Of a DNA stretch of 64,000 bases, positions 1 to 64,000 are shown in pieces. The DNA is from an uncultured Methylomirabilota bacterium (GTDB lineage: Bacteria; Methylomirabilota; Methylomirabilia; Methylomirabilales; 2-02-FULL-66-22), in contig OY970067.1 of the NCBI GenBank assembly GCA_963705305.1, positions 608,001 to 672,000 on the forward strand. Reading direction: 5' to 3'. The notes below the pieces were generated by a model, which was not told the origin of the DNA, ran no database searches, and saw nothing but the letters and a program-made list of their open reading frames with translations. Made by a program: the position numbers and the translations under genes. Position 1 is the first letter of the stretch; the number at the start of each line of letters is the position of its first letter.

Positions 1-1
1 G

Positions 2-355
2 GGGGTGCGGAAGCTCCGGGAACAGGGCCACAAGGTCGGCTTCGTACGCCTGCGCTGGTTCCGCCCGTTCCCGACCCCGGAAGTCCAGAACGCCCTGCGG
101 CGGACCAAGGCCGTGGGGGTCATCGACCGCGACTACTCGTTCGGGTCGCCGAACCACGGGGCGGTGCTCTACAACGAGGTCCGCTCTGCCCTCTACGACC
201 TGGATCAGCGGCCGCACGTGATCAGCTACATTTGCGGTCTGGGCGGCCGGGAGGTGACACTGGACAGCGTGACCGAAATGAGCGAGATCCTACTGAAGAT
301 CGCCAAGAGCGGCAAGGTGGAACAGCCCAATTACTGGATTGGGGTGAGGGGGTAA
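2..355 (+). CDS. 2-oxoacid:ferredoxin oxidoreductase alpha subunit, C-terminal part (oxalate oxidoreductase-like); truncated by window edge
   Basis: PFOR-alpha domain II motifs RLRWFRPFP, VGVIDRDYSFG, GLGGREV; stop 5 nt before the beta subunit ATG. Confidence 0.85.
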   Translation, partial: GVRKLREQGHKVGFVRLRWFRPFPTPEVQNALRRTKAVGVIDRDYSFGSPNHGAVLYNEVRSALYDLDQRPHVISYICGLGGREVTLDSVTEMSEILLKIAKSGKVEQPNYWIGVRG

Positions 356-360
356 TCGCC

Positions 361-1419
361 ATGGCGACAGGAACAGAACTGACCGTAGTTCCGACCCAGA
401 TGTTGAAGCCCTTCAAGGGCGTGAAGAACGTCAGCGTCGAGGAGTATTTCACCTCGGGGCACCGCACCTGCCAGGGCTGCGAGTCCGCCCTGGTGATGAA
501 GCTGATGGTCAAGGCTGCCGGTCCCCGAACCATCGTCCTGGGCTCGACCGGCTGCATGTACGTGGCCAACACGACCTACTACTCCACCTCCTGGGTGGTG
601 CCCTGGATGCACACCCAGCTCGGCGCCTCCGGCTCGGCTGCAATGGGCACCGCCGCGGGCCTGAAGGTGCTCATGCGCAAGGGGCGCATCAAGCAGGAGC
701 CGATCAACGTGATTGCCTTCTGCGGCGACGGCGGGGGGGCGGACATGGGGCTGTCCTCCATCTCGGCGGCCCTGACCTACCCGGAGTACAATTTCCTGAT
801 CCTGATGTACGACAACGAATCCTACGCCAATACGGACATCCAGCTTTCCAGCATGACCCCCTACGGGGCCAACACCACCTTCTCCCCCCCGGGGAAAGCC
901 CGGCGGCTCCTCCACACCCGCTGGAAGAAGAACGTCGCCGGCATGCTGGCGGCGGGCCATCCGGAGTGCCGCTACGTGGCGACCGTGGATGCCTCTTACG
1001 CCCTGGAGATGATGAACCGGGTGCGGAAAGCCCTCTCTATCGGCGGCCCCACCTTCATCCACTCCCTGGACCCCTGCCCCAAGGGCTGGGATTACGACCC
1101 GTATATCTCTCACGAGCTGGGCGAGCTGGCCGTGGAGACCGGCGTCTGGCCGCTCTTCGAGGTCGAGGACGGCGTTCTTCGGTTCTACGGCAAGTCGAAG
1201 GCCATCGCCCAGGGCCGCAAACGGAAGCCCGTCCGGGAGTACCTCCTCAAGCAGGGGCGTTTCGCCCACTTCACCGAGGAGGATATCGACTACTTCCAGA
1301 AGAAGATCGACCTGATGTGGGAGCGGTGGATGCTGCCCGGCGTCGCTGCCTTCACCTTGTCGGACGACATCCGCAAGACCTTGGCCAAGTCGGAGGCCGA
1401 GCTGGCTTCCGCCAAGTAG
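361..1419 (+). CDS. TPP-binding beta subunit of oxalate oxidoreductase-like 2-oxoacid:ferredoxin oxidoreductase
   Basis: GHRTCQGC, GCMYVANT, GDGGGADMG...YDNESYANT (TPP motif), TPYGANTTFSPPG, GHPE, PCPKGW; these match my recollection of Moorella thermoacetica OOR beta; OxlT genes lie downstream. Confidence 0.8.
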   Translation: MATGTELTVVPTQMLKPFKGVKNVSVEEYFTSGHRTCQGCESALVMKLMVKAAGPRTIVLGSTGCMYVANTTYYSTSWVVPWMHTQLGASGSAAMGTAAGLKVLMRKGRIKQEPINVIAFCGDGGGADMGLSSISAALTYPEYNFLILMYDNESYANTDIQLSSMTPYGANTTFSPPGKARRLLHTRWKKNVAGMLAAGHPECRYVATVDASYALEMMNRVRKALSIGGPTFIHSLDPCPKGWDYDPYISHELGELAVETGVWPLFEVEDGVLRFYGKSKAIAQGRKRKPVREYLLKQGRFAHFTEEDIDYFQKKIDLMWERWMLPGVAAFTLSDDIRKTLAKSEAELASAK

Positions 1420-1433
1420 AGACCGGGAGGTGC

Positions 1434-1471
1434 GGCAAACGGGGCGTTCCGGAGGGAACGCCCCGTTTGCC
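1434..1471 (+). terminator. Perfect 17-bp hairpin after the oxidoreductase operon, probable terminator
   Basis: GGCAAACGGGGCGTTCC-ggag-GGAACGCCCCGTTTGCC, 14 nt after the stop; weak U-tail. Confidence 0.65.
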
Positions 1472-1562
1472 TTCCGCGCCGTCTCTGTCTCCGCTGTCTG
1501 GCCTTCCTGCGACTCCGCCTCCCCGGCCTGTTCATGCCTCGATTCGACCCATGTGATGGAAC

Positions 1563-1573
1563 TGGTCTGACCA
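1563..1573. promoter_or_regulatory. Putative GntR/FadR-subfamily operator TGGTCTGACCA
   Basis: Palindrome fitting the TGGT-N3-ACCA FadR-subfamily pattern; degenerate copy TGGTCTGGCCC at 1598-1608. Confidence 0.5.
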
Positions 1574-1680
1574 TTTGGCCGGCCTCTTCACATCGTTTGG
1601 TCTGGCCCCAGGCAGAGCAGGCTGGTTTTCATCCTTCAACTGATCAAAGGCCGGCCTGGCCGGAAATGAGCTGCCGGAAT

Positions 1681-1709
1681 TTGACAGGCGGACGGAGCCC
1701 TGTTACCCT
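1681..1709 (+). promoter_or_regulatory. sigma70-type promoter for leader ORF 1 / oxlT1
   Basis: TTGACA (1681-1686), N17, TACCCT (1704-1709), with extended -10 TG at 1701-1702. Confidence 0.65.
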
Positions 1710-1763
1710 TATATTGTCTTGATGCCTCCGGAGAGTCGATGGCGGCCTGGAGGGGCATTCGAA

Positions 1764-2145
1764 ATGCGTAGAGAGCGAGCGGTCCAGGGGCTGGTGGGTT
1801 CTAGTCCTTGTAGCTCTCCTGGCATGTGGGAGTTATTTCATCTTCAATGTTCTTGACCTGAACGGAACAAGATTTGCCGCCCGCTGCGCCGACAATGGCG
1901 TCGCCGCGGTTGACACATCGGATCTTGACGCGGACCGTCTCCTCCGAACCTCCCTCGCATCGACGGATCCGCTTCACCTTGCCAGTCCCTTGCTGCTTGC
2001 TGATGCCGCTCTCGAAGCTCCCGGGCTCATGCTCTCCACGCTCCCGGGAACGCCCTCCCCTCACCAAGACCACACGATCCTCCCGCGGGGAGGTCTGATC
2101 CGAGAGAGGTCCTCGACGCGCCCTTCAACCCCCGATCCCGCTTGA
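1764..2145 (+). CDS. Membrane-anchored leader protein ending DPA-stop, copy 1; +1 frameshift near 1782 (not in the ORF track)
   Basis: RBS GGAGGGG then ATG 1764 (MRRERA); +1 frame reads SRGWWVLVLVALLACGSYFIFNVLDLNGT...ILPRGGLIRERSSTRPSTPDPA* (TGA 2143-2145); clear paralogue of 4173-4559. Confidence 0.65.
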
Positions 2146-2424
2146 CCTTCGACCATAACGAGCCGGGCGAGCCACGGCGTAGTGTTTCCCGGCGGTGGCA
2201 TGCCCTGGCCTCGTCCTTCGTCTCCAGGTGATTCTGCACCCTGTCTGCTGCTCGACCGGCATTCCCCCGGGGGGGAGGCGGGGCGCTGGCCTCCCGGGAG
2301 CAGATTCGCGGCCAATTCACCTGTGGACGAGAGAGCGTAAGCCCTCGGTGCCTGTCAACCGTCGATGTCCGATAGGATTTCGAGACCCCGCCGGATCGCT
2401 CCGGTGGGGAGGAGGATTCGAGCC

Positions 2425-3762
2425 ATGGCCACCCCAAACAAGGCCGTATCGTTGAGTCAAAGCTCCGAACCTCTCGTCAACCGCTGGTGGCAGCTCGTGG
2501 CGACCATCATCGCCATGATGGCCATCGCAAACCTCCAGTACGCGTGGACCCTGTTCACCACCCCCCTCACCCACACTCTCGGCGCCTCCCTGGCGGCCGT
2601 CCAGGTGGCCTTCGCGGCCTTCATCCTGACGGAGACCTGGCTGGTGCCCTTCGAGGGGGTCCTGGTGGACCGCTTCGGGCCCAAGCTGGTCATCATGGCG
2701 GGTGGTGTGCTGGTCGGCCTGAGCTGGATCGGCTCCGGCCTGGCCCACTCTCTGACGACCCTGTACATCTCCTACGCCTTAGGCGGCATCGGGGCGGGGG
2801 CCGTGTACGGCGCCTCCATCGGCCACTCCCTGAAGTGGTTTCCGGACCACCGGGGCCTGTGCGCCGGGCTGGTCGCTGGGGCGTACGGCATCGGGACGGC
2901 GGTCACGGTGGCGCCGATTGCACACATGATCAAAGTCTCGGGGTATGCGCATACTTTCGTGGTCTGGGGCTTCATTCAGGGGGCCATCGTGCTGGTGGCG
3001 GGCTACTTCGTCCTAGCCCCGCCCCGGGGCTGGAAGCCCGAGGGCTGGGACGAGAAGGCGGAGGCCACCAGCAAGCGTGTGAACCGCTCGGCGGTTGACC
3101 TGAACCCCGGGCAGATGCTCAAGCAGCCCTCCTTCTGGGCACTGTACGTCATGATGACCCTCATGGCCTTCACCGGCCTGGTCATCACCGCCCAGCTCAA
3201 GCCCATCGCCGTGTTCTACCACGTGGACAAGGTGGTCGTGGCATTCGGCCTGACCGCCCTGGTCCTGGCCATCCAGATCGACCGGATCCTCAACGGGGTG
3301 ACCCGGCCCTTCTGGGGGTGGGTGTCCGACCACCTCGGGCGCGAGAACACCATGTGCATCGCCTTCGCGCTGCAGTCCGTGACCATCCTGGCGCTGATGC
3401 AGTGGATCCACCACCCGATCCTGTTCATCCTCCTGTCCGGGTTCGCCTTCTTCTCGTGGGGGGAGATCTTCTCCCTGTTCCCCGCCGCGACGGGCGATCT
3501 CTTCGGCCGGAAGCATGCCGCCACGAACTACGGGATCGTCTACACCGCGAAGGGCCTGGCCTCCATCTTCGCCGCGCCGGTGGCCGCCCTCGTTTCTGTC
3601 GCCGAGGGCTCCTGGCTGCCCATCTTCTGGGCCATGGTGTTCTGCAGCGCCCTGGATGCGGTCCTGGCCCTGGTCTGGCTGAAGCCCCTAGCGAAACGGC
3701 ACGCGCAGAGGAGCCTCGCCATGGCCGGTGCCACCAGCCCCGCCCCCCACGCGGCGGACTGA
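2425..3762 (+). CDS. oxlT: Oxalate/formate antiporter family MFS transporter, copy 1
   Basis: RBS GGAGGAGG; OFA-family motifs NRWWQL, LQYAWTLF, KWFPDHRG, NGVTRPFWGWVSD, YTAKGLASIF; about 12 TM segments. Confidence 0.88.
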   Translation: MATPNKAVSLSQSSEPLVNRWWQLVATIIAMMAIANLQYAWTLFTTPLTHTLGASLAAVQVAFAAFILTETWLVPFEGVLVDRFGPKLVIMAGGVLVGLSWIGSGLAHSLTTLYISYALGGIGAGAVYGASIGHSLKWFPDHRGLCAGLVAGAYGIGTAVTVAPIAHMIKVSGYAHTFVVWGFIQGAIVLVAGYFVLAPPRGWKPEGWDEKAEATSKRVNRSAVDLNPGQMLKQPSFWALYVMMTLMAFTGLVITAQLKPIAVFYHVDKVVVAFGLTALVLAIQIDRILNGVTRPFWGWVSDHLGRENTMCIAFALQSVTILALMQWIHHPILFILLSGFAFFSWGEIFSLFPAATGDLFGRKHAATNYGIVYTAKGLASIFAAPVAALVSVAEGSWLPIFWAMVFCSALDAVLALVWLKPLAKRHAQRSLAMAGATSPAPHAAD

Positions 3763-3770
3763 GTTGGCAA

Positions 3771-3800
3771 CAGGGAAGGGGGGTCGTCCCCCCTTCCCTG
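3771..3800 (+). terminator. 13-bp hairpin after oxlT1
   Basis: CAGGGAAGGGGGG-tcgt-CCCCCCTTCCCTG, 8 nt after the stop. Confidence 0.6.
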
Positions 3801-4109
3801 CGCCTCATGCGGGATACAGGCGTGTGAAATGATCACGCCCTGTCCGGGACGGCCCAGGCAAGACTCATAGGGCAAGACAGCTCGAGCGGCAATGCGAGCC
3901 TGCCTTTTCAGCCATGGCGGAGCTGCCCTCCTTGTGGCAGCCCTGACGTTCATGCTGATCGCGTTGCCGGGCGCGGCAGGGGCGGCGCCCGGCCCGATCT
4001 CCTCCCTCCACGGCTACCATCCGATCGCAACCGTTCCCTTTTCTTTCGGGCATATTGAAGGGCGATTGTCCACGTGCTGAGCCCTGCCGATTAGTGGTGC
4101 GAATTCTCT

Positions 4110-4138
4110 TTGACGAAATTTTCATTTCTTTGTAGGAT
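4110..4138 (+). promoter_or_regulatory. sigma70-type promoter for leader ORF 2 / oxlT2
   Basis: TTGACG (4110-4115), N17 AT-rich, TAGGAT (4133-4138). Confidence 0.65.
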
Positions 4139-4172
4139 GCCGGCGTCGTCGTCCTTGAATGGGGGACGCCGC

Positions 4173-4559
4173 ATGCGGTTGTTCAGGCGACAAAAGCAGC
4201 AGTCATGGAAATGGTGGTACGTGGTACTGTTTGGACTCCTGGCAATCGGGACATACGTGGTCTTTGATGTTTTGGACATTGACGGTTCGGAGCTAGCTTC
4301 GTGGGACTTGGCGAATAATCTGACCGCGCTCGAGTCGGCCGAACCATCGAGTTGTCGTCCACCACAGATCGTCCCACCAGAGCGATCACTTCCTTCCGCC
4401 GACGACCACCTCTCTCAGTGGCTCAATGCGCAGAGTCAGCAGGGCGCCTCATCCATAAGCACCGGCTTGACGCGTGCTCGCCACGCCCCGACTCTCGCCC
4501 GAATACGTTTGGCCTCCGAATTGACAGCCTCAAATTCCCTCTCCGCTGATCCTGCCTGA
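4173..4559 (+). CDS. Membrane-anchored leader protein ending DPA-stop, copy 2 (128 aa, intact)
   Basis: RBS GGGGGA; basic N-terminus, TM segment WWYVVLFGLLAIGTYVVF, then DVLDIDGS, a low-complexity spacer, and TLARIRLASELTASNSLSADPA*. Confidence 0.75.
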   Translation: MRLFRRQKQQSWKWWYVVLFGLLAIGTYVVFDVLDIDGSELASWDLANNLTALESAEPSSCRPPQIVPPERSLPSADDHLSQWLNAQSQQGASSISTGLTRARHAPTLARIRLASELTASNSLSADPA

Positions 4560-4744
4560 CCCCCCTTGCCAGACGAGACGGACGGATTCATGTGGTCCGT
4601 CTCTCGACGGCACACCGCTGAAAGACCCTCGCTCGCATCCGGTACTCATGAGCGGATCCTAGTGTGCGATCGGTCGAGCGCCGTCGATTGACGAAATAGG
4701 TTGTATGCCCCGCTGGTTCCTCAACGGGAAGGAGAATTCGAGTC

Positions 4745-6076
4745 ATGTCCACCCCAAGCGCATCTTCTGACCGCAGCGTGGCCGCCCCGGTCAACCGATG
4801 GTGGCAGATGGTGGCCGCGATCATCGCCATGATGGCCATTGCCAACTTGCAGTATGCCTGGACCCTGTTCACCACACCCCTCACCCAAAGCCTGAATGCG
4901 AGCCTCGCGGCCGTCCAGGTGGCCTTCGCCGCCTTCGTGCTGGCGGAGACGTGGCTGGTGCCCTTCGAGGGCGCTCTGGTCGATTATTTCGGCCCGCGAG
5001 TGATCATCATGGTGGGAGGCGTCCTGGTCGGGCTCGGCTGGATCGGGTCGGGATTGACCAGCTCTCTGGGAGGGCTGTACTTCTGGTACATCCTGGGCGG
5101 TGTCGGAGCGGGCGCCGTCTATGGCGCCTGCATCGGTCACGCCCTGAAGTGGTTCCCGGATCACCGCGGCATGTGCGCCGGCTTCGTCGCCGGGGCATAT
5201 GGGATCGGCACCGCGGTCACGGTGGCCCCCATTGCAGCCATGATGAAGTCCTCGGGCTACGCCCACACCTTCGTGGTATGGGGGTTCATCCAGGGGATCA
5301 TCGTGCTGGTGATGGGCCTCTTCATCATCCGGCCCCCGGCTGGCTGGGCGCCAGCGGGCTGGGCGGAAAAGGAGGCGACCATCCGGGCGCACATCAACAC
5401 TTCGACAGTCGATTTGCACCCGGGGCAGATGGTCAAGCATGGCTCTTTCTGGGTCATTTACTTCATGATGACCCTGATGGCTTTCACCGGTCTGGTGATC
5501 ACGGCCCAGGTGAACCCCATTGCCGTGTTCTACCACGTGGACAAGGTCGTGATCGCCTTTGGGATGACCGCCCTGGTCCTCGCCATCCAGATCGAGCGCA
5601 TCCTGAACGGCATCACCCGTCCCTTCTGGGGATGGGTCTCCGACCATATCGGCCGTGAGAACACGATGTTCATCGCCTTCGGGCTGCAGTCCCTGACGAT
5701 CGTCGCCCTGCTGCAGCTCATTCACCGGCCGGTGTGGTTCGTGGTCCTGTCCGGTCTGGCGTTCTTCTCGTGGGGGGAGATCTTCTCCCTGTTCCCCTCG
5801 GTGACCGCCGACTTGTTCGGGAAGAAGTACGCCACGACGAATTACGGGATCGTCTACACCGCCAAGGGGCTGGCCTCGATCTTTGCCGGGCCCGTGGCGG
5901 CCCTGGCCAAGTCGGCAACCGGGTCCTGGGTCCCTGTCTTCTGGGCCATGGTGATTTGCAGCGGGGTGGATGCAGTGCTGGCCTTGGTCCTGCTCAAGCC
6001 CCTTGCCCGGCGGACCGTCCAAGAGACGATGAAATTGGCCGGGGGCACCCGTCCCGCTCCCCACGCGGCGGACTGA
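4745..6076 (+). CDS. oxlT: Oxalate/formate antiporter family MFS transporter, copy 2
   Basis: RBS GGAAGGAG; close paralogue of 2425-3762 with the same motifs and the same C-terminal PAPHAAD. Confidence 0.88.
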   Translation: MSTPSASSDRSVAAPVNRWWQMVAAIIAMMAIANLQYAWTLFTTPLTQSLNASLAAVQVAFAAFVLAETWLVPFEGALVDYFGPRVIIMVGGVLVGLGWIGSGLTSSLGGLYFWYILGGVGAGAVYGACIGHALKWFPDHRGMCAGFVAGAYGIGTAVTVAPIAAMMKSSGYAHTFVVWGFIQGIIVLVMGLFIIRPPAGWAPAGWAEKEATIRAHINTSTVDLHPGQMVKHGSFWVIYFMMTLMAFTGLVITAQVNPIAVFYHVDKVVIAFGMTALVLAIQIERILNGITRPFWGWVSDHIGRENTMFIAFGLQSLTIVALLQLIHRPVWFVVLSGLAFFSWGEIFSLFPSVTADLFGKKYATTNYGIVYTAKGLASIFAGPVAALAKSATGSWVPVFWAMVICSGVDAVLALVLLKPLARRTVQETMKLAGGTRPAPHAAD

Positions 6077-6120
6077 GGCCAAGGCGAAGCTCTCCTGTTC
6101 CTGTCTGGGATCACAGACCG

Positions 6121-6160
6121 AATGGGCCGCACCCGATCTCCGGGTGCGGCCCATTTCTTT
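6121..6160 (+). terminator. Rho-independent terminator after oxlT2
   Basis: AATGGGCCGCACCCG-atctc-CGGGTGCGGCCCATT then TCTTT; between convergent genes. Confidence 0.75.
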
Positions 6161-6181
6161 CGGAGCCGGATGGACAAAAGC

Positions 6182-6878
6182 CTAGCGCGCGTCCGGCCCC
6201 TCGATCGGTTTCACGGGGGGAACGGGCCGTTGCGCCTCTCCGCGCGTCCGTCGGACGGCGTCCAAGAACTCCCGCGCCCGGCCCGCAATTTCATGCCACC
6301 GACCATTACGCACGAGATCGCCCTCCGTCAGGGCGCCGCCCACCCCGACCGCCAGCGCCCCGGCGCGAACGAACGCTCCGACATCCGCCAGCGTGATGCC
6401 CCCGGCAGCGACCAGAGGAATCTGCGGCGCGGCGGACGGCCTGGAAGTACCGAGGGCCGACGGCGCCCGCCGGACACATCTCTACAAGGGCGGCCCCATG
6501 CTCCCAGGCCATGGCGATCTCCCCGAGAGTGAACGCGCCGGAGATGACCGCCACGTCCGTCTCGCGGCCCAACCGGATGAGGTCGGCGATGATGTAGGGC
6601 GTCACCAAGAACTGCGCCCCCGCCCCGATGGCCTCGCGTCCGGCCTCGGCCGTGGGGATGGCTCCGACGCCGATCAACAGATCGTTTCCCATGGCGGCGC
6701 GAATCCGCCCGACCCCCCGGAGAATTTCCGGATGGGTCGCCACGATCTCCACCACCGGGCGGCCCGCCTCCCGGAGGGATTTCGCCGCCGGCAGCAGATC
6801 CTCCGACCGCTCGGGCCGCAGGATGACGATCAAGCCTTCTGCCCGAATCCGCTCGATCGCATTTGGCTGCACGCTCAA
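6182..6878 (-). pseudogene. eda: KDPG/KHG aldolase homologue, frameshifted near 6432 and lacking the catalytic Lys
   Basis: GAGAQFLVTP, SGAFTLGEI; the shifted frame continues APQIPLVAAGGIT...GALAVGVGGAL to TAG at 6182; the Schiff-base motif xKxFPA reads VEMCPA. Confidence 0.75.
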
Positions 6879-8434
6879 TCTCCTGCGCGTAACCCCATCA
6901 GGCCGGCTCGGAAGATGCGGGCGTCCATGGGTCTCAGGTCGGGGGCGATCCTCGGGCGGAACGCCATCTGTCCCAGGACCTCGCGCTCCAGGTCCACGCC
7001 TGGGGCGATCTCCGTGAGCATCACCCCCTCACCGGTGACGACCAGGACCGCCCGTTCGGTGATGAACTGCACACGCTGGCCCCGCGCCGCGGCATACTCG
7101 CCGCTAAAGGTGACTTGGGCGACATGCGGCACGAATTTCTTGAACCGGCCCTCCTTCACGATACGCAGCCGGCCATCGCCGATCTCGACCTCCAGGCCGC
7201 CGGCGGTGAACGTGCCGCAGAAGGCCACTGCCTTGGCGCCCTGGGAGATATTGATGAACCCGCCCACGCCAGGCATGCGCCCCTGAAACTTGCTGACGTT
7301 CACATTTCCTTGCGCGTCCGCCTCCGCCATGCCTAGGAATGCCAGATCCAGGCCCCCACCGTCGTAGAAGTCGAACTGATATCCCTGGTCGAGGACGGCT
7401 TCGGGATTCGAGGACATGCCGAAGATGACCCCCGGCGCCGGGATTCCGCCCGTGATCCCCTGCTCGATGGTGGGGGTCATCCGATCGCTGATCCCCTCTT
7501 CCGCCGCCACCAAGGCCACGCCATCGGGCATTCCCACGCCCATGTTGAGGACGGCCCGGGGCAGCTTCACGATCTCCAGGGCGGCCCGCCGAGCGATCAT
7601 CTTCCGCTCGTCGAGCGGCATGGGGGTCAGGCTGGAGATCGGCACCTTGACCTCGCCGCTGTACGCCGGATTGTACTCGCTCTCCACGCTCTGCCACTGC
7701 TCTGGATGCACCACCACGTGGTCCACCATGGTGTGCGGCACCTTGACCATCTTGGGCGGAAGCGTCCCCGCTTGGGCCAGACGCTTCACCTGGGCAATCA
7801 CGATCCCCCCCGAGTTCCGGGTGGCCATCGCCATCGGCAGCACTTCCAGGAACGCCGGCTCCTGCTCCAGGGTAAGGTTTCCCTTCTCGTCCGCCGTGGT
7901 CCCCCGGATGAAACAAACATTCAGCGGAAAGGCACGATAGAACAGCCATTCGCGACCGGCCAGGCTGACGACCTCGATGAGGTCCTCTGTGGTCCGGCCG
8001 TTCAGCCGGCCGCCTTCGAGCCGCGGATCGATGAAGGTCTTTAGCCCGATATGGGTGACGAGGCCCGGCCGACCGGCCGCCACCTCGCGCAGCCACTGGG
8101 ACATCACCCCTTGCGGCCAGTTGTAGGCATCGATCTTGTTGTCGAGGATGAGCTGCGCATATTTGGGGGACATGCCGTAGTGGCCGCCGATGTTCCGGCG
8201 GACCAGCCCCTCGCCGGTGAGCTGGTTCAGGCCGGTAGTTTTCCAGTCCCCCAGCCCGGACACATGGAAGATGGTCAAATCCCGCGGGCGTCCCGTTTCC
8301 GCGAACTTCTCCGCCAGAGCGCGGATGAGCAGATCCGGCTCCACGTTTCCGCCGCCGGCTCCGTGGATGGCCAGCGTGTCGCCCGACTTGACGAGGTCGA
8401 TCGCCGCTCGTGCGCTGGTGACTTTTCCGCTCAC
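6875..8434 (-). CDS. Acyl-CoA:acetate/propionate CoA-transferase (YdiF/Pct-like, family I, fused)
   Basis: GLKTFIDPRLEGG, RGTTADEKGN, TIEQG (catalytic Glu), FDFYDGGGLD, GNVNVSKF, GGFINISQ, TERAV; GTG start with RBS. Confidence 0.9.
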   Translation of the reverse strand: MSGKVTSARAAIDLVKSGDTLAIHGAGGGNVEPDLLIRALAEKFAETGRPRDLTIFHVSGLGDWKTTGLNQLTGEGLVRRNIGGHYGMSPKYAQLILDNKIDAYNWPQGVMSQWLREVAAGRPGLVTHIGLKTFIDPRLEGGRLNGRTTEDLIEVVSLAGREWLFYRAFPLNVCFIRGTTADEKGNLTLEQEPAFLEVLPMAMATRNSGGIVIAQVKRLAQAGTLPPKMVKVPHTMVDHVVVHPEQWQSVESEYNPAYSGEVKVPISSLTPMPLDERKMIARRAALEIVKLPRAVLNMGVGMPDGVALVAAEEGISDRMTPTIEQGITGGIPAPGVIFGMSSNPEAVLDQGYQFDFYDGGGLDLAFLGMAEADAQGNVNVSKFQGRMPGVGGFINISQGAKAVAFCGTFTAGGLEVEIGDGRLRIVKEGRFKKFVPHVAQVTFSGEYAAARGQRVQFITERAVLVVTGEGVMLTEIAPGVDLEREVLGQMAFRPRIAPDLRPMDARIFRAGLMGLRAGD

Positions 8435-8470
8435 ACGCTCACCCCATTTCAACTGCCAAGACGGTCAAGT

Positions 8471-8551
8471 AGAAACCGACAACTGACAATCTAAAACCGA
8501 TCACTTGTGACTGCATTGATCGGTTGTCGGTTTTTCATTGTCGGTTTTCAA
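8471..8551. repeat. Inverted pair of degenerate 7-nt tandem arrays (empty hairpin)
   Basis: ACCGACA ACTGACA ATCTAAA ACCGATC ... GATC GGTTGTC GGTTTTTC ATTGTC GGTTTTC. Confidence 0.75.
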
Positions 8552-8601
8552 TCGCCCGTGTCCCTTGGCGCCATGGGCGCCCAGAGGTTTCCCGGTTCAG
8601 G

Positions 8602-9375
8602 TTACAAGAAGTACTCCAGCCTTCCCCCATTGATGTCCACGACCGCCCCGTTCAGGTAGGACGCCGCCTCGGAGGCCAGGAACGCCACGACGCGGCCGAT
8701 CTCCGGGGGCTCGCCGATGCGACCGAGCGGGATCTGCTGTTGGAGCTTTTCCACCGTCGGCGGTGCCAGTATCCCACGCACCGTCTCGGTGCCGATGAAT
8801 CCCGGCGCGATGACGTTGGCGGTGATGTCTTTGGGCCCCAGCTCGCGCGCCGCCGTCATGGTGAGGGCGACCACGCCCGCCTTGGCGGCCCCGTAGTGTC
8901 CCAGCGTGGGGCGCCCGCCGACCCGTCCGTGGATCGAGGAGGTATTGATGATCCGCCCCCACCCCCGCCGGACCATGTGGGGGGCTGCATGTTTGATGCA
9001 GAGAAAAACGCTCTTCAGATGATTGCCCACCATGAAGTCCCAGAGCTCTTCCGGCATCTCCAGCAGGGGGGTGTTGAGGTGCGGCCCGGTCGTGCCCGCG
9101 TTGTTGACCAGGATGTCCAGCCGGCCGAAGGCCTTCAGGGTCGTCTCCACCATCCGCTGAACATCGTCCCCCCGGCTCACATCGGCCTGCACCGAGATGG
9201 CCCGCCCTCCTCTGTCCAGCACCCCCCGGACGACCTGGTCCGCCTCGGCCATACTCTTGGCCGTCACCACCACCACCGCGGCCCCCTCGGCCGCCAGGGC
9301 TTCCGCCTCGGCCCGTCCGAGGCCCTTGCTGCCCCCCGTAACGATGGCCACCCGATCCTTCAGGCCCAGATCCAT
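8602..9375 (-). CDS. SDR family oxidoreductase (FabG-like)
   Basis: TGGSKGLG, LVNNAG, YGAAK catalytic motif, IAPGFI. Confidence 0.92.
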   Translation of the reverse strand: MDLGLKDRVAIVTGGSKGLGRAEAEALAAEGAAVVVVTAKSMAEADQVVRGVLDRGGRAISVQADVSRGDDVQRMVETTLKAFGRLDILVNNAGTTGPHLNTPLLEMPEELWDFMVGNHLKSVFLCIKHAAPHMVRRGWGRIINTSSIHGRVGGRPTLGHYGAAKAGVVALTMTAARELGPKDITANVIAPGFIGTETVRGILAPPTVEKLQQQIPLGRIGEPPEIGRVVAFLASEAASYLNGAVVDINGGRLEYFL

Positions 9376-9393
9376 GACGCCCCCTTTCCAAGA

Positions 9394-9428
9394 GCCAACG
9401 GCAGACCGACATCGGACAACCGGCACCC
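9394..9428. repeat. Degenerate 7-nt tandem array upstream of the SDR gene
   Basis: GCCAACG GCAGACC GACATCG GACAACC GGCACCC; loosely complementary to the GGTTGTC arm at 8521-8550. Confidence 0.55.
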
Positions 9429-9595
9429 GGTCAATCCATCATCGCTGGGACAAAGTGAGGATATCGTGCATGACCCCGCTGTTCAGCCAAAATGAGTTGA
9501 GAGCCGACTAGCGCTCCACCCCTCCTTCGTTTCGGGCACTCCCCGGTAGCCCACAGGCTCGCTCTCAGCCATGCCCTCCCCGCATGGAGGCGGGT

Positions 9596-10894
9596 TCACT
9601 TGGGCATGATAAGCAGCCCGCCCCACAGCTTAGGCAGCGCGAGGGAGAACCAGGGGACATACGAGAGGAGCAGGATCGTCCCGAACATGATGACCAGGAA
9701 GGGCAGCATCGGCCGGATCAGCCGCTTCATGTTCACCCCGGCCAGCGAGGTCACCACAAAACAGGCGGTCCCCAGTGGCGGGGTCACCAGCGAAATGCCG
9801 AACACTGCGAGGGAAAAGATGGCGAAATGGATGGGGTGCATCCCCGCCTTCTCGGCCAGCGGCATGAACAGCGGGATCAGGATGACTAGGGCGGGGATGC
9901 CGTCGAGCATGGCACCCAGTACCCAAAAGACCACCGTGAGCAAGGTGATGAAGAGCAGGTAGTTATTGAGGACCCCCGCCGCAAGCGCGGCCAGATCGTT
10001 AGAGGCCTGCGTGTACGCCATCACGTAGGCGATGGCCGACGCGGCGCCCACCAGCCCGATCACGATCCCGGTCAGCCGGACGGTCGAGATCAGTACGCGC
10101 CTCACCTTCTCCCAGGTGAGCTCATGGTAGAGCAGCACGCTCACCAAGAGCGCATATAGAACCGCCACCGCGGCAGACTCTGTCGCCGTGAAAACCCCGG
10201 AGAGAATCCCGCCCAGGATAATCCCGGGGGCGATGAGCGCCGGGATCGCCCCGAGACAGGCGCCTACCATCTGGCGTCCCGAGAACGTCATGCGTTCATG
10301 GCTTGGCTCCCATCGCATCTTGGCCTTGTACCAGATGACGATCGCCTTGGAGAGGCCGATGAGGGCGGCCGGAAAGAGGGAGGCCAAGAACAGCTGCCTG
10401 ATGGAGAGGTTCGCGATGGTGCCCAGCACGATCATGGTGATGGAGGGCGGGATCAGAATGCCAGTGCCGGCGGCGGCCGCGACGATGCACGAGGCCCATT
10501 CCTTCCGGTAGCCGGCCTCGTGCATCATAGGGAGCATCACCGACCCAATGGCGGCGGCATCGGCGTTGACGGACCCCGAGATGCCCGAGAAGATCATGGT
10601 GCTGACCACGACCGAGATGCCCAAGCCCCCAGGCAGCCAGCCCACCAACATGACGACGAACTTCGCCAATCGGGCGGAGATCCCGCCCTTGTCCATGATC
10701 TCTCCGGCGAGCACGAAGAGCGGAATGGCGAGCAGCGTGAAGGAGCTCATGCCGTAGAAGGCCGTCTGCGCCAGCAGATACGCCGGCCGTTCGTACGTCA
10801 CCAGGGCAGTCCAGGTTCCCACGCTCATGGCGGCCAGGATGGGGGCGCCCAGGAGCAGCAAGGCCAAGAACGCGACCGTGAGGACTAGTGCCAT
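9596..10894 (-). CDS. dctM: TRAP transporter large permease
   Basis: LLAIPLFVLAGEIM, FSGISGS..ADAAA, LIPPSI, TATES, HPIHF, TPPLG. Confidence 0.93.
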   Translation of the reverse strand: MALVLTVAFLALLLLGAPILAAMSVGTWTALVTYERPAYLLAQTAFYGMSSFTLLAIPLFVLAGEIMDKGGISARLAKFVVMLVGWLPGGLGISVVVSTMIFSGISGSVNADAAAIGSVMLPMMHEAGYRKEWASCIVAAAAGTGILIPPSITMIVLGTIANLSIRQLFLASLFPAALIGLSKAIVIWYKAKMRWEPSHERMTFSGRQMVGACLGAIPALIAPGIILGGILSGVFTATESAAVAVLYALLVSVLLYHELTWEKVRRVLISTVRLTGIVIGLVGAASAIAYVMAYTQASNDLAALAAGVLNNYLLFITLLTVVFWVLGAMLDGIPALVILIPLFMPLAEKAGMHPIHFAIFSLAVFGISLVTPPLGTACFVVTSLAGVNMKRLIRPMLPFLVIMFGTILLLSYVPWFSLALPKLWGGLLIMPK

Positions 10895-11412
10895 GCCTTC
10901 GGCGCCTCCTCTCCACGGAGCAGCCCCGGCAGATCCCGGAGCGTGTGCCAGAGCCCCAGCGTCCCGCCGACCGGCAGCCCGCAGTAGACCACCCATATCG
11001 GGAGCCCCGTGGCCGGTGACCGCTGGACGTGCTGGAGGAAGCTCAACTCCAGCCCGCCCACGCCCAAGAAGAGGAACATCCCGGCGGTCCCCAGCCAGCA
11101 GATCCAGTCCACGGGCCGCTGGAGCGCCCTGGGCAACTTCGGCAGCACCTGCATGGCCGGATGGGCTCGTTCCCGTTGGGCGACGGCCATCCCCAGGAAG
11201 GTGATCCAGAGCAGGAGATACGTGGCGGTTTCCCCGGACCAGGACAGAGGCTGATGCAGGAAAAACCGGAAAATGATCTGGAGGATCACGACCGTCACCA
11301 CCGTGATGACGAGGACGATCCCGAGCACATTCTCAAACCGCGCAATCCCACGATCGATGGTGCGCCCGAGGGAAGAGGAGGGTCGAGCGCAGCTGGCCGC
11401 GGTCGGTTCCAT
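10885..11412 (-). CDS. dctQ: TRAP transporter small permease
   Basis: 4 TM; QIIFRFFL..PLSWSGE, WITFLG, SPATGLP; start could also be 11475. Confidence 0.88.
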   Translation of the reverse strand: MEPTAASCARPSSSLGRTIDRGIARFENVLGIVLVITVVTVVILQIIFRFFLHQPLSWSGETATYLLLWITFLGMAVAQRERAHPAMQVLPKLPRALQRPVDWICWLGTAGMFLFLGVGGLELSFLQHVQRSPATGLPIWVVYCGLPVGGTLGLWHTLRDLPGLLRGEEAPKAWH

Positions 11413-11451
11413 GCCAGAATCCCCCACAGGCGATCGAGGTTGGAAGGTTGC

Positions 11452-11501
11452 GCACGGCGCCACGGAGGGGGACATCACGCCCCCCCTCCGTGGCGCCGTG
11501 C
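11452..11501. other. Perfect 20-bp intercistronic hairpin between dctP and dctQ
   Basis: GCACGGCGCCACGGAGGGGG, N10, CCCCCTCCGTGGCGCCGTGC; typical of an mRNA-stabilising or attenuating stem after a binding-protein gene. Confidence 0.7.
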
Positions 11502-11540
11502 AGTCCGGCGCGCCCCCCCGGCGGGGGCCGCACGCATGGC

Positions 11541-12542
11541 CTACTGGTATTCCTTCAAGATCGGGTACAGCTCGCCCAGGCTGGGGCCGTATTTCTCCAG
11601 CACCGGGCGCGCGGCCTTCTGGAAAGCCGGGATGTCGGCGTCGTTGATCTTGACGCCAAGGGCTTTTGCCTTCTCGTAGTTCTTCTGCTCGTCGTCGGCC
11701 CAGGCCTTCCGCTCGAAGGGAATGGTCTCCTTGCCGGCCTGGAGGATCGCCTTCTGGATCTCGGGGGTCTGCTGGTTGAGCCACTTCACACTGACGAACA
11801 ATGGATCCACGCTGTAGAAGTGGTGGGTGAGGGAGAAGTAGGGCGCCACCTCGAAGTGCTTCATGGTCAGGTACCATGTGATGGAGTTCTCGGCCCCGTC
11901 AATGACCCCTTGCTGGATGCCGTTGTAAACCTCGTTGGCTTCCATCGGCGTCGCCTGAGCCCCAAGGATGTTGAACGTGTCGATCATGACGGGGTCCGGC
12001 ATGGAGCGTATCCGCAGCCCCAGCCTCTTCAGGTCATCGGGGGTGCGGATCGGCCCTTTCTTATTGTAGAAATCCCGCGTGCCCGAGTAATAGAGGCCGA
12101 GCAGCTTGAAGCCGTACTTCTCGGCAATTGCCCCATACGTCTGTCCCAGCTTGCCATCGAAAGCTGCAAAGAGCTTCTCAAGGCTGGGGAACGAATAAGG
12201 CAGGCTCCAGATGGAGAGCCGCTTATCGTACGTGCTCATGAAGGCTCCCCCGGTCTTGGCAATCTCGAGCGCGCCGCTGGCGACCTGCTCGTTCATCTGC
12301 GTGTGGCCACCGAGCTGCGCATTCATGAAAATCTTGACCTCGACCCGGCCGTTTGTGAGCTCAGCCACCCGCTTGGCGAAGAACTGATGGGCGAAGAATT
12401 CTGGATTCTGCTCGGTGCCCGTATCCCCCAGGCGGATGACCGTGGCAGCGGCCGCAGCGGGCGCTGTCGGGGTCAGCAGGCACAGGGCGAGAGCCAAGAG
12501 AATAAGGGTCGGAGGAATTCGCTGCCAGACAAAGTGTCGCAT
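11541..12542 (-). CDS. dctP: TRAP substrate-binding protein
   Basis: Signal peptide; TNGRVEVKIF, LPYSF, LRIRSM, EVYNGIQQGVIDGAEN, YFSLTHH. Confidence 0.93.
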   Translation of the reverse strand: MRHFVWQRIPPTLILLALALCLLTPTAPAAAAATVIRLGDTGTEQNPEFFAHQFFAKRVAELTNGRVEVKIFMNAQLGGHTQMNEQVASGALEIAKTGGAFMSTYDKRLSIWSLPYSFPSLEKLFAAFDGKLGQTYGAIAEKYGFKLLGLYYSGTRDFYNKKGPIRTPDDLKRLGLRIRSMPDPVMIDTFNILGAQATPMEANEVYNGIQQGVIDGAENSITWYLTMKHFEVAPYFSLTHHFYSVDPLFVSVKWLNQQTPEIQKAILQAGKETIPFERKAWADDEQKNYEKAKALGVKINDADIPAFQKAARPVLEKYGPSLGELYPILKEYQ

Positions 12543-12673
12543 TGTTCAGGACCTCCCACGCGGTTGCAAGGCGAAAGCGGAAACCACCACTGTGCGGAAC
12601 GATCAAGCCCCTGGAGCAGGAACCGATCACCTCCTTTACCAGATGATCCCCTCAAAAAGCGGCCACCGGTGCA

Positions 12674-13390
12674 TCACAGACGGCACGTTGCCGCGGACTC
12701 AAACTTCACGCGATCAATCCGATACGACATGACCCCGGCTTCTGCCGGCTGCCCGTTCTGGAAGTAGCGGGTGGAGGTATTGACGAGGACGAGGACCCCG
12801 GGGACTATCCCCAGGAGGCTAGCCACCTCGTAGGTCACGGGGGTGATTTCCGTCTCCCAGGTATCCAAGACGATCTTCAGGCCCGCCAGCTTCTCCAGCA
12901 GGTGCAAGACGGGGCTGGTAGCCACCAACTGGGGGTTGAATTGTGCGCTTAGTGCGGAGGGGATGTAGTGCTGATCGAGGCAGAAGATGCGATCGTCCAC
13001 GGCCCGAATCAACGAAAGGCAGGCGACCGTCTCATGTGGCGCGAGGCGGAGGCGCGGGCGGATCGGGTCGGGGGGGGTGGTCGCGGGCTGCCATTGCGCC
13101 ACCCGCGTCTCCAGCTTGAGGCCCTGATCGTGCAGATCCTGTTCGATGGTGGTGAGCGGGAGGAGGTGGCGGGTGATCTTCGGAGGATTGACTATGGTCC
13201 CCCGCCCCCGCTCTCTGGACAGCAGCCCTTTTTGCTCGAGGCAGGAGAGCGCACGCCGGACCGTCACCCGGCTGACTTGGAAGCGCCGGGCCAGTTGCTG
13301 CTCTGCTGGCAGGAGCGAATTAGGGCCCATGCCCAGCATCTGCTCTTCCAGCGCTTCTGCGATAACCCAGTACTTTGCCCGGGTCCCCAT
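12674..13390 (-). CDS. GntR family regulator, HutC/UTRA type
   Basis: LPAEQQLARRFQVSRVTVRRAL...GRGTIV wHTH plus a UTRA-like C-terminus. Confidence 0.92.
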   Translation of the reverse strand: MGTRAKYWVIAEALEEQMLGMGPNSLLPAEQQLARRFQVSRVTVRRALSCLEQKGLLSRERGRGTIVNPPKITRHLLPLTTIEQDLHDQGLKLETRVAQWQPATTPPDPIRPRLRLAPHETVACLSLIRAVDDRIFCLDQHYIPSALSAQFNPQLVATSPVLHLLEKLAGLKIVLDTWETEITPVTYEVASLLGIVPGVLVLVNTSTRYFQNGQPAEAGVMSYRIDRVKFESAATCRL

Positions 13391-13408
13391 CGATTGCCTC
13401 GTATTTTT

Positions 13409-13457
13409 ATAATAAAAACATCCCTACCTATCTGTCAATACCTATATGTCTAGACAT
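13409..13457 (-). promoter_or_regulatory. Promoter and palindromic HutC-type operator upstream of gntR
   Basis: Minus-strand TTGACA (13438-13433), N18, TATTAT; perfect palindrome ATGTCTAGACAT at 13446-13457 fits the HutC-subfamily GT-N-TA-N-AC core. Confidence 0.65.
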
Positions 13458-13612
13458 TACAATTCAACAATTCTCTCCTCTCTCCTCCGCTAACAGCTTA
13501 GCAGTTCTGTCCCATGGCGGGTAAAGGGTGGTGAGCCCGGTTGAGTACCAAAAAACGGACCCACAACAACCTGTGGGCCACTCCAATACCACCTGGCCGC
13601 TCCTGGTCGCGA

Positions 13613-14644
13613 CTAGGCCTTGAGCACCTCCGCCACCAGCGGGGCGACCGCAACCGGCATCCCGGTTTCCACCGAGATAATCGTCGCCTCGATGATGGCC
13701 AGCGTCCGAACGTTGTCTTCCAGGTGCGTCTCCGGCTTCCGCCCCTCACGGATGGCCGTCAGGAATTCCCGCAGGGCATAGGCCTGGTCGGTGAACGACA
13801 ACGGGACGGGAGGGATCACCTCGGACGCCCCCGTCTCGTCGTACCAGCGTACCCGCGAATCGGCCTCCAGCCTGAGCATCCCCCGCTCTCCCATCACCGT
13901 GATGATCCCGTCCTGCGGGGTGCCGGGGCCGCGCCCCACCATCGTCCCGGTGTAGGCCACACTCATCCCCTGCTCGAAGGAGAGGATCGCATCCACGCCG
14001 GGAACGCCCTGGTACCAGCTCCAGGGGGGGCGCACGCCGACTGCCATGACCTGCCGGCACTCCAGACCGGTGCAGGCGCGCATGAGGTCGATGTGGTGCG
14101 GGGCCATGTCGAGGAGGAAGGGATGCGCCATCTTCTCCCGCCACCCATCCGTGGTTGTCCGCGTGATGGCCTGCCGGAACTCGTAGCCGATCGAGGCGAT
14201 CGTCCCGACCCGCCCGTCGCGCAGCGCCGCGCGCAGTGTCTGCGTCTGCGGCCGCCAGCGGTAGTTTTGATCCACCATCACCACCGATCCGGCCGCCCGT
14301 CGGGCGGCCCGGATCACCTCCCCGGCTTCGGCAACGGTCATCGCCAGCGGCTTTTCGGTGAGGACGTGCAGGCCGCGAGCCAGCGCGGCGACGATCGCCT
14401 CCTTGTGGACCATCTCGGGGAGAGCCACGATCGCCGCCTGAGCCTCCGAGCGAGCCAAGCCCTCCTCGATGGTGGCGAAGCGGCGAGCCGCCGGAACCTT
14501 GAACTCTTCCCCGACTGCGGCCAGCAGGTCCGGATGCTTGCCCACGAGCCCCGCCACCTCGCATTCCGGACAGGCCGACAGCTCGCGCAGCCAGTTTCTG
14601 CCAAAGAACCCTGTGCCCAAGACGAGAACGCGCAGCCTGTTCAT
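13613..14644 (-). CDS. Gfo/Idh/MocA family oxidoreductase
   Basis: VLGTGFFG, HVLTEKPLA, QNYRW, LLDMAPHHIDL. Confidence 0.92.
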   Translation of the reverse strand: MNRLRVLVLGTGFFGRNWLRELSACPECEVAGLVGKHPDLLAAVGEEFKVPAARRFATIEEGLARSEAQAAIVALPEMVHKEAIVAALARGLHVLTEKPLAMTVAEAGEVIRAARRAAGSVVMVDQNYRWRPQTQTLRAALRDGRVGTIASIGYEFRQAITRTTTDGWREKMAHPFLLDMAPHHIDLMRACTGLECRQVMAVGVRPPWSWYQGVPGVDAILSFEQGMSVAYTGTMVGRGPGTPQDGIITVMGERGMLRLEADSRVRWYDETGASEVIPPVPLSFTDQAYALREFLTAIREGRKPETHLEDNVRTLAIIEATIISVETGMPVAVAPLVAEVLKA

Positions 14645-14660
14645 GGGTACCTCGTTGAGA

Positions 14661-14696
14661 AGCAATCAGCAATCAGCTTTCAGCGCTCAGCTTCAG
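14661..14696. repeat. 7-nt tandem array, downstream flank of the four-helix-bundle gene
   Basis: AGCAATC AGCAATC AGCTTTC AGCGCTC AGCTTC AG; overlaps the gene's last codons. Confidence 0.75.
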
Positions 14697-15032
14697 AATG
14701 AAACGCGCCAGCATTCGTTTCACTTCAGCGGTGCCCCGGCTCAGACCCTCATACTCGTCCAGATCGAGATAGGCAAGCTCACGAGAGAGAAGGAGGTCAT
14801 ACTCGAGTTCGCTGGCGGATCCCATGGCAATCTGGAGGAACCGGCCGAAATCCGCATCTCCCCCTCACCCGCAGCCCTCCGCAATATTCCTCGCAATGGA
14901 GCTGGAGCTCCGCCGCATCTGGCCAATCAAGCCGTACTGTTCTTCCTTGGGGAATTTCCGCGTGGCCTCGTACACTTTCAGCGTCAGATGGGGAGCCTTC
15001 TGCCAGACTTTCAGCTTGCGAAAATCTTTCAT
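14673..15032 (-). pseudogene. Four-helix-bundle protein (23S rRNA IVS-protein / bAvd-like family) with an in-frame TGA at codon 56; missed by the ORF track
   Basis: My translation: MKDFRKLKVWQKA...FPKEEQYGLIGQMRRSSSSIARNIAEGCG*GGDADFGRFLQIAMGSASELEY...EVKRMLARFILKLSAES*; TGA at 14865-14867 where Arg (EGCGR) is expected. Confidence 0.88.
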
Positions 15033-15050
15033 TTCGGCACCATGTTATTG

Positions 15051-15080
15051 CCTGACGGCTGACTGCTGAAAGCTGGAAGC
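15051..15080. repeat. 7-nt tandem array, upstream flank of the four-helix-bundle gene, inverted relative to 14661-14696
   Basis: CCTGACG GCTGACT GCTGAAA GCTGGAA GC. Confidence 0.75.
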
Positions 15081-15083
15081 CCG

Positions 15084-15857
15084 TTAAAGCGCGGCCAGAA
15101 TCCCCCCGTCCACGTAGATGATCTGCCCGCTCACGAAATCCGACGCCCGCGAAGAGAGGAAGACGGCGGCCCCCACCAGCTCCGACGGATCTCCCCAGCG
15201 CCCCATGGGCGTTCGCCCGCGAATCCACGCGTCGAATTTGGGGTCCTCGTAGAGGGGCCGATTCATCTCGGTGGTGAAGTAGCCGGGACCGATGCCGTTC
15301 ACTTGGATGTTGTACTTTCCCCACTCCACGGTCATGGCCTTGGTGAGCATCTTCACGCCGCCCTTGGCCGCCGTGTAGGCCCCCACGGTGGGCCGCCCCA
15401 TCTCGCACATCAGGGAGCAGATGTTGATGATCTTGCCCGCCTTGCGGGCGATCATGCCCTGGACCACTTGCCGGGTCACCAGGAAGAGCCCGGTCAGGTT
15501 GATGTCCAGGACCTCCCGCCACACCGCCTCCTCGAACTGCTCCAGGGGGCTCCGCCGCTGGATGCCGGCGTTGTTGACCAGGATGTCGATGTGACCGACC
15601 GCCTTTTCCAGAGCCGGGATCTTTTCCTGGAGCTGGGCCGCCTTCGACACGTCGAAACAGCAGCCCGAGACCTCCAGCCCCTCCCGGGAAAGGGCCGAGA
15701 CGGCCCGGTGGAGCTTGTCCTCGCTCCGGCCGTTCAGCACGAGCCGGGCCCCGGCCTGCCCCAGTCCGCGGGCAATGGCCATTCCCAGCCCCTGATACGA
15801 GCCGGTGATCAGGGCGACCCTTCCGGTCAGGTCGAAGAGCGGATTTGTCGTCGGCAT
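15084..15857 (-). CDS. SDR family, gluconate 5-dehydrogenase-like
   Basis: LFDLTGRVALITGS..GLG, NNAGIQRRSPL, INICSL, YTAAKGG, NGIGPGYF, RTPMGRWG. Confidence 0.88.
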   Translation of the reverse strand: MPTTNPLFDLTGRVALITGSYQGLGMAIARGLGQAGARLVLNGRSEDKLHRAVSALSREGLEVSGCCFDVSKAAQLQEKIPALEKAVGHIDILVNNAGIQRRSPLEQFEEAVWREVLDINLTGLFLVTRQVVQGMIARKAGKIINICSLMCEMGRPTVGAYTAAKGGVKMLTKAMTVEWGKYNIQVNGIGPGYFTTEMNRPLYEDPKFDAWIRGRTPMGRWGDPSELVGAAVFLSSRASDFVSGQIIYVDGGILAAL

Positions 15858-15915
15858 GTGTCCTCGTTCCTCCGCAATCGGATGGTGTCTCGGTGGAGAC
15901 GGCCGGATCGGCCGG

Positions 15916-16755
15916 TCACTTGAACTTGTCCACCATGTCCTGGATGCCGGGGATCCCGCTCATGATATGCCGGTACTCGTCCTTGAAATTTTGCACCAGC
16001 GAGCGCTGGTGCTTGCCCACCAGGACGGTGAAGATGTACTCCTCATGCCCAGGCGAAGTCACTGTCGGGTGGTACCCCCGGTCCAGCAGGAAGGTGTCTC
16101 CGTTTCGCGTCATGAAGCATTGCGACGAGCCGTCGGGCTGGAAACTGAGCTGGGCGCCGAAACCGTTCTCCGGACGGAAGCGGTAATGGTATAGCTCTTC
16201 GAAAGCGGTCTCGGCAGAACCCTGCTCCTCGTCGTGCTTGTGGGGCGGATAGCCGGACCAGCAGCCCTCGTCGCAGTACAGCTCGCTCACCAGCAGATTT
16301 CCCGCGCGGCTCGCCCCGTTGTGCCCGAGGACATGGAAGATCCGCCGGTGCGACTTGCTCTCGGCGGAGCCGATATCCACCACCTCCACCTCGGCGGGGA
16401 GCACGCGAAACGGCGGGAACTTCGTGTCGCAGCGGCCGCCCGCCACGGCGATCTCCGTCCCGGCCCGGCTGCCCCGCACCTCGACCGGGGCCCCGCTGGT
16501 TGCGTACACCGAATCCGCCTTCCCCGACCAGAGATCGGCCCGCTGTCCCACACCCTTGAACCATTGGCCGCCGACCTGGATGTCCGCCTGCCCCGAGAGG
16601 ACGACGTACACGGCCTCGAATCCCGGGGCGGCTGCGCGGTACTCCTCCCCGCGTCCGAGGCGGACCAGGTTGAAGTACGTCAGGGACAGGGTCCCGGTCT
16701 TCTCCGTAACGATCGGCTGGTTCCTGTTGTCGTAGCGGCGAACGAGTGCCGGCAT
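15916..16755 (-). CDS. iolB: 5-deoxy-glucuronate isomerase (IolB/KduI family)
   Basis: LLVSE, WSGYPPHKHD, EELYHYRF, GYHP. Confidence 0.88.
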   Translation of the reverse strand: MPALVRRYDNRNQPIVTEKTGTLSLTYFNLVRLGRGEEYRAAAPGFEAVYVVLSGQADIQVGGQWFKGVGQRADLWSGKADSVYATSGAPVEVRGSRAGTEIAVAGGRCDTKFPPFRVLPAEVEVVDIGSAESKSHRRIFHVLGHNGASRAGNLLVSELYCDEGCWSGYPPHKHDEEQGSAETAFEELYHYRFRPENGFGAQLSFQPDGSSQCFMTRNGDTFLLDRGYHPTVTSPGHEEYIFTVLVGKHQRSLVQNFKDEYRHIMSGIPGIQDMVDKFK

Positions 16756-16957
16756 GGGCTGCTCCTCTTCCTGGAGATTGGAAGGCGCCAATTCCCCGCG
16801 AGGCGTCTGTGCCGCGCTGGGAATCGGGAGAGCGCACCGTTCAGGGCGAAACGAACCGCAGTATCATAGCACCGATCAGGAAGGCTGACATCTTCAGATT
16901 GAGGTGGGGCGGCACGGCGACTTGTCTCGCGGCGGCTCCTCGCCCGTCGGCTCAATG

Positions 16958-17617
16958 TCAGCCGCCCAGGAGCGCCTTCAGGCGTGCCACAGCGGTTTCC
17001 GGCGCGGTGAGTACCGGCACGGCGACTCTCGCCTGGACCGCCGGTCGGGCCCTGGACATGGAGAACTGTGCCAGACAGATTACGTCCACGGCACCGGCCA
17101 ACCGCCCGGCGGCTTCCCCCACCAACTGGTCGTGCCTGGCCGCATCCCCGGCGCTGAGCGCCTCCATGGCCCCTGCGGCCAGTGCGCTTCTCACCTGAAG
17201 CTCCAGTCCCCGCCCTCTCGCCGAGGCCCGCAGCTGTTCCTCCTGGAGGGGTATCGTCGCGGGAAAGGTCGCCACCACGCCGATGCGCGTGCCCGCGTCC
17301 ACGGCGGCGGCCACCATGGCCTCGTCCGGCTTGAGGAGGGGGACGCATACGAGGCGCCTGGCCGCATCCATGGCAGGAGTGAAAGCGGAGCAGGTGAACA
17401 GGATGCCATCGGCGCCGGCACGCGCCGCGTATGCCGCCAGATCGCAGATCCGTTGCACGATGTGCGGCGTCAGGCCGCCCTCGCGTCCCAGTGCCGGGAG
17501 CAGGTCATCGTCCAGAAGGCTGGCCACCTCGGCCTCTGGCCATCCCTGCGTGAAGGCCTCAAGGATCGGGGGCATCGAAATGGGAATGGCATGGATCAGC
17601 GTGATGCGCGGCCTCAA
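16958..17617 (-). CDS. Asp/Glu/hydantoin racemase family protein
   Basis: ITLIHA, LLDD, GADGILFTCSAF, LKPDEAM, CLAQFSM; TTG start with RBS. Confidence 0.8.
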   Translation of the reverse strand: MRPRITLIHAIPISMPPILEAFTQGWPEAEVASLLDDDLLPALGREGGLTPHIVQRICDLAAYAARAGADGILFTCSAFTPAMDAARRLVCVPLLKPDEAMVAAAVDAGTRIGVVATFPATIPLQEEQLRASARGRGLELQVRSALAAGAMEALSAGDAARHDQLVGEAAGRLAGAVDVICLAQFSMSRARPAVQARVAVPVLTAPETAVARLKALLGG

Positions 17618-17644
17618 TGCGTTCCTCTCAAAAGGGTTCGACAG

Positions 17645-17681
17645 CGGCGGCGGAGACGTTCAGCGCGCATCTCCGCCGCCG
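17645..17681. other. 12-bp intercistronic hairpin
   Basis: CGGCGGCGGAGA ... TCTCCGCCGCCG between the Ldh_2 and racemase genes. Confidence 0.5.
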
Positions 17682-17703
17682 TGGTCGCGGCTGCTGTGGA
17701 TCT

Positions 17704-18756
17704 CTACAGGCCGGCCGGCAGCGGCAGGCCGAATCGCTGGGACGCATTCCGGAGCTTGAGGATCGTCCCCTCCGGAAGCGGGATCCCGCTCTTGGAGCGC
17801 TCGTCGTGCACGCGGTCCTCGGGCTCGCCGGGCACCAGGACCTCTGTGAAGCCCTCGGCCGTGGGCAAGGCCTTGATCCCGTCCACGATCGCATCGGCGT
17901 TGGTCGTGTACTGCCCCAGGTCGGTGAACGTCGCAATGTCGATGGCCGCCACCACGCTGTTCTGCCGGTGGGTCATGGCGCCCGGCTGCCCCTGAAATGC
18001 CGGGGTCAGCAGCGGGTTGCCGACGAAGAGACTGGTCAGGCATTCGAACAGCATGGCCAGGCCGGACCCCTTGCCGCCCCCTGCCGGCAGCAGGACGGCG
18101 GCCTGCTTGGGGTCGGTGGTGGGCTTCCCGTCTTTGTCCAGCGCCCAGCCTAGCGGAATGGGAATCCCCTTGTCCTCGGCCACGTCGATCTTGCCGCGCG
18201 CGGCGATGCTGGTGGCCATGTCCAGCATCAGGGGCCGATGCCGCTTCCCCGGCACGCAGATGGCGATCGGGCTGTTGTGCACGCCGACGGCCCGGGCGCC
18301 ATGGGGAGCCATGTTGGGCGGATTGCAGACGATGGCGATCCCCGCCATCCCCTCCTTGGCCGCCATCAGGGAGTAGTAGCCCATGGCCCCCTGGTGGAGG
18401 GTGTTGCGGATCACGGCCCACCCGATGCCGACCCTCCGCGCCTTCTCGATGGCCTTCCGCATAGCCATCACGGTCACCACCGGCCCCGGCGAGTAGTCCG
18501 CGTCGACGAGCAGGATGGCCGGCGTCTCCTTCTGGATCTGGATGTTCGGCCGGGGCTTCATGTGCCCCTTGTCCACGAGCTCCAGGTACCAGGAGAGCCG
18601 CTGCACTCCGTGCGAGTCCACGCCGCGGAGGTTCGCCCACACCAGCACGTCCGCCTGGGCCTCAGCCCCCTCGGCCGTGAAGCCCGCCTTCTCGAACACC
18701 GCCTTGATGAACCGCTTCAGATCCTCTGCCTTCACCCGCACGTCGTTGCCTGCCAT
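17704..18756 (-). CDS. Ldh_2 family (malate/L-lactate/sulfolactate/ureidoglycolate-type) dehydrogenase
   Basis: ANLRGVDSHG, LDMATS..ARGK, GWALD, GGGKGSGLA, VLVPGEPE. Confidence 0.9.
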   Translation of the reverse strand: MAGNDVRVKAEDLKRFIKAVFEKAGFTAEGAEAQADVLVWANLRGVDSHGVQRLSWYLELVDKGHMKPRPNIQIQKETPAILLVDADYSPGPVVTVMAMRKAIEKARRVGIGWAVIRNTLHQGAMGYYSLMAAKEGMAGIAIVCNPPNMAPHGARAVGVHNSPIAICVPGKRHRPLMLDMATSIAARGKIDVAEDKGIPIPLGWALDKDGKPTTDPKQAAVLLPAGGGKGSGLAMLFECLTSLFVGNPLLTPAFQGQPGAMTHRQNSVVAAIDIATFTDLGQYTTNADAIVDGIKALPTAEGFTEVLVPGEPEDRVHDERSKSGIPLPEGTILKLRNASQRFGLPLPAGL

Positions 18757-19189
18757 GGACATCCTCGCTGTCATGGGTTATCCGTCTGGGGCCGGCGCGC
18801 CCGCCGGTCATACTTTCTTACTATATCACGAAATTCCGGTAAGGAGACGCTACAGCAACGAGTACAGGGAGGGGAGCGTCTTGACCGAGCTCCATTCGGC
18901 TAGGGGCCGCCCCAGGGTAGCGGGATCGACGCGGCCCGCGATGGCCGTGAGCGCCCGGGCGAGGCGGAAGTCCCGAGGGGCACACGCTCAGTCCCAATGG
19001 CCGCCGTGATCGCTCGGCGGGTCGCCGAGAGACCGTCGGCTGCAGGTTCTCGCCTCCAGGGGGAAAGCAGATTCGCCCAAAGACCATTTCATAGCGTAGA
19101 ATCCATCCAGAGCCGTACACTGGCGAGGAGTTCAAGGAACAGTCCGGCAGGACTTGCACCGCAACTGATCGAAGAATGGAGACCTCCCG

Positions 19190-19846
19190 ATGGGCATCCG
19201 CTTCTCTCCGAACACGACACTGATCCATTTTCCTTCTCCCGACGGGCTCAGGCTGGAGGGGCGCTTCACGCCGGCAGGGTCGGAGCGAGCCGTGGTCCTC
19301 TGCCATCCCCACCCCCTCTACGGCGGCTCCATGCTCACCCCCATCATCATGCACGTGGAGCAGGCCTTCCAGGAGGCCGGCTACACGACGCTGGCATTCA
19401 ACTTCCGCGGGGTCAGCGGCAGTCAGGGAGTCTATGGGGAAGGCCGGAGCGAGGCTGCCGATGTCCGCGGGGCCCTGGCATACCTGGTCGAGACCTTGAG
19501 AGGAGCGCCGCGCTTCCAGGCGGTGGCGGGCTACTCATTCGGCAGCTTCGTGGGTGGGCGCGTGGCGGCCTCCGACCCCGCGGTGCACTTCTACCTGGGC
19601 GTGGCCCCCCCTCTCGGCTCGTACGACTTCGGGTTTCTGCATACGGCGGCGTGCCGCATTGCCCTGATCGGGGCGGCCCGGGACGAGCACTGCGACGGGG
19701 ACCGCTTTGCGGCACTCGTGGCCGATCTGCCGGGCTCGCCCTGGATCCGGGTGCTGGACACCAACCACTTCTTCGCCGCGGCCGTCCCCGACCTCGTGGC
19801 AGCCCTCCGCGAGGCCATCGCCTGGGCCGCCCCGCCGCGCCCATAG
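19190..19846 (+). CDS. Alpha/beta-fold hydrolase
   Basis: CHPHPLYGGSM, FNFRGV, GYSFG nucleophile elbow, NHFF. Confidence 0.88.
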   Translation: MGIRFSPNTTLIHFPSPDGLRLEGRFTPAGSERAVVLCHPHPLYGGSMLTPIIMHVEQAFQEAGYTTLAFNFRGVSGSQGVYGEGRSEAADVRGALAYLVETLRGAPRFQAVAGYSFGSFVGGRVAASDPAVHFYLGVAPPLGSYDFGFLHTAACRIALIGAARDEHCDGDRFAALVADLPGSPWIRVLDTNHFFAAAVPDLVAALREAIAWAAPPRP

Positions 19847-19970
19847 CCGACCTCCGGAGCGCGGCAATTGGGGACGCATCCGGGTCCAGGCCGACCTCTC
19901 CCTGCGGCCGGCACGTGGCGGCCCCGAAGGGGACAAGATCTATGACCGACTCAGACTGACAAGGGAGGGA

Positions 19971-21182
19971 TCATACGGTCCAAGGGCTGCGCAGGAACCT
20001 GAGGCTCAGAAGGATGGAGATGACCAGGACGCCCACGATCGGGAGGGCGGCGGCGGTAAACCCCCATCCACCGATCATCCATCCCACCGTCGCCGGCGCC
20101 ACGATGAAGCCCAGGTCGGTCACGAGCCGGTACTTCGCGGCGGCCCGGCCCCCGAAGGCGCCCCTCGCCTGCTCTGCCAGGAGTGCCGGCACCAGCATCC
20201 ACACGCTCATCCCAACGTTCAGGAGCACATAGGCCACGCCAAATCCCAGGACGCCCGAGGCCAGGGGCCCGAGAATCGTCCCGAGCAGCATGGCGCCGAA
20301 CCCGGGAACCATGATGCGGGCCTTTCCCCACACATCCGCGGCCCAGCCGACGGGCACCAGCAGGCAGACTTCGATCCAGAACGCCACGGCCAGCGACTGT
20401 CCGATGGCCGCTGACGAGAGGCCCAGGGCGCTCCCGCCGTATAGCGGAAACAGGGTCGAGATCCCGCCCCCCCAGGCGAATGCCTGGGCGAAAGTCGCCA
20501 CGAAGACTGCCGCCATCGGCCCCCAGGAGGCTCGCGGCGGCACCTGGATCGGGGGGGATGCGGGCGACCGGCTCTCCTCCAGGAGCATTCCCCGGAGTCC
20601 CGGCAGGACCCCTCGCGCCGCCACGATCCACGTCACGGTCTGCACCCCGGCGGCCAGACCGAAGCTGGCGCGCCAGTGCCAGCGCGTGGCGACCTCGCCC
20701 GCCGCAAAGGCGCTCGCCGCCATTCCGGCGATCACCGCCAGCTCGTACATGTTGGCGCGGCGATTCACCTGTCGGGGAGCGGACCGGCGCATCAGGTACA
20801 GGACGGCCAGGATATTGGCCATGCCCGAGCCTATGCCCGCCAAGAATTGGGCCGCCAGCATGGCTTCGAATGAGCCTGCGACGGCGGCGAGGAGCCCGCC
20901 GAGAAGCAGGAGTCCCGAGGCGCCGTGCACCAAGCAGGAGACCCCCAGGCGCTCGGCCAGGACTCCTGCCGGCAGATCTACCAAGAACCGCGCCAGGGCA
21001 AATCCGCTCCCCAGCAGGCCACTCGAGGCGAAGGTCAGGCCCAGATCCTCCATGACCTTCGGCAGGAGGGGGGTGAAGGCCCCCTGACCCACGTTCCAGA
21101 GGAAATATTGCACCAGGAACCACCCGAAGGTGGTATCCCACAGGCGGTCTCGGCTCTGCAACTCCTGTGTGGAACCATTCAC
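19971..21182 (-). CDS. MFS transporter
   Basis: About 12 hydrophobic segments; DLPAGVLAERLG and GWAADVWG loop motifs; GTG start. Confidence 0.85.
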   Translation of the reverse strand: MNGSTQELQSRDRLWDTTFGWFLVQYFLWNVGQGAFTPLLPKVMEDLGLTFASSGLLGSGFALARFLVDLPAGVLAERLGVSCLVHGASGLLLLGGLLAAVAGSFEAMLAAQFLAGIGSGMANILAVLYLMRRSAPRQVNRRANMYELAVIAGMAASAFAAGEVATRWHWRASFGLAAGVQTVTWIVAARGVLPGLRGMLLEESRSPASPPIQVPPRASWGPMAAVFVATFAQAFAWGGGISTLFPLYGGSALGLSSAAIGQSLAVAFWIEVCLLVPVGWAADVWGKARIMVPGFGAMLLGTILGPLASGVLGFGVAYVLLNVGMSVWMLVPALLAEQARGAFGGRAAAKYRLVTDLGFIVAPATVGWMIGGWGFTAAALPIVGVLVISILLSLRFLRSPWTV

Positions 21183-21193
21183 CTTTGAGCCTG

Positions 21194-22390
21194 CTAGGCG
21201 CTCGGCGCTTGCAGCGAGACCCGCCGTCCCTCCTGCGCCGATAGGTAGGCCGCGTAGACGACCCCGATGCAGTCCGCGGCCAACTCCACCCCCGCCAGCG
21301 GCTCGCGGTCCTCCAAGATGGCGTCCACGAAGTTGCGCATCTCCTGTTGGTAGCCGCGGAACCACTCCTCGTCCGGACTGGGGAACGTCCAGCCCGCCTT
21401 CGTCTCGATCTTCTCGGTGAAGTACTCCTCGCCGAAGATCGTCCCATCGGGGGCATACGCCTGCACGGCGGTGTTCTGGGCCAGGTTGGCGTGGAGCACC
21501 GCGTTCGTCATGTAGACGCTGACTTTCTCCTGGAGGCCGCCCAGTCCCGCGTCCGTCACGGTGACGACGGCCCGGCTCCCGTCCTCGAACGCCAGCAGGA
21601 CGCTGGCCCAGTTCTCCACGTCCTCCGGCTCCGCCGCGATCCATTTGCGCGGGCCGCGGCGCGCGGCCTCCAGCCGCATCAAGGGGGCGACCTCCGCCAT
21701 CACCGACACCGGGCGGATGGGCCGGCCGTCATGCAGCTGCCCTTCGAAGGCCTTCAGGTGAAGGCAGGTGCCCAGGGGATGCACCCCCATCCGGACGAGC
21801 GATCCCCCGCCCGTGTGCTTCCACTGCTTGGCAAACGCGGAGTGCGATCCCGAGTGGCACTCCTCGGCGCGCAGGTCGAGGATGCTGCCGCCGGCCGCCC
21901 GGATGAGCCGGCGGAGCTTCTCCACCGGCGGGGCGTAGACCCAGTTCTCGGCATAGCCGAGCTTCACCTTGTGCCGACGGACCGCCTCCACCACGGCGGC
22001 CGCATTCTTGCGGGCCCCTTCCAGCATCTTGGCGCGGCCCACGCGGTCGCCGATCGGTTCGGGGTCGCCCGGCTCGCCGAAATACCCGGTCAGCGGCTTT
22101 TCCACGATGATGTGCTTCCCCGCCTGGGCGGCCTGGATCGCCATGGTGTGGTGCACTGCCGGCGGCACGCACAGGTCCACCGCGTCCACGTCCTTGCGGT
22201 CGAGCAGGGCGCGGAAGTCGGTGGTGACGAAAGAAATCCCAAAGCGCTGCGCCATGGTGTCGGCGCGCTCCCGCGTGCGGGAGCAGATGCCCGCGAACTC
22301 CACCTGCCGCCCCCGCAGCGCCGCCAGGGTTTGCAGGTGGAGGGCGGCGCCGAACCCCGCACCCACCATCCCGATCCGAACTCTGTCCAT
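21194..22390 (-). CDS. Gfo/Idh/MocA family oxidoreductase
   Basis: GMVGAGFGA, HIIVEKPLTG, YAENWVYAP, HSGSHS, GGGSL. Confidence 0.92.
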   Translation of the reverse strand: MDRVRIGMVGAGFGAALHLQTLAALRGRQVEFAGICSRTRERADTMAQRFGISFVTTDFRALLDRKDVDAVDLCVPPAVHHTMAIQAAQAGKHIIVEKPLTGYFGEPGDPEPIGDRVGRAKMLEGARKNAAAVVEAVRRHKVKLGYAENWVYAPPVEKLRRLIRAAGGSILDLRAEECHSGSHSAFAKQWKHTGGGSLVRMGVHPLGTCLHLKAFEGQLHDGRPIRPVSVMAEVAPLMRLEAARRGPRKWIAAEPEDVENWASVLLAFEDGSRAVVTVTDAGLGGLQEKVSVYMTNAVLHANLAQNTAVQAYAPDGTIFGEEYFTEKIETKAGWTFPSPDEEWFRGYQQEMRNFVDAILEDREPLAGVELAADCIGVVYAAYLSAQEGRRVSLQAPSA

Positions 22391-22414
22391 CCCGCGCCTC
22401 CTTCGGTGCCGACT

Positions 22415-22492
22415 ATTGGTCAGTAGTCAGAAAGCGGTAGGCAGTAAGCAGTGGTCCGTGGCCTACGCCCTGTGCCACGTGCCCTATGCTCG
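22415..22492. repeat. 7-nt tandem arrays, downstream flank of the GreA/B-like gene
   Basis: AGTAGTC AGAAAGC GGTAGGC AGTAAGC AGTGGTC, then GCCCTGT GCCACGT GCCCTAT. Confidence 0.7.
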
Positions 22493-22990
22493 TTAGCGCA
22501 CCACCCGGACAGTCGCCCTGTGTGGCGGTCTGGTCGGCTGACTGACCTCGTCTCCCACCGACTTTCCGAGTATGGCCCTGGCCACCGGGGTCCCCGGTGT
22601 AACCACGCGCACCGCCGGCTTCTCATTCGGCAGCCGGATCTCCATCCCGCCGCAAACCGGAAGCAAGAAGTAGAATGTCTCCTCCGCATCGTCTTCGGCC
22701 GCAAGGCCGACCAGGCACCCCAGCGCCGCCCGCCCCGGGCGCTCCGGCAGCCGCAGACTTCGCAACGAGCGGAGCTCGTACTCCCGCTCCTGGATGTTCA
22801 GCCCCAGCGCATTGGCCAGATACGCCGACTCCTGGCCGAAGACCTCCCGCTTGCCCTTCATGACGTGCGGGCTGCTCAGCGTGGCGTCGCGCGCCGCTTC
22901 GTACCCGGCCCGCAGCTCCTCCAGCTTGGCTTCCACCTGCCCGATCACTGCCGCCAGGAGCTCCGATTTATCGAGCGCTGGAATTTCCAC
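22493..22990 (-). CDS. GreA/GreB-like transcription elongation factor homologue
   Basis: Coiled-coil N-terminus (ESAYLA); C-terminal VVTPGTPVARAILGKSVGDEV matches the Gre C-domain pattern. Confidence 0.72.
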   Translation of the reverse strand: MEIPALDKSELLAAVIGQVEAKLEELRAGYEAARDATLSSPHVMKGKREVFGQESAYLANALGLNIQEREYELRSLRSLRLPERPGRAALGCLVGLAAEDDAEETFYFLLPVCGGMEIRLPNEKPAVRVVTPGTPVARAILGKSVGDEVSQPTRPPHRATVRVVR

Positions 22991-23009
22991 TGTCAGGCCG
23001 CCCCTCCCG

Positions 23010-23082
23010 AATCAGCGATCGGCAATCAGCGGTCAGCAACAACCGAGGCTGCCTACTGCCTGCTGCATACTGCTTACTGGTT
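23010..23082. repeat. 7-nt tandem arrays, upstream flank of the GreA/B-like gene
   Basis: AATCAGC GATCGGC AATCAGC GGTCAGC, then GCTGCCT ACTGCCT GCTGCAT ACTGCTT ACTGGTT, which is reverse-complementary to 22422-22456. Confidence 0.72.
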
Positions 23083-23092
23083 CGTGGTGGCC

Positions 23093-23857
23093 TCAGTGGA
23101 ACCACATCGCACCGTTGATACCCAGCACCTCCCCCGAGATGAAGGAGGCCGCCGGGGACGCGAGGAAGACCGCGGCCGGCCCGATCTCATCGGCCGTTCC
23201 CTCCCGTCCCAGCGGAATGGTGCGGACGGTGGCCGCCCGTCCCTCCGGCGTGCTGAACCGGTCGTGGAACTGGGTGCCGATCTGGCCCGGTGCTATCGCA
23301 TTCACCCGGACACCCTTGGGCCCCACCTCTTTCGACAATGCCCGGGTGAACCCGACGATGGCCGCCTTGCTCGCCGCATAGACCGTCGCCCCGCTCCCGC
23401 CCCCGGCGAAGGCGGCTGCGGAAGCGATGTTGACGATGCTGCCAGAACCCTGGGGCAGCATGTGGCGCAGGGCGGCGCGGCACATGGCGAATGTGGAGGT
23501 CATGTTGACGTCCATGATGGTCCGGTAGAGCTCGTCCGACATCTGCGGGACGGGACAGCGTTCCACCAGGTTCCCGGCGTTGTTCACGAGAATATCCAGG
23601 CCCCCCAGAGCGATCACCGTCTCGCTGACGACGCGATCCGCGGCGGCCGGCTTGGCCAGATCGGCCTTCACCAGGAACGGCTGCCTCCCCATGCCCCGGA
23701 CTGCCCTGCCCACCTCCTCGGCCCCCGCCTCGCTGCTGAGGTAGTGAACGGCCACCTGGGCGCCCGCCTCGGCCAGCGCCAGCGAGATCGCCTTCCCGAT
23801 CCCCGACGCGCCGCCGGTCACCAGCGCCACCTTTCCATCCAAACGAAATGCACTCAT
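23093..23857 (-). CDS. SDR family oxidoreductase
   Basis: TGGASGIG, LVNNAG, YAASK, IAPG; RBS GGAGGTG. Confidence 0.92.
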   Translation of the reverse strand: MSAFRLDGKVALVTGGASGIGKAISLALAEAGAQVAVHYLSSEAGAEEVGRAVRGMGRQPFLVKADLAKPAAADRVVSETVIALGGLDILVNNAGNLVERCPVPQMSDELYRTIMDVNMTSTFAMCRAALRHMLPQGSGSIVNIASAAAFAGGGSGATVYAASKAAIVGFTRALSKEVGPKGVRVNAIAPGQIGTQFHDRFSTPEGRAATVRTIPLGREGTADEIGPAAVFLASPAASFISGEVLGINGAMWFH

Positions 23858-23971
23858 GGAATTCACCTCCATCGCCGCGGGTTCCGGCCGCCCATGTTCG
23901 GCGCCGGTCGCACGCCGCGCGCCGCGGCGGATCACCCCGCGGACTAATCCGGCCAGCTACCCACTTTCATT

Positions 23972-24118
23972 CAGGCTGCTCAAAAGGGCCCAGATGCAAG
24001 GCGCCACGCGATCCGCGGGGTACCCACCGGAGGTGGGTCGGAGGCGTACTTACTCCGAACGTCGCAGCGCCCCGGGAGCGTGCGGGTACCCGGCAGATGG
24101 GCGCTTTTCAGCAGCCTG
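23972..24118. mobile_element. 147-bp MITE-like non-autonomous element
   Basis: 21-bp terminal inverted repeats with 19/21 match (CAGGCTGCTCAAAAGGGCCCA vs CAGGCTGCTGAAAAGCGCCCA); no ORF; abuts the TAG of the upstream gene. Confidence 0.72.
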
Positions 24119-25123
24119 CTACAGCGCCACCGGGACCCCGCTCTGGACCGAGGCTCGGGCGGCATCCAGCATCCGCATGACGTCGACGATTTCCCGGCCC
24201 GAGGCCGGAGGGGTCCGCCCGTCCCACACCGCACCCGCGAACTCGCGGAGCTGATTCGCATACAGGCTGGGCGCCTGGAGCCCCTCCCGTAGGACCTGTC
24301 CGTTGAGCTCCAGGCGGTACACGTTCTCAAACGGGGGCCCGGCCGGCCGCTCGATCAGGCGCAGATGCCCCCGGGTCCCCACCACCAGGCCCTCATGCAG
24401 GGGAGGGTTCGTGCTCAGCGACAGGTGAACGGAGCCCGTCACTCCTCCCGGAAAGGTGCACAATATGTCCGCCTCGTCCTCGCCTTCCCAGGCGGGATTC
24501 GTGCGCCGCGCCGTAGCGTAGATCCGGTCGGGGACGCGGCCGAGCCACCAGTAGAGACTGTCCAGCGAGTGGCTCCCCTGGAGCAGGATGACCAGGCCGC
24601 CGGCTTGCGCGGCCGACCGCCACCAGTCGGTGGGCGGCGAGGCGAAGGGAACCAGGAAGAGGATGTGGGAGCGAAGGATGGTGCCGATCTCCGGAAGCCG
24701 GCGGACCAGCTCTTGCATCGCATCCGAAAAGCGTCGGCTCTGGGCCACCATTAGGGTCACGCCTGCGACCTCGGCCGCCCGGACCATCGCCTCGGCCGAA
24801 TGCGTATCCAGCGCCATCGGCTTTTCGACCAGGATATGCTTCCCCGCCTTGGCGGCATCGCAGGCGATGGCCGCATGGGAATCGTTGGGCGTGGTAATGA
24901 CCACGGCCTGGACCGCGGGATCCCTCAGGAGGATCCGGTACTCCTCCGTCACGCGGGGAATCCCGAACTCGCGCGCCACCCCCTCCGCCCGATCGCGCCG
25001 GCGGCCGGCAATGGCCACGGCGCGCACGCGATCGGGGAGATCGGCCGCGGCCTTCAGATGGGCCCGAGCGATCCGGCCGCTCCCAATGAATCCCAGGCCC
25101 AGCGGTTTCGTTGCACGCGACAT
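24119..25123 (-). CDS. Gfo/Idh/MocA family oxidoreductase
   Basis: [31 protein letters not shown]. Confidence 0.92.
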
Positions 25124-25178
25124 GCGCAACCTCCCGACCCGGCCTCCATCCGACCGGCCGGTCTCCGTGGCACCTGGA

Positions 25179-26168
25179 CTATAGGAGCGCACTCCGAGCC
25201 CGAAGCTTCGGACTGTCGTACACCTGGGAGTTCACCGGGGACTCCGGGCGCTGGCCCCGCAGGACCGCCACCGCCGCCTCGGCGGTTTTGCGTTTCAGCT
25301 CGGCGACCGACTGGTCGGAGTACCAGCCGGCGTGCGGGTTCAGGATGACATTCGGCATGGACAGCAACGGGGAATCCTGCGGCACCGGCTCCTGTTCCAG
25401 GACGTCCAGCGCCGCCCCGGCAATCCGCCCCTCTTGCAGGGCCCGGATGAGGGCGGAGGTGTCCACGATTCCCCCCCGGGCGGTGTTGACCAGGAGCGCT
25501 GTGGGCTTCATCTTTCGCAACGCGGCCTCGTTGATCAGGTGCCGGCTTTCCGCCACGAGAGGGAGATGAAGGGACACCGCGTCCGACTGTCTCAACAGGG
25601 CATCCAATGTCACCTGCTCGATGCCCGCCGGGAGGTGGGTCAAGTACGGATCGTAGCCCCGAACCCGCATGCCCACTCCGGCCGCCTTGCGGGCCGCCAG
25701 CGATCCGATGCGGCCCACGCCGATCACCCCGAAGACCCTCCCGGCCAGCCGCGGCATGGGGGGCTTTCCCGTGGCGCCCCACGTCCCGCCGCGGATGGCC
25801 CGGTCATAGTAGGTCACACCGCGCCACAGTGACAGCAGCATGGCTATGGCGTGGTCCGAGACCTCCTCGGGACAGTAATCGGGCACGTTGGCGACCACCA
25901 CTCCGCGCGCCGTCGCCGCATCCAGGTCGATAGTGTCCACGCCCACACCGTACCGAACCGCCACCCGGCAGCGTGGCAGCGCGTCCAGGACGCGCCCTGT
26001 GATGGGCGCGGCCTGGAGGATGATCGCGTCCGCCTCTCGCCCCACGGCGATGACGTCTTCCTCCGTCTTGGCCTGCTCCAACCGAAACTCGACGCCGGCC
26101 GCCTTCAAGACGGCCTCCTCCTGGGCAATGGTTCCATGATCGCAGTCCACAATCACGACGAGTGGCAT
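25179..26168 (-). CDS. D-isomer-specific 2-hydroxyacid dehydrogenase (CtBP-like)
   Basis: [51 protein letters not shown]. Confidence 0.92.
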
Positions 26169-26312
26169 CGATTCACACCTCGCTAGGGGTTGTAGGGTTC
26201 GTCTCACGATCTCCCGCACGCGGAAGACGTATCAACAGCAGGCCGCGGATGTCAAGCGGTCCGGGGCCTGCTGCCGCGGACCGATGCCGTGGGGGAGCGG
26301 GGGCAAACGCTG

Positions 26313-27185
26313 CTACGGATCTCGCGGACGCCCGTACACGTCCAGCAGAAAGCGGGCAATGCTCAGCCTGGGCGGGAGGTCCGGCAATGCGCGGACCGAG
26401 AACCAGCGCGCGTCCTCCAACTCCTCCGTGTTCACGCGAAGGTCGCCCCCCGCATAGGCCGCCGTGAACCCGACCATAAGCTGGCTGGGAAAGGGCCAGT
26501 ACTGGCTGGTGATGTAGCGGAGGTCACGAATCCGGACACCGACCTCCTCCTGGACCTCGCGCTGCACGGCCCCTTCCAGCGATTCCCCGGCGTCCACGAA
26601 GCCCGCCACCAGGCCGTACCGGTTCGCCGGCCAGAACGACTTCCGGGTCAGGAGCAGCTGGTCCCCATCCCGCACCAGGACGATGATCGCCGGGTGCAGG
26701 TGCGGATAATGCTCGTAGGCGCAGCCGGGGCACCGCTTCCCGAGTTCGCCCGGCATGGCCGCCGTCCGCTCCCCGCAGCGGGGGCAGAAGCGACTGATGA
26801 CCTGCCAGTGGACGGCCTGGAGCGCCAGGCCCCCCAGCGACAGCACGTCTTCAGTCAACCGGGTGCGCGCCGGCAGCAGGCTTTCCAGCCGGAGGCCGGC
26901 GGGCAGCTCCCCGCCGGAGGCGATCGAGGCCGCCCAGCAGGGGACATCCCGGTAGGTACCGAGATACACGACATCCTCGACGCGATCCTCCAGCCCGTCT
27001 GGAAGCCCGCCCCGGGGAAGCTGCCACTCTGCCGCGGCGCCGTTCTCCACGACCAGCAGCGCCTGCTCCTGGATGAGGAGCCACAGCCCCGAACGATCCG
27101 CCGGCAGGTTCATGTTCTTCCCGGGGACGAACGTTTCGTGCAGGCAATCGCAATTGAAGGGGAGAATGATCTTCAATGGTTCCAT
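26313..27185 (-). CDS. nudC: NAD(H) diphosphatase
   Basis: RFCPRCG and CPGC zinc ribbon; Nudix box AGFVDAGESLEGAVQREVQEEVG; SQYWPFPSQLM. Confidence 0.93.
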   Translation of the reverse strand: MEPLKIILPFNCDCLHETFVPGKNMNLPADRSGLWLLIQEQALLVVENGAAAEWQLPRGGLPDGLEDRVEDVVYLGTYRDVPCWAASIASGGELPAGLRLESLLPARTRLTEDVLSLGGLALQAVHWQVISRFCPRCGERTAAMPGELGKRCPGCAYEHYPHLHPAIIVLVRDGDQLLLTRKSFWPANRYGLVAGFVDAGESLEGAVQREVQEEVGVRIRDLRYITSQYWPFPSQLMVGFTAAYAGGDLRVNTEELEDARWFSVRALPDLPPRLSIARFLLDVYGRPRDP

Positions 27186-27701
27186 CCCGACCTCGTTTGC
27201 ACCCCGGCAAAATCCGGGTGAGCAAAGCTCACCCGCCGAAGAAGGCCCCCACCTGCGTGATGAACTGACTGTCCTTCAGGCGGCTGTCCGCCGCATGGAT
27301 CACGCCCGAGGGCGTGGGTCCCCCGGCGTCACCCATCGGTTCGATCTCCGAGCAATAACCTGGCGACTATACCACACTCCCGGTGTCGGCTCCACGTCGC
27401 TCCGGGGGATCTCCGGGTCCGCACTGCCTGTTTCGGGAACGTCGCGCGAGGGCCAGCGGCTTTCCCGCCGGTGCGGACGCCCTGGATCGCCGATATGATC
27501 AATCTGTCGTCGTCTTTTGCCGCGATCGGCGGGGTCGTGCGGAAGACCATTCCCGGCTGGAGGACTGATGTCGTCGGGATGGCGCTGCTGGTCATTCCCG
27601 TGCTCAACCAGCTGCGCCGCTGCGGGTTCCGGCAGGCGGCCCAGACCGCTCTCGACCGCGCCTGCGGTGGCCGGCAAAAGAGGTTCGCCGCGGGCCGCCC
27701 C

Positions 27702-29015
27702 TCACTCCCTCGGAACCAGGGAGGCCACCTGCCGCGAGACGGCCAGGCGGCCGTGGACGAAGCGGTCGTGGTTGGCCTCGATCGCGCCGGGGTCGTAGAC
27801 GTAATTCGCCATGATGCCGAGCGACTGGCGGAGACCCTGCTTGGATTGGTCCGCCGCCCAGTTCAGCCGCTCCAGGCGCGCCCCGTTGTTGAGGTGAAAG
27901 CGGGCCACCGGATCCAGCGCGGGCTCGGCCTCCGCGCCGGGGCTGAGCAAGAAGGCGGCGCACAGGGCTTTGAGGGGCTCTTCGACCGGCTTCAGGCGAT
28001 CCCATGCCGCCGCAGGATCGGCGGCGATCCCGGCGGGGTCCGCCCCGATCCCCCGCACGACGTCCCGCAGGGCCGCGGCCAGCGCCGCCGGATATTCCGC
28101 CTCCGGAGTGCGCGCCAGTGACGAGAGCCATCGCGAGAAGCCGGGGATCGGCGACAGCGTGCAAAATCGCCGGATCCGCGGAAACTCCGCGGAGAGAAGA
28201 TCAACCACCTGCTTGATGAGGAAGTTGCCGAGCGATACGCCGCGAAGGCCGGGCTGGCAGTTGCTGATGGAATAGAGTGCGGCCACCGTCGCCCGGCTCG
28301 CATCCCGAGGTGTCGTCCGGGTGTCAAGCAGGGGTGCGATGGCGGAAGGCATCTCGTCGGTCAGTGCCACCTCCACGAAGATCAGCGGCTCGTCCGGCAG
28401 CGCCGGGTGGAAGAAGGCAAAGCAGCGGCGATCACTCTCCAGGCGGCGGCGGAGGTCCCCCCAGCCCTGGATCTCATGCACCGCCTCGTGCGCAATGACT
28501 TTCTCGAGGAGGTAGGCGGGAGATCGCCAGTCCGCACGGACGATTTGCAGGAATCCCGGGTTGAACCACGACGCCAGCAGGTGGCGGAAATCCCAGTCGA
28601 GTCCCGCCAGGGCCGGTTGCTCGCGCACGCAATGGAGCAGCTGCTCGCGCATCCGCAGGATAGCCGCCGTTCCTCCCGGCACCCGGTTGAGGCGCCGCAG
28701 CAGCTCCTGGCGCGGCGCCTCGGCCGCCGCATTCAGCCGCGCAAGCCGCTCGGCGTTCGGCTGATCGGCGTACTGCCGGGCGGCCTCCAGGACTTCCGCC
28801 GGATCGGGAGAGAAGTCTTCCAGCAGGAACTGGAAAAATGCCGCCTGCTGCCGCCGGTCGAGCTCCCCGCACAGCGCCAGCGCTTCGCGCGAGAGCGAGA
28901 GGCTTCCCGCCTGCCCGCGCTCGGTCAGCAGCTTCTGGCATTGCCCGACCAGCCGGGTCACCTTGATGCCGCCCCGCGCCACCATAGCCGCCTGCTTGCC
29001 CATCCGTCCGAACAT
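27702..29015 (-). CDS. matA: Malonyl-CoA decarboxylase
   Basis: SWFNPGFL, HEAVHEI, DRRCFAFFHP, EPLIFVEVAL, YSISNCQPGLRGVSLGNFLIK, TLSPIPGF, DPVARFHL.NGA. Confidence 0.93.
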   Translation of the reverse strand: MFGRMGKQAAMVARGGIKVTRLVGQCQKLLTERGQAGSLSLSREALALCGELDRRQQAAFFQFLLEDFSPDPAEVLEAARQYADQPNAERLARLNAAAEAPRQELLRRLNRVPGGTAAILRMREQLLHCVREQPALAGLDWDFRHLLASWFNPGFLQIVRADWRSPAYLLEKVIAHEAVHEIQGWGDLRRRLESDRRCFAFFHPALPDEPLIFVEVALTDEMPSAIAPLLDTRTTPRDASRATVAALYSISNCQPGLRGVSLGNFLIKQVVDLLSAEFPRIRRFCTLSPIPGFSRWLSSLARTPEAEYPAALAAALRDVVRGIGADPAGIAADPAAAWDRLKPVEEPLKALCAAFLLSPGAEAEPALDPVARFHLNNGARLERLNWAADQSKQGLRQSLGIMANYVYDPGAIEANHDRFVHGRLAVSRQVASLVPRE

Positions 29016-29284
29016 GGGAGTCCCTCCGATGATAGGGGAGCGCCGAACCCCCTTATTGTACCCTTCGGTCGGGGAAATTACGAGAGCTCGGCACGGGAGG
29101 CGATTCGTCGGCCGTGTCCCGAAGGTGAGACAGACCGGACGCGGCACGTTTCTGTGTTTGCGCACCGCCGAGGGATGGCGATATACTTCTCGCCGCTCCG
29201 CACCTCTACCCGACGCGCTGTGTGTTCCAGGCGAAATTCCCCGCCGGCGGGAAGGGCCGTGAAGAACCAGGAAGGAGAGCGCCA

Positions 29285-30692
29285 ATGAAAGCGGACATCG
29301 GGGTCATCGGCATGGCGGTCATGGGCCAGAACCTTGCCCTCAATATGGAAAGCAAGGGATTCACCGTGGCCGTGTTCAACCGAACGACCGAAAAGACCAA
29401 GGAGTTCTTCGAGGAGCGGTGCAAGGGGAAGAAGGTGGTCCCCGGCTACACCCTCGAAGAGTTCCTCGGCAGCCTGAAGAAGCCCCGCCGGATCATGATC
29501 ATGGTCAAGGCCGGGAAGCCCGTGGACGACATGATCGCCCTGGTGGCGCCGCACCTGGAGAAGGGCGACATCCTGATCGACGGCGGCAACTCCTTCTTCC
29601 AGGATACGCGCCGGCGCGCCGCGGGGGCAGAGGCCAAAGGCCTCCTGTACATCGGCACAGGGGTCTCCGGCGGCGAGGAGGGTGCGCTGCACGGCCCCAG
29701 CATCATGCCGGGGGACTCCCGAGGCGTACCAGGCCGTGGGACCCATTCTTACGGCGATCTCGGCCAAGGTGGAGGGAGATCCCTGCTGCACCTACATCGG
29801 GCGGGACGGCGCCGGGCACTACGTCAAGATGGTCCACAACGGGATCGAGTACGGCGACATGCAGTTGATCAGTGAGGCTTACACCCTGATGCGGGACGTC
29901 CTAGGCATGAACCACCAGGACATGCAGCGGACCTTCGCGGAGTGGAACCGCGGCGAGCTGGATTCCTACCTGATCGAGATCACCGCCGATATTCTCTCCA
30001 AGACGGATCCGGACACCGGCCAGCCGCTCGTGGAGGTCATCCTGGATAAGGCCGGACAGAAGGGCACCGGGAAGTGGACCAGCCAATCCGCCCTGGACCT
30101 GGGGATCAGCGCCCCGACCATTGCCGAGGCCGTCTTCGCGCGCTGCATCTCCGCCGTCAAGGAGGAGCGGGTCAAAGCCGCGGCCGTCCTGCGGGGCCCC
30201 ACGGGGACCTTTCAGGGGGACCGGAAGGAGTTCGTGGAATCCATCCGCCAAGCCCTCTACGCCTCCAAGATCTGCTCCTACGCTCAGGGCTTCGCCCTGA
30301 TGCGGGCGGCAGCCCAGGAATACGGCTGGCAGCTCAAGATGGGTGAGATGGCCATGATCTGGCGAGGCGGCTGCATCATCCGGGCGAAGTTCCTGTCCAA
30401 GATCAAGGAGGCCTTTGATCGGAACCCCGGCCTCGCCAACCTGCTCATGGACCCGTACTTCAGCCGGATCGTCATCGAAAATCAGCCCCGCTGGCGCCAG
30501 GTGACCTCTACGGCCATCCAGCTGGGCGTGCCCGTGCCGGCGCTCTCGTCGGCCATCACCTACTTTGACGCCTACCGCAGCGGCCGCCTCTGGGCCAACA
30601 TGATCCAGGCCCAGCGCGACTACTTCGGCGCCCACACCTACGAGCGGGTGGACAAGGCGGGCAGCTTTCATACCGAGTGGATGAAGATATAG
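29285..30692 (+). CDS. gnd: 6-phosphogluconate dehydrogenase (decarboxylating), frameshifted in a G-run at about 29711-29714
   Basis: [26 protein letters not shown], then in the shifted frame [37 protein letters not shown] has only 4 G after CCG. Confidence 0.93.
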
Positions 30693-30719
30693 CAGGCTGC
30701 TAGAGCTGGGAGGCGGACC

Positions 30720-31547
30720 ATGAGCTACGTCGAAGAGATGTTTGATCTCTCCGGAACCCGGGCCATCATCACGGGCGGGGCCGGCGCCATCGCCGGCGGC
30801 TTCGCCGAGGCTTTGCTCAAGGCTGGGACCACGGTGGCCCTGTGGGGGCATCGCCAGAGTACCATCGACGAGGCCGTCCAGCGGCTCTCCGGGGTCGTGC
30901 CGGAAGGCCGGGAAAGGCTGGCGGGGTTTCAGGCGGATACTGGAAAGGACTCGGACGTCCGGGCGGCCCTCGCCGCAACCGAGAAGGCCGTGGGACCCCC
31001 CAACCTCCTGATCAACGGAGTGGGCGGCACCGGAGGCCCCAAGGGCAAGTCGGCCTTCGCGGACACGGACATGGAGATCTTCGAGTCGGTCCTGAAGTTG
31101 AATGTCATCGCCGGCCTGATGATCCCCACCAAGCTGGTAGCCGCCTACTGGATCGAACGGAAGATCAAGGGCTCGATCATCAACATCACCTCCATGTCAT
31201 CCTATGTTCCGCTCTCCGGGGTGTGGGGTTACGGCGCCGCCAAGGCCGGCGTCCTCAACCTCACCCAGGCGGCGGCCAAGGAGTTCGCGCCCTACGGCAT
31301 TCGCGTCAATGCCATCGCGCCCGGATTCGTCATCGGGAAGCAGAACCGGGCCTTGCTCATCGACGAGAAGACCGGCGAGCTCACCGCGCGGGGCAAGGCC
31401 ATCATCGCTCACACCCCCTTCGGCCGCTTCAGTGAGGCGTCCGAGCTGGCGGGCGCCCTGTTGTTCCTGGCCAGCGAGAAGGCATCCGGTTTCGTCACCG
31501 GCATCTCGCTCCCCGTGGACGGGGGATACCTGGTCCACAACATCTGA
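30720..31547 (+). CDS. SDR family, D-mannonate oxidoreductase-like
   Basis: LINGVGG, SMSSYVPLSGV..YGAAKAG, APGFVIGKQNRALL, LTARG..II.HTPFGRF. Confidence 0.75.
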   Translation: MSYVEEMFDLSGTRAIITGGAGAIAGGFAEALLKAGTTVALWGHRQSTIDEAVQRLSGVVPEGRERLAGFQADTGKDSDVRAALAATEKAVGPPNLLINGVGGTGGPKGKSAFADTDMEIFESVLKLNVIAGLMIPTKLVAAYWIERKIKGSIINITSMSSYVPLSGVWGYGAAKAGVLNLTQAAAKEFAPYGIRVNAIAPGFVIGKQNRALLIDEKTGELTARGKAIIAHTPFGRFSEASELAGALLFLASEKASGFVTGISLPVDGGYLVHNI

Positions 31548-31599
31548 GAGCCGTGAGCGGACCCGTCGGCAGGCCGCGGACCGCGGGCTAGAGGATAGA

Positions 31600-32871
31600 A
31601 TGGCTGTCGAGAAAGGAAATCCAGGCTGGGACCTGAGCCTCCAAGAGGCCCAGCGGATCATCGCCCAGGGGACCCCGGAGGAGCTGGTGCGGGGCAAGCG
31701 CGTGCTGGTCCTGACCCCGGACACGACCCGGACCTGTCCGCTCCCCCGCATGGTCCGTGCCGTCCGGGAGACCCTCGGCGGGCTGGCCAGGCAGCTGGAC
31801 TTCATGGTCGCCCTGGGCTCGCACCGGCCGCTCCCGGAGGGGCAGATCCTGGCCCTCTACGGCATCACCCCCGAGGCGCGCGCCCGGGATTTCGCCGCGA
31901 CCCGCTTCCTGAACCACCGCTGGGACATTCCCGGGACGCTGGTGAAACTGGGGACGATCACGGCCGACGAGATCGCCGCCCTCACCGGCGGCCTCTTCCG
32001 CGAGGCCGTAGACGTGGATATCAACCGGACGATTTACGACTACGACCTGATCCTCATCCTGGGCCCCGTGTTTCCCCACGAGGTCGTTGGGATCTCGGGC
32101 GGGAACAAGTACCTCTTTCCCGGCATCTCCGGCGGTGATTTCCTCCACTTCTTCCACTGGCTGGGGGCGGTGATCACCTGCTGGAAGACCATCGGCTACA
32201 AGCGCACGCCCGTGCGGGAGGTCGTGGACCGGGCGGCCCGGATGGTCCAGGTGCCCAGACACTGCCTGGCCATGGTGGTGGGACCCGAGAATACGCTGGC
32301 CGGCCTCTTTGCGGGGAGTCCCGAGGACGCCTGGTCGGCGGCGGCCGACCTGTCGGCCCGCATCCACATCACCTACAAGGACCGGTCGTATCACACCGTT
32401 CTGGGGCGCGCCCCCGAGATGTACGACGAGATCTGGGTCGCCGGCAAGGTCATGTACAAGCTGGAGCCGGTCGTGGCGGAAGGCGGCCGCCTCATCATCT
32501 ACGGTCCGCACATCCGGGAGATTTCCTCGACCTGGGGCCCGCACCTCACGCGGATCGGCTATCACGTGCGGGACTACTTCCTGAAGCAGATGGACCGGTT
32601 CTGCAACGTCCCCCGCGGCGTCCTGGCCCACTCCACCCACGTGAAGGGCCTGGGGGTTTACGAGAACGGCATCGAGACACCCCGGATCGAGGTCGCCCTG
32701 GCCACCGCCATCCCCGAGGCGAAATGCCGCCAGGTGAACCTGGGGTACCTGGATCCCGCCTCCGTCCGCCTAGAGGAGTACAAGGGGCGTGAGGATCAGG
32801 GGATCCTCTTCGTCGACCACGCCGGCGAGATCCTGCACCGCCTCGCCTCCGAGCGGGAAGGACGCGGCTGA
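31600..32871 (+). CDS. LarA (lactate racemase) superfamily protein, candidate sugar-acid 2-epimerase
   Basis: PDTTRT, ALGSH, NHRW, GPVFPHEVVGISGGNKYLFPGI LarA-domain motifs. Confidence 0.85.
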   Translation: MAVEKGNPGWDLSLQEAQRIIAQGTPEELVRGKRVLVLTPDTTRTCPLPRMVRAVRETLGGLARQLDFMVALGSHRPLPEGQILALYGITPEARARDFAATRFLNHRWDIPGTLVKLGTITADEIAALTGGLFREAVDVDINRTIYDYDLILILGPVFPHEVVGISGGNKYLFPGISGGDFLHFFHWLGAVITCWKTIGYKRTPVREVVDRAARMVQVPRHCLAMVVGPENTLAGLFAGSPEDAWSAAADLSARIHITYKDRSYHTVLGRAPEMYDEIWVAGKVMYKLEPVVAEGGRLIIYGPHIREISSTWGPHLTRIGYHVRDYFLKQMDRFCNVPRGVLAHSTHVKGLGVYENGIETPRIEVALATAIPEAKCRQVNLGYLDPASVRLEEYKGREDQGILFVDHAGEILHRLASEREGRG

Positions 32872-32898
32872 CGGCGGGATTCGCCGTTCGATGTTCCG

Positions 32899-34053
32899 TC
32901 ACGGGAATGCCGCCCGGATAGCGTCCAGGAAGGCCGCCGTGCTCTGGGCGACGTTGGTCCGGTCCTTCAAGAGTGCCCCGCCGATCAAGAGAACCATATC
33001 CCGGCCGTAGGCCTCTGCCAGCTCCTGCACGCGCCCGGGCGTCATGCCGCCCGCGGGGCAGGGGAAGGCCGGCCGCAGCCCGCCCAGCGGCCGCCGAAGG
33101 GCGTCCGCCAGCTCCAGGCAGTCCTCCCGGCTGAAGGGAAACCGCCCTCCCCAGTTGGGAAACACCGAGACATCGCTGCCGATCAGCCGGAAGACCGTGC
33201 CCAGGAGGACCGCCGGCGTCATGCCGTGATCCGGATCGTGAAAGTGCGTGCCGGTCATCGCCGGGTGGGCCATGATGGCCAATCGATACCGCTCGGAGAG
33301 AGAGCGAACAGCGTCCGGCCCGACGAGGAGCGGCGCAATCAGGATTCCCCGCACCCCCTGGCCCACGGCGAACTGGATCTGCGCCTCCAGCTCGTCGAAC
33401 CGTCCTGAGATCATCGGAAGGTACAGCGCATTCCCGTTCGACCGGCTGTTGGCTCGCGCCACACTCTCCTGGCAGCGTGGGACCCGCTCCCGGAAGGGGT
33501 GAAACTGCTGATCGGCAATGCCGTGGTCGTCCTTGATGAGATCCGCTCCGCCGCAGGCGAAGTCCTCGGCCAGGGCGGCCAACTCCGCCGTAGTGAGCCC
33601 CATGGGCTTGAGCACCGCACAGGCCAGCGGCCGGCCGGCAACGCCGGTGAGCGTGCGCAGGCCGTCGATCCCAAAGGCGGGCCCGGGCCAGGCGGCCAGG
33701 AAGTTCTCTGGTAGGTCCAGGCCGACGATCTTGATATTGGACTTGAGCGAAATGTTGCCGAAGAGGACGTTCAGGAGTTGGGGGATGCTCCCGCCGACGA
33801 TGTCGCAGCGGTAGCTGATCTCGACGGCGTAGCTGTCGCGGGACCCGGCCAGGCGCTCGATCTGCTCGATCCGGCCGGTGATCCCCGCGTCATAGATTTT
33901 CTGGGGAATGCAGTCGGGCGGGGTCTCGACCGTCTGCTCGATGGCGATATCCGCGGCGTGCTCCTCGATCGTTCGACCGTCTCCCACGCGGATCCGGTAG
34001 GCGACGATGAACCGGTTGCCCGGGGGCGTGCCGGAACCGGACGGACTTCCCAT
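32899..34053 (-). CDS. RuBisCO-like protein (form IV RLP)
   Basis: IEQTVE, LLNVLFGNISL, GPAFGIDGLR, LKPMG, LIKDDHGIADQ (KDDH rather than KDDE), PAGGM, LIGG; no small subunit nearby. Confidence 0.9.
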   Translation of the reverse strand: MGSPSGSGTPPGNRFIVAYRIRVGDGRTIEEHAADIAIEQTVETPPDCIPQKIYDAGITGRIEQIERLAGSRDSYAVEISYRCDIVGGSIPQLLNVLFGNISLKSNIKIVGLDLPENFLAAWPGPAFGIDGLRTLTGVAGRPLACAVLKPMGLTTAELAALAEDFACGGADLIKDDHGIADQQFHPFRERVPRCQESVARANSRSNGNALYLPMISGRFDELEAQIQFAVGQGVRGILIAPLLVGPDAVRSLSERYRLAIMAHPAMTGTHFHDPDHGMTPAVLLGTVFRLIGSDVSVFPNWGGRFPFSREDCLELADALRRPLGGLRPAFPCPAGGMTPGRVQELAEAYGRDMVLLIGGALLKDRTNVAQSTAAFLDAIRAAFP

Positions 34054-34156
34054 GACGCCTCCTCTGTGGGATGTTCCCGCGCTGTTCGGATGCCGGCCCG
34101 GCAGGAAATCCCGAGCCCACCTCTCTGATCCGGACCGACCTGCCGGCCGATTCGCC

Positions 34157-34987
34157 TTACTCCAGTGCTGCGGCGAGCGCCGTTAGGGACTGGAAGATCA
34201 TGGTCCGGATCAGCTCCAGTGGAGGGATCTCCGGTGTCCGCCAGCGCGGCTCAAAATCGCGCGAGCGCTGGCGGGGCGACAGCTCGTAGCTCACGGGCAC
34301 GCCGGGCAGCTTTTCCTTCAGGACGCGGGCGGCCGCCGGGAGGTCCAGCGCCCCATCCCCCAGGGCAACCCACCGCAGCATCCCGTCCTCGATCTTGGGC
34401 GTTTTGACGTGAACATGGGCCACCACCGGCGCCAGCAGCGACAGCTCCGCCACAGGGTCCAGCGTCCCCTTGGAGTAATACCAGGCGTTCCCGGTGTCGT
34501 AGTTCACCCGCACCACCGGGTGGTCGACCGCCCGGATGAAGTCCAGAATCTGCCGGTCCCGGTCCAGGAGATCCCCGTGATTCTCCAGCGCCAGCACCAG
34601 CCCCAGCCCCTCCGCGTGCCCGGCGATGGTCGGGATGTTCTTCCGAAACCCTTCCAGGTGCCCCGCCGGGCCGGCGATCGTGTTCACCACCGAGGCCCCG
34701 ATGGCCCGGGCGAACTCCAGGCGGCGGCGGAACCGCTCCACCGAGTTTGGCTGGGTGAGATCCATGTGGGCGGAGAGCGAGACGCAGCGCTGACCGCGCG
34801 CCGCCAGGAGCCCCCGCAGCCAGGCCGCCTGCGCCTCGCAGAAGTCGGCCTCCACCAGGTGCTGGAAGATCTTGTCCACGCTGGCCGGCTCCACGATCTT
34901 CACCCCCAGCGCCGCCAATTCGTCCAGGGCCACTTCCAGCGAGTAGCCGTCGAAGGCCATCGTGCTGACGGACACGATACGATCCAC
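34157..34987 (-). CDS. Sugar phosphate isomerase/epimerase (xylose-isomerase-like TIM barrel)
   Basis: LALENHGD, VNYDTGN, HVHVK, LGDGALD, YE metal-binding motifs; GTG start after AGGAGA. Confidence 0.85.
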   Translation of the reverse strand: MDRIVSVSTMAFDGYSLEVALDELAALGVKIVEPASVDKIFQHLVEADFCEAQAAWLRGLLAARGQRCVSLSAHMDLTQPNSVERFRRRLEFARAIGASVVNTIAGPAGHLEGFRKNIPTIAGHAEGLGLVLALENHGDLLDRDRQILDFIRAVDHPVVRVNYDTGNAWYYSKGTLDPVAELSLLAPVVAHVHVKTPKIEDGMLRWVALGDGALDLPAAARVLKEKLPGVPVSYELSPRQRSRDFEPRWRTPEIPPLELIRTMIFQSLTALAAALE

Positions 34988-35013
34988 AGGTGGTCTCCTG
35001 CTGGCAACGCTCC

Positions 35014-36906
35014 TCAATTGGCCATGTGCAGCATCCGAGGCACCATTAGGCTGAACCATGGAACAAAGGTGACCGCGAGCATACCGAAGAAGAGAACAAT
35101 CAAGTACGGGATCATGCGCCTGGTGATCTCTTCCATGCTCGTCTCAGCTATGCCGCAGGTAACGTAAATTCCGATGCCGATCGGGGGGGTGAAGGTCCCA
35201 AATCCCATGGCAATGATGAGGACAATACCATATTGCAGCGGGTGAATCCCCAGCTTGACCGCTATCGGCATCAGCATCGGCGCGAATATCAACAGCGCCG
35301 GGAGTCCCTCGAGAAGCGCTCCCGTGACGACAAGGGTGATTACTGACCCCAACAAGAAGAGCCAGGCTTGGCCGCCCACGGCCAGGAGCGCGGAGCCAAT
35401 CTTGTCTGGCAAGTTCACGACCGCTAAGGACCAGGAGAATCCGAAGGCGGCGCTAATAATGAACAAGATCATCCCTGAGGTTGTGCAAGTCTGGACCACA
35501 GTTACCCAGAACGACCGCACCCCCATTTCCTGATAAAAGATCACTGCCAGAGCCAGCGCATAGATAACAGCCGCGGATGATATTTCCGTGGGAGTCGCTA
35601 CTCCGGCCATGATGCCACCAATCAGGAAAATCGGTACAGCAAGCGATGGAAGGGCGATCAGCGTTGCACGCACCGCCTCCTTCGCCGGCACCTTCATGCC
35701 GGCTGGCATATCGAACTTGCGGGCACGGATGTGAATGAGAATCATGAGCCACACTGCCATGAAAGCGGCTGGCAGCAGACCGGCCATGAACAAAGCCCCG
35801 ACCGACAGTGCCGTGATCGATCCCAAAACCAGCATCGGGAAGCTCGGCGGAACTGTCTCCCCCATGATGGCGGACGCAGCCAGGACGGCTGCCGCTTCGC
35901 TCATGTCGTATCCGCCCCTTCGCAGCATCCCTTTCATCGAGGAACCGACCGCCGCCACATCGGCGACCTTGGAACCGGAAATCCCGGACACAATGTACAT
36001 AGCCACGACAATAACCTGCAACAACCCGCCTGGCAAACGACCGATCATGGCGATGACACATTCCGCCAGCCGACGGCTCAGCCCGCCCTCGGTCATGATA
36101 AACCCGGCGTAGACAAAGAACGGGATGGTAAGAAGTACATACCCCAAAATGCCGCCGTACATAGTCTGGGGCACCGATTTGATGGGGGCTTGCCCTGAAA
36201 GATAGAGGAATAACATCGCTGTCATCGCCAACACAAAGCCGATGGGGACACCGATGGCGAGCAAAACGAAAAATGCGCCGAACGTCAGCCACAGGGCCAA
36301 CGCATGCACACCCCAAGGGCCCGACAAGTTCCGGGCCGTGATGAGTACGGTAAGCAACGCGGCTACCGTGATGCCTGCGGCGATCATGCTCCGCCTTGGC
36401 CGAGCCCACAACTTCTGGACAGCGATGACTGCCATCAAGGCCATCCCGACAGGCAGTGGAACCATGAACCAGGCTTCTGGCATGCCGATGATCGGTGATA
36501 GCATCTCCCAACGCGATTTCACCAGGGGAAGTGAGAGCCAGCCGATCATGGCGGCGAGAATGAGGATGAGGTAGTCTACCGCGGCCGCAAGGAACCGCTG
36601 CCAGCCCTCCGGAAACCGTTGCGTGATCACCTCGACAGCCATGTGCTTGTTCCGCGCGTAGGCAACTGCTCCTCCGATAAAGGCAAGCATCGTTAACGTG
36701 ATCATCGAGATTTCCTGCCCCCAGATGGTCTGGTAACCAAACGCATATCTCGTGACCACATTCGTGAACATGATGACCAACTGTCCAAGAAGCGCGACGA
36801 CCACCAGCACGTCGAGCAGTAGAATGATCCGTCGCCAGACCCAGCCGAGGGCCCCTGCAGCAACAAATGCCGCGGGCAGTGGGCCGTCCACGTTCACCTT
36901 GGACAC
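35014..36906 (-). CDS. TRAP transporter fused DctQ-DctM permease
   Basis: N-terminal 4-TM DctQ part (NVVTRY, WGQE, HMAV) followed by DctM (IPFFVYAG, SGISGSKVADVAA, TPTE, FTPPIG). Confidence 0.9.
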   Translation of the reverse strand: MSKVNVDGPLPAAFVAAGALGWVWRRIILLLDVLVVVALLGQLVIMFTNVVTRYAFGYQTIWGQEISMITLTMLAFIGGAVAYARNKHMAVEVITQRFPEGWQRFLAAAVDYLILILAAMIGWLSLPLVKSRWEMLSPIIGMPEAWFMVPLPVGMALMAVIAVQKLWARPRRSMIAAGITVAALLTVLITARNLSGPWGVHALALWLTFGAFFVLLAIGVPIGFVLAMTAMLFLYLSGQAPIKSVPQTMYGGILGYVLLTIPFFVYAGFIMTEGGLSRRLAECVIAMIGRLPGGLLQVIVVAMYIVSGISGSKVADVAAVGSSMKGMLRRGGYDMSEAAAVLAASAIMGETVPPSFPMLVLGSITALSVGALFMAGLLPAAFMAVWLMILIHIRARKFDMPAGMKVPAKEAVRATLIALPSLAVPIFLIGGIMAGVATPTEISSAAVIYALALAVIFYQEMGVRSFWVTVVQTCTTSGMILFIISAAFGFSWSLAVVNLPDKIGSALLAVGGQAWLFLLGSVITLVVTGALLEGLPALLIFAPMLMPIAVKLGIHPLQYGIVLIIAMGFGTFTPPIGIGIYVTCGIAETSMEEITRRMIPYLIVLFFGMLAVTFVPWFSLMVPRMLHMAN

Positions 36907-37069
36907 TTCGACCTCCTGCTGGAGCAGCTATGCGGTGGAGGCGGTCTGCGCACTCTCACCCCCGGATTGGCATCAGTCCGCGATGCTCCGCGCCCGCGAC
37001 TGAGCGCGCTCAGCCGCGGGCGCGACATCCAGGTGGGAGCTACATTCGGCGGGGACGCCCCAGAACTCG

Positions 37070-38065
37070 TTACTTGGTTGCCTCAATCTCCTCGATGAAC
37101 TTCTTAGCGTCGGCCCCGTACAGTTTTGCGTATTCGGCGTACAGCGGCTTGACTTTCTCCATGAACGCCTGCTTGTCGACTTGATTGACCTGCATCCCAA
37201 CGTCCTTCAGCGCATTTACCAACTTGGTGTCTTCCGACCAGGTGTAGTCGCGCTGGAATTTTCCGGCCTCAATCGCAGACTCCTCAGTCAACTTCTGAAT
37301 ATCGGCCGGCAGCTTGTCCCACAGGGGACCGCTATACATGAACATGTGGACCAAGAATTGGTGTCCCGTCAGTGAGAGGTACTTCTGTGCCTCGTATAGC
37401 TTCGAGCGATAAATGTTAGACGGAGGATTTTCCTGGCCGTCAAATACACCTTGCTTCAAGGCCATGTAGACCTCCGTGAAGGGCAGCGGAGCGGGATTCG
37501 CCCCCAACGCTTTGAATGTGTCGATGTTGACCTTCGACTCTGGAACGCGGATCTTGAGGCCCTTCAGATCGTCCGGCTTATAGATGGGGCGCACGTTGTT
37601 GGTTACGTAGCGCAATCCGGCCTCCCAGAATGCCATCACGTGGACCCCCTTCTTGTCGACCCGGTCTTTGATCTGGGCACCGATCGGTCCGTCGACCACC
37701 CGATAGGCATGATCACGGTCGCGGAACAGGTACGGCAACTCGAAAATGTTCAACAGGGGATCATACGCGGAGTAAAAGCCGATCGTGACCATGGTGATTT
37801 CCAGCGTGCCCGAGCGCAATGCCTCGACAAAGTCCCGCTGCGAGCCGAGCTGGCCAGCGGGATGGACCTGAACCTCTACTCGGCCGTTGCTCTTCTTCTC
37901 GAGGATCTCCTTGAACTTGTTGGCACCGACGTTCTCCGGATGGTCGGGTGCGGTACCGGTGGCGACCCTCATGATGATCTTGTCGGCAGCTAGACCTGTC
38001 CCTGATGCGACCCATATCATTGAGATAACGGCTACGGCGACCGCCAGTGCTAATCCCTTCTTCAT
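37070..38065 (-). CDS. dctP: TRAP substrate-binding protein
   Basis: Signal peptide; GQLG, ELPYLF, GLKIRVP, EVYMALKQGVFDGQENP, YEAQKYLSLTGH. Confidence 0.94.
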   Translation of the reverse strand: MKKGLALAVAVAVISMIWVASGTGLAADKIIMRVATGTAPDHPENVGANKFKEILEKKSNGRVEVQVHPAGQLGSQRDFVEALRSGTLEITMVTIGFYSAYDPLLNIFELPYLFRDRDHAYRVVDGPIGAQIKDRVDKKGVHVMAFWEAGLRYVTNNVRPIYKPDDLKGLKIRVPESKVNIDTFKALGANPAPLPFTEVYMALKQGVFDGQENPPSNIYRSKLYEAQKYLSLTGHQFLVHMFMYSGPLWDKLPADIQKLTEESAIEAGKFQRDYTWSEDTKLVNALKDVGMQVNQVDKQAFMEKVKPLYAEYAKLYGADAKKFIEEIEATK

Positions 38066-38160
38066 GTGCCTCCTCCTGTCATCTAAGAACCCACCAAGGG
38101 CGCGTGCAAATCTCTCATGTGCAATGCAGGACCTCGGTCCCCTCCCCGCCTCCTCGATGT

Positions 38161-38909
38161 TCAGCGATCTGCTTGCGGAAACCGCGCGGGCGAGCGCTCG
38201 AAGAGCTTGGCGTCATGGCCGGGAAGCACGTGGTCCGCCTTCCGGGCGATCCGGGCCATGGAGGTCATGCAGTCGATCATGGAGGTGTGAATGCCGGCGG
38301 GATCTGGCGCTCCAGGTTCTCGTACCACATGACCGCGTCCCCGGCGATGCAATAGAGCCCTTTTGCGGTCTCCACCAGGACCGACTGGTGGCCCGGCGTG
38401 TGGCCCGGCGTGGCGATCACCCGGACCCCCTCCGCGATCTCCGCGTCCCCGTCCAGCAGCTCGAATTTTGTCCCCAGGAAATCGGGGGTGATCCCCAGGC
38501 TGGGCGCGAAGTACGCCGAGGCATCGAAGCTGGTCGGCGCCAGGGCGTATCGCAGCTCCTCCCGCTGGACGAAAAATCGCGCCCGGGGGAACAGGCGGTT
38601 GTTGCCGCAGTGGTCGTAGTGCAGGTGAGTGTGGATGACGATGGCAATCTCTTCCGGGCGAGCGGCGGCGGCGGCCAAGGCCGACGCCACCTCCTGGGAC
38701 GGGGTCCGCACAATCTTCCGGCGGCGGACCTCCCAGGTCCTCTCCACCGACTGGAAGCTGGTGTCCACCAGGATCTTCTGCGGCCCCTCGATCAAGGCGA
38801 TGGGGACGGGGATCTCGATCCGCTGGCCCATGTCGGTCAGATAGGTCATGTATCCCTTGTCCTGGGTCTGCGTCCCCGTATCCAGCATCGTGATCGTCCA
38901 CTCGCTCAC
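38161..38909 (-). CDS. Metallo-beta-lactamase-fold lactonase (AiiA-like), 1-nt frameshift near 38295
   Basis: THLHYDHCG, TPGHTPGHQS, AGDA; the C-terminal PGHD motif is in the shifted frame (GIHTS...VLPGHD), ending at 38161. Confidence 0.85.
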
Positions 38910-38934
38910 GCCAGGCCCCCCTCAGTCCATGCAA

Positions 38935-39026
38935 TTGAAAACCGACAACGGACAACCGACAACCGGCCAACTGCGGCTTGCTCAGTTTTGCATTGTCAGT
39001 TGCCCGTTTTTCATTTTCCATTTTCC
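38935..39026. repeat. Inverted pair of degenerate 7-nt tandem arrays (empty hairpin)
   Basis: ACCGACA ACGGACA ACCGACA ACCGGCC ... ATTGTCA GTTGCCC GTTTTTC ATTTTCC ATTTTCC; same type as 8471-8551. Confidence 0.75.
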
Positions 39027-39044
39027 GCGCTGTCAGCCATGGGG

Positions 39045-39857
39045 CTACGGCACCTGCGCCCCGGACGAGACCCGCGGCGTTCCCTCTGCCGTGTAGCCAC
39101 CGTCCACGTAGAGCACGGCCCCCGTAATGTATCGGGCAGCGTCCGAAGCCAGGAATGCCACGGCCTGCCCGATGTCCCCGGGCTCGCCGATCATGCCCCA
39201 GGGTACCCGGGCCAGCACGGCCTGGCGCAGCGCAATATCCTCCGGCCGCGTGCTCTTGTACAGGGGGATGTTGATGTCGGTGCTGATGGTCCCTGAGGCA
39301 ACCACGTTCACGTTGATCCGGTGGGGGGCCAGCTCCACGGCCAGCTGCTTGCTGAACATGTCGATGGCCGCCTTGGTGGCGCAGTAGGGACCCATGGCCG
39401 CCTTGGCCACGCGGCCGTGGATGGACGAGATGCTGACGATCTTCCCCCCGCCGCCCCGCGCCACCATGTGCCTCCCCGCCAGCCGCGAGCAGTGGAAGCA
39501 GCCGTAGAAGTTGATGTGGACCACCCGGTCCCACTCCTCCAGCGAGACGTCCAGGATGGGCTTCCGGCTGACGATCCCGGCATTGTTGACGAGGATGTCG
39601 ATCCGGCCGAACCGCTCCAGCGTGGCCGCCACCAGCCGCTCCGCATCCGGGTAGCTGCCCACATCGGCCTGGATGGGGACGGCTTCCCCTCCGGCGTCCC
39701 GGATCGCCCGCACGGTCTCGTCAGCGGCGTCGGCCCGGCTCGCGTAATTGACCGCGACTCGGGCTCCTTCCCGGGCCAGCGTCAGCGCGATCCCCCGCCC
39801 GATGCCCCGCGCCGCCCCAGTCACCAATGCGACCTTTCCTTGCAACTGAAGATCCAT
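39045..39857 (-). CDS. SDR family oxidoreductase (glucose/sugar 1-dehydrogenase-like)
   Basis: TGAARGIG, LVNNAG, ISSIHG, YCATK. Confidence 0.92.
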   Translation of the reverse strand: MDLQLQGKVALVTGAARGIGRGIALTLAREGARVAVNYASRADAADETVRAIRDAGGEAVPIQADVGSYPDAERLVAATLERFGRIDILVNNAGIVSRKPILDVSLEEWDRVVHINFYGCFHCSRLAGRHMVARGGGGKIVSISSIHGRVAKAAMGPYCATKAAIDMFSKQLAVELAPHRINVNVVASGTISTDINIPLYKSTRPEDIALRQAVLARVPWGMIGEPGDIGQAVAFLASDAARYITGAVLYVDGGYTAEGTPRVSSGAQVP

Positions 39858-40196
39858 AGGTTCTTTCTCCGCCCCTCGTCCCCGCCCCGGCGTCCGCGTA
39901 CGAAGGGGTGGCCCAACAGCGTGGACCGCATTCTGCTACAGGTTCTATGGCAATCGCAACTGTTTCGAGTCGAGTATAAAAAATGAGAGTCGCCTCAACA
40001 TAGGTAGGAGCAGGGTGTCTGATGCTCCGCCTGCCTACGGCAGTGCCGACCCGGCCGACATGGGCCTCCCGGGGGACTCTGGATCCGAGAGAAGCAGTCG
40101 GACGACGGGCTGTCGTTGGAAGGAGGGATCTGCCTTGACAACACGAAAACGACCGGATCCCCCGCTGCCAGGGAACAGACAAGGCCCTCTCCGGCT

Positions 40197-41783
40197 TCAG
40201 GCGGGGTGCCCGCCCGGCGGCCCGGGATCGGCGCGTGGCTCCGGGGCGGTCCCCGCCTGGGGGGCGTCGCGGAGCAGCCGGTCGGCGTACTGCGGGTACA
40301 GCCGTCGGATGCACTCCGGACAGATGCCGTGGGAGAACTGGATGGCGGTGGCGGTCCGGATGTAGTCCTCGAGGGAGACCCAGCGGTCCGGCCTTCCCGG
40401 CTGAGGGGGATCCACGCGGATACGCTTGCAGCTCGAGCAGACGGGCAGCAGACCCTCCAGCCGTTGTACGTGGGCCAGGGTCTGCTCCAGCTCTTGGTTC
40501 TTCCGGTCGAGGGCCTCCGTCTGCTGTACCAGGGACTCGGTCCGCTTGGCCACCAGGCCCTCGAGCTGGTCGGTGTGCTCCCGCACGGCGGCCGCCATGA
40601 TGGAGAACGCCGAGGTCAGGTTGCCGATCTCGTCCTGTCGGTCAGAGGAGAGCTGCACCGAGTAGTCCCCTCGCTGCAGCCGACCAGCCGACTCGGCCAG
40701 GGGGACCAACCGGCGCAGCACGAGACGGTCGATCAGCCATCCGACGAGCACGGCGAATGCCAGCATCGCCACGGCAGCCAGGGCCAAGAGCGGCAGGAAC
40801 GCCCGCCGGTCGATGACCTTGGCCAGATCCACCACTGCCAGGGCGTACCATTTCAGCTCTGGCAGGTAGGCCACCCCGACCACCTGGCGCCGTCCATCCA
40901 TCATCAGTGGGATGACTGCGGCGTCGGCCCGGCCGTCGGCGAGGCGGGCGACGATCGGCTGCAGCCGCTCCAGCGCTTCACCGCCGAGCAGCCTGTCCAG
41001 CCGGACCCGCGACCTCTCCCTTTGCGTGACGGAGTCGAAATCGATGAGTGCCCGATTGGGCTGGGCCTGCACGTACAGATCCTGGTCGACCAGGATATTC
41101 TCGACGCCCAGGTCGCCTCGGTCGATGAATCGCCGCAGGAAGTCGGAGAGGTCGATCCCCGACCCGGCGATGCCGAGCGGGCGGGCGGCCGCATCGCGCA
41201 TGACCACGTTGATCCAGACCTTCACCAGGCCGAGCTGCTCGCTGGGGCTGACGTTCAGCGCGTAATCGGACACGCGCTGGCGGGTGGCGAAGTACCAGGC
41301 ATCGGATGGGCGGGACGGTTTCAGGGTGTAGGCCAGCTCCTTGCCGGCGTGGCTGTTTTGGGCGTCATTGAAGTAGTAGTGCAGGGTCCGGTTGATGGCA
41401 TAGAACCAGGTGCCGCTGGAGAGCCGGAGGCGGAAACTTTCCAGCTCGGCCAGCGCCTGGGCCCGCAGGGCCGGATTGTCCTCGTCGGCGGCCCAGCTGC
41501 GGAGGAGCGGGGACGCCGCCATCTGCCGGGCCAGGGCGATCTCCCGGGTGACCGGCTCCCGGATGAGCGATTTGTTCGCCAGGACCTGCATCCGGGCGAT
41601 GACGGTCCCCAACCGCTCGGTGACCCGGGTGAGGACGGCCTCGAAGCCCAGCACCATCAGGACGCCGGTGGCGACGTAGACCGCCAGGATCAGGATGAGC
41701 ATGCGGGGGCGAAGACCTCCGAGGCGTCGAAGGTGCCGCCGCAGCCCTTCCCGCAGGCCGGTGTGCCAGCGCGTCTCAGTCAT
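40197..41783 (-). CDS. Membrane sensor: TM, Cache-like domain, TM, HAMP, coiled coil, C-terminal Cys/His domain
   Basis: Two TM segments; HAMP (DEIGNLTSAFSIM); tail LEGLLPVCSSCKRIR...W..LEDYI...FSHGICPEC; no H-box, GGDEF or MCP domain. Confidence 0.8.
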   Translation of the reverse strand: MTETRWHTGLREGLRRHLRRLGGLRPRMLILILAVYVATGVLMVLGFEAVLTRVTERLGTVIARMQVLANKSLIREPVTREIALARQMAASPLLRSWAADEDNPALRAQALAELESFRLRLSSGTWFYAINRTLHYYFNDAQNSHAGKELAYTLKPSRPSDAWYFATRQRVSDYALNVSPSEQLGLVKVWINVVMRDAAARPLGIAGSGIDLSDFLRRFIDRGDLGVENILVDQDLYVQAQPNRALIDFDSVTQRERSRVRLDRLLGGEALERLQPIVARLADGRADAAVIPLMMDGRRQVVGVAYLPELKWYALAVVDLAKVIDRRAFLPLLALAAVAMLAFAVLVGWLIDRLVLRRLVPLAESAGRLQRGDYSVQLSSDRQDEIGNLTSAFSIMAAAVREHTDQLEGLVAKRTESLVQQTEALDRKNQELEQTLAHVQRLEGLLPVCSSCKRIRVDPPQPGRPDRWVSLEDYIRTATAIQFSHGICPECIRRLYPQYADRLLRDAPQAGTAPEPRADPGPPGGHPA

Positions 41784-42324
41784 CGGATCATCCGATCCTC
41801 GGCGGAGTGGCCGTGCCGCAGCTTCTCACCGAAAAGCCGGCCATCCGAACCGGGCAATCCAGTAGGATTCCCCGCCTCCGGCACTCCCCTCGTTTTCGAA
41901 AGCTTATCGCCCGCCCACCTGGAAAGCAAGCGCCCAGTACGGGCTGCGTCGGGCTCCGGTCGCAGACGGCTCCCCTCTTGCTCCGGTCTTGTTCCGTGCC
42001 GCGCCCACCTTGACCGGAGGAGCCCGTCGGTGCTATAAGACCTTCACCTTCTTGCGATCTACCGGGAGGAGGCCGGGACGACCGCCTCTGCGCCTCCACC
42101 ACCGAGTATAGCGGTGTGCCCATGCAGTCCTTCCGTTCCCGCGCGTCATTCCTGGATCCCCAATCCGCGATTCGAAATGTGCTTCCGCACCCCCAGCCCC
42201 CTCTTCCCAGCGGGCACCCTCGCCATACCGGGAGCATCCGCATGCAATGCAAAATGGACCAGGCCGTATCGCTTGGCCTTCGACGTGTCTCAGCGTCCTC
42301 CAACCGAGCGGGGAGGTCGGATCC

Positions 42325-43440
42325 ATGAGGTGGTCTTCCGTATCGAGCCTTCGCGCACGCCTGCTTCTCCTTGTCCTGGTGTCCCTTATCCCTGCCCGCG
42401 GCCTGGGGATCTACACGACCTGGGAAATGCGCCAGGCCGCCCGGACGGAAGCGCTGCGAGACGCCATGCGGCTAGCCCGGATCACCTCCGCCGCGGGGGA
42501 ACGGCTGATCGAGGGGACCCACCAGATCCTGACCGTCCTGGCGCGCCTCCCCGAGGTCCGCAGGCAGGATGCCGCCGCGTGTAGCAAGCTCTTTGCGGAC
42601 CTGTTGAAGCCTTATCCCCACTTTTCAAATCTCGGTGCGGCCGCGTTGAACGGGAACGTGTTCTGTAGCGCCGTCCCGTTCGAGGGCGTCGCCAACATTG
42701 TTGACCGACCCTATTTTCAACGGGCCGTTGACCGGAAGGATTTTGCCCCGGGGGAATACCGGATCGGCCAGATCACCGGAAAGGCCGTCATCAATTTCGG
42801 CTACCCCGTCCTCGACGGCACCGGCCAGGTCACGGCTGTCGTGTATGCGGGACTGGACCTGTCGTGGCTCAGCCGCCTCCTCGCTGAGGCCCGGTTGCCC
42901 GAGAATTCGACCATCACGGTCGTGGATGTTGCGGGGCAGGTCCTCGCACGCTACCCTGACCCGGGGCAGTGGGTCGGTAGGTCTTTTCCCGACGCCCCGT
43001 TCGTCAGGGCCGCTATTTCTCAGCAGGATCAAGGGACCGTCGAGGGGCAAGGTCTGGACAGCACACCGCGTCTTTACGCGTTCACCCCGCTTCTGGCCGG
43101 GGGGCGAGAACGAATGGCCTATGTGTACGTTGGCATCCCCAGCGACAGCGCCTTTGCCAAGGTGAACCAGATTGACAACCAGACCTTCGTCGGGTTTGGA
43201 ATCGTGCTAGTATTCGCGTTGCTGGCCACGGCGATTGGGTCAAGAGTGCTCATCCTACGGCCCGTGACCGCGCTAGTGCAGGCCATGCGGCGGCTCGGCT
43301 CCGGGGACCTCGCTGCGCGCACAGGGTTGCCGCACACGGCCTCGGAGGTCGGCCAGCTCGCTGCCGCCCTGGATGAGATGGCCGAACGACTGGAGGCACG
43401 GCGAGGCTCCTCAGTACAGGAGTCGGGCGCTCCAGAATGA
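42325..43440 (+). CDS. dCache-HAMP membrane protein without an output domain (stand-alone or truncated sensor)
   Basis: TM; DRPYFQRA..., GQITGKAVINFGYPVLD, VLARYP dCache motifs; TM; HAMP EVGQLAAALDEMA; stop about 20 aa later. Confidence 0.8.
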   Translation: MRWSSVSSLRARLLLLVLVSLIPARGLGIYTTWEMRQAARTEALRDAMRLARITSAAGERLIEGTHQILTVLARLPEVRRQDAAACSKLFADLLKPYPHFSNLGAAALNGNVFCSAVPFEGVANIVDRPYFQRAVDRKDFAPGEYRIGQITGKAVINFGYPVLDGTGQVTAVVYAGLDLSWLSRLLAEARLPENSTITVVDVAGQVLARYPDPGQWVGRSFPDAPFVRAAISQQDQGTVEGQGLDSTPRLYAFTPLLAGGRERMAYVYVGIPSDSAFAKVNQIDNQTFVGFGIVLVFALLATAIGSRVLILRPVTALVQAMRRLGSGDLAARTGLPHTASEVGQLAAALDEMAERLEARRGSSVQESGAPE

Positions 43441-43538
43441 TCGGGTGATCTCTCACACAGCTGCCAGGTGTGAACGCTCGACGGGCGCGTGGCTGGACCG
43501 TTCGGCCTGTAAACTCGTCACGGGAGAAAGGAGACACG

Positions 43539-44453
43539 ATGGTGCGCGTGGCGCTGGTGAAGGGCGATGATCGGCCGCGGAACATCCGGAGGGCTCTGGA
43601 CCTAATCGCCGACCAGATCAACCTTGGGGGCCGACGGCCGGTGATCAAGGTCAATTTCGTGTCGACGTACGTGCCGCTATGCGCGACCCATGTGGATGCA
43701 GCCCGAGCCGTCGTGGAGTTCCTGCGGGACCACGGCGAGCGGGATATCGCCATCGCCGAGGGCGCCGCCTGGGGGACGACCCCGAGGGGCTTCCGCGACT
43801 ACGGGTACCTGGAGCTGGCGAGCGAGTACGGCGTGGAGCTGATCGACCTGAATGACTCCGACTCCTGGACGACGGTCCACGTCGTGCACCCCGATATGAA
43901 GCCGCACCCGGTGAAGCTGTCACCGGTCATGATGGATCCGCAGAATTACATCATCTCCCTCACCCGGCTCAAGACGCACCTGCAGGTCGGCGTGACGCTG
44001 ACGGCCAAGAACGTGATCATGGGCGCTATCCTGGTCATGGACAAGTACCGCATGCACCCGAGCGAGGCTGGCAATCGGGTGCTCGACTATAATCTCTTCA
44101 CGGTCATGCGGCACCTCCACATCGACCTCGGCGTCTTGGACGGCTGGGAGGGAATGCAGGGGAAGGGGCCTGTCTTTGGCGAGCCGGTGGACCACCGGGT
44201 AGCGCTCGCCGGGACGGATTTCGTGGCCGTCGACCGGGTGGGCACGGAGGTCATGGGGGTGGATTTCGACGAGATCCGCTACCTCAACTATCTCTGGGAC
44301 CACGGGATCGGAGAAGGCGATCTGTCGAAGATCCAGGTGGTCGGCGAGACGATCGAGGGCTGCCGCCGTTCGTACCAGATGGCGCTGCGGTTCCTGCGGG
44401 ACCGGCGACAGGAGAGCAAAGGGCAATTGGCGGAGCTGGCCGTCCAGGACTGA
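43539..44453 (+). CDS. DUF362 domain protein
   Basis: VIKVNFV, ATH, IAEG, LKTH..VTLTAKN, DGWEGMQG.GP, DFVAVD. Confidence 0.85.
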   Translation: MVRVALVKGDDRPRNIRRALDLIADQINLGGRRPVIKVNFVSTYVPLCATHVDAARAVVEFLRDHGERDIAIAEGAAWGTTPRGFRDYGYLELASEYGVELIDLNDSDSWTTVHVVHPDMKPHPVKLSPVMMDPQNYIISLTRLKTHLQVGVTLTAKNVIMGAILVMDKYRMHPSEAGNRVLDYNLFTVMRHLHIDLGVLDGWEGMQGKGPVFGEPVDHRVALAGTDFVAVDRVGTEVMGVDFDEIRYLNYLWDHGIGEGDLSKIQVVGETIEGCRRSYQMALRFLRDRRQESKGQLAELAVQD

Positions 44454-44732
44454 ACCGTAGGTCCGGTTGGCAACCTGCCGCTTTTTCGATGTCAGGCCCC
44501 ATTCTCTTGGCCGGAAAATGCCCCCGAATGTTTCCACCGGCAAGAGATCGCGGGGGCGGCACGTTCTTCCGGAACCCCTTCGGCGGAGCGGGTTGGCGGA
44601 GTACAATAGCCCTCCCCGCGCTGGGATGGCTGGTTCCCCGCGCAAGACTTCTTGCGGGCCGCCATTCTTACCCGGAGGGTGGACGCGGCAGGCGTGGCCC
44701 GGACAGCCAGCAGCGAGGAAGAGGCGCGGAAA

Positions 44733-45440
44733 ATGTCCGCACGAACGAGCCAGTCAACTCCTTCTTGCGGCGGATACTCTCACTACTTCGTGATCCTCGT
44801 CGCCGTCTTCATCACCTGCTTGATCAGCGCGAACATCACGGCGGTCAAGCTCGTGGACGCCTTTGGATTCGTTCTCCCCGCCGCGATCGTCATCTTCCCC
44901 ATGAGCTACATCATCGGCGACGTCCTGACCGAGGTCTATGGCTACCGCCAGGCGCGATTGGTCATCTGGCTGGGCTTCTTCTGCAATGTGATCGTCGTGG
45001 CAGCCATCTGGCTGGGGCAGGTGCTGCCCGCCGCCTCGTTCTGGGACGGCCAGGCCGCCTACTCACGCATCCTGGGCTACACCCCCCGTCTGCTGGCTGC
45101 CTCCTTCCTCGCCTATCTCGTGGGGGAGTTCGCCAACTCGCTGGTGCTGGCCAAGATGAAGATTGCCACGGGAGGGCGCTGGCTGTGGACACGCACCATC
45201 GGCTCCACTTTGGTGGGACAGGCGCTGGACTCGCTGGTGTTCATCACCCTGGCGTTCATCGGGACGATCCCTTTCGATCGGCTGATCTCCGTCGTCATCA
45301 CCCAGTGGCTGGCGAAATCGGCCTACGAGGCGGCCGCGACGCCCCTCACATACACCGTGGTGAAATTCTTGAAGCGGAAAGAGGGGCTGGACGTTTATGA
45401 CTACGAGACGGACTTCAACCCGCTGTCGCTGAGGCAGTGA
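44733..45440 (+). CDS. yhhQ: Queuosine precursor (preQ0/preQ1) transporter, VUT/YhhQ family
   Basis: ANITAVKL, FPMSYIIGDVLTEVYGY, ASFLAYLVGEFANS, LWTRTIGSTLVGQALDS, FNP. Confidence 0.9.
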   Translation: MSARTSQSTPSCGGYSHYFVILVAVFITCLISANITAVKLVDAFGFVLPAAIVIFPMSYIIGDVLTEVYGYRQARLVIWLGFFCNVIVVAAIWLGQVLPAASFWDGQAAYSRILGYTPRLLAASFLAYLVGEFANSLVLAKMKIATGGRWLWTRTIGSTLVGQALDSLVFITLAFIGTIPFDRLISVVITQWLAKSAYEAAATPLTYTVVKFLKRKEGLDVYDYETDFNPLSLRQ

Positions 45441-45696
45441 ACTCTTGGCGCCGGACGCAGGTCAGTGGGGGGACGTTTTTGACTACGTTGACTTGTTTGG
45501 CTGGGACCCTGCGGGCGTTCCCTCTTGGCACTCCACCATTCAGGACCTGGCTGTTTCTACGGAGTCAAAGGACCGTCCTTCCGGCGATCCCTGCACGCAC
45601 CTCGCGTTCATGCCGCAACGACCTCCCCGCGCGAAGCTGATTGTCTGCGGCATGTTCGTCCTCTCGCGGCGATCTGCGGCCGGCCCAGGTCGGCTC

Positions 45697-45888
45697 TCAG
45701 CGGCCCATCACCAGATCCGGCAGATACGTCACCGTCCATCGAGCGTATGTAACCGGCATGCGCACCTCAACCAGGGCCAGGAGGAATATCCCGCGCTCTC
45801 GGGTGAAGTCCGTCACCAGGAGCCGCGCTGTTAGGAGCACCAGCGAGACCACGACCCGGGCTGGGGCCTCCATGCGGCCGGCGCTCAC
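45697..45888 (-). pseudogene. Degenerate remnant of a TRAP permease (DctM-like C-terminus)
   Basis: Strong RBS GGAGGGGGA just after pdxA; tail FLLALVEVRMPVTYARWTVTYLPDLVMGR resembles a decayed DctM C-terminus. Confidence 0.45.
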
Positions 45889-45919
45889 CGGTCCCCCTCC
45901 CTGATTTTCCCTTCCGCCG

Positions 45920-46918
45920 TCAGAGCCCCTTGCCCGCCAGCGCGGCGCTCATCGTGATGGCCCGCACGATCATGTTATGCTTGGCCACGCCCTTCCAGGC
46001 AATGTCGTAGGCCGTCCCGTGCGGCACGGTGACGACGGGCGCCGGCATTCCCAGGAACAGGCTCACGCCGGGCCGGTCGCGCCCGATGATCTTTCGTCCG
46101 ATGTTGGCCTGGTCATGGTACATCAGGACCAGGCCCCGGAAGTCGCCGCGCAGCGCCAGCGGAAAGGCGCTGTCCGGGGGCAGGGGTCCGGTGACCAGGA
46201 ACCCCTCGCCCTTCGCCTGCCGGATGGCCGGCCCGATCACGTCGATCTCCTCCCGGCCGAACATCCCCCCCTCGCCTCCGTGCACGTTCAACGCCACCAC
46301 GCCGATGCTGAGGGGCTCCACCCCCGCTGCCTGCAATACCCTGTGCAGCGAGCGGATCTTGGCCAGCACCGCCTCCTTCGTGATCAGGTCGGGAATCGCC
46401 CGGAACGACACGTGGAAGGTCACCGGCGTTGTCTAGATGCCGGCCACCTCCCCCACCTGGTAGGCTGCCCCCTGCGCGAAGCACTCTTCGAAGTAGGTCA
46501 TGTCGTCCATGGCCTTGTAACCGGCCAGGTGGAACGCCTCCTTGTTGAACGGACCCGACGCGATTCCGGCTACCTCGCCGGCCTTGGCTAGAACCACCGC
46601 CTTGCGGCAGCAGGCCGCAGCCGCCTCGCCCCAGCGGGCATCCAGCGTCCCCGGCTTCAGCGCGTCGGGCGGCAGCTCCCCCGCGGGCAGCACGTCCAGC
46701 GTCTTCGGATCCTCCCCGGCGCCGCGGGCCGAGGCGATGGGACGAACCTGGAGCCCCACCTTGACCAGCTCTACCGCCCGGGCCATCACGCGGGGGTCGC
46801 CGACGACGACGGGACGGCACGCCTGGCGGACTTCCGTCTCCCCCAGGGCGCGGGCCACGATCTCCGGCGCGATCCCGGCGGGGTCGCCCATGGTAATCGC
46901 AACGGCTGGCACGCTCAT
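45920..46918 (-). pseudogene. pdxA: PdxA family dehydrogenase (PdxA2 / tetronate-4-phosphate dehydrogenase-like) with an in-frame TAG at 46433-46435
   Basis: AITMGDPAGIAPE, PFNKEA, then in the same frame after the stop TFHV, LNVHGGEGG.FGREE, GPLPPDS, MYHDQ, HGTAYDIA. Confidence 0.85.
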
Positions 46919-46928
46919 GATCTCTCCT

Positions 46929-47603
46929 CTATTCGAGGATCGCCATCGCACGGATGGGCGATCCGGTTGCCCCCTTGATGCGCAGGGGAACGCCGACGAA
47001 CTGAAAGCGGTGCACCGGCACGGTCTCCAGGAACATGACGTGCTCCATGATGGGAATGCCGCGGCCGAGCAGCGCAAGGTGCACCGGACGGCTCATATCG
47101 CGGGGATCGTCCGGCGTCGCCAGGTCGCAGCCCAGGGCCTTGATGCCCCGCGCCACGGCCCACTCGCCCGCCGCCCCGCCAAAGCCGGCGCAGCGCATGA
47201 AACCGTCGTCCGTATGGTGGCCCGGCCAGGCGCGGAAGAGAAGAATGTCTCCGCGCTCCACCGAAACGTCGGCGGCCGCGCAGGCCGCCTCCAGCATCTC
47301 GGGGGTGATGCGCTGTTCCGGCGGCTTGTCCGAGAAGTCCAGCCAGACCGCCGACCCGACCAGCTGTTCCAGGGGCACGGCCTCGATCGTGCTCTTGTCT
47401 GGAAAGTAGTGGAAGGGCGCATCCACGTGCGTCCCGATATGGTCGGAGAACATCAGGATGCGCGAGGCGAACCCCCGACACGGGGGTGCGAACCGCGGCG
47501 CCGTCCCGGCGTGGTTGGCGAACTCCAGCACCACGCAGCGCGCATGCGCGGGGTGCGTGGACATATTGTCGTGCAGCTCGAGGGTCAGGTCGATGATTCG
47601 CAT
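46929..47603 (-). CDS. Cyclase family (kynurenine formamidase-like) metal-dependent hydrolase
   Basis: IIDLT, HIGTHVDAPFH, VHLALLGRG, PLRIKGATGSPIRA. Confidence 0.9.
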   Translation of the reverse strand: MRIIDLTLELHDNMSTHPAHARCVVLEFANHAGTAPRFAPPCRGFASRILMFSDHIGTHVDAPFHYFPDKSTIEAVPLEQLVGSAVWLDFSDKPPEQRITPEMLEAACAAADVSVERGDILLFRAWPGHHTDDGFMRCAGFGGAAGEWAVARGIKALGCDLATPDDPRDMSRPVHLALLGRGIPIMEHVMFLETVPVHRFQFVGVPLRIKGATGSPIRAMAILE

Positions 47604-47669
47604 GTGCGCTCCGCGTAAGAGAATTGGTCTAGCGCGAGGCCCGGCGCCCAGGGTTCGCGACACGAAGCC

Positions 47670-48725
47670 CTACATCTCCGATCCATCCCCGAATTGGATG
47701 ATCGTCTTGACGTTGTCCGGCAGCTTCCCCGCGGCCAGCGCGGCCACCATCTCCGGCGCCTGCTCGAGCCGGATCCGCTCGGAGACGAGCGATGGGAATT
47801 GATGGAGGCCCCCTTGCTCCCACAAGCGGATGGCGAACCGGTAATCGACCGCCGTGTACATCGAGGTGCCCAGGACGGCCTGCTCGCGCGCCTGGATCAC
47901 CCGCGCCTCGACTCCCCCGCCCGTGAAGAACGAGGCGATGATGACCAGGCGCCCCATCCGCCGGCACAGCGCGACGGCCTGCGCCAGCACATCCGGGGCG
48001 GCGGCCGCCACGAAGACCACGTCTACGCCCAGCCCGTCGGTGGCCCCGAGGACCGCCTGCACCACATCCTGCCGGGACGGATCGATCACGAGATCGGCCC
48101 CGCAGCGGAGAGCCAGATCCCGTTTGGGGGCGCTCGGGTCGGTCGCCACGGTCCATCCCGGCGTGGTCGCCTGGGCAGCGAGGAGGGTCATCATGCCGAT
48201 CGTCCCCACGCCGAGGATCGCCACCGTCTCGCCCGTCCGAAGGTCGGACCGGCGTACCGCGTGCAGCCCCACGCAAAAGGGCTCCAGCATGGCGGCCTCT
48301 TCGAAGGGCATCCGGGCGGGCATGGGATGGCACATGCTCTCCGCAGCGACGACGTATTCGGCGAAGGCTCCGATCCAGTCCCCTACGCCGATGAAACGCT
48401 TGTCCGGACACTCGTGATAGTTGCCCTGGCGGCAGAGGCTGCACCGGCCGCAGCCGAGGTGCGGCTCGACGGCCACCCGGTCCCCCATCCGGCGTGAGGC
48501 GACGCCCGGTCCCGCTGCAACGACCTCTCCCGCCAGCTCGTGACCCGTGATCACCGGCGGCCGGCGAAACGTGTGCGTCCCCTTGAATGCCGCGACGTCG
48601 CTGGCGCAGATCCCCGCCGCCTTCACCCGGATGAGGACCTCGCCTTCACGTGGCGTCGGCACAGGCACCTCCACGAGCTCCGCCCGTCCCGCCTCCGGAA
48701 ACCGCATGGCCTTCATGACATCCAT
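47670..48725 (-). CDS. Zn-dependent alcohol dehydrogenase (sorbitol/idonate dehydrogenase-like)
   Basis: GICASD, GHELAG, CGRCSLCRQG...C, EP, GVGTIG. Confidence 0.92.
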   Translation of the reverse strand: MDVMKAMRFPEAGRAELVEVPVPTPREGEVLIRVKAAGICASDVAAFKGTHTFRRPPVITGHELAGEVVAAGPGVASRRMGDRVAVEPHLGCGRCSLCRQGNYHECPDKRFIGVGDWIGAFAEYVVAAESMCHPMPARMPFEEAAMLEPFCVGLHAVRRSDLRTGETVAILGVGTIGMMTLLAAQATTPGWTVATDPSAPKRDLALRCGADLVIDPSRQDVVQAVLGATDGLGVDVVFVAAAAPDVLAQAVALCRRMGRLVIIASFFTGGGVEARVIQAREQAVLGTSMYTAVDYRFAIRLWEQGGLHQFPSLVSERIRLEQAPEMVAALAAGKLPDNVKTIIQFGDGSEM

Positions 48726-48789
48726 TCCTCGGCTCCTCTTCCGGTAACGCTGGCCTTGCGAGGCCGTCTGTCGATCCGGCCGCCCGCCG

Positions 48790-49532
48790 TCACTCCTCGG
48801 CTGCATGCCGGGGGGTGGATGTGAACCCAAGGGACATCTGGTAACGGTCTCCCCGGAAGATGGACTTGCCATATTGCACCGGCCGATCGGGGTCCACGTA
48901 CCAGGTGTGCTCCCGGACCAGGACAGGCGCGCCGATCTTCGTCTCCAGAACCTTGGCTTCTTTCCGGCGGACCACCGACGCCGTCACGCGCAGCGCCAAA
49001 CGCGTGCGGGGCCTCCCCAGGACGCGCCGCACCGCCGGTACCAGCGGCTGGGTGTGGATCTCCTCCTCGGTCAAGGCCTTGCCGATCGGTTCGGGAAGAT
49101 AGCGGATCTCGTACCCGACCACCAGCCCATCCACCAGGCGCAGCCGCTCCAGGACGATGACGGGGGTGCCCGGGGACAGCCCCAGGTTCTCCGTCACCCT
49201 CCCCTCTGTCGGCTCGGTGCGCATGTCCAGCAGCTTGATGCCGGGGCGGGCCCCTTTGGCCCGCATCTCTCGAAGCTCGGGAACGTCTTGGTGTGCTCCA
49301 GCCGGGGCTCGGCCACAAAGCTGCCGCGACCCCGGTGACGGACCACCAGGCCGCCATAGACGAGGCGCGACAGCGCCTGACGGACCGCTGTCCGGCTGAC
49401 GCTGAACTGCTGGGAAAGCCGGGGTTCCGGAGGAATGGGATCGCCTGGCTTGAGCGTGCCGTTCCGAATGCGATCGCGAAGGTGCTCTTCAAGCCGATAG
49501 TAGCAGGGGACGAAACGCTCGGGGGCTCGCAC
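48790..49532 (-). CDS. GntR family regulator (HutC/UTRA), 1-nt frameshift near 49270
   Basis: wHTH FSVSRTAVRQAL...GRGSFV; after FPSFE the frame shifts to EMRAKG...LERLRLVDG...FRGDRY; GTG start after GGAGG. Confidence 0.85.
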
Positions 49533-49561
49533 GGATGCCTCCGGTGGGTTGGCGAGGTAGG

Positions 49562-49591
49562 AGCCTAGTTGTAATGACATTGATATGTCAA
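49562..49591 (-). promoter_or_regulatory. Promoter with an overlapping palindromic operator upstream of gntR
   Basis: Minus-strand TTGACA (49591-49586), N18, TAGGCT; palindrome TGACAT-N4-ATGTCA at 49575-49590. Confidence 0.55.
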
Positions 49592-49711
49592 GGCTAATTT
49601 TGGAAAGGGATTGAACTGGCGGGCAGCTACTGTGCCTAGCGTAGCAGGGGCCGGCGCTAAGCCCAGGACAGCAGCTGTGCAGTGCGCCACCCCGAACGAG
49701 GGCGAAGGGGC

Positions 49712-50737
49712 CTACCGGATCAGCGATCGGGCCGCAGCGACGATGTCCTCGACCCCGGGAACGGCCTTCTTCTCGAGGGTCTCGTTGAAAGCGATGGGAA
49801 CATTCATTCCCGCCACCCGCTTGATGGGAGCGTCCAGGTAGTCGAGGGCCTCCTCGGCGACGATGGAGGCGATCTCGGCGCCGAATCCGGCGCGCTTGAC
49901 CGCCTCGTGCACGATGACCAGGCGTCCCGTCTTCTTGACCGACTCGATGATCGCCGCCTTGTCCAGCGGGACCAGGGTGCGCGGGTCCACCACCTCGGCC
50001 TCGATGCGCTCCTTCGCCAGCGCCTCGGCGGCGGACAGCGCCCGACTGACCATCAGGCCGGTGGCCACGATGGTCACGTCCGTGCCCGCCCGCTTCACGT
50101 CGGCCACCCCGAAGGGGATCGTGTACTGCGCCTCGGGGACCGGACCCCGGGTCGGGTAGAGGAGTTTATGCTCCAGGACCATGACCGGGTTGGGATCCCG
50201 CAGGGCCGTCACCAGCAGACCCTTGGCATCCGCCGGGGTCGAGGGCATGGCGACCAGCAGGCCGGGGACATGGGCAAACCAGGCCTCCAGGCTCTGCGAG
50301 TGCTGCGAGGCCAGCTTCAGCCCGGACCCATACGGCGTCCGGATGACCAACGGTACCTGGGCTTTGCCTCCCAGCATGAACCGGATCTTGGCCGCCTGGT
50401 TCACGATCTGGTCCATGGCGCAGGCGGTGAAATCCATGAACTGGATCTCCACCATGGGCCGCATGCCCGTGATGGCCGCGCCCACGCCCGCCCCGATCAG
50501 CGCCGCTTCGGAGATGGGCGTGTCCCGCACGCGCTCCGGACCGAACTCCTCCAGCAGGCCCTTGGTGCCTCCGAACAGTCCGCCGAAGAGGCCCACATCC
50601 TCGCCCATCACGAACACCCGGGGGTCCTGCCGCATCTCCGCCCGGAGGGCCTCGGCGATGGCCTCTGCGTAGGTGATCTCGCGCTCGGCGTCCGCCGGTG
50701 CAGCCCCTGCCGAACCCCCCTGCGTCTGGTGGCTCAT
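49712..50737 (-). CDS. TPP-dependent 2-oxoacid/acetoin dehydrogenase E1 beta subunit
   Basis: [45 protein letters not shown]. Confidence 0.94.
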
Positions 50738-51777
50738 TCGACCAGCCTCCCTGCGTAGATGTCCGTCTCCAGCTCTTCCAGCGGCGGCTCCGGGCTGTTC
50801 AGGGCGAAGGCCAGCGAATCCTCGACCTCTTGCGCGGCCGCCGCCTCGACGGCGGAGAACCCGGCATCGTCCAGCAGCCCCTCTTTGGCGAGCCGCCCCC
50901 GCAGCCGGGCGATGGGGCACTTGGCGCGCCAGGCCGCCTCTTCGTCCGCCGGCCGGTCCGGCCCCTTGACGCGGAGACTATGCTGCAGCCAGCGATAGGT
51001 CTTGCACTCCAGCAGGGTGGGCCCCTTGCCCTTCCTGGCCCGCTCCACGGCCCGCCGGGTGGCTTCATAGACCGCCAGGACGTCGTTCCCGTCCACGACC
51101 TCCCCCGGCATCCCGTACCCGGCGGCCCGCAGGGCGATGTCCGGGGCCCGCACCGCCTTGGCGTACGGCATGGAGAGGGCGTACTGGTTGTTCTCGCAGA
51201 GGAAGATGGCCGGCAGCTGCCAGGTGGCGGCCAGGTTCATAGCTTCGTGGGTGATCCCGGTGTTGGCGGCCCCGTCGCCGAAGAACCCCAGACTCACCTG
51301 GTCCGTCCCCCGCAGCGCGGCGGACAGGGCCGCGCCCGCCGTGATCCCCATGCCGCCTCCCACGATGCCGTTGCACCCCAGCATCCCCAGGTCCAGGTCG
51401 GCGATGTGCATGGAGCCGCCCTTCCCCTTGCAGTAGCCGGTGTGCCGGCCCAGCAGCTCCGCCATCATCCGGTTCATGTCGGCGCCCTTGGCCAGGGCAT
51501 GGCCGTGGCCCCGATGGGTGCTGGCGATGTAGTCGTCGGGGCGCAGCGCTGCGCAGGCGCCGGCCGCCACGGCCTCCTCGCCGACGTAGGGGTGAAGGGT
51601 CCCCTTGATCACGAAGGTGCGCACTAACTCGGCCAGCTTCATCTCGAAGGCCCGGATCCGGACCATCATCGTGAGCAGGGCGATGCGGTCCGGCAGGCCG
51701 GCCCCGGCGGGCGCGGATCGGGCCCGCGAGGGCACCGTCGGCTTGCTGGCTTGCTTCCTGCTCTTGGCTGTTGACAT
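50734..51777 (-). CDS. TPP-dependent 2-oxoacid/acetoin dehydrogenase E1 alpha subunit
   Basis: [26 protein letters not shown]...ENNQY, TYRW..HS. Confidence 0.94.
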
Positions 51778-51876
51778 CGCCACCCCCACCCTCTCCGGAA
51801 CAATTCCCCGGACGCACGCGCCGCAGGCCGCCGGGGGATTCGGCCCGTCGTCCCCTGGACGCCGGGAATCCTGGCC

Positions 51877-53043
51877 TCAGCCGTGCCGGTACACCACCTC
51901 ACCCATCACGACGGTGGCCAGCACACTGAGCGGCGGGCCTTCTTCCAGCACGACCAGATCTGCGATCTCACCGGGCGCCACACCGGCCCCCAGTCCCGGG
52001 AACAGCCGGCGGGGCTGCCGGGTGGCCAGGCGAACAGCCTCGGGCAGGCGCAGGCCGGCGAACCGGGCAACGTTCTCGATGGCCCGGTCCATGGTCAGGG
52101 ACGACCCGGCGAGATAGGGGGTGCCGGGCAGCCGGACGTAGCCGTCCAGCCCGACCTCCGCCAAGACCTCTCCCAGCCGGTAGGTCCCGGGCGGCGCCGC
52201 GGCCGCCGCCATGGCGTCCGTCACCAGAACCACCCGCTCCGTCCCCTTGCAGCGGATCATGTTCTTCACCACATAATCGGGCAGATGGTGCCCGTCCGCG
52301 ATCAGGGTCGCCATGAGGGCATCCATCGCCAGCTGCTTCTGGATGTAGTTCCGGTGGCGCGGCAGCAGCACATGGGATCCGTTTCCCAGGTGGATGGAGA
52401 CCTGTGCCCCCGCCGCCACTGCCTGATCGATGTCGGCCGTCGAGGCGTCCGTGTGGCCGATCCCGACCACGATCCCCGCGTCTCGCAGCTGCCAGATTAG
52501 GCCGATGGCTCCGGGTCGCTCTGGGGCCAGCGTCGTCAGCCGGATGAGACCCTCGGCCGCCTCCTGGAGCCCCCGGAACACATCCCAGTCCGGATCCAGG
52601 ACGGCCAGGGCGGGATGCGCGCCGCGCGGCCCGTCTTCAGGGGCCAGGAATGGACCCTCCAGATGGATGCCCGGAATGCCATGGGCCAGGGCGGCGTCCT
52701 GCTGCCGGGCGCGGGCAATGGCGCGCAAGGCGTCCCGCATCGCCGGCAGCGGCGCCGTCATCACGGTCGGGAAGAAGCGCGTCACGCCGTGGCGCCACAT
52801 GGTGCGCATGGCGTGCTGCAGCTCGTCGGCGGTCAGCGCAGGCCGGTTGAAGTCCACGCCGGCAAAGCCGTTCACTTGCAGATCCAGGAATCCCTCGCTT
52901 ACAACAGCGGTCGGGCTGCCCAGGACGGGGCCGGCATCACCCTGCGCTGGTCGAATCTCGTGGATCCGTCCATCCTCGATCGCCACGTCGATCGGATCCC
53001 CGGCACCCTCCAGCCGTCCCCGCACGATCAAGGGCGTGCTCAT
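51877..53043 (-). CDS. nagA: N-acetylglucosamine-6-phosphate deacetylase-like amidohydrolase
   Basis: DLQVNG, GIHLEGPF, GAH, TLAPE, GHT, HLGN, IADGHH, VTDA, LAGS. Confidence 0.85.
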   Translation of the reverse strand: MSTPLIVRGRLEGAGDPIDVAIEDGRIHEIRPAQGDAGPVLGSPTAVVSEGFLDLQVNGFAGVDFNRPALTADELQHAMRTMWRHGVTRFFPTVMTAPLPAMRDALRAIARARQQDAALAHGIPGIHLEGPFLAPEDGPRGAHPALAVLDPDWDVFRGLQEAAEGLIRLTTLAPERPGAIGLIWQLRDAGIVVGIGHTDASTADIDQAVAAGAQVSIHLGNGSHVLLPRHRNYIQKQLAMDALMATLIADGHHLPDYVVKNMIRCKGTERVVLVTDAMAAAAAPPGTYRLGEVLAEVGLDGYVRLPGTPYLAGSSLTMDRAIENVARFAGLRLPEAVRLATRQPRRLFPGLGAGVAPGEIADLVVLEEGPPLSVLATVVMGEVVYRHG

Positions 53044-53217
53044 CGGCGCCCTCCTCGCAACGCTCACGCCTGCGCGCATCCACAGGTGGAGCACCCATAT
53101 ATCTCATTCTACTCTCGATCCACGACGGGAGCCACGCAGAAAATTCCAGAGGGGAACGGCAGGGCGGGAACCGGCCTTGGCAGGAATACGGCAATGAAGG
53201 ATGAGGCGGTGGCCTGC

Positions 53218-54318
53218 TTACGGCGTCTTTTTCGCGGCTCCCATCAGGGTCCCCTTTTCCACCATGATGTGGATCGAGGCCTGGCTCCGCAGTTCGGCCA
53301 GCCAGTCTTTCCGCTTGGCCTCGAACTTTTCCCTAAAGATCTCGTCGCGGATCGTATCCCGGACCTCAGCAAGGGGCGCCACCGTCTCCAGGTGGACCGC
53401 CTCGACTTTGATGATGTTCCAGCCCGCCGCGGTCCGGATGAGGCCGCTGACGCCTCCGACCGGCAATCCGAATGCGGCGCTCTCGATCTCCGCCGCCAGA
53501 TCACCGCGATGGACGATCCCCAGGTCTCCTCCCCGGTCCTTGGTCGGGCTGTCCGAATACTCCTGGGCGACCTTGGCGAAATCCTGCCCCGCCCGGATCT
53601 TGGCCAGGGCTTCCTCCCCCCGAGCTTTGGCCTTGGCCTCGTCGGTGTCGGGAGTCACGGCGATGAGGATGTGCTGAATGTGGACGCTCGGCGTGCGGGC
53701 GAACTTGTCCTGATGCGCCTCGTAATACTTCTTCACCTCGTCCTCGGAGATGATGATGGACGATCGCACCTGGTGGGCCAGCAGTCGCCCGATGGCCAAT
53801 CGTTCGCCGATGCTGCGCTGGATCTGCTCCAGCGTGAGGCCCTCGGCCCGCAGCGAGGCGCGGAACTGGGCGTCGTCTTTGATATTGTTGTTGCGCTTCA
53901 GCTCGTCAATGGCGCCCTGAACCTCCGCCGAGGAGGGGAGCGTGCCCTCCCGCTTCGCCACCTGGTACATGAGTCGCCGGTCGATCAGATCGTCCAGGAC
54001 CTTCTTCTCCGCCTCCTCGACCTGCCGCTCTCGCTCCGTCCCCACAAAATCCTGGAAGATCTTGCGGATCACCGGCTGCCCGTCCTCTTGCACCTCGCTC
54101 AGCGTGATGGCCTCGTCGTTGACCGAGGCCACCACGCGGTCCAGGATCATTCCCTGGGGTGCCGTGTCTGCCGCGGGCTTCGAGACGTTATGCGGGGCCG
54201 CCGGGATGTTGGTCGGGACCAGCGGAGCGGCCCCTTCGCCGGAGGCGCTCTGGGCCGACGCGTGCCCGACCGTCAAGAGCAGGATGGCCACGACGGCGGC
54301 GAGGCCGAAGCGCTTCAT
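53218..54318 (-). CDS. surA: SurA-like periplasmic chaperone / parvulin PPIase
   Basis: Signal peptide; DRVVASVNDEAIT SurA N-domain; HILI, FAKVAQEYSD, GGDLG. Confidence 0.85.
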   Translation of the reverse strand: MKRFGLAAVVAILLLTVGHASAQSASGEGAAPLVPTNIPAAPHNVSKPAADTAPQGMILDRVVASVNDEAITLSEVQEDGQPVIRKIFQDFVGTERERQVEEAEKKVLDDLIDRRLMYQVAKREGTLPSSAEVQGAIDELKRNNNIKDDAQFRASLRAEGLTLEQIQRSIGERLAIGRLLAHQVRSSIIISEDEVKKYYEAHQDKFARTPSVHIQHILIAVTPDTDEAKAKARGEEALAKIRAGQDFAKVAQEYSDSPTKDRGGDLGIVHRGDLAAEIESAAFGLPVGGVSGLIRTAAGWNIIKVEAVHLETVAPLAEVRDTIRDEIFREKFEAKRKDWLAELRSQASIHIMVEKGTLMGAAKKTP

Positions 54319-55232
54319 GGCGTGGTTCCCCCCGGAGGGGTGCCGGGAGCTGCCGGTGCGCCGAAGTTCCCCAGGGGCAGCAGGGCGTCGTTGCGGGTGA
54401 TCTTGGCGGCGCCCTCCAGCTGCTTCATCCAGGACTGGAATCGCTCCCCTTGCTTCTCCTCCAGCAGCCGCTGGCGGATCTGATCCTTCACCTGCTCGTA
54501 CGCGAGCGGCTGCCCCTTCTGCCGGTCCACCAGCTTGATCACGTGAAAGCCGAAGGGCGTTTTGACCACATCGCTCACCTCGCCCGGCTTGAGGGCAAAG
54601 GCGGCCTTGGCAAACTCCGGAACCATCTGTCCCCACGAGAAATATCCCAGATCTCCGCCCCGAGAGGCGCTGCCGGTATCCTTGGAGAGGGTCTTGGCCA
54701 GCTCCTCGAAGGGCTCGTTCTTATGGAGGCGGTCCAACACGACCTTGGCCTCTTCCTCGGTCGGAACCAGGATGTGCCGGGCCCGAACCTTGTCTCCCGA
54801 GAACTCGTCCGGATGGCTCTGGTAATAGGCCTGGACCTCGGCCTCCTCCACCTTGACCTTGCCTACGATCTCGGACTGAATGACGCTGCGGACCAAGAGG
54901 TCCCGCCGGAAGGCTGCCAGCTGCTCCGCCACGTCGGGCTGATCGCCGATCTTCTGCTTTTCCGCCTCCTGCAGGAGGAGTTCGCGCCGGACGATGCGCT
55001 CCAGGATCTGCGCCTGCCCCTCCTTGGTGGCCAGCAGAGACCGCATCTCCTGCGGCATGCGGGGCAGTTCGCGCAGGATCTCCTTCTCCACCTCGCCCGT
55101 GGTGTAGGCCCGATCGTTGACCTTGAGCACCACCGGGCCGGTGGCCCCTTCCTTGGCGGTTCCCCTGCCGCAGGCCGCCAGGGCCAGCACGCATCCGGCC
55201 AGCGCCACACGTCTCCATCCCATGATCTTCAC
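54315..55232 (-). CDS. PrsA/PpiC-type parvulin PPIase lipoprotein
   Basis: Lipobox LAAC; ARHILV, FEELAK..SKD, GGDLG, MVPEF, TPFGFHVIK. Confidence 0.9.
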   Translation of the reverse strand: MKIMGWRRVALAGCVLALAACGRGTAKEGATGPVVLKVNDRAYTTGEVEKEILRELPRMPQEMRSLLATKEGQAQILERIVRRELLLQEAEKQKIGDQPDVAEQLAAFRRDLLVRSVIQSEIVGKVKVEEAEVQAYYQSHPDEFSGDKVRARHILVPTEEEAKVVLDRLHKNEPFEELAKTLSKDTGSASRGGDLGYFSWGQMVPEFAKAAFALKPGEVSDVVKTPFGFHVIKLVDRQKGQPLAYEQVKDQIRQRLLEEKQGERFQSWMKQLEGAAKITRNDALLPLGNFGAPAAPGTPPGGTTP

Positions 55233-55282
55233 GTCTTGCTCCTTGCCGCGAGAATGGAAAAGCCCGTATTTTCACAGGAAAA

Positions 55283-58200
55283 TCAGGAAACGGTAACACC
55301 CATTGTGAGCCTTTGCAAGAGCTTTTTGGCCGCGGCGAGAAGCGCATCCGGACTGGATCCGCCAGCCCGGTATTCCAGGGTATCCTCCGGGATGTAGCGA
55401 AGCCGTCCCCGTTCCTCCCGGAGCAGGGACAGGATGGTTTCCCCGGCCACCGGCGGTTGCGGCCCGAACACCACGCGCACGGCCCCGCGGCGGGCATCCA
55501 CCTCCCGGATCCGCAGGGCCCGCGCCTGGATCTTCAGCTCCACCACCCTGAGCAGCCACTGGACCTCCGGCGGAAGGGGCCCGAAGCGGTCCGCCAACTC
55601 CTCCGCATAGTCCCGGAGGCGGTCGGCGTCGGTGATGGCCGCCAGCCGCTTGTAGAGGTTCAGGCGCAGTGCCGGATCAGCCACATAGGCTTCCGGCAGA
55701 TACCCCTCCGCCTGCAGGCGGATGGTGGGATCGATTGCCGGCTCCTGGACCTCCCCCTTCAGCTCGCGGACCGTCTCCTGGATCAGCTGCATGTACAGGT
55801 CGAAGCCCACGGCTGCGATGTGGCCCGACTGCTCGGCTCCCAGCAGATTCCCCGCCCCGCGGATCTCGAGGTCCCGCGCCGCGATCTTGAACCCGGAGCC
55901 CAGTTCGGTCAGTTCTGCCAGGACCTGCAGGCGCTTGCGCGCCACCTCGGTCATCCCCCCCTCCGCCGGGATCAACAGGTAGGCATAGGCCCGGTACCGG
56001 TCCCGGCCCACTCGGCCGCGCAGCTGATAGAGCTGGGCCAGGCCCAGGGTATCGGCGCGGTCGATGATGATGGTGTTCGCCGAGGGGACATCCAGTCCGG
56101 ACTCGATGATGGTGGTGCAGATCAGGACGTCCACCCGCTTGAGGTAGAAGTCCACCATCACCTTCTCCAGGGCCGCGTCGCTCTCCTGTCCGTGGGCCAC
56201 GGCGAAGCGGCCCTCCGGAACGAGCTGTTTCAGCCGCCGGGCCGCCGCGTGGATGCTCTCCACCCGGTTGTGGACGAAGAAGACCTGCCCCCCGCGCCGG
56301 AGCTCCTGCCGGATGGCCTCGGCGATGACCTCGGGGTCGTAGGGGGTGACGTAGGTCCGGATGGCCAGCCGTTCCTCCGGCGGGGTCTCGATGGTGCTGA
56401 TGTCCCGCACCCCCAGCATGGTCATGTGCAGGGTCCGGGGGATGGGCGTGGCGGTGAGCGTGAGGACGTCCACCTCCCGCTTGAGCTGCTTGAGGGTCTC
56501 CTTGGCGGCCACGCCGAACCGCTGCTCCTCATCCACGACCAGAAGCCCCAGGCGCTGGAACTGCACGTCCTTCTGCAGCAGCCGGTGTGTGCCGATGACG
56601 ATGTCCAGTGTGCCGTCCGCCAGCGCCCGAAGCACCCGTTGCCGTTCGGCCGGCGGGCGAAAGCGCGACAGCATCTCGACCTGCACCGGAAAGCTGGAGA
56701 AGCGGGCGCTGAAGGTCTGGTGGTGCTGCATGGCCAGGACCGTGGTGGGCACCAGGACGGCCACCTGCTTGCCGTCCATCACCGTCTTGAAGGCGGCTCG
56801 CAGGGCGACCTCGGTCTTGCCGTAGCCCACGTCCCCGCACACCAGGCGGTCCATGGGCCGGGCGCGCTCCATGTCGCGCTTGACATCGGCGATGGCGCAC
56901 AGCTGGTCGGGCGTCTCCTCGTAGGGAAACGCCGCCTCGAACTCCTTCTGGTACGGGGCGTCTGGCGCAAACGCATGTCCGGCCAGGATCTCGCGCGTGG
57001 CGTAGAGCCGGAGCAGCTCGCCTGCCATCTCGCGGACGCTCGCCCGCACCCGCTCCTTGGCCCTGGCCCAGGTAGTCCCGCCCAGCCGATCCAGGGGCGG
57101 TCCCGCGGCGGCGTCCCCTCCCACGTAGCGCTGGACCAGGTGCAGCTTGGAGACCGGAACGTACAGCGTGTCCGAGCCGGCGTACTGGAGGTGGAGAAAA
57201 TCCCCCTCGGAACCCCCCGCCGTGAGCTGGCGCAGGCCCAGGTACCGGGCGATGCCATGATCCACGTGGACCACGTAATCGCCCGCCCGGAGGTCCTCGA
57301 AGGAGGTGAAGGGCAGGGCTTCCTTGGGTCGGGCGCGCCGCCGGGGCAGGGCCCGGGCGCCGAAGATCTCCCCCTCCGTGACGAGGCGGAGCGCGGGGAC
57401 CTCCAGGCGGAATCCTCCGCTCAGCTCGCCGGTCCACAGGGCGATGCCGCCCGGCTCCGGCAGCTCCCGCCCCAGACGCGCCCCCAGATCGTGGTCCCGC
57501 AGGATTTCCTGGAGCCGCCGGCCTTGGGCCTCGCTGCGGGCCACCAGGGTGATCCGCTCGCCCCGCGTCCGCCAGCCATCCAGATCCTCCAGGAACGCGC
57601 CGACGCGGCCATGGTAGTTGTCGACGCTCCCTGCGGGAATGGATCGCGCGGGCGGGCCGGAAGAGGATGGGGTGGCCCCCCCCGCGCCCGGCGGCGAGGG
57701 GAAGGGATCCAGGACGATCCCCGGCCAGGCCTCCGCCCCGCGGCGAAACTCCTCCCAGGTGCTCCAGCGCTCCTCCAGCGGCGGGAAGAGTGCCGCCAGA
57801 TCGGGCTCCCGGGTCACCTCGTCCTCCACCTCGCGGAGGACGGCGGCGGCCCGATCGGCCAGTGCCAGCGGCTCATCCCACGCCAGGATGGCTTCGGCCG
57901 GCAGGTAGGCATGCAGCGTCGCCGTCTCGGGTTGGAAGTCCGGGAGGAACGCGTCCCATTCCGGGATCGGCCGCCGCACTTCCAGCGCCTCCAGGAGCGC
58001 CGGCGGGATCCGCACGCCCTGGCGGCGGGCGACCTGCTGCAGGCGCTGCTCCGCCCGCGCGGCCGCCGCCTCGGTCATGATCACCTCCTGCAGGGGCAGC
58101 AGGGTCACCAGGGAGACGGGATGGAGCGACCGCTGGGTCTCCGGGTCGAAGCTGCGCAGGGACTGGACCTCATCCCCGAAGAATTCCACGCGCGCAGGCT

Positions 58201-58732
58201 GGCGGAGCTGGGGCGGAAAGCAGTCCAGCATGCCGCCGCGGACGGCGAACTCTCCCGGATCCGTCACCTGGGCCACGGCGCGATACCCGCCGGAGGCCAG
58301 CGTGCGCAGGAGGTCGTCGCGGGCGATGATCCGCCGGGGATACAGCGAGATGACGGCCGCCTCTAACACTGCCGGAGGGATCGTGCGGGGAAGCGCCGCC
58401 GCCACGGAGGCGACCAGAACGACGGCCTGGCCGTTCCGGAAACGTGAAAGCGCCGCCACCCGCCCCGCCCGCGCCTCGAGGTCGGCCTCGCGCTCGGGCA
58501 GGAGGGCCACCTCGCTCCCCAGGAAGAAGGTCAGGTCCCCGGCCAGGGCCGTCGCAACCTCGTCGGTCCGGCAGACGACCAGGATCGGCCGCCGCGTCCC
58601 GCTGCGGCATGCGGCCAGGGCCAGGGCCCGCGCCGGTCCGTGCAGCCCGGACAGCCGGACCGTGGCGGGGGCCGTGAGGTCCTCGAAGAGCTCGCCCAGC
58701 GCACACTCGCGCCAGAGAAATTCTGCCAGCAT
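55283..58732 (-). CDS. mfd: Transcription-repair coupling factor
   Basis: GEFAVRGG, VVHVDHGI (RID/CarD), CGDVGYGKTEVA, DEEQRFGV, TATPIPRTL, QLRGRVGR, DLEIRGAGNLLG. Confidence 0.97.
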   Translation of the reverse strand: MLAEFLWRECALGELFEDLTAPATVRLSGLHGPARALALAACRSGTRRPILVVCRTDEVATALAGDLTFFLGSEVALLPEREADLEARAGRVAALSRFRNGQAVVLVASVAAALPRTIPPAVLEAAVISLYPRRIIARDDLLRTLASGGYRAVAQVTDPGEFAVRGGMLDCFPPQLRQPARVEFFGDEVQSLRSFDPETQRSLHPVSLVTLLPLQEVIMTEAAAARAEQRLQQVARRQGVRIPPALLEALEVRRPIPEWDAFLPDFQPETATLHAYLPAEAILAWDEPLALADRAAAVLREVEDEVTREPDLAALFPPLEERWSTWEEFRRGAEAWPGIVLDPFPSPPGAGGATPSSSGPPARSIPAGSVDNYHGRVGAFLEDLDGWRTRGERITLVARSEAQGRRLQEILRDHDLGARLGRELPEPGGIALWTGELSGGFRLEVPALRLVTEGEIFGARALPRRRARPKEALPFTSFEDLRAGDYVVHVDHGIARYLGLRQLTAGGSEGDFLHLQYAGSDTLYVPVSKLHLVQRYVGGDAAAGPPLDRLGGTTWARAKERVRASVREMAGELLRLYATREILAGHAFAPDAPYQKEFEAAFPYEETPDQLCAIADVKRDMERARPMDRLVCGDVGYGKTEVALRAAFKTVMDGKQVAVLVPTTVLAMQHHQTFSARFSSFPVQVEMLSRFRPPAERQRVLRALADGTLDIVIGTHRLLQKDVQFQRLGLLVVDEEQRFGVAAKETLKQLKREVDVLTLTATPIPRTLHMTMLGVRDISTIETPPEERLAIRTYVTPYDPEVIAEAIRQELRRGGQVFFVHNRVESIHAAARRLKQLVPEGRFAVAHGQESDAALEKVMVDFYLKRVDVLICTTIIESGLDVPSANTIIIDRADTLGLAQLYQLRGRVGRDRYRAYAYLLIPAEGGMTEVARKRLQVLAELTELGSGFKIAARDLEIRGAGNLLGAEQSGHIAAVGFDLYMQLIQETVRELKGEVQEPAIDPTIRLQAEGYLPEAYVADPALRLNLYKRLAAITDADRLRDYAEELADRFGPLPPEVQWLLRVVELKIQARALRIREVDARRGAVRVVFGPQPPVAGETILSLLREERGRLRYIPEDTLEYRAGGSSPDALLAAAKKLLQRLTMGVTVS

Positions 58733-58789
58733 CTAGACAACCGGGAGATATGGAGCCATGCGAGTCTCGGAGGAGTGCAACGAGCGCGG

Positions 58790-59293
58790 TCAGCGGCGGG
58801 GCGCTGCAGCCGTCGCGATGCGACGGATCAGCGCCGAGGTGGAGGCCCCGCCGAGGTAGCGGAGGCTCCGCACCTGCCCCCCGGCGGCCTGGACGAAGTC
58901 GGCACCGACGATCTGATCCACCGGCCAGTCCCCGCCCTTCACCAGCACGTCCGGCCGCACGGCCCGGATCACGCGCGCCGGATCCAGCTCGTCGAAGATC
59001 AGGACGAGATCCACGGCCCCCAAGGCCGCCAGTACCTCGGCCCGCCGCGCGGCGGGAACCACGGGACGCCCCCGCCCCTTGAGCCGCCGCACGGAGGCGT
59101 CGCTGTTGACGGCCACCACCAACAGGTCGCCCAGGGTCCGGGCACGCTCCAGGTAGCGGGTATGCCCCACATGCAGGAGGTCGAAGCAGCCGTTGGTGAA
59201 GACAACCCGCCGGCCCGCCGCCTGGGCCTGGCGCACAACTCGGACGACACCGGCCAGGGATTTGACCTTTGTTCTGGCCGGTCCGCTGCGCAT
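58790..59293 (-). CDS. rfaE2: D-glycero-beta-D-manno-heptose 1-phosphate adenylyltransferase
   Basis: FTNGCFDLLHVGH, NSDASVRRLKG..RP, PDVLVKGGDW, STS. Confidence 0.93.
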   Translation of the reverse strand: MRSGPARTKVKSLAGVVRVVRQAQAAGRRVVFTNGCFDLLHVGHTRYLERARTLGDLLVVAVNSDASVRRLKGRGRPVVPAARRAEVLAALGAVDLVLIFDELDPARVIRAVRPDVLVKGGDWPVDQIVGADFVQAAGGQVRSLRYLGGASTSALIRRIATAAAPRR

Positions 59294-59391
59294 CCGACCC
59301 GGCGCTCCGGCCTCACGGGCCGACGGCCCGCGCGCGACACGCGACGGTTCTCGTTCGCGCCGTGACGTTCGATCTCCCCGGGAGGCGGTCC

Positions 59392-60351
59392 TCACCCCTC
59401 CCACCCCTCGACCAACGCCGCGGCCAGCAACGGAATCATCAGCTCGTGATGGCCCGTGAGCGCGTACCCGCGCCCGCCCCGGGCGACCGGCCGTCGCACC
59501 ACGTTCTGGGTGGGGCGGTAGTGCTGGATGAAGTCCAGGTTGAGCGTGACGAAATCCTCCACCCGGTGGCCCAGATTCCGAGCCAGGGTCAGCGCTTTCA
59601 GAAAGATCTCGGGCAGGAGCACCGCCGACCCGACGTTCAGGTACACCCCGCCACCCTCCAGATCCGAGACCACCGCCGCCAGGAGCCGGAAGTCCCGCTC
59701 GGTGGCCGCCCCCACCCGGGCCCCGTCGCAGCTCGGGTGCATGTGGACGATGTCGGTCCCCAAGGCTACGTGGACCGTGCAGGGAAGGTCCAGCTGCGCA
59801 CAGGTGGCAACGATGCTGTGGGAGAGGTGGGGGGGGCGCATGGCGAGGAGTCGCTCCCCCAGGGCCCGCCCGAATCCCAGTTGGCGGGTCGCCCCGTCCG
59901 CCGCCGCCTCGTTCAGGATTCGCCCGGTCTCCTCGGCCATCCCGAACTCTCCGCCGGCCAGCTGGGCTTCCACGTCTTCCGAGGTCATCCCGGCGAACGC
60001 CAGCTCGAAATCATGAACCGCGCCGGCGCCGTTGAGCGCCACCGCGGTGACGACGCCTCGCTTCAGGAGATCCGCGAGGATGGGCGAAAGTCCCACTTTG
60101 ATGACGTGCGCCCCCATAGCCAGGATCACGGGCTTGCCCCGACGCCGCGCCGCGAGGATTGCCTCCACCACCTCGCGGAAGCTCTGCACCCCCAGGTGGT
60201 TGGGCAGGGACTCGAGGTAACTCTTGAAGCTCCCGCCCGCCCGCCAGGGAATGCCCGCATCCTCTATACGCACCTTGCTTGGGCGCGAGGCGAGGGGATA
60301 CGTTCTCACCCCCGCGGGGTCGAGGGGCGCATACTTCCGCGGCGTGTCCAC
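59392..60351 (-). CDS. Conserved hypothetical protein with a deoxyhypusine-synthase-like fold
   Basis: MGAHVIKVGL, NGAGAVHDFE, FGMAEETG, GTDIVH, NVGSAVLLPEIFLKA, GHHE; the fold assignment is from memory. Confidence 0.7.
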   Translation of the reverse strand: MDTPRKYAPLDPAGVRTYPLASRPSKVRIEDAGIPWRAGGSFKSYLESLPNHLGVQSFREVVEAILAARRRGKPVILAMGAHVIKVGLSPILADLLKRGVVTAVALNGAGAVHDFELAFAGMTSEDVEAQLAGGEFGMAEETGRILNEAAADGATRQLGFGRALGERLLAMRPPHLSHSIVATCAQLDLPCTVHVALGTDIVHMHPSCDGARVGAATERDFRLLAAVVSDLEGGGVYLNVGSAVLLPEIFLKALTLARNLGHRVEDFVTLNLDFIQHYRPTQNVVRRPVARGGRGYALTGHHELMIPLLAAALVEGWEG

Positions 60352-60398
60352 CCTGGCCTTTCTCCTCTCGGGCCGTGTTTCTCGGCGCCGCGCTGACG

Positions 60399-60959
60399 TT
60401 AAGGGGTCTTCCGGCGCAGCCGCTCCAGCCGCTCTCCGAGTACGCGCAGCCGGATCTCCAGGGCCAGCTCTTCTTCCAGGCGGACCCTGGAGGCGCACAT
60501 CGCTTCACCCGCCGGTCCTCCCGCCCAGAACAAAAAGTTGGAGACGCGCTGGGTTTGAAACATCGCCTGGACCTGCAGGGCAACCTCGTCGGCCTTCAGG
60601 GGCGACAGTTGAATGTGGACCCGAACATCCTTTCCCCGGTACGCCAATCCGAGCCTGGGCTTCCCGCAGTCACTGTACCGATCCTCTGACCGCGTCACAA
60701 AGACGGTCGCAGCATAGGCGGGGTTCATGGGCCGCCACTCGGTCTCAATCGTTCCGGCGGCGCAATCGGCCGACAGAATCCGATAGCCACGCTCCGTCAG
60801 CGTTCGGACGGCCATCGCCCAGACCTGGTCGAATTCCCCCTCCACCGGCCGGGGAGGAGAAGGCTGATAGGTCTGCCTGGGGAGAGTCCCGCAGCCGGTG
60901 ACAAGTCCCGCCCAGAGACCCAGTCCCACCACGACGCCTGTCTTCCATCCTCCGCTCAT
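60399..60959 (-). CDS. Hypothetical lipoprotein (possibly BamC-like fold)
   Basis: Lipobox VTGC; DQVWAMAVRTL...GY.I..AD...GTIETEW. Confidence 0.65.
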   Translation of the reverse strand: MSGGWKTGVVVGLGLWAGLVTGCGTLPRQTYQPSPPRPVEGEFDQVWAMAVRTLTERGYRILSADCAAGTIETEWRPMNPAYAATVFVTRSEDRYSDCGKPRLGLAYRGKDVRVHIQLSPLKADEVALQVQAMFQTQRVSNFLFWAGGPAGEAMCASRVRLEEELALEIRLRVLGERLERLRRKTP

Positions 60960-61124
60960 GTCGCCTTTCGGGAATGGACCGGAAGAGACAGTCCGGTGGA
61001 GGGTTGAATGTACCACAGGGACTTGGAGCAGTCAAAAGCACGCCGCCCGGTCGGCACGCGCATCGGGACCCAGGATTTCGCGCTCCGGCGCCCTAGGCCG
61101 GTCTTCATCTTTGACACTTGCAAG

Positions 61125-61472
61125 CGCAGGATTTTTTGACCTGTCGGTGCTCAGTGAAAATGTCCACCCCGGGCCTAGCGCCACACCGTTGGGCGCGCCT
61201 GGCCCGGTATAGGATGGTGGTGCCGTCAGGAGCTTCGGAGTGCCCGCGCCCTCGATGGAGGCGGTCGAGAGGCGTCGGCCTGGTCCCGAGTGCCGAGTGA
61301 GCCATTCCTCGTTACGTGCCACAGAGCCAGTGGTCCCTTGCCCCTGAAGGGACAGAATCACTGAGCAGTTAGGGGAGGACAAATTCACTGAGCATCTACA
61401 CGCAGGATTTTTTGACCTTGACGGGGAAGGGTAATTAGAATATGCTAGTTTTCAAAATCATCAGGTCAAAAA
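61125..61472. promoter_or_regulatory. Divergent promoter region with two families of repeated boxes
   Basis: CGCAGGATTTTTTGACCT identical at 61125-61142 and 61401-61418; GGACA-N3-TCACTGAGCA at 61350 and 61377 and inverted at 61147-61165; TTGACG-N17-TATGCT at 61418-61446. Confidence 0.7.
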
Positions 61473-61643
61473 TATGGTGATCGTCTGCCACTACATCCGG
61501 GGCCAAGAAGGCCCCGTGCCGAAGTTCTTCCGCTTCTCATCCCCCAGTGCAGCCTATCAACCTGGATCCGGCACCTTCCCACGGGCATCTGACCGCGTTC
61601 ATAGGGCGCGGACCGGACCATACTGTCCGGAAGGAGGTCAAAG

Positions 61644-61889
61644 ATGAGCGACACGGAAGCACAGCTCTTCACTCGGCTCAAGGAGCAGAACTCAGAGTTC
61701 CGCCGCTTGGCCGAGAAGCACCGTGAGTTCGACATCAAGATCAGCGAGTACGACCGCATCTATTACCTCACCAGCGAACAGGAACGAAAGCGCAAGGAAC
61801 TCCAAAAGCTCAAATTGAAGATCAAAGACGAGATGTACGCCATCATGCGACAGTATCAGAATGACCCGCACCAGGCTGTCACATCTTGA
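61644..61889 (+). CDS. DUF465 / YdcH family small coiled-coil protein
   Basis: EFRRLAEKHREFD..I...ELQKLKLKIKDEM; RBS GGAGG. Confidence 0.85.
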   Translation: MSDTEAQLFTRLKEQNSEFRRLAEKHREFDIKISEYDRIYYLTSEQERKRKELQKLKLKIKDEMYAIMRQYQNDPHQAVTS

Positions 61890-62370
61890 CGACCGTGGCC
61901 GGGCCCGCATGGTGGACGTGGGGGCCAAACAGGAAACGGCACGTGAGGCCGTTGCCCGCGGGTTCGTCAGCTTGCACCCAAACACGCTCGAATTAATCCA
62001 AGACCGCTCCATCCCCAAAGGCGATGTGTATGCGACGGCGCGGTTGGCCGGCATCCTGGCTGCCAAGCGCGTCCACGAACTCATTCCGCTGTGTCATTCC
62101 CTCCTCATTACCGCCGCCGAGGTGGACTTTCGCCCGACCCGACGCCCTTCGGGCATCCAGATTGAATCTCGCGTCAGGACGACCGGCCGGACCGGGGCCG
62201 AGATGGAGGCTCTCACGGCGGCTTCCGTCGCCGCCCTGACGATTTATGATATGTGCAAGGGTGTGGACAAGGAGATGGTCATCGGGAAGATTCGTCTGGT
62301 GTTCAAGGCGGGCGGACGAAGCGGGACCTACCGGCGGAGGGGCGAGGCGCCCCCGATGACGGAGGAATGA
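61861..62370 (+). CDS. moaC: Cyclic pyranopterin monophosphate synthase
   Basis: LSHLD..G.ARMVDV, KGDV, ARLAGILAAK, LIPLCH, TG.EMEAL, YDMCK, K.GGRSG. Confidence 0.96.
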   Translation: MTRTRLSHLDDRGRARMVDVGAKQETAREAVARGFVSLHPNTLELIQDRSIPKGDVYATARLAGILAAKRVHELIPLCHSLLITAAEVDFRPTRRPSGIQIESRVRTTGRTGAEMEALTAASVAALTIYDMCKGVDKEMVIGKIRLVFKAGGRSGTYRRRGEAPPMTEE

Positions 62371-62419
62371 GACGGACCCGGCTCGTCCCAGCGCTCGCCC
62401 TGCAATCCGTTGACCCTGC

Positions 62420-63559
62420 ATGAGCGACACTCCGGACATTGCCTTTGTGTACTCCGAGCGGTACGCGGCGTTCGACTACGGGCCGGAGCATCCCTTTCGC
62501 ACCGAGCGCCTCGCACTTACTGCCGACCTCTGTCGCGCCTACGGCCTCTTCAACCTCCCCCATGCCCGCCTCCTGCAGCCTCGCGAGGCCACCCAGGACG
62601 AGATCCTGGCGTTCCATCAGCCGGAATATCTGGCCGCCCTGCGGACGGCGGAAGACGATCCCGGGGCGCCCGGGCTTCGGCGGTACGGGCTGGGGACCGG
62701 GGACAATCCCATCTTTCCCGGCGTCTACGCGTGGTCCCTCCTCAGCACCGGCGGGTCGCTCACGGCCATGGAAGAGGTCGATTCCGGGGCCGTCCGCTGC
62801 GCCTTCAACATCGCCGGCGGCCTGCACCATGCGGCGCCCTGCCGGGCGTCCGGCTTCTGCTACCTCGACGATGCGGCCATCGTCATCGCGCTGCTGCGCC
62901 GCCGGGGGCGACGGGTGGCCTACGTGGATATCGACGCGCACCACGGCGACGGGGTCCAGTTCGGCTTTTACGATACGGACCAGGTGCTGACCATTTCCAT
63001 CCACGAGACGGGGCAAACGCTGTTTCCCGGAACGGGCAATGTCGAGGAAATCGGCCGGGGCGCCGGACGCGGGTTTTCCGCTAACGTACCGCTTCTGCCC
63101 GGGAGCGACGACGAGATCTTCCTGTGGGCTTTCGACCAGGTGGTTCCGCCTCTCCTGGGGGCCTTTCGGCCGGACCTGGTGGTGACACAGCTCGGCGTCG
63201 ATACGCATCGAGCTGACCCGCTGACGCACCTGGCGTTGACGGTGCAGGGTTTTGGTGAGGCGGTGCGCCGCCTGAAAGCGCACGCCGGCAGGTGGATCGC
63301 CCTGGGAGGGGGCGGGTATAACCTGGACGCCGTCCCGCGGGCATGGACCTTGGCGTGGGCCATCATGAATGGCGTGGAGATTCCCGACCAACTGCCCGAC
63401 GACTTCCGAATCCCCTTTCACCAGCGAGGGTATCGGGCCTCGCGCATCCGGGACGAAGATGCTGGACCGGAGCCGCAGAATCGAGCGCGGGCGTGGGTGT
63501 TCGCACAGGAGCAGGTCGGGCGCCTACAACACGCAATTTTCCCGCATCATGGCCTGTAA
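62420..63559 (+). CDS. acuC: Acetoin utilization protein AcuC / histone deacetylase family
   Basis: HPF, GDNPIF, GGLHHA, SGFCY.DD, DIDAHHGDGVQ, SIHE, FPGTG, LGGGGY. Confidence 0.92.
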   Translation: MSDTPDIAFVYSERYAAFDYGPEHPFRTERLALTADLCRAYGLFNLPHARLLQPREATQDEILAFHQPEYLAALRTAEDDPGAPGLRRYGLGTGDNPIFPGVYAWSLLSTGGSLTAMEEVDSGAVRCAFNIAGGLHHAAPCRASGFCYLDDAAIVIALLRRRGRRVAYVDIDAHHGDGVQFGFYDTDQVLTISIHETGQTLFPGTGNVEEIGRGAGRGFSANVPLLPGSDDEIFLWAFDQVVPPLLGAFRPDLVVTQLGVDTHRADPLTHLALTVQGFGEAVRRLKAHAGRWIALGGGGYNLDAVPRAWTLAWAIMNGVEIPDQLPDDFRIPFHQRGYRASRIRDEDAGPEPQNRARAWVFAQEQVGRLQHAIFPHHGL

Positions 63560-63672
63560 CGGTGCAGTGACCTACAGGAGACAGGAGGGCATCCCGGCAC
63601 ACCATCGAGCAGTGTTCCATTGGCCAGAGGGGGCAACGCACGGGGAGCATCATCACCTGAGGAGGACCTTTC

Positions 63673-63993
63673 ATGCCGTTCCAAGACAAGACCCTGACCT
63701 GCGTGGATTGTGGCCAGACTTTCGTCTTTACCGCCGGCGAGCAGGAATTCTTCGCTCAGAAGGGATTCCAGAACGCCCCCAAGCGATGCAAGAGCTGCAA
63801 GGCGGTCAAACGAGCGGGGGACCGGACCGGTGGCGGCTCCCCGGGGGAGGGGGCGGGATCGCGGGAGCTGTATGAGGTGGTCTGTTCCTCCTGCGGCCAG
63901 AAGACGACGGTCCCGTTCCGCCCCACCTCGGACCGTCCGGTGTACTGCCGCACCTGCTTCCAGTTGCGGCGCGGAACCGGCATGCGCGAGTAG
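63673..63993 (+). CDS. Zinc-ribbon / CxxC-x17-CxxC domain protein
   Basis: DKTLTCVDCG..FVFTAGEQEFF..KGF...PKRCKSC and CSSCG...VPFRP...RPVYCRTCF. Confidence 0.9.
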   Translation: MPFQDKTLTCVDCGQTFVFTAGEQEFFAQKGFQNAPKRCKSCKAVKRAGDRTGGGSPGEGAGSRELYEVVCSSCGQKTTVPFRPTSDRPVYCRTCFQLRRGTGMRE

Positions 63994-64000
63994 CGCGCGC

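Follow-up and report, generated by a model that had tools for sequence, protein, structure and literature searches.

The closest described counterparts of the leader ORFs considered here are CutF of Rhodobacter capsulatus and the CutF-like proteins (DUF2946; CopL, CruR, SilD, CusD), which are exported leaders with a C-terminal stalling motif, encoded upstream of non-Sec genes (PMC9973294). CutF works exclusively in cis, by a stalling mechanism that is coupled to its export (PMC9973294; bioRxiv 10.1101/2025.02.05.636593), and the genes most commonly found downstream of CutF-like proteins are OEP, ACR_tran, HlyD_D23 and TonB-like genes (PMC9973294). CzcI of Cupriavidus metallidurans is described as a CutF-like protein that lacks the C-terminal Pro motif and has been suggested to be a metal-sensing regulator (PMC9973294). 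Small uORF proteins with RAPP or RGPP sequences occur across phyla upstream of genes for TonB-dependent receptors, YcnI and copper-related functions (PMC12992588). Searches for monitoring substrates have used as criteria an ORF of 80–200 aa of unknown function, located immediately upstream of the regulated gene, with an N-terminal signal or transmembrane (TM) segment and a conserved C-terminus (PMC7897499).

Another type of leader is represented by TnaC, a cytoplasmic peptide of 24 residues that has no membrane anchor and senses a cytoplasmic ligand. Leaders of this type stall at the stop codon, carry a residue pattern at a fixed distance from it, and are followed by a spacer of about 200 nt. 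The fixed-distance pattern and a spacer of about 200 nt are also found in the family described below, in which the conserved Pro is at position -2, whereas it is the last residue of TnaC.

Two leader–antiporter units

The window, which is the whole analysed stretch of 64,000 nucleotides, contains two copies of a unit consisting of a leader ORF, a spacer, an oxalate/formate antiporter gene and a terminator hairpin, all on the + strand, as a preliminary description of this DNA had proposed. The antiporters (2425–3762, 445 aa, and 4745–6076, 443 aa) are 74% identical (331/445), and with 467.7 and 458.9 bits both score above the NCBIfam cut-off for oxalate/formate MFS antiporters (TIGR04259, 335 bits); copy 1 also matches MFS_1. 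The spacers between leader and antiporter measure 279 nt (2146–2424) and 185 nt (4560–4744). In the first, a hairpin begins 13 nt past the leader stop (z = -2.8), and in the second a 9-bp hairpin begins some 8–15 nt past it (z = -2.0). Both antiporter genes have a strong hairpin at their 3' side: a terminator-like structure without U tract at 3766–3804 (-34.3 kcal/mol, z = -4.0) after copy 1, and an intrinsic-terminator-like one at 6118–6163 (-38 kcal/mol, z = -6.5) after copy 2, directly followed by UUUCUUUC.

Leader copy 2 is an uninterrupted ORF of 128 aa running from ATG to TGA (4173–4559). As read from the ORF, the alignment and the structure prediction, it consists of a basic N-terminus, a TM helix (residues 8–33), the sequence F-D-V-L-D-I-D-G-S, a tail predicted with low confidence, and an end of the form L-A-R-I-R-L ... 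D-P-A-stop. A promoter scan placed a sigma-70-like promoter (TTGACG-17-TAGGAT, 4110–4138) 35 nt 5' of its start. The sigma-70 promoter that had been claimed for both leaders was recovered for copy 2 but not for copy 1, where the promoter-like hexamers TTGACA (1682) and TATATT (1711), read from the sequence at 1682–1716, are not canonical because they are 23 nt apart; they are absent from the promoter-scan list and gave no match with a simple regular expression either.

Leader copy 1 (1764–2145) also ends with D-P-A and matches the family profile with E = 4.8e-43, but its reading frame is broken. The family frame is open over 1723–2145, with the conserved stretch reaching from WW (1792) to the TGA at 2143–2145, and is devoid of ATG, GTG and TTG codons upstream of 1990. 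At 1764 there is ATG-CGT, a start typical of the family, but it belongs to a different frame, which meets a stop after 30 codons. A one-base frame break must thus be present in the assembly between 1764 and 1792, in agreement with the +1 frameshift suggested earlier near 1782, and the GGGG run at 1787–1790 is a possible site for it. A look at public contigs gave none that spans 1600–2052, and the break may be genuine or a sequencing error.

The two leaders have in common a basic N-terminus, one TM helix, the sequence F-[DN]-V-L-D-[LI]-[DN]-G-[ST], and the ending L-x-R-x2-L-x2-E-x9-D-P-A-stop. An alignment of their N-termini has 17 identities over 44 residues (E = 7e-12), and in the last 22 residues L, R, L, E and D-P-A are equally spaced. 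The shared pattern is far beyond chance.

A family with a conserved C-terminal end

Profile searches show both ORFs to be members of a genuine, conserved and unnamed family of membrane-anchored proteins of about 125 residues, to which no Pfam or NCBIfam model gives a match. A profile built from the paralogs (the preliminary description had proposed one from the two ORFs) retrieved hundreds of relatives with the same ends. The family has 11 copies in the genome of the window and counts 382 metagenome cluster representatives; within the phylum, which is probably Methylomirabilota (NC10), 41 of 251 genomes carry it.

The sequence [DE]-P-[AVLI] forms the very C-terminus in 99 of 149 representatives (70 DPA, 13 DPV, 10 DPL and 6 EPA), and among the 85 representatives in which [hydrophobic]-[PA]-R could be placed, 49 have it begin at a distance of exactly 21 residues from the C-terminus. 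In the genus of the window, the consensus of the last 22 residues is [LI]-P-R-x2-L-x-R-x10-D-P-A-stop; the Pro of the terminal motif is present in all 24 aligned members, and the stop follows right after the motif in 17 of them. We know of no characterised arrest motif that the C-terminal motif of these leaders resembles. Extensions past the motif, or a position elsewhere than first in operons, had been named beforehand as arguments against a stalling function. Homologues were found to be mostly first in gene strings, and two-thirds of the representatives stop as described above, so that this check is largely in favour of the proposal. Whole clades nevertheless end otherwise: one family has 4 residues after [DE]-P-A, a second one ends with P-S-A, and a sub-family is longer by about 8 residues. 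A free D-P-A-stop is thus not universal.

Conservation is not confined to the C-terminus. Residues that are conserved in at least 90% of 132 sequences are F31, L34, D35, D37, G38, S39 and P127. In three families of the phylum the acidic motif adjacent to the membrane hardly varies. Clade-specific second motifs occur as well; one family has C-x8-C, for example, and a different one has a conserved His. The earlier view that the leaders are conserved only at their ends therefore holds for the pair in the window, but not across the family, which has a middle motif as well (E-x-D-R-[LF] in the genus of the window). In the proposed comparison of dN/dS between ends and middle, every region of six ortholog sets had values below 1, and the middle, with 0.18–0.64, is not neutral but under purifying selection.

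These dN/dS values and the context of the start codon, with a purine-rich stretch before the ATG or GTG and an Arg codon after it, indicate that the leader ORFs are translated. Their codon bias is weak (GC3 of 0.61–0.81, versus 0.84 with sd 0.065 in 2491 long ORFs). AlphaFold2, applied with 132 relatives, predicts a single confident helix at residues 8–33 (pLDDT 92–94) and no folded domain in the remainder (pLDDT 56–67). In the genome of the window, 3 of the 11 copies are disrupted, and the antiporter behind the frame-broken copy is intact.

Downstream genes and relation to known systems

Homologues typically stand at the head of a string of genes on the same strand, with the next gene 24–350 nt downstream and mostly encoding a transporter or another envelope protein. 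Seven of the 11 copies in the window's genome are located 24–347 nt upstream of organic-anion uptake transporters on the same strand, which belong to six families (OxlT twice, another MFS protein, LctP, TctCBA, DctPQM and DASS). In sister genomes the next genes are TatA/TatC (4 loci), GT2 (3), LctP (2), TctC (2), and DASS, MFS, DctPQ, DedA/VTT, TonB, GGT and others. Eight copies from a further family of the phylum were tested with Pfam; 6 of them directly precede OEP-HlyD_D23-ACR_tran operons and the other 2 precede ACR_tran. Some copies are followed by genes for cytoplasmic enzymes or regulators (aminotransferase, GYD, HD, response regulator).

One could argue that the nearness to transporters has no mechanistic meaning and that each ORF is a small gene in its own right, with a separate promoter and in many cases a separate terminator, for example for a membrane stress or envelope protein that tends to be inserted at operon boundaries. 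Promoter-like hexamers, found with a simple regular expression 45–132 nt upstream of 4 of the 11 copies, and hairpins after several leader stops, including a terminator-like one immediately after copy F, would agree with this, as would copy E, which has no same-strand neighbour with a Pfam match and faces a convergent large gene. Neighbours also differ between close homologues, leaders of 46–79% identity preceding different genes. Nevertheless, the closest homologue precedes the same gene class in 8 of 22 cases where 1.3 were expected, a same-strand gene lies within the distance given above at nearly every locus examined, organic-anion transporters recur behind the 7 copies mentioned, and the place before OEP-MFP-RND genes is kept across many genomes of the other family, with spacers of 44–82 nt. 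An independent gene is therefore improbable.

The leaders resemble CutF-like proteins in several respects. Both groups have fewer than 150 aa, a signal for export or anchoring at the N-terminus, a short motif outside the cytoplasm, a conserved C-terminal motif near the stop, and a position as first same-strand gene before envelope genes, and in the sister families the leaders share the OEP, ACR_tran, HlyD_D23 and TonB-like neighbours listed in PMC9973294. By sequence the leaders do not belong to DUF2946, as 0 of 132 members of the leader family matched PF11162 at E up to 1. Unlike CutF-like proteins, the leaders have a TM anchor that looks uncleaved, an acidic D/G/S motif where those have CxxxC or His, and the ending P-R-x2-L ... 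D-P-A-stop instead of a PP or PPP run (PP occurs within the last 15 residues of 26 of 149 representatives), and in the genus of the window they have spread to organic-anion uptake transporters and Tat. Moreover, cis action, stalling and an RBS-masking stem-loop have been demonstrated for CutF, whereas cis action and stalling are proposed for the leaders.

With SecM, MifM, VemP, ApcA, ApdA and ApdP, the leaders share the features used in the search for monitoring substrates (PMC7897499). They differ from these Sec/YidC monitors by the absence of RAPP, RAGP or another known arrest motif and by the many paralogs per genome. No sec or yidC gene was found downstream of the leaders examined, the nearest case being tatA/tatC at the 4 sister-genome loci, and the earlier suggestion of membrane-insertion monitoring in the SecM/MifM sense consequently does not fit. 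RAPP/RGPP uORF proteins resemble the leaders in small size, localisation signals, a motif near the C-terminus and diverse non-Sec downstream genes, but have another motif, RAPP and RGPP being absent from the leader family. Exported stalling leaders before non-Sec genes have been described already (PMC9973294, PMC12992588), so the idea is less novel than first supposed.

Action in cis, in trans or through RNA

The explanation we tentatively favour, with a probability of roughly 0.4, is that the leaders are peptides which act mainly in cis and are exported during translation, similar in type to CutF and to SecM and VemP, but with a C-terminal motif that is new. Through its basic N-terminus and its TM helix, the nascent leader would carry the translating ribosome to the membrane, and the acidic F-[DE]-x-L-D-[LIV]-D-G-S motif and the tail would be threaded to the outside. 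When the stop codon is reached, the conserved last 22 residues would sit in the ribosomal tunnel and could slow termination or the final elongation steps. Export of the tail, or something bound outside, might then set the dwell time of the ribosome, and this in turn how strongly the gene behind the leader is expressed from their common mRNA; in the window that gene is the oxalate/formate antiporter. The arrest-leader architecture proposed earlier stands as far as a conserved translated family, an N-terminal anchor, a poorly structured middle and a fixed-distance C-terminal motif are concerned; the clades extending past the motif, the absence of Sec or YidC genes downstream and the RNA-level tests do not support it. 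In favour of action in cis are this architecture, the C-terminal end, translation, operon position, the CutF-like neighbours and the weak codon bias, and the 11 paralogs before non-homologous transporters, like the leaders of 46–79% identity before different genes, are easier to reconcile with a portable module of regulation than with a protein dedicated to one partner. A consensus fold of 6 orthologs of one family, in which a CCUCC-like run just past the leader stop pairs with the SD of the gene behind it and one pair is compensatory, is also in favour. The leaders are therefore good candidates for a regulatory leader peptide of a novel type, with stalling as its putative element. Against action in cis count the negative RNA tests, the clades not ending with D-P-A, the neighbours that are cytoplasmic enzymes or regulators, copy E without a same-strand gene behind it, the terminator-like hairpin after copy F, the unfamiliar motif and the scarcity of PP near the C-terminus. 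The non-neutral middle and the invariant acidic motif, the latter exceeding what targeting requires, both fit a functional mature protein.

Such a protein, acting in trans, is a serious rival, although on balance we consider it somewhat less likely than action in cis. It would be a small single-pass envelope protein with a disordered periplasmic tail carrying short linear motifs (acidic F-D-x-L-D-x-D-G-S, P-R-x2-L and D-P-A), functioning as regulator or assembly factor of envelope systems in a way comparable to CzcI, and its free C-terminal D-P-A might be recognised, as ligand or degron, by a protease of the periplasm or a PDZ-type domain. Purifying selection over the whole length, the near-invariance of the acidic motif by the membrane, possible ligand residues in C-x8-C and the conserved His, and a last residue that varies between A, V, L and F, as in C-terminal recognition motifs, all agree with this, as does the lack of a sign of a cis mechanism in the RNA tests. 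The gene of CzcI, a small protein, immediately precedes an OEP-MFP-RND operon (czcCBA), and according to PMC9973294 CzcI does without the C-terminal Pro motif; the leader copies in the window precede antiporters, not RND pumps. On the other hand, the genes that follow the 11 paralogs are diverse and include those for transporters whose folds are unrelated, for solute-binding proteins, TatA, OEP and glycosyltransferases, which makes specific protein partners unlikely, and close homologues precede different genes. The absence of a folded domain, the weak codon bias and the disrupted copies, with an intact antiporter behind the frame-broken one, are further points against a protein acting in trans.

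Finally, the conservation of the C-terminus might reflect a constraint on the RNA, with an anti-Shine-Dalgarno run that masks the next RBS and is opened by plain translational coupling. We consider this very unlikely, as all four Pro, both Asp and three Ala codons are used at D-P-A in the genus of the window, so that the constraint acts on the peptide, and as conservation extends over a block of 22 residues, with a Pro that does not vary in the protein. Complementarity between the leader stop zone and the downstream RBS was not above that of 447 ordinary co-directional gene junctions of the window's genome (Mann-Whitney p = 0.38), nor did the 60 nt past the leader stop fold better than at 426 such junctions (p = 0.48). 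No consensus structure emerged from 11 spacers of the RND-linked family. In favour of an RNA constraint, the last codons in this family are nearly fixed as CCC-UCC-GCC, with UCC as the Ser codon in almost all members, and in individual folds this run is complementary to a GGAGGG-type SD 44–52 nt downstream. Codon enrichment in the genus of the window would agree as well, the terminal Pro being encoded by CCU in 7/16 cases (17.5% at other places in the leaders, p = 0.013) and the terminal Asp by GAU in 10/15 (versus 40%, p = 0.03), but these counts are not independent because orthologs are included.

Leader-antiporter units in the window

The preliminary description had noted a small leader ORF in front of each of two oxalate/formate antiporter genes; the observation is right, and understated, the leaders belonging to a family that is wider than these two copies. 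The intact leader (copy 2) runs from ATG to TGA at 4173-4559 of the forward strand and encodes 128 aa. For copy 1, on the same strand, the frame that matches the family is open from 1723 to 2145, with the conserved part from 1792, and lacks any of the usual start codons ahead of 1990. The typical family start, an ATG followed by an Arg codon, is found at 1764 in another frame, where a stop codon follows after 30 codons. Since the start and the conserved part lie in different frames, a one-base frame break is indicated in the assembly between 1764 and 1792. The N-termini of the two copies have 17 of 44 residues identical (E = 7e-12), and their last 22 residues have L, R, L, E and D-P-A in common at identical spacing. 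Spacers of 279 nt (copy 1) and 185 nt (copy 2) separate the leaders from the antiporter genes, which are 74% identical to each other, reach 467.7 and 458.9 bits with the oxalate/formate MFS antiporter model TIGR04259 (curated NCBIfam equivalog cut-off, 335 bits) and are each followed by a strong hairpin. A promoter had been proposed before both leaders; a promoter scan detected a sigma-70-like site before copy 2 only, whereas the hexamers named for copy 1 are 23 nt apart. Contigs of three public DNA runs, compared over 1600-6100, leave 1600-2052 uncovered; those of a close strain, covering 3903-4349, differ within copy 2 by I36V and one synonymous Leu change.

To the left of the units, 1-1419 (forward strand) encodes a 2-oxoacid:ferredoxin oxidoreductase, whose beta subunit, encoded just before the first unit, is most similar to that of oxalate oxidoreductase, with 342.7 bits, below the cut-off of 590. 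On the other side, 6306-8452 (reverse strand) carries a KDPG/KHG-aldolase-like gene and a family I CoA-transferase. The oxidoreductase, the two units, the aldolase-like gene and the CoA-transferase have the look of a locus for oxalate utilisation. A 62-aa ORF (3892-4080, forward strand), whose N-terminus is hydrophobic and resembles a signal sequence and which matches no Pfam family, separates the first unit's terminator from the second unit's promoter.

Extent and conservation of the leader family

In the window's genome, a search with copy 2, extended with profiles of its paralogs, detected 11 family loci, of which eight are intact, one has a frame break (copy 1), one contains internal stop codons and one matches in two frames. 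Common to all 11 are a basic N-terminus followed by one hydrophobic helix, the segment F-[DE]-x-L-D-[LIV]-D-G-S directly after the helix, and an Arg block, [LI]-P-R-x2-L-x-R, at about 21 residues from the C-terminus. Searched against 1.84 billion cluster representatives, a 24-member profile retrieved 382 at E up to 1e-3; for 155 of these, E is 1e-10 or lower. Among the best 149 of the 382, the median length is 126 aa (IQR 120-130), L-D-[LIV]-D-G-[ST] is present in 113 and the C-terminal end [DE]-P-[AVLI] in 99; the P-R block could be placed in 85 of them, and in 49 of these 85 its start is exactly 21 residues from the end. Within the phylum, probably Methylomirabilota, the family was found in 41 of 251 genomes. 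The window's own family contributes eight of 20 genomes, a second family nine of 20 and a third, RND-linked family 23 of 159; two other families gave no member (0/15 and 0/21 genomes). AlphaFold2 predicted only the membrane helix (residues 8-33) with confidence, at pLDDT above 90, the remainder scoring 56-67 (132 sequences). A twin-arginine signal was considered and rejected: by eye, R-R-x-W-x-W occurs in several members and is absent from many, including copy 2.

No member has a Pfam family, the most frequent match being DUF3649 (3/132, best E = 0.0065), and no NCBIfam model matches the 24 profile members at E below 0.037. A word-based homologue search with copy 2 returned only copy 2 itself, and the ESM Atlas gave no usable match for it. 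With an RND-linked member as query, the nearest ESM Atlas clusters have no Pfam family, and the first of them is commonest in Candidatus Methylomirabilota; LpqS and DUF6153 clusters at 0.85 are to be taken as a lead only.

From their pattern of substitution, the family ORFs are real proteins: dN/dS is below 1 throughout six ortholog sets, with ranges of 0.06-0.31 in the N-terminal part, 0.18-0.64 in the middle and 0.17-0.59 in the last 24 codons. Codon bias is weak, the leaders having GC3 values of 0.61-0.81 as compared to 0.84 (sd 0.065) for 2491 long ORFs. At the terminal D-P-A all Pro codons, both kinds of Asp codon and several Ala codons are used, so that the end is conserved as a peptide. 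The alternative, that the C-terminal end is conserved for purely RNA-level reasons, seems very unlikely to us. Some codon preferences do occur at these positions. Among 23 genus members, orthologs included, the rare CCT is used at the terminal Pro in 7/16 cases as compared to 17.5% elsewhere in the leaders, CCG is depleted (1/16), and GAT is used at the terminal Asp in 10/15 cases as compared to 40%. Third-family leaders nearly always end in the codons CCC-UCC-GCC, and in that family the preference might reflect a constraint on the RNA. A fixed stop codon was also considered and rejected, since 24 genus members use TAG (13), TGA (9) and TAA (2); the long ORFs have TAG in 31%, TGA in 57% and TAA in 12%, and the leaders of other clades end mostly in TGA or TAG.

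Genes downstream of the leaders

In the window's genome, seven of the 11 copies lie directly 5' of organic-anion uptake systems on the same strand, and these belong to six transporter families: OxlT (twice), an L-lactate permease, a DASS symporter, TctC-TctB-TctA, DctP-DctQ-DctM, and a metabolite/H+ MFS transporter adjoining a galactarate/altronate dehydratase gene. The other copies are followed by a weak response-regulator match or lack an identifiable neighbour on their strand, and the two most damaged flank a Crp-type regulator. This last region (genome 3355561-3357227, about 6560-8230 of extracted locus L012) encodes a cNMP_binding plus HTH_Crp_2 protein with one copy containing in-frame stops on one side and one matching in two frames on the other. 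Directly upstream of the copy that precedes the DASS symporter lies a DDE transposase gene (L081:6156-7604, reverse strand). Copies F and G are divergent, and the 138-aa ORF that separates them (L009:7131-7544, forward strand) matches the Bmp/PnrA substrate-binding family over the C-terminal third of that family only and is probably a gene remnant.

The sister genomes gave 26 usable loci, each scored by the nearest following gene on the leader's strand that had a Pfam match. These genes were TatA or TatC (4), LctP (2), TctC (2), DASS, MFS, DctP, DedA/VTT, TonB_C and gamma-glutamyltranspeptidase (1 each), GT2 glycosyltransferase (3) and an outer-membrane beta-barrel protein (1, at 747 nt); the remainder were response regulators (2), HD, aminotransferase and GYD (1 each), and three loci had no such gene. 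In three sister genomes the TatA genes after family members (L015:1993-2310, L016:1059-1334 and L028:926-1201) encode a C-terminal zinc ribbon, with matches to TatA_B_E and to Zn_ribbon/DZR/DUF7575, a fusion that is unusual for TatA. Upstream of tatC in the window's genome, no family member was detected at E up to 1. Six of eight Pfam-tested copies in the third family are directly 5' of OEP-HlyD_D23-ACR_tran operons, at 45-82 nt, and the other two are 5' of an ACR_tran gene. In one genome of this family a second copy (L073:12104-12634, forward strand) is flanked by two ACR_tran genes, with 53 nt separating it from the downstream one. One tested copy of the second family precedes an OEP gene and one a HAD hydrolase, and five further copies are followed at 64-74 nt by an ORF of 412-419 aa.

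These positions also bear on the proposal that the leader is merely a small gene unlinked to what follows it. In all-against-all BLASTP by coordinates, a leader and its nearest relative in the family stood before genes of one class in 8 of 22 cases, as compared to 1.3 with shuffled labels, and only 0.2% of the shuffles reach 8; different genes also follow leaders that are 46-79% identical. We consider such an unlinked gene improbable.

Possible mode of action

CutF of Rhodobacter capsulatus is described as a small exported protein with a Cu-binding motif and a C-terminal Pro-rich motif (PMC9973294). Its export is coupled to ribosome stalling via both motifs, and the stalling melts a stem-loop over the cutO RBS, CutF acting in cis only (PMC9973294; bioRxiv 10.1101/2025.02.05.636593). 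The genes described as commonest 3' of CutF-like proteins, OEP, ACR_tran, HlyD_D23 and TonB-like (PMC9973294), are those before which this family stands in the sister families. Like the CutF-like proteins as filtered in that work, family members are under 150 aa, have an N-terminal signal and are followed by a same-strand gene within 1000 nt (PMC9973294), with spacers of 24-347 nt. A PP within the last 15 residues, as in CutF-like proteins, occurs in 26 of 149 members, and two or more Pro in 112; both window copies lack PP in this segment as well as a Cys/His metal-binding motif of the CutF type. By eye, one sister family has C-x8-C and another a conserved His. None of 132 members matches DUF2946 (PF11162) at E up to 1, and the best matches in the window's genome (E = 0.04 and 0.36, below cut-off) are at other places.

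Among the sequence criteria for Sec/YidC monitoring substrates described by Sakiyama et al., which include a size of 80-200 aa without assigned function (PMC7897499), three of four apply to the family: it is a small ORF (128 aa) without assigned family, has an N-terminal TM segment after basic residues and has a conserved C-terminus. The fourth does not, because the downstream gene is not sec or yidC; the leaders are followed by antiporters in the window, and by other transporters, Tat, RND and more elsewhere. The small localised RAPP/RGPP uORF proteins are described as preceding many non-Sec genes (PMC12992588). The terms tatA, tatC, Methylomirabil, NC10 and Rokubacteria are absent from the main text of PMC10987492. 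The candidate lists in the supplements of these papers could bear on novelty.

The earlier suggestion that the leaders are arrest peptides is favoured by synteny, the fixed C-terminal spacing and the CutF precedent, whereas its predictions at the RNA level failed the controls. In individual folds the SD of the next gene pairs with the last codons of the leader or with bases just after its stop codon, and six second-family orthologs give a consensus fold with one compensatory pair. However, pairing of the leader end with the RBS is not stronger than at 447 co-directional junctions of the window's genome (p = 0.38), and the 60 nt after leader stops fold no better than at 426 junctions (p = 0.48). 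RNAalifold found no consensus structure in 11 third-family spacers.

Taking these analyses together, we regard a cis-acting exported leader as plausible, with a probability of roughly 0.4. A mature envelope protein acting in trans would fit the protein-level constraint and the outcome of the RNA comparisons as well, and the synteny and the C-terminal spacing speak for the arrest leader; the trans-acting protein is possible, if rather doubtful. The more specific form of the cis-acting leader, an export-coupled arrest peptide class with a new tunnel motif and a sensing segment, copied across operons as one gating module, is likewise tentative. The sequence [LI]-P-R-x2-L-x-R-x10-D-P-A-stop would then hold the ribosome at or just before termination, while the invariant acidic membrane-adjacent segment would sense a general cue of extracytoplasmic or energetic nature, for example translocation flux, membrane potential or a cation. 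Within one genus of Methylomirabilota the module would have been copied before at least six unrelated organic-anion uptake systems, Tat genes and other envelope genes, so that one nascent-chain sensor might gate many transport operons together. More boldly, and as a side possibility, the ribosome, anchored and paused, could keep the polycistronic mRNA at the membrane.

Should the family prove to stall ribosomes, a new arrest motif would be added, and the CutF/SecM principle would be extended to carbon uptake in a phylum that is uncultured and of biogeochemical importance. It would, to our knowledge, be the first exported leader module controlling nutrient-uptake transporters of many families, and not protein-export machinery or metal-homeostasis genes. 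Even if the proteins act in trans, they represent a phylum-specific, multi-copy envelope protein family without annotation that marks transporter and RND efflux operons. For genome annotation, the family accounts for ORFs, the frame-broken copy 1 among them, that may be missed by gene callers. In one sister draft genome (loci L020 and L027) the DASS and lactate-permease genes 3' of family copies are split over two frames, and one leader there is frame-broken as well; these may be assembly errors or decay.
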